From a virus (Duplodnaviria > Heunggongvirae > Uroviricota > Caudoviricetes): a stretch of DNA of 5,083 nucleotides. Positions 1 to 5,083 of this stretch are shown one piece after another (position 1 is the first letter of the stretch; the number at the start of each line of letters is the position of its first letter). The translations under genes and the position numbers were made by a program. The stretch lies in IMG/VR virus record IMGVR_UViG_3300010266_000075, positions 1 to 5,083 of that record, one strand, 5' to 3'. The notes below the pieces were generated by a model. That model saw only the letters and a list, made by a program, of their open reading frames with translations, had not been told where the DNA came from and made no database searches.

Positions 1-1
1 A

Positions 2-334
2 GAATCAACGGAAACGGCGGCAAGACAACATATCGGGCCACTGGCCCCGGTGGCAGGCTCTGATTTGTATGTGTTCAGGCCGGTGGCACATACGGTGGAT
101 TTTCATATCCGCGTGACGCCGGACACACCGGAAATACGGGCTGCCATCACCGCGGAGTTGCGTTCGTTCCTGCTGCGTGATGGTTATCCGCAGGGAGAAC
201 TGAAGGTGTCGCGTATCAGTGAAGCGATTTCCGGTGCGAACGGGGAATACAGCCATCAGTTGCTTGCACCGGCGGACAATATCTCCATTGCAAAAAATGA
301 ACTGGCGGTTCTGGGGACGATTTCATGGACGTGA
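2..334 (+). CDS. Baseplate J-like protein, C-terminal fragment (5' end lies outside the window); Mu gp47 / P2 gpJ / e14 YmfP-like
   Basis: The frame is open from position 2 with no stop until TGA at 332-334 (the ORF track starts it at an internal GTG at 50). Its stop overlaps the next gene's ATG (ATGGACGTGA), typical of phage late-operon coupling. Position immediately upstream of a gp48/YmfQ-like gene and the tail fibre matches the baseplate J to gp48 to fibre order. Family assignment is by synteny and memory, not by search. Confidence 0.55.
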
Positions 335-909
335 CAAACGATGATTACATCCGCCTGTTATCGGCACTGTTGCCGCCCGGTCCGGCGTGGTCAGCCAGCG
401 ATCCGGCGATTGCCGGTGCGGCACCGTCATTAACCCGTGTTCATCAGCGTGCGGATGCCCTGATGCGGGAGCTGGATCCGCGCACCACCACCGAACTGAT
501 AAACCGCTGGGAGCGTCTGTGCGGTCTGCCGGATGAATGTATTCCGGCGGGAACGCAGACCCTTCGCCAGCGTCAGCAACGGCTGGATGCGAAGGTTAAC
601 CTGGCGGGCGGCATCAACGAGGATTTTTATCTTGCACAGCTTGCTGCCCTGGGCAGACCAGATGCCACCATCACGCGATACGACAAAAGCACGTTCACCT
701 GCTCATCGGCCTGTACTGACGCGGTGAATGCGCCGGAATGGCGGTATTACTGGCAGGTCAACATGCCAGCCGCCACCAACACCACCTGGATGACATGTGG
801 CGATCCCTGTGATTCCGCACTGCGTATCTGGGGCGACACCGTTGTCGAGTGCGTGCTTAACAAACTCTGCCCTTCGCATACCTACGTAATTTTTAAATAT
901 CCGGAGTAA
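325..909 (+). CDS. ymfQ: Phage tail/baseplate protein, Mu gp48 / P2 gpI-like (DUF2313), YmfQ-like
   Basis: 194-aa ORF starting [22 protein letters not shown], with a GGGGA Shine-Dalgarno about 8 nt upstream and a 4-bp overlap with the upstream stop. Length (194 aa) and position between the J-like gene and the side tail fibre match YmfQ of the e14 prophage. The symbol rests on synteny and recollection, not alignment. Confidence 0.7.
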
Positions 910-912
910 TCC

Positions 913-1701
913 ATGCATCGTATAGACACGAAAACCGCGCAGAAGGATAAGTTCGGCGCGGGTAAGAACGGTTTTACCCGTGGTAACCCCCAGACCGGCA
1001 CACCTGCCACCGATCTGGATGATGACTACTTTGACATGTTGCAGGAAGAACTTTGTAGCGTGGTGGAGGCCTCCGGTGCCAGCCTGGAGAAAGGGCGGCA
1101 TGACCAGATGCTTACCGCACTTCGTGCGCTGCTGTTAAGCCGCAAGAATCCGTTTGGCGATATCAAATCGGATGGCACTGTGCAAACGGCTCTCGAAAAC
1201 CTTGGTTTGGGAGAAGGCTCTGCATTACCTGTTGGTGTCCCTGTTCCGTGGCCTTCAGCCACTCCGCCAACAGGCTGGCTGAAATGCAATGGTGCGGCTT
1301 TTTCTGCCGAAGAGTACCCAAAACTGGCAAAGGCTTACCCAAAGTTAAAATTACCGGATTTGCGCGGTGAGTTTATTCGCGGGTGGGATGATGGGCGAGG
1401 TGTTGATTCCGCGAGACTGCTACTTTCAAGTCAGGCGGCATCTATCCTTGAACATAACCATGAAATGCATGGATGGACAGGGAACCCACTCATGGCTAGA
1501 GATGTTGGTGAATTAGGTACATCATCCGTATTTGCGGTGCAGTTGAGCATTGGCGATGGCGGGTTATTGTATTCGTGGAAGGATGGGAGTGGAACAACAA
1601 ATGACAGTAAACGAATGGATAGAACAAATCATGTCAGTTCCGGCGCCGGTGATGGTAGCCCGCGAAACATTGCATTTAACTACATTGTGAGGGCTGCATA
1701 A
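913..1701 (+). CDS. stfE: Side tail-fibre protein: constant N-terminal part (about aa 1-100) fused in this orientation to a variable C-terminal part carrying a tail-collar domain
   Basis: ATG at 913 with GGAG 5 nt upstream. A tail-collar motif is visible: [25 protein letters not shown]...[19 protein letters not shown] (GWLxCNG...LPDLRGxFxRG pattern). A hix-like crossover site sits inside the gene at 1190-1215, splitting it into constant and variable parts. The symbol is tentative and refers to the e14 variable part currently fused in frame. Confidence 0.8.
1190..1215. repeat. Left crossover site of the invertible segment (pix/gix/hix-like 26-bp site inside the tail-fibre gene)
   Basis: CTCTCGAAAACC-TT-GGTTTGGGAGAA has the hix/gix architecture (12-bp imperfect half-sites around a 2-bp core; compare hixL TTCTTGAAAACC-AA-GGTTTTTGATAA, recalled from memory). 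It is an inverted copy of the site at 3100-3125, with 15 bp of exact identity (TTGGTTTGGGAGAAG at 1202-1216 equals the reverse complement of 3099-3113). Confidence 0.65.
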
Positions 1702-2304
1702 ATGGAACAGGCTATTTTGGGAAAAGACGGTTACGCTTTAAATGATGGGGAAATCATCGTACATAACTATGATGGCGAAACGCGGGAATATATTTCTACA
1801 TCAACTGAATATCTCGCTGTCGGCGTCGGTATCCCGGCATGTTCCTGTCTGGATGCACCAGGTACACATAAAGCTGGTTATGCAATCTGTCGCTCTGTAG
1901 ATTTAAATTCATGGGAATATGTGCCAGACCATCGCGGTGAAACGGTCTATAGCACCAAAACAGGAGAATCAAAAGAAATCACCGCTCCGGGTGATTATCC
2001 TGAAAATACAACCACTATCGCCCCATTAACGCCATACGATAAATGGGATGGTGAGAAATGGGTGACCGATACTGAGGCACAGCATAGCGCCGCAGTAGAC
2101 GCGGCAGAAGCACAGCGCCAGTCACTGATTGATGCTGCAATGGCTTCCATTAGTCTGATTCAACTGAAATTGCAGGCCGGACGTAAACTGACGCAGGCAG
2201 AAACAACCAGACTTAACGCTGTGCTGGATTACATTGACGCGGTGACGGCAACAGATACCAGCACCGCGCCGGATGTCATCTGGCCTGAACTGCCGGAGGC
2301 GTAG
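1702..2304 (+). CDS. tfaE: Tail-fibre assembly protein (chaperone) cognate to the expressed fibre C-terminus
   Basis: ATG at 1702 immediately follows the fibre stop (TAA-ATG). The 200-aa product ends with the conserved Tfa C-terminal signature ...LNAVLDYIDAVTATDTSTAPDVIWPELP. Length matches TfaE of e14. The symbol is tentative. Confidence 0.78.
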   Translation: MEQAILGKDGYALNDGEIIVHNYDGETREYISTSTEYLAVGVGIPACSCLDAPGTHKAGYAICRSVDLNSWEYVPDHRGETVYSTKTGESKEITAPGDYPENTTTIAPLTPYDKWDGEKWVTDTEAQHSAAVDAAEAQRQSLIDAAMASISLIQLKLQAGRKLTQAETTRLNAVLDYIDAVTATDTSTAPDVIWPELPEA

Positions 2305-2719
2305 GCCATTCAATATCTGGCGCACTGGAGGTATCAACCAGCTCCAGTGCGTCCAGATAATCCAGCCACAAATTATATTGCGCCAGTTCCTCACCTTTCA
2401 GACGACCAATAGCGGCTTTACCGGGCCATTGCTTACTGTTCATGTATTCGTTGGCCTGGTTAATTAGTAGCTGTCTTTCTGATTCAGTAATTTCAATAAG
2501 CTCTTCATGCGTGGGTGGAGGAATATCTGCCCACGCAGGCAGCCCATCATCTCCGGCAATACGGATTTTTCCTTGTGGCGGTTCAGCCATAAACTCACTG
2601 ATAATATTTTGATTTACTTCCTTAGCGTCTGATAAATCCCATCCCTCTGATTTATATTTATCAATCATATCCACAGGGAAAAAAGCATTATGCCTTGCGC
2701 TATAAACATATTCGTTCAT
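2276..2719 (-). CDS. tfaP: Alternative tail-fibre assembly protein, in the silent orientation of the invertible segment
   Basis: Minus-strand ORF ending ...LWLDYLDALELVDTSSAPDIEWPTPP, the same Tfa C-terminal signature as the plus-strand gene. I place the start at ATG 2719 (AGGGTGA RBS 6 nt upstream); the ORF track starts at GTG 2728. Its 3' end overlaps the plus-strand tfa by 29 bp. The symbol is tentative. Confidence 0.68.
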   Translation of the reverse strand: MNEYVYSARHNAFFPVDMIDKYKSEGWDLSDAKEVNQNIISEFMAEPPQGKIRIAGDDGLPAWADIPPPTHEELIEITESERQLLINQANEYMNSKQWPGKAAIGRLKGEELAQYNLWLDYLDALELVDTSSAPDIEWPTPPAVQAR

Positions 2720-2739
2720 ATAAATCACCCTGAATAAAA

Positions 2740-3112
2740 TTACTCACCAACAGCCCACCAACTGTAATTCATCGATACCGTGTCGCTGGTTGATGACGTT
2801 CTGTAAGCAGAATTAAAGCCGGTTAACGTTGGGCCTTCTGCAGTCATCACGAACCCTCGCCCAGCGCCTAAAGGCGCACCGCCATCACCAGAATGAGTAA
2901 GCATGGCGCAGTCCGCTTTTTTGGGGAAAGGGATGCTGAATGTAATTCTCATTGTTTGCGTCGATAATGTCGGCGTAACCGCACCACGACCATATTGCAG
3001 GATTTTCCCGTTGGGTAATTTCATCCATCCATCACCACTGGCAAAAGAGGCCATGTCCGGTATCTGATTTTCCCCTGTCCCCACATCCCGTTTTGCCGCT
3101 TCTCCCAAACCA
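2740..3112 (-). CDS. stfP: Alternative variable C-terminal tail-fibre segment, start-less in this orientation; would fuse to the constant part at 913 after inversion
   Basis: Minus-strand frame open from the right crossover site to a stop at 2740-2742. Next to the crossover it encodes N-V-G-L-G-E, mirroring N-L-G-L-G-E in the plus-strand fibre, and then diverges. The track's apparent start at 3153 lies outside the invertible segment and is an artefact. The symbol is tentative. Confidence 0.6.
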
Positions 3113-3125
3113 ACGTTTATGAAAA
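3100..3125. repeat. Right crossover site of the invertible segment (pix/gix/hix-like), immediately upstream of the invertase gene
   Basis: TTCTCCCAAACC-AA-CGTTTATGAAAA is the inverted partner of the site at 1190-1215. It lies 55 bp upstream of the invertase start, the usual placement of gixR/hixR-type sites. Confidence 0.65.
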
Positions 3126-3179
3126 TGCAGAAATAACGAGCAAATGGCATCATTCCTGCTTTTGTCAGGGGGATCTACC

Positions 3180-3734
3180 ATGCTTATTGGCTATGTACGC
3201 GTATCAACAAATGACCAGAACACAGATCTACAACGTAATGCGCTGAACTGTGCAGGATGCGAGCTGATTTTTGAAGACAAGATAAGCGGCACAAAGTCCG
3301 AAAGGCCGGGACTGAAAAAACTGCTCAGGACATTATCGGCAGGTGACACTCTGGTTGTCTGGAAGCTGGATCGGCTGGGGCGTAGTATGCGGCATCTTGT
3401 CGTGCTGGTGGAGGAGTTGCGCGAACGAGGCATCAACTTTCGTAGTCTGACGGATTCAATTGATACCAGCACACCAATGGGACGCTTTTTCTTTCATGTG
3501 ATGGGTGCCCTGGCTGAAATGGAGCGTGAACTGATTGTTGAACGAACAAAAGCTGGACTGGAAGCTGCTCGCGCACAGGGACGAATTGGTGGACGTCGCC
3601 CCAAACTTACACCAGAACAATGGGAGCAGGCCGGACGATTAATTGCAGCAGGAATTCCTCGCCAGAAGGTAGCGATCATCTATGATATTGGTGTATCGAC
3701 TTTGTATAAGAGGTTTCCAGCCAGGATTATATAA
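3180..3734 (+). CDS. pinE: Site-specific DNA invertase, small serine recombinase of the Pin/Gin/Hin/Cin family
   Basis: Starts MLIGYVRVSTNDQ with the catalytic Ser at position 9 in the YVRVSTxxQ motif. Also contains DTLVVWKLDRLGRS, the GRFFFHVMGALAEMERELIVERT core and a C-terminal helix-turn-helix (IPRQKVAIIYDIGVSTLYKRF). GGGGGA RBS about 7 nt upstream of ATG 3180; the upstream ATG at 3144 has no RBS and would add a non-conserved leader. Length 184 aa. Confidence 0.92.
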   Translation: MLIGYVRVSTNDQNTDLQRNALNCAGCELIFEDKISGTKSERPGLKKLLRTLSAGDTLVVWKLDRLGRSMRHLVVLVEELRERGINFRSLTDSIDTSTPMGRFFFHVMGALAEMERELIVERTKAGLEAARAQGRIGGRRPKLTPEQWEQAGRLIAAGIPRQKVAIIYDIGVSTLYKRFPARII

Positions 3735-3735
3735 A

Positions 3736-3770
3736 ACCGCAGACACGCCGTATGCAAGACGTGCTGCGGT
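3736..3770 (+). terminator. Candidate hairpin just after the invertase stop; weak, with no clear U-tract
   Basis: ACCGCAGACACG, a 12-nt loop, then CGTGCTGCGGT form an imperfect stem of about 11 bp starting 2 nt after the TAA at 3732-3734. It is not followed by a T-run, so intrinsic termination is uncertain. Confidence 0.25.
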
Positions 3771-3930
3771 TGGCTGATGCACTTTCGAGAGTGTATGTAT
3801 TGAATTATTTCCAGCCGTTACTGATTTTACGTATTTTTTGTATGAGAGGAGTTGCACCACCTCTTAAGCATAATTTGTTAGAATCATGGCAGCACAATAG
3901 CCATATATCCAATATAAAATACTTAACCTT

Positions 3931-4830
3931 CTAATCATTATGGAGTATTTGATCGCCGTATGGCCAGCCATTTTCCCCAGGAAGGGTCATACCTAACATT
4001 GGCATAATACTAAGTTGTCCAATGGTAAATCCTAGAGCACTTGTATTACTGATTCCGGCATAGGTCATATCAAGGGGGTTAGACTCTGAGCTGGACATAA
4101 AAAGATTTCTTGTGCCAATTCTATTCGCCATTGAGAACTGAATATGCCCACCAATTGTATTTACGGTGTCCTGAGATATCCAGTTGTTTAACGCGATAAA
4201 TGGCGCCCGCCACCAGTTAAGCGTGCCATTCTCAAAACGCCCCCTCGTCATCTCAATATCTTCCCGAAACTGCTGCTTTCTGTCTCCCAAGACTACCGGG
4301 GTACCTGTTGTCAGGTCAAGGCAGTCCTCAATTACAAGATTAGTGGGGTTTGATGGGGTGTTGTAGATCTTAATGATTTTATGTACCTGTGTTCTGAAAC
4401 AGAATCCGTAAATAATCATCTCCGTTGCTACAGAACGGGGAAAAAACTGGCCAATATCCAGTATAAATTTTTCCGCGATTCCCTTTGTTAAAACTGCAAT
4501 TTCATAAAGACTCGGGTAACTATCATAAGTCAACTCCGGCTGCTGAACATCATAATAATTAACTTCATGTAATGAAGATAATGATACGGCAAGTAACTCC
4601 TTCACATTTATACCGATCATTGTTCCTCCTGCAAAGCCGAAACCAAACTCCATAATTTTTTCCGGAGATAGACGGTATATGTCATTGGAGCGAATAACTG
4701 ATACCGGAATCGAGAATAGTTTAGGACAGTGATTTGTCATTACACTTTCATGCTGGGTGATTCTTGAGTCGCTTACGGCCCAGATACTTTCCCCTTCTTC
4801 CCTGTTTAGCCAGCAGGCTATTGCTGTCAT
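3931..4830 (-). CDS. Hypothetical 299-aa protein, AT-rich cargo gene convergent with the invertase; possible N-terminal-nucleophile (HslV/proteasome-beta-like) hydrolase; candidate defence or exclusion gene
   Basis: Long minus-strand ORF. I place the start at ATG 4830 (MTAIACWLN...) because a strong Shine-Dalgarno (AAAGGGGG, plus-strand 4838-4845) lies about 7 nt upstream; the track's upstream extension to 4968 has no RBS. Composition is visibly AT-rich compared with the tail genes. The N-terminus has Thr2, Asp21, Lys37 and an FAGGT motif at 66-70, reminiscent of HslV (MTTIV...GFAGGTADAF, recalled from memory). It is not McrA-like and no HNH or Walker motif was seen. Confidence 0.65.
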   Translation of the reverse strand: MTAIACWLNREEGESIWAVSDSRITQHESVMTNHCPKLFSIPVSVIRSNDIYRLSPEKIMEFGFGFAGGTMIGINVKELLAVSLSSLHEVNYYDVQQPELTYDSYPSLYEIAVLTKGIAEKFILDIGQFFPRSVATEMIIYGFCFRTQVHKIIKIYNTPSNPTNLVIEDCLDLTTGTPVVLGDRKQQFREDIEMTRGRFENGTLNWWRAPFIALNNWISQDTVNTIGGHIQFSMANRIGTRNLFMSSSESNPLDMTYAGISNTSALGFTIGQLSIMPMLGMTLPGENGWPYGDQILHND

Positions 4831-4859
4831 TGAAAACCCCCTTTTAAGTAAAAAAATCA

Positions 4860-4895
4860 GATTCAGATAGTGCATACATAATTTAGTCAAGTCAT
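4860..4895 (-). promoter_or_regulatory. Candidate sigma70-type promoter for the cargo gene (weak)
   Basis: On the minus strand, TTGACT (complement of 4885-4890) is followed about 15 nt downstream by TATCTG (complement of 4864-4869), in AT-rich context 30-60 nt upstream of the RBS. The -10 element and the spacing are suboptimal, so this is speculative. Confidence 0.2.
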
Positions 4896-5083
4896 CTCTT
4901 TTAAGACGCATTGAGAAATGGTTGCTCAAGGTGCGCCAGTGAACGCGCACGAAAATAACTTCTTGCATTTCCCATTACACTCTGACTTTAGGGCCGCGTT
5001 AGATTTTAACATGGTGGCCGTGCATCCATTTAAATTGGTAATCTGGAGAATGAGTAACGCTGAATAGATTAACAATCTATGCG

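Follow-up and report, generated by a model that had tools for sequence, protein, structure and literature searches.

A Pin-type inversion switch in the tail-fibre operon of an e14/SfV-like prophage

Organization of the tail-fibre locus and its prophage setting

The window, that is the whole analysed stretch of 5,083 nucleotides, carries two baseplate genes, a tail-fibre operon and an invertase gene, as assigned by Pfam and PHROGs. It begins with the 3' end of a baseplate J/Mu gp47-like gene (1-334, plus strand; Pfam Baseplate_J, E=1e-4), a JayE homologue truncated by the window edge, the full-length version of which (352 aa) is present elsewhere (L012-L014). The following gene (325-909, plus strand) encodes a YmfQ/Mu gp48-like baseplate wedge protein of 194 aa (Pfam Phage_Mu_Gp48, E=9e-27), which is 98.5% identical to YmfQ of E. 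coli K-12.

The tail fibre (913-1701, plus strand) is a protein of 262 aa with a Collar domain, recognized by Pfam and PHROGs. It can be divided into two parts. The constant N-terminus (aa 1-97; 913-1203, plus strand) lies outside the invertible segment and shares 97% identity with the N-terminus of K-12 StfP over aa 1-105. The variable C-terminus A (1204-1701, plus strand) is of the tail-collar type (Pfam Collar, E=6e-15, aa 108-155) and StfE-like, with 53% identity to K-12 StfE, and is presently fused to the constant part. Two tail fibre assembly genes follow, which are convergent and overlap by 29 bp at their 3' ends. The first (1702-2304, plus strand; Pfam Caudo_TAP, E=5e-33) has the same orientation as C-terminus A and encodes a TfaE-like protein of 200 aa, 91% identical to K-12 TfaE. 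The second (2276-2719, minus strand; Pfam Caudo_TAP, E=2e-31) encodes a TfaP-like protein of 147 aa with 54% identity to K-12 TfaP, and the same 444-nt gene is called by PGAP in relatives. Variable C-terminus B, a gp53-like receptor-binding domain (2740-3111, minus strand; Pfam Gp53-like_C, E=1e-12), is now positioned beside pin; its fused form is known in isolate CH458 and 73 other genomes. Just outside the segment, the ORF list places a short fixed leader with ATG ATG (3126-3153, minus strand), and then comes pin (3180-3734, plus strand), coding for a DNA invertase (small serine recombinase) of 184 aa with Pfam Resolvase and HTH_7 domains. An earlier sequence-only reading had described about 1.9 kb holding two alternative fibre C-termini and two assembly genes, a content borne out by the Collar, Gp53-like_C and two Caudo_TAP matches.

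Public E. coli contigs match the window at 100% identity from 724 to 5083, and the whole of it is found at 99.4% identity in draft contigs. No locus covering at least 80% of the whole window was found among complete E. coli genomes, because of mosaicism and because the closest complete genome, NADC1036, has the segment the other way round. In the contigs identical to 724-5083, the neighbours are an IntS-type integrase, yfdC and mlaA, and a tRNA-Arg, argW, is annotated in NADC1036. Near-identical copies are located at argW-yfdC; a close relative is part of a complete prophage of ~40 kb, and the relatives carry a full tail module as complete prophages. Beside pin, an orphan gene takes the place of mcrA. 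From the argW-yfdC setting and this replacement, the window belongs to an e14/SfV-like prophage and not to e14 itself, for which an integration at icd and mcrA as neighbour would be expected. A proteasome-beta-like fold is predicted for the downstream orphan gene. The downstream 345-aa ORF had no match in Pfam, NCBIfam, PADLOC or PHROGs, and nothing relevant on proteasome-like proteins acting against phages turned up in the literature.

Crossover sites, reading frame and invertase

The segment is bounded by two 26-bp sites in inverted orientation. The left, pix-type site (1190-1215) reads TTCTCCCAAACC AA GGTTTTCGAGAG on the minus strand, and the right site (3100-3125) reads TTCTCCCAAACC AA CGTTTATGAAAA on the plus strand. 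They are alike at 21 of 26 positions, including the common AA/TT centre, and their central dinucleotides (1202-1203 and 3112-3113) are 1910 bp apart. The dyad symmetry is imperfect, the half-sites agreeing at 8-9 of 12 positions. Both sites had been placed at exactly these coordinates from the letters alone, with 15 identical bp, and the exact inverted repeat of 15 nt was indeed recovered (1202-1216/3099-3113), along with a longer match of 19/20 (1197-1216/3099-3118). Taken alone, this 15-nt repeat is only weakly significant, because an exact inverted repeat of that length also arose in 10 of 200 mononucleotide shuffles.

The main support for the sites is external, namely their identity to those of K-12 e14, their match to gix, and a natural inversion, distinguishing the isolates CH423 and CH458, that ends at these sites. 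Both 26-mers are identical to the crossover sites of the P segment of E. coli K-12 e14, and inversion at the identical sites has been demonstrated experimentally in K-12 (PMC12529663, PMC4272514). The left 26-mer is also found unchanged in CH423, CH458, NADC1036 and SfV, and the right one at K-12 e14 and other loci. The alignment to known sites suggested in the sequence-only reading gave 17-18 of 26 matching positions with Mu gix and the same half-site structure. Two inverted 26-bp sites with the same centre, the right one 55 bp upstream of pin, correspond to the site design of the invertase family. A scan of the window for a third crossover site gave none above the shuffle range (third best score 12.3, shuffle maximum 14.6). 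The locus does not fit a multiple-inversion system, like Min of p15B or the shufflons, in which several permutations arise from more than two sites, as only two sites score above that range.

Codon 97 of the fibre gene contains the crossover dinucleotide, and G-L-G-E is encoded by both inner half-sites, so the constant part is joined in frame both ways. Inversion in silico produced an in-frame fibre of 220 aa, the same product that PGAP annotates in CH458, and the fibre sequence is identical between the two states through E101. The constant N-terminus, previously estimated at aa 1 to about 100, is thus set at aa 1-97. Preservation of the frame in both states had also been recognized, with N-L-G-L-G-E versus N-V-G-L-G-E as the junction peptide. 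The frame holds, but both states have E-N-L-G-L-G-E at the junction; N-V-G-L-G-E results only from reading the pin-proximal ORF into its outer flank. Likewise, the collar-type C-terminus and the 200-aa Tfa are now joined to the constant N-terminus, as proposed, and the word “expressed” applied to them holds in a positional sense only. Late phage genes are normally silent in a lysogen.

Pin has the layout of its family, whose members measure about 180-195 aa, with a Resolvase domain (aa 3-135, E=1.5e-51) followed by HTH_7 (aa 138-181, E=1e-14), and contains R7 and the catalytic serine S9. Its identity is 97.8% with PinE and 79% with Mu Gin, and it aligns over 182 aa with the Gin structure 3UJ3 (E=3.6e-95). 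Pin numbering is taken here to be that of Hin minus 1, based on Ser9 against Hin Ser10 and on the Hin sequence. On this numbering, K46, K47, R50, Q150, R153 and L154 of Pin correspond to Hin positions 47, 48, 51, 151, 154 and 155. Basic residues at Hin 47, 48 and 51, together with Gln151, Arg154 and Leu155, are reported to be conserved only in Fis-dependent invertases (PMC3798978). Judged by its domains, active-site serine, sites and Fis-activation residues, Pin is a predicted member of the Fis/enhancer-dependent Hin/Gin/Cin/Pin subclass.

A candidate recombinational enhancer (3213-3275) was located within the 5' end of pin by positional homology and a 48-bp spacing. It would be made of two Fis-like 15-mers, 3213-3227 (GACCAGAACACAGAT) and 3261-3275 (GAGCTGATTTTTGAA), with centres at 3220 and 3268, 48 bp apart, and with 108 bp to the centre of the right site; in the family, the two Fis sites are spaced by about 48 bp and lie about 100 bp from the nearer crossover site. 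These 15-mers fit the Fis consensus GNNYRNNWNNYRNNC only partly, one ending in T and the other in A instead of the C of the consensus; the Mu counterpart of the first does match. Scanning the 5' end of pin with GNNYRNNWNNYRNNC returned a single match (3250-3264), which was dropped as an enhancer site for having no partner at 48 bp. The first ~100 nt are nearly invariant among pin, gin, cin and the Fels-2 invertase gene, and synonymous identity is 0.51-0.67 in nt 1-120 of pin against 0.29-0.44 beyond, in a comparison of four sequences only. This raised nucleotide conservation is consistent with an embedded enhancer.

Natural inversion and comparison with known systems

CH423 and CH458 are near-identical hospital isolates. 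Their flanks are 100% identical over 5164 nt and 3303 nt, and the intervening 1921 nt are inverted. This is a natural and exact inversion, bounded by the same 26-mers as in the window, in an element 97% identical to it. Among complete E. coli genomes, the junction in the window orientation occurs in 514 and the inverted junction in 74, with up to 99.1% identity, numbers which depend on the similarity between probe and target and do not give the true orientation ratio. Closely related O157:H7 genomes include both orientations. In K-12, both coexist in clonal cultures (PMC4272514), and PinE, PinQ and PinR invert the segment (PMC12529663). Inversion is documented for relatives with the same two 26-mers, i.e., the CH isolates, the complete genomes and K-12. 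The initial proposal of an invertase-driven switch with both sites and an intact invertase is supported by the sites, the similarity of Pin, the frame and the CH423/CH458 pair. It had also been suggested that the element is inducible or recently active. The switch is intact, but inducibility of the prophage does not follow from this, because flipping of this segment is also known from the e14 remnant in K-12, which is defective (PMC4272514, PMC12529663).

The P segment and PinE of e14 (Plasterk and van de Putte 1985, as cited in PMC4272514) provide the closest parallel. The order jayE-ymfQ-stf(N)-[C-terminus, tfa, tfa, C-terminus]-pin is shared, in the K-12 layout ymfQ-stfP-tfaP-tfaE-stfE-pinE, as is the 29-bp overlap of the two tfa genes. 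In comparison, the window is oriented opposite to the MG1655 reference, and its segment measures 1910 bp, the one of K-12 being reported at 1797 bp. At E<=1e-3, BLASTP finds no similarity between the gp53-like C-terminus of the window and that of StfP. The K-12 element is a remnant at icd, whereas the relatives of the window reside at argW-yfdC with IntS.

The G segment of phage Mu with Gin follows the same logic and gene order, Sc-[Sv U / U' S'v]-gin, after the gp47 and gp48 homologues, and there too the crossover falls inside the fibre ORF. However, the Mu segment is about 3 kb long, its constant part is longer (annotated 509 nt) and its fibre C-termini are unrelated. Its gix sites have a GA centre instead of AA and are identical to each other over 26 bp, compared with 21/26 in the window.

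Essentially the same cassette is present in the P2-like Escherichia phage pro483, at about 93-95% identity over window positions 1197-3116. This homology stops at the crossover sites, and the invertase gene is 83% identical. The P2-like phages pro483 and Fels-2 differ in having a long P2 gpH-type N-terminus, a P2-type tail module and other outer half-sites. The Shigella phages SfV, SfI, SfII and SfIV are 96-97% identical to window positions 1-1216, where their homology stops; they have the identical left 26-mer, and after it a C-terminus of the gp53 type. In SfV, the only one of the four examined past the match, there is no second site, invertase or alternative cassette; the fibre is fixed and gtr serotype-conversion genes come next. 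With Hin/hix of Salmonella and Cin/cix of P1, the window shares the invertase family, the 26-bp site design, the conserved Fis-contact residues and, in the window as a candidate, an enhancer placed in the invertase gene at its 5' end. Hin differs in flipping a promoter and not coding ends, and the P1-type phage JL22 has its cin gene upstream of fibre gene S.

Function of the switch and of the ORF beside pin

Very probably, the prophage is SfV/e14-like, with a contractile tail resembling that of Mu, and its tail-fibre operon contains a Pin-type inversion switch, of the e14 P-segment type. This is carried by the sites, the genes, the frame, the identity to an experimentally proven system and the natural inversion in the 97%-identical element. 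Dimers of Pin, encoded just outside the segment, would bind the two inverted 26-bp sites and, with host Fis on the putative enhancer in the 5' end of pin, assemble an invertasome. Pin would then cut both sites at the central AA/TT, rotate one half by 180 degrees and religate, flipping about 1.9 kb, presumably also in the source strain. The constant N-terminus is always in frame with one of two receptor-binding C-termini, each with an assembly chaperone of its own behind it: the collar type with the 200-aa Tfa, as at present, or the gp53-like type with the 147-aa Tfa. By analogy with G(+) and G(-) of Mu, a lysogen population would hold both states and release, upon induction, virions of two host ranges.

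Beside pin, the C-terminus that is not in use forms part of a complete ORF of 137 aa (2740-3153, minus strand) with its own ATG outside the segment. This ORF joins a hydrophobic, fixed leader of 17 aa to whichever C-terminus sits there, now the gp53-like one. The leader is conserved (MPFACYFFIFINVGLGE in K-12 StfE, MMPFARYFCIFINVGLGE in the window), and the gp53-like domain occupies aa 45-136, close to aa 47-125 in StfE2. Although a copy placed in this way may be called silent, it is a full ORF matching the StfE/StfE2-type architecture. StfE2 was reported in 2025 to block adsorption of phage T2, which fell to 3-12% when the protein was produced from a plasmid (PMC12529663). By analogy, the ORF beside pin could be a receptor-masking protein of the StfE2 type expressed by the lysogen, although we consider this decidedly doubtful. 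If so, one flip would alter the host range of the virions released and, together with it, the set of foreign phages kept out by the lysogen. The gp53-like domain being unrelated to its K-12 counterpart, a different set of phages would be excluded.

It may even be asked whether the switch is mainly a defence toggle of the host lysogen, the ORF masking outer-membrane receptors as StfE2 of e14 is reported to do. The window state corresponds to the “inverted” K-12 form (StfP2 plus StfE2), and the separate ATG, conserved leader, domain position and effect of StfE2 on T2 all agree with such a role. However, the K-12 result came from overproduction and docking, and the activity of StfE2 is not transferable to the window ORF because its gp53-like domain is dissimilar to the StfP C-terminus in BLASTP. 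A scan for sigma-70 promoters and terminators (2700-4000) found nothing useful near this ORF or pin, and an AGGA 0-3 nt upstream of the two ATGs gives poor Shine-Dalgarno spacing. A virion role is also the simpler reading, because the tail module is full in the relatives, which are complete prophages. Defence as the main function seems unlikely, and it would be compatible with the Pin-type switch.

It is highly improbable that the switch is intact by sequence but frozen, with pin silent or inversion dependent on other invertases in trans. No promoter was detected upstream of pin, and PinQ and PinR are reported to be dominant over PinE for the K-12 segment (PMC12529663). The contigs recovered via the fused 262-aa protein all have this orientation, as a look-up by the fused protein dictates. 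On the other hand, flipping has been demonstrated with versions of Pin and of both sites identical or nearly identical to those of the window, and both orientations occur among the related O157:H7 genomes and the CH isolates. K-12 pinE mutants are locked (PMC12529663), and PinE is therefore active. Finally, that the inverted repeat is merely a coding motif (N-L-G-L-G-E) conserved where fibre domains meet, occurring twice through common descent, is virtually certain to be wrong: chance repeats in 5% of shuffles and the lone left motif of SfV, with neither partner site nor invertase, would suit it, but it is refuted by the CH423/CH458 inversion at exactly these sites, and the experimental inversion of identical K-12 sequences, the gix-type half-sites with their central dinucleotide and the nearby invertase gene also argue against it.

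The Pin-type switch is an ordinary, intact copy of the already known Pin/P-segment system, known since the 1980s, and has little weight as a discovery, the sequence of 724-5083 being already in public E. coli assemblies. Its use lies in annotation. The crossover coordinates are now fixed, and the “gp53-like domain-containing protein” and “phage tail protein” fragments beside pinE are alternative fibre ends, not pseudogenes. Assemblies of clonal isolates may differ here through programmed inversion. The cassette shared with P2-like phages is bounded exactly by the sites, an illustration of how crossover sites serve as borders between modules when tail fibres evolve.

Crossover sites, reading frame and the parked C-terminus

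Assignments by Pfam and PHROGs place along the window the 3' end of a baseplate J gene (up to 334), a Mu gp48/YmfQ protein (325-909), a 262-aa fibre protein with a tail-collar domain (913-1701) and a 200-aa Caudo_TAP assembly protein (1702-2304). These are followed by a 147-aa Caudo_TAP protein on the strand opposite to the preceding genes (2276-2719), a gp53-like C-terminal domain on the strand opposite to the fibre gene (2740-3153) and a 184-aa Resolvase and HTH_7 protein, Pin (3180-3734). The convergent assembly-protein genes share 29 bp at their 3' ends (2276-2304), a stretch read on both strands to give the two C-terminal tails, …WPELPEA and …PPAVQAR. K-12 e14 also shows this 29-bp overlap.

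Two 26-bp crossover sites are present exactly where the sequence-only reading had placed them. The left site (1190-1215), read on the minus strand, is TTCTCCCAAACC AA GGTTTTCGAGAG, and the right site (3100-3125), on the plus strand, is TTCTCCCAAACC AA CGTTTATGAAAA. They are identical at 21 of 26 positions and have the same central dinucleotide (1202-1203 and 3112-3113, 1910 bp apart), with an exact inverted repeat of 15 nt (1202-1216 and 3099-3113). The arms returned by a repeat finder around the sites match at 19/20 positions, and the internal dyad symmetry of each site is imperfect (8-9/12 between half-sites). Alignment to Mu gix, one of the comparisons suggested from the sequence, gives 17-18 matches over 26 positions. 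Taken alone, the inverted repeat has only weak statistical significance: 10 of 200 shuffles also contain an exact inverted repeat of this length. No third crossover site scored above the shuffle range with a half-site matrix, which is partly derived from the same two sites and is useful only for excluding extra ones. Its third-best match (4827-4852, TCATTGAAAACCCCCTTTTAAGTAAA), scoring 12.3 where shuffled sequence reaches up to 14.6, is probably due to chance.

The left crossover position lies in codon 97 of the fibre gene. In-silico inversion of 1202-3113, cut at the central dinucleotides, yields an in-frame 220-aa fibre made of constant residues 1-97, GLGE-AAKRD… and the gp53-like domain, in agreement with the earlier claim that inversion keeps the constant N-terminus in frame. 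The junction peptides had been read partly correctly: E-N-L-G-L-G-E spans the crossover in both states, whereas N-V-G-L-G-E is the parked ORF reading into its outer flank. This small inaccuracy does not affect the conclusion.

The parked C-terminus (2740-3153, minus strand) is an ORF of 137 aa that has a separate ATG and a leader of 17 aa, lying outside the segment, a point previously missed. K-12 StfE has a conserved counterpart of this leader (MPFACYFFIFINVGLGE in K-12, MMPFARYFCIFINVGLGE in the window), and the window's present state has its K-12 equivalent in the “inverted” form (StfP2 with StfE2). StfE2, composed of the leader plus the gp53-like domain, is reported to block T2 adsorption when produced from a plasmid (Kirigo et al., PMC12529663). 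The divergent gp53-like domain of the window might have a similar activity. A scan of the region found no promoter for the parked ORF, and its Shine-Dalgarno spacing is poor.

Family membership and evidence for flipping

The system is a Pin/P-segment system of the Hin/Gin/Cin/Pin family. The gene order of K-12 e14 (jayE, ymfQ, stfP, tfaP, tfaE, stfE, pinE) is that of the window, and the two 26-mers are likewise shared. Identity with K-12 is high for YmfQ (98.5%), Pin against PinE (97.8%), the constant fibre part (97%) and TfaE (91%). It is 53% between the collar C-terminus and StfE and 54% between the second Tfa and TfaP, and the gp53-like C-terminus has no BLASTP match to StfP. Pin shares 79% identity with Mu Gin, its alignment to the Gin structure 3UJ3 runs end to end (E=4e-95), and it contains Ser9. 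Residues K46, K47, R50, Q150, R153 and L154, reported to be conserved only in Fis/enhancer-dependent invertases (PMC3798978), are also present. Every testable family-defining feature was found apart from the enhancer, for which there is a candidate only. Tail-fibre genes form one of the recognised classes of programmed inversion (PMC9881135), and the sequence-only finding of a switch is correct, but already known.

The decisive case for flipping comes from near-identical E. coli isolates of a single hospital, CH423 and CH425 having one orientation and CH458 the opposite one. Between CH423 and CH458, flanks of 5164 nt and 3303 nt are 100% identical, and the intervening 1921 nt are inverted exactly at the two 26-mers; the element of these isolates is 97% identical to the window. 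Probes of 350 nt against complete E. coli genomes found the window junction in 514 genomes (coverage of at least 80%) and the in-silico inverted junction in 74 (identity up to 99.1%), counts that vary with probe-target similarity and do not represent a true orientation ratio. Both states also occur among O157:H7 genomes. These comparisons agree with published K-12 experiments, in which both orientations of the homologue exist side by side in MG1655-derived clonal cultures (PMC4272514) and the segment is inverted by PinE, PinQ and PinR, pinE mutants being locked (PMC12529663). For the source strain itself, we infer flipping.

The mechanism with the best support is that established for Hin and Gin. 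Dimers of the invertase would bind the two crossover sites and be activated by a Fis-bound enhancer; both sites would then be cleaved at the central 2 bp, followed by subunit rotation and religation of the ends. A candidate enhancer would be located inside the 5' end of pin, as the first ~100 nt are almost invariant among pin, gin, cin and the Fels-2 invertase gene. Among these four sequences only, the fraction of same-residue pairs with an identical codon is 0.51-0.67 over nt 1-120 versus 0.29-0.44 downstream. The Fis sites of such enhancers are spaced 48 bp apart. Two candidate Fis-like 15-mers (3213-3227 and 3261-3275), neither fitting the degenerate consensus fully, have this 48-bp spacing, and the nearer one lies 108 bp from the right site, in line with the ~100 bp given for hin (PMC3798978).

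Host prophage, module boundaries and decayed relatives

The element is an e14/SfV-like prophage. That it is e14 itself was rejected, as e14 lies at icd with mcrA and the window element in another context. Many public E. coli contigs encode the fused 262-aa protein. Upstream they carry a complete set of Mu-like tail genes (sheath, tube, tape measure, baseplate), and downstream an integrase, then yfdC and mlaA. Among complete genomes the closest is NADC1036. It has a complete lambdoid/SfV-like prophage of ~40 kb, with IntS and TorI, at the same position, and a tRNA-Arg is annotated there between the integrase and yfdC/mlaA; the segment of this prophage is flipped relative to the window and has a partly different cassette. 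Two contigs, L012 and L013, match window 724-5083 at 100% identity, and all 28 differences fall within 1-723 (9089-9811 of these contigs), at the end of jayE and in most of ymfQ. This clustering suggests a recombination tract ending inside ymfQ.

SfV, SfI, SfII and SfIV are homologous to window 1-1216 only, while in P2-like pro483 and Citrobacter phage Omnitron the homology is confined to the cassette, about 1197-3121. The regions at the homology breaks are 1197-1216 and 3099-3121 in the window, and 2480-2530 and 4385-4435 in the compared locus L017. Since the breaks coincide with the crossover sites, these act as module boundaries, and the pattern is that of the modular exchange already known for fibre cassettes.

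The intact switch had been taken to suggest an inducible element. This does not follow in itself because the defective e14 also flips, yet it is compatible with the prophage context. SfV is a decayed relative with a solitary, identical left 26-mer (L018, 3690-3715) and no invertase. In strain Bongo (L004, 5545-5995), the annotation gives pin as a partial, frameshifted gene, and in L015 (8336-8947), a prophage at a different site beside a Dus-family gene, homology ends at window position 3544, inside pin. Some relatives have thus lost the invertase, and locked derivatives of the switch exist in nature.

Cargo gene downstream of pin

An orphan gene lies next to pin (3931-4830, minus strand). In the ORF list it runs on to 4968, but the start is probably at 4830, giving 299 aa, because all homologues begin with MTAIACW. 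Its family is small (24 clusters), is found in Enterobacterales, and every member starts with M-T-A-I-x-C-W. No match was found in four profile libraries (Pfam, NCBIfam, PADLOC, PHROGs). Foldseek searches with its AlphaFold model (pLDDT 69, pTM 0.74) retrieved proteasome beta subunits and Anbu (E 1e-7 to 1e-6; target-normalised TM-scores about 0.5-0.7). The triad of the proteasome is Thr1/Asp17/Lys33, which the conserved T2, D21 and K37 of the family resemble. The orphan gene may encode an N-terminal-threonine protease that the prophage carries as cargo.

The slot just 3' of pin is a variable cargo position (3735-5083 in the window; 6791-7564, 7036-9830 and 7347-8180 in the compared loci L001, L002 and L006). 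It holds the orphan gene in the window, mcrA in K-12 e14, a LEM-3-like GIY-YIG protein in Z0117EC0148 and the CH isolates, and an HNH endonuclease and AAA ATPase, adjoining an FRG-domain protein, in MEI2B-1023. The variable region begins within the last pin codons, the Pin terminus being ARII in the window versus AGDK in K-12.

Follow-up and report, generated by a model that had tools for sequence, protein, structure and literature searches.

A predicted proteasome-beta-like Ntn hydrolase family with a member in the cargo of an E. coli prophage

The window, that is, the whole 5,083-nucleotide stretch of viral DNA analysed here, holds a coding sequence for a proteasome-beta-like Ntn hydrolase on its minus strand (3931..4830; 299 residues plus stop), as judged from the open reading frame list, the translation (which opens MTAIACWLNREEGESIWAVSDSRITQHESVMTNHCPKLFSIPVSVIRSNDIYRLSPEKIMEFGFGFAGGT), a structure model and fold matches. 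The 299-residue product is RefSeq WP_024248228.1, labelled 'hypothetical protein', with its coding sequence at the same coordinates in E. coli NADC1036. A Shine-Dalgarno-like AAGGGGG, read from the sequence at 4837..4843 on the minus strand, lies 6 nt 5' of the ATG at 4828-4830, and the first two codons, ATG-ACA, encode Met-Thr. This N-terminus recurs in 27 of 27 close homologues and in 116 of 123 divergent family representatives, the others including four with MS and two annotated 'VT' (a GTG start). An in-frame ATG further upstream at 4968 would give a 345-residue product, the form used by some database records; conservation across the family begins at the Met-Thr of the 299-residue form. 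Judged on these sequence comparisons, the true start is the Met-Thr of the 299-residue protein and not that of the 345-residue one, as the earlier note had proposed from the ribosome-binding site, and the segment that it singled out (4621-4830) corresponds codon by codon to residues 1-70. Promoter and terminator scans flanking the gene gave scores not above those of shuffled sequence.

The convergent neighbour is a pinE-type serine invertase gene (3180..3734, plus strand; RefSeq annotation, L001 11481-12035), which marks the edge between the phage tail-fibre module and an AT-rich cargo segment. GC content is 0.51 over window positions 1-3734 against 0.41 over 3735-5083, and 0.42 for the gene itself against 0.51 for the tail genes. 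In the e14 prophage mcrA adjoins pinE, an arrangement that we take to be analogous to the present Pin-adjacent slot. Small serine recombinases are published markers of neighbouring defence genes (PMC13552941). The gene is rare, being found in 7 of 5426 complete E. coli genomes, and occupies three settings there: a Mu-like-tail prophage at tRNA-Arg/intS, a lambdoid prophage near torT, and plasmid-borne lambdoid tail genes. An upstream gene for a 200-residue membrane/coiled-coil protein, which has no family match except a marginal ZorB-like one, accompanies it in all three. That protein was considered as an obligate partner and rejected, being present in only 3 of the 24 loci searched. None of the loci examined showed an AAA+ unfoldase as a partner. 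The earlier note had called a self-contained proteasome-like peptidase unusual as prophage cargo; it does have precedents in PPH and AAH, two families of proteasome homologues spread by phages, the former only ~140 residues long (Fuchs, Alva & Lupas 2021, PMC8665760).

Sequence comparison with known families was largely silent. Scans of the protein against Pfam, NCBIfam, PHROGs and PADLOC (E<=10) gave no meaningful match, a Pfam scan of 123 relatives gave nothing beyond one PF00227 match at E 0.08, and tblastn matched none of the 50,697 deposited phage genomes searched. Significant profile similarity to PF00227 or to solved proteasome chains was likewise sought and not obtained: HMMER searches of PDB chain sequences with the protein and two family profiles recovered no proteasome chain, and hhalign comparisons with E. 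coli HslV, the Thermoplasma beta subunit and a 19-sequence archaeal beta profile reached E ~0.05-0.2, below significance. The archaeal profile is shallow, the Thermoplasma seed having drawn in archaeal sequences 58-98% identical and one at 45%. The hhalign results used here come from local mode, a forced global run having misaligned the N-terminus and been discarded; these weak local alignments are still collinear and informative. Kinship with the proteasome is thus visible only through fold and motif positions.

The fold is where the relationship becomes apparent. An AlphaFold2 model of the 299-residue protein (pLDDT 86.8, pTM 0.88) has the proteasome topology, an alpha-beta-beta-alpha sandwich with helices H1-H4, and Foldseek returned 249 PDB matches at E<=1e-3, the best 50 of which were all proteasome-family chains (49 20S beta subunits and one Anbu). 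The Ntn-hydrolase fold proposed from the motifs is therefore borne out by the model. In the fold comparison, which matched 20S proteasome beta subunits, HslV scored 15.7 and other Ntn hydrolases at most 10.8; the nearest folds are the ring-forming beta subunits, Anbu, HslV and BPH. Fold matches in BFVD were confined to other proteasome homologues of phages, shorter than this protein and ~12% identical. What stands of the suggested likeness to HslV and proteasome beta is the proteasome type of fold; the model lies nearer the beta subunits, and membership in the HslV family is rejected on the lack of any NCBIfam, Pfam or PDB sequence match, the length of 299 residues, the absence of an adjacent AAA+ gene and this closer fold.

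Two departures from the proteasome core account for part of the size of the protein. An insertion of ~17-18 residues (residues 44-60; 4651..4701, minus strand), seen as an 18-column gap in hhalign and placed between model strands E38-46 and E57-68, makes the S3-S4 hairpin longer than in either proteasome beta or HslV. An insertion ahead of the FAGGT motif had been anticipated, and it is because of these 18 residues that FAGGT falls ~20 residues later than in HslV. Past the core, residues 247-299 (3934..4092, minus strand) form a C-terminal extension of ~50 residues with lower model confidence and conserved G259, G271 and G280. The expectation that the extra length would be a C-terminal domain is met in part by this extension; there is no single clean extra domain, and several insertions contribute besides.

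The candidate active-site residues (all codons on the minus strand) were placed by the alignment of 123 representatives and the model, and except for Thr2 also by hhalign. Thr2 (4825..4827), the predicted N-terminal nucleophile after loss of Met and the counterpart of proteasome Thr1, opens model strand E3-9, and its column holds T in 120 of the 123 sequences and S in the other 3. Asp21 (4768..4770), which ends model strand E15-21 and corresponds to proteasome Asp/Glu17, is invariant (123/123) and is paired by hhalign with E17 of the Thermoplasma beta subunit. Lys37 (4720..4722), the counterpart of Lys33, is equally invariant, stands directly before model strand E38-46 and is paired with K33. 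The motif G63-F-G-F-A-G68-G-T70 (4621..4644), placed by alignment and hhalign, spans the end of S4 and the start of H1, the codons of F66-A67-G68-G69-T70 occupying 4621-4635. Within it G63 is kept in 112 and G68, matching the oxyanion-hole Gly47, in 122 of 123 representatives; hhalign pairs A67-G68 with A46-G47, and FAGG with the FAGG of HslV. The equivalences of Thr2, Asp21, Lys37 and the FAGGT segment noticed in the single sequence are thus sustained by family-wide conservation and by the collinear local pairs D21/E17, K37/K33 and G68/G47. Given the equivalence of fold, Thr2, Asp21 and Lys37 would lie close together in three dimensions.

The remaining proteasome active-site positions are less clearly represented. 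The G182-D183 loop (4282..4287, minus strand), between strand E179-182 and helix H185-196, was located by the alignment and the topology of the model, by which it would occupy the place of proteasome G128-S129; hhalign aligned this region otherwise. G182 is invariant in the 123 representatives, and residue 183 is D in 56, S in 30, N in 11 and T in 9 of them. The T225-I-G227-G228 loop (4147..4158, minus strand; alignment and hhalign) precedes strand E230-235, with G227 and G228 each kept in 121 of 123, residue 226 always I or V, and residue 225 T in 51, S in 26 and D in 15. Here hhalign sets G227-G228 opposite proteasome G170-G171, V223 opposite D166 and I226 opposite S169; neither of the last two positions is kept polar, and T225 (T/S/D) is adjacent. 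Equivalents of Ser129, Asp166 and Ser169, the first two of which the earlier note had listed for checking, showed no clear conservation in the 123 representatives or in hhalign.

The mean column identity of the 123 representatives is only 21%, and D21, K37 and G182 are their sole invariant residues; 90% or more of the sequences retain T2, W7, G63, G68, P106, G142, C144, P210, G227 and G228. Some conserved residues (W7, W17, C144, R208, P210 and Q231) are specific to the family and have no proteasome counterpart. That the near-universal residues coincide with the active-site elements Thr1, Asp/Glu17, Lys33 and Gly47, with others in the G182-D/S183 and TIGG225-228 loops, is well supported, and the pattern of motif and residues is, judged from the sequences, far beyond chance.

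The family itself is large, with at least 865 representatives at E<=1e-3 among 1.84 billion clusters at 50% identity, most of them 265-295 residues long and aligned from residue 1. Its members come from Gammaproteobacteria, Betaproteobacteria, Cyanobacteria, Sporomusaceae and Bacteroidota, a spread without unambiguous fit to GPH or PMI-4, two of the 22 uncharacterised proteasome homologues, phage-associated PPH and AAH among them, described by Fuchs, Alva & Lupas (2021, PMC8665760). GPH, a gammaproteobacterial family, seems to possess an additional domain at its C-terminus ('DGH' in the text) (PMC8665760). Named representatives from that study (e.g. GPH WP_152342571.1) were absent from the accessions of 20 family clusters, and the present family could be among the 22 or distinct from them all. 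Fold and catalytic residues together make it well supported that this is a large unnamed bacterial family of stand-alone kin of the proteasome catalytic subunit.

These features suggest a candidate enzyme whose catalytic role is predicted from fold and residues. Methionine aminopeptidase would remove Met1, as is expected because Thr is a permissive second residue, exposing the alpha-amine and O-gamma of Thr without a propeptide, as in HslV, Anbu and BPH. The Thr O-gamma would then attack an amide bond, most likely a peptide, with the Lys37/Asp21 pair serving as proton shuttle and the Gly68 backbone as oxyanion hole. The last and weakest step, drawn from context, is that the gene is horizontally acquired cargo acting in phage-host conflict, most likely as a single-gene defence or superinfection-exclusion protease that would cut a phage or host protein. 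We infer such a role because the gene sits in an AT-rich slot by a Pin invertase, because relatives fill accessory slots of prophages, and because a sister clade resides in CBASS operons and defence islands. No PADLOC-DB v2 defence-system model matched the protein. Taken whole, the reading as a cytoplasmic stand-alone Thr Ntn hydrolase, acquired horizontally as cargo in phage-host conflict, is on balance probable.

The neighbourhoods of relatives bear directly on that last step. Close relatives fill cargo slots in P2-like and lambdoid prophages: a Serratia relative lies in a lambdoid early region beside a RelA_SpoT-domain gene and a CI-like repressor, a Providencia relative in a P2-like prophage, and a further one at another P2-like prophage end adjoining an integrase and a DUF2971 gene. 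Photobacterium relatives occur in islands with Mrr, HNH and SAVED/SMODS genes, or with a CD-NTase and Cap15. HEPN_AbiU2, TacAT and HipBA are among the neighbours elsewhere, as are RES, EcoRII-C, KAP NTPase, DUF4238, capP, restriction-modification genes and several PDC candidates.

It might be asked from such surroundings whether the protein works with or on CBASS, regulating or assisting cyclic-oligonucleotide signalling as a peptidase that would, for example, process or degrade the cyclase, its effector or a trigger from the phage. On that reading the copies in prophages would have become detached, and could tune a resident CBASS or, during induction, disarm it as counter-defence. CBASS cyclases (at least six PADLOC cyclase models) lie within 3.5 kb in nine non-redundant loci, in scans that were all built on one alignment (A1) and so are biased towards proteobacterial clades, and in four of the nine the cyclase is within 60 nt on the same strand. 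The order effector, cyclase, Ntn gene has gaps of ~22 nt (L048, L050, L051) or 60 nt (L014), and the order Ntn gene, cyclase has one of 31 nt (L040). Both cyclases (PDLC00824, 00793, 00796, 00801, 00769 and 00768) and effectors (patatin, 4TM, 2TM and Cap15) vary, and besides CBASS parts the only neighbour that recurs is a Pin-like recombinase. Because the linked Ntn proteins are mutually only 33-70% identical, the association would be old or have arisen repeatedly. However, the linkage is limited to a clade 31-42% identical to the window protein. In the loci scanned no CBASS genes were found near relatives at least 45% identical, which form the window's own clade, or below 31%, nor is there a CBASS cyclase within 12 kb of the gene in its source genome. 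Several of the linked loci (L014, L017, L048) are CBASS-rich islands with two or three cyclases, where the adjacency could reflect the way independent defence genes cluster, and the operons already hold a complete cyclase and effector pair. We consider a function with or on CBASS rather unlikely.

The insertion between S3 and S4 raises a different prospect, that the protein is not an endoprotease at all and would instead act as a sequence-specific transpeptidase or ligase like connectase, or as an amidase on a lipid, peptidoglycan or a small molecule. Connectase, an archaeal ligase, is a monomeric Thr1 protein of proteasome fold that acts alone and bears a signature S3/S4 insertion covering the active site (PMC8665760), and the main insertion of the present protein is at the same place. 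The family-specific conserved residues listed above suggest a specialised substrate pocket, and the lack of an AAA+ partner in every locus points the same way. We regard this alternative as unlikely.

Less probable again is a self-compartmentalising housekeeping ring protease in the manner of BPH or an uncapped 20S particle, which would serve lysogen fitness through protein quality control or stress tolerance and have no specific anti-phage role. The ring-forming habit of the closest folds argues for it, some distant family members do sit among ordinary chromosomal genes, and ATPase-independent clearance is plausible for orphan homologues (Fuchs et al. 2021, PMC8665760). Against it stand the rare, patchy distribution of an AT-rich gene in E. 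coli and its recurrence in prophage accessory slots and defence islands; the insertions and the C-terminal extension may also be incompatible with stacked rings, to judge from the discussion in PMC8665760. A ring protease of this kind is very unlikely here. Finally, a coincidental likeness, or a true start at ATG 4968 that would leave Thr internal and yield no Ntn enzyme unless the protein processed itself, could draw on the 345-residue records and the insignificant HMMER and hhalign results, but is already largely refuted by the results above and is scarcely credible.

Bacterial Thr proteases of proteasome fold are known chiefly as housekeeping enzymes (HslV, actinobacterial 20S) or as orphans (Anbu, BPH and the 22 families of PMC8665760). 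If the present protein is an active protease in phage-host conflict, as we prefer, an orphan branch of the proteasome family would gain a function and, in E. coli, a tractable model, and the known means of defence or counter-defence would be extended by a new class of enzyme. A broader view is a tentative possibility: the family may be an unrecognised proteasome-fold peptidase module of bacterial immunity, an accessory third CBASS gene in one clade and a solo defence or counter-defence in prophages. Were the CBASS-accessory part true, it would define a new variant of CBASS in which regulation or execution falls to a Thr-protease. Copies captured by prophages, the E. coli gene among them, would work singly, the options being a minimal one-gene defence and a counter-defence in which some component of immunity is proteolysed. 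A literature search for proteasome homologues linked to defence found no paper. Regardless of function, the annotation should be corrected, with the start at 299 rather than 345 residues and 'hypothetical protein' replaced by 'proteasome-like Ntn hydrolase', for a family of at least 865 clusters (50% identity) that Pfam, NCBIfam, PHROGs and PADLOC do not recognise.

Set against the 20S beta subunits (MEROPS T1; archaeal PsmB, actinobacterial PrcB), the present protein, with Thr immediately after its initiator Met, is made without a propeptide, and it has neither an alpha-subunit partner nor a PF00227 match. Besides the 18-residue S3/S4 insertion and the ~50-residue C-terminal extension, it has a longer linker between H1 and H2 and, between H3 and H4, an insert with WWRxP; it does not clearly keep Ser129, Asp166 or Ser169, and is encoded by a solitary gene in mobile elements. 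HslV (ClpQ) is a compact protein of ~175 residues with its HslU ATPase encoded alongside, whereas the present protein has 299 residues and no AAA+ neighbour. Anbu and BPH, too, have no known ATPase partner, but HMMER finds no sequence-level relation to them, Anbu-type operon partners are missing here, and the present family lives in prophages and defence islands.

A single peptidase gene as prophage cargo is presumably also what Lit of e14 represents, and the CBASS-associated CapP is likewise a single peptidase carried as defence cargo, with a capP-like gene near one relative; both Lit and CapP have unrelated zinc-metallopeptidase folds, and the analogy is functional only. The T1 superfamily is defined by a beta-sheet core of S1-S11, helices H1-H4, the Thr1/Asp17/Lys33 triad and Gly47 (PMC8665760). 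Fuchs et al. give no function-suggesting genomic context for their families, and neither the Pin-adjacent slot nor the CBASS linkage is described there (PMC8665760). What those families and the present one have in common is Thr1, Asp17, Lys33 and Gly47, the predicted fold, insertions and C-terminal extensions, and independence of an AAA+ partner.

The 299-residue product of the minus-strand gene at 3931–4830 is well supported as a predicted proteasome-beta-like threonine Ntn hydrolase whose catalytic triad is intact, and the prediction that its nucleophile is exposed simply through removal of the initiator methionine is likewise well supported. The longest minus-strand frame in the right-hand part of the window (4968→3931, 345 aa) contains an internal ATG at 4828–4830, with an AAGGGGG ribosome-binding site 6 nt 5' of it (4837–4843, minus strand), from which the product begins MTAIACWLNREEGESIWAVSDSRITQHESVMTNHCPKLFSIPVSVIRSNDIYRLSPEKIMEFGFGFAGGT. 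The earlier note had proposed this Met-Thr start on the strength of the ribosome-binding site, and MT proved common to all 27 close homologue clusters; residues 1–70 correspond to 4621–4830, and translation puts Thr2, Asp21, Lys37 and F66-A-G-G-T70 exactly where that note had placed them. Conservation across the family, like the ribosome-binding site, favours the 299-residue form as the probable product; the upstream ATG at 4968 is effectively excluded as the true start. Database starts disagree over 4831–4968, the 345-residue form appearing, for example, in WP_233337191.1 and in cluster representative P0001. An identical 299-residue coding sequence in E. coli NADC1036, WP_024248228.1, is labeled 'hypothetical protein' in RefSeq.

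The homologue search returned 27 clusters, chiefly from Enterobacterales, with Photobacterium and some metagenomes also represented. MT stands at the start position in every aligned close homologue and all but one of the 27 start there, the exception bearing an additional N-terminal extension ahead of the MT; invariant residues in this alignment include M1, T2, W7, W17, D21, S22, K37, F39, G63 and G68. Of 1.84 billion cluster representatives at 50% identity, 865 matched a family profile built from the close homologues at E ≤ 1e-3, with 516 of these reaching E ≤ 1e-10; nearly all the matched proteins are 265–295 aa long and aligned from the first residue. Across a divergent alignment of 123 representatives (21 per cent mean column identity), D21, K37 and G182 are the only invariant residues, and T2, W7, G63, G68, P106, G142, C144, P210, G227 and G228 are conserved in at least 90 per cent. 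The N-termini read MT in 116 of the 123, MS in four and a GTG-encoded 'V' followed by T in two, and a Thr or Ser nucleophile after the initiator methionine is therefore a hallmark of the family rather than an accident of a single sequence. Methionine aminopeptidase accepts threonine in second position, and the mature protein is therefore expected to begin with threonine.

Scans of the 299-residue protein against Pfam, PADLOC, NCBIfam and PHROGs gave nothing meaningful, HMMER searches of the PDB returned no proteasome chain, whether run with the protein's own sequence or with either profile, and none of the 123 relatives reached any Pfam family. An AlphaFold2 model computed from the 27-sequence alignment attained a pLDDT of 86.8 and a pTM of 0.88 (four of five models at least 84.6). 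Foldseek against the PDB gave 249 hits at E ≤ 1e-3, and the best 50 all come from the proteasome family, with 20S beta subunits (archaeal, actinobacterial and eukaryotic) making up 49 and Anbu the remaining one. Within the Ntn superfamily these fold matches therefore assign the protein to the proteasome branch, bearing out the fold claimed in the earlier note; HslV, with which that note chiefly compared it, gives way to the 20S beta subunits, to which the modeled protein is nearer. A chance resemblance to the proteasome is effectively excluded.

The active site was mapped from three lines of evidence: the order of the secondary-structure elements, conservation across the family and alignments between profiles. 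The elements of the model (E3–9, E15–21, E38–46, E57–68, H70–84, H108–127 and, further on, E179–182, H185–196, H209–220, E230–235) follow the beta-subunit order S1, S2, S3, S4, H1, H2 ... S8, H3, H4, S9. In hhalign of the family profile against the Thermoplasma beta subunit (sequence 100% identical to 3c91_H and 1pma_B), D21 falls opposite E17 and K37 opposite K33; these proposed Asp17 and Lys33 counterparts are invariant in 123 of 123 representatives. Against a profile of 19 archaeal beta sequences, G63 pairs with G42, A67-G68 with A46-G47 (supplying the Gly47 equivalent) and G227-G228 with G170-G171; FAGG lies opposite FAGG in the profile alignment with E. coli HslV. The hhalign scores (E 0.05–0.2) are non-significant alone, the pairings being collinear and consistent with the fold match. 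In the archaeal alignment S3 and S4 are separated by a gap of 18 columns, which accounts for FAGGT falling ∼20 residues later than in HslV, as an insertion had been expected to do. Conservation and alignments thus map the conserved positions onto known elements of the active site, namely the N-terminal Thr, the ends of S2 and S4, the start of S3, the loop joining S8 to H3 (where D, S, N or T comes after G182) and that joining H4 to S9 (T/S-I/V-G-G). The second-shell residues are not clearly conserved, hhalign setting V223 and I226 opposite Asp166 and Ser169. Beyond the proteasome core the protein has the S3/S4 insertion, an H1–H2 linker (residues 85–107, low confidence in the model), an H3–H4 insert bearing WWRxP and a C-terminal extension of ∼50 residues with lower pLDDT; in place of the extra C-terminal domain suggested earlier, the added length comes from the insertions together with this extension. 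Conserved family residues W7, W17, C144 (117 of 123), R208, P210 and Q231 have no proteasome counterpart.

The window is a prophage end with a Mu-like tail module, in which sheath, tube, tape-measure and baseplate genes are followed by tail fibre and tail-fibre-assembly genes, pinE, the 299-residue gene, a 200-residue hypothetical, intS and tRNA-Arg. Inverted Pin/Gin-type crossover sites at 1192–1217 and 3098–3123 (cores AAACCTTGGTTTGGGAGAAG and AAACGTTGGTTTGGGAGAAG) flank ∼1.9 kb in which alternative C-termini for the tail fibre, and tail-fibre-assembly genes, are encoded on opposing strands, with ORFs at 1702–2304 (plus), 2276–2728 and 2740–3153 (both minus); pin, at 3180–3734, drives this segment as an invertible host-range switch of the classical kind. 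The 299-residue gene and pin are convergent. GC content is 0.51 over 1–3734 and 0.41–0.42 in the cargo (∼0.41 over 3735–5083), a drop directly after the pin stop that sets the cargo apart as separately acquired. The gene is carried by seven of 5426 complete E. coli genomes, and in five of these identity begins just past the pin stop codon, at 3737; two of the five, when inspected, held the same two-gene piece (299- and 200-residue genes), one near torT, where it lies at a lambdoid prophage's end, and the other on a plasmid, adjoining the same lambdoid tail genes. The 200-residue protein (WP_021577015.1) has a single N-terminal transmembrane helix as well as a helical region, and a family search gave no match beyond a marginal ZorB-like one. 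Its gene lies upstream of the Ntn one on the minus strand at 13613–14215 of the NADC1036 locus (L001), ∼480 bp past the window's right end, and at 9576–10178 of L008 and L009, and so travels with the Ntn gene across three different E. coli settings. Sought in 24 loci, it occurred at these three only and beside no family member outside E. coli; it is therefore co-cargo, and was rejected as an obligate partner.

Relatives 45–60% identical are prophage or mobile-element cargo as well. In a Serratia lambdoid prophage the gene is flanked by recombination genes and a CI-like repressor, with a RelA_SpoT-domain gene adjoining (L002/L003, 6330–7421); in a Providencia P2-like prophage it sits amid ogr-type genes, and a RelA_SpoT-domain gene is again nearby (L004/L005, 16040–16891). 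The contig of another close relative has a TraC-type conjugation gene alongside, and in a further P2-like prophage a 39%-identical member comes directly after the integrase, a DUF2971 gene lying in the vicinity. More distant members neighbour Mrr/HNH/SAVED-SMODS, CD-NTase with Cap15 and DUF5677, HEPN_AbiU2 or TacAT, and certain of them adjoin ordinary genes. Other immediate neighbours are integrases, RES, EcoRII-C, KAP NTPase, DUF4238, capP, restriction-modification and several PADLOC candidate systems, and also housekeeping genes. Among 67 non-redundant family proteins from genome, viral and metagenome scans, the only recurrent neighbours were CBASS patatin effectors, CBASS cyclases and, as the sole one outside CBASS, a Pin-like small serine recombinase at three non-redundant loci (L056 7026–7631, L066 249–800, L001 11445–12035). 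This Pin-adjacent position, in the window and two other loci, is consistent with small serine recombinases marking adjacent defence genes (Andersen et al., PMC13552941).

CBASS cyclases, detected by a cyclase HMM and confirmed with PADLOC and Pfam, lie within 3.5 kb of the Ntn gene in nine non-redundant loci, all in the clade 31–42% identical to the window protein (nine of ∼15 such loci with usable flanks). The order is patatin, cyclase, Ntn, the gap being ∼22 nt, in L048 (3546–6873), L050 (1304–4634) and L051 (44–2357); 4TM, cyclase, Ntn with 60 nt in L014 (4376–7867); cyclase, Ntn with 322 nt in L015 (5396–7870); and Ntn, cyclase with 31 nt in L040 (350–2146). In L055/L056 (3191–6876) a 2TM–cyclase pair is followed further on by Ntn and then a recombinase gene, in L042 (1360–6882) a divergent patatin–cyclase pair lies ∼3.5 kb upstream and a capP-type peptidase gene immediately 5' of Ntn, in L018 (7001–10322) a CD-NTase/Cap15 operon is convergent, and in L017 (2946–7882) a CBASS operon stands beside the gene. 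These CBASS operons are type I, and several arrangements look operonic, among them effector, cyclase, Ntn at ∼22–60 nt. The linked cyclases match at least six different PADLOC models, the effectors are patatin, 4TM, 2TM and Cap15, and the CBASS-linked Ntn proteins are mutually only 33–70% identical. Two or three CBASS systems, their cyclases differing and spaced by a few kilobases at most, share a locus in L014 (1695–6941), L017 (1548–5383) and L048 (4563–11328), CBASS-rich islands from Burkholderia, Herminiimonas and a metagenome contig. In the Herminiimonas locus, ORFs of 104 and 317 aa (5539–6987), neither with a Pfam or PADLOC match, separate cyclase from Ntn gene, the second ending 14 nt ahead of the Ntn start.

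The sister-clade linkage is the most specific functional lead, and makes a CBASS-related regulatory or counter-defence role a main rival to the reading that the 299-residue protein would be mobile cargo serving phage–host conflict. The lead does not reach the window's gene, no CBASS having been found near its own clade or clades below 31% identity, and defence-island clustering alone could explain the adjacency. As to chemistry, the enzyme would hydrolyse peptide bonds; a connectase-like ligase or non-protein amidase is a main rival there. A general quality-control ring protease is the other main rival to a conflict role.

The window gene thus belongs to a large, unannotated proteasome-homologue family, whose link to bacterial immunity is potentially novel and open to direct testing in E. 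coli. In full-text searches no paper tied proteasome-like or Ntn proteins to phage defence or CBASS, and the literature searched held no description of CBASS–Ntn adjacency. Proteasome homologues of 22 new families, none with an AAA+ partner or known function, were described by Fuchs, Alva and Lupas (Bioinformatics 2021, PMC8665760), and none of the representative accessions given there was among 20 family clusters looked up. The present family may be one of the 22, with GPH (gammaproteobacterial, apparently with an additional C-terminal domain) or PMI-4 (large, diverse and taxonomically broad) as candidates. Proteasome-like prophage cargo is also less odd than the earlier note supposed, since two of the 22, PPH and AAH, are already known to be phage-spread. 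The Fuchs families have insertions at S3/S4, H1/H2 and H3/H4 together with C-terminal extensions, and were recognised by the Thr1/Asp17/Lys33 triad, Gly47 and predicted fold (PMC8665760), the same criteria as those applied to the family here.
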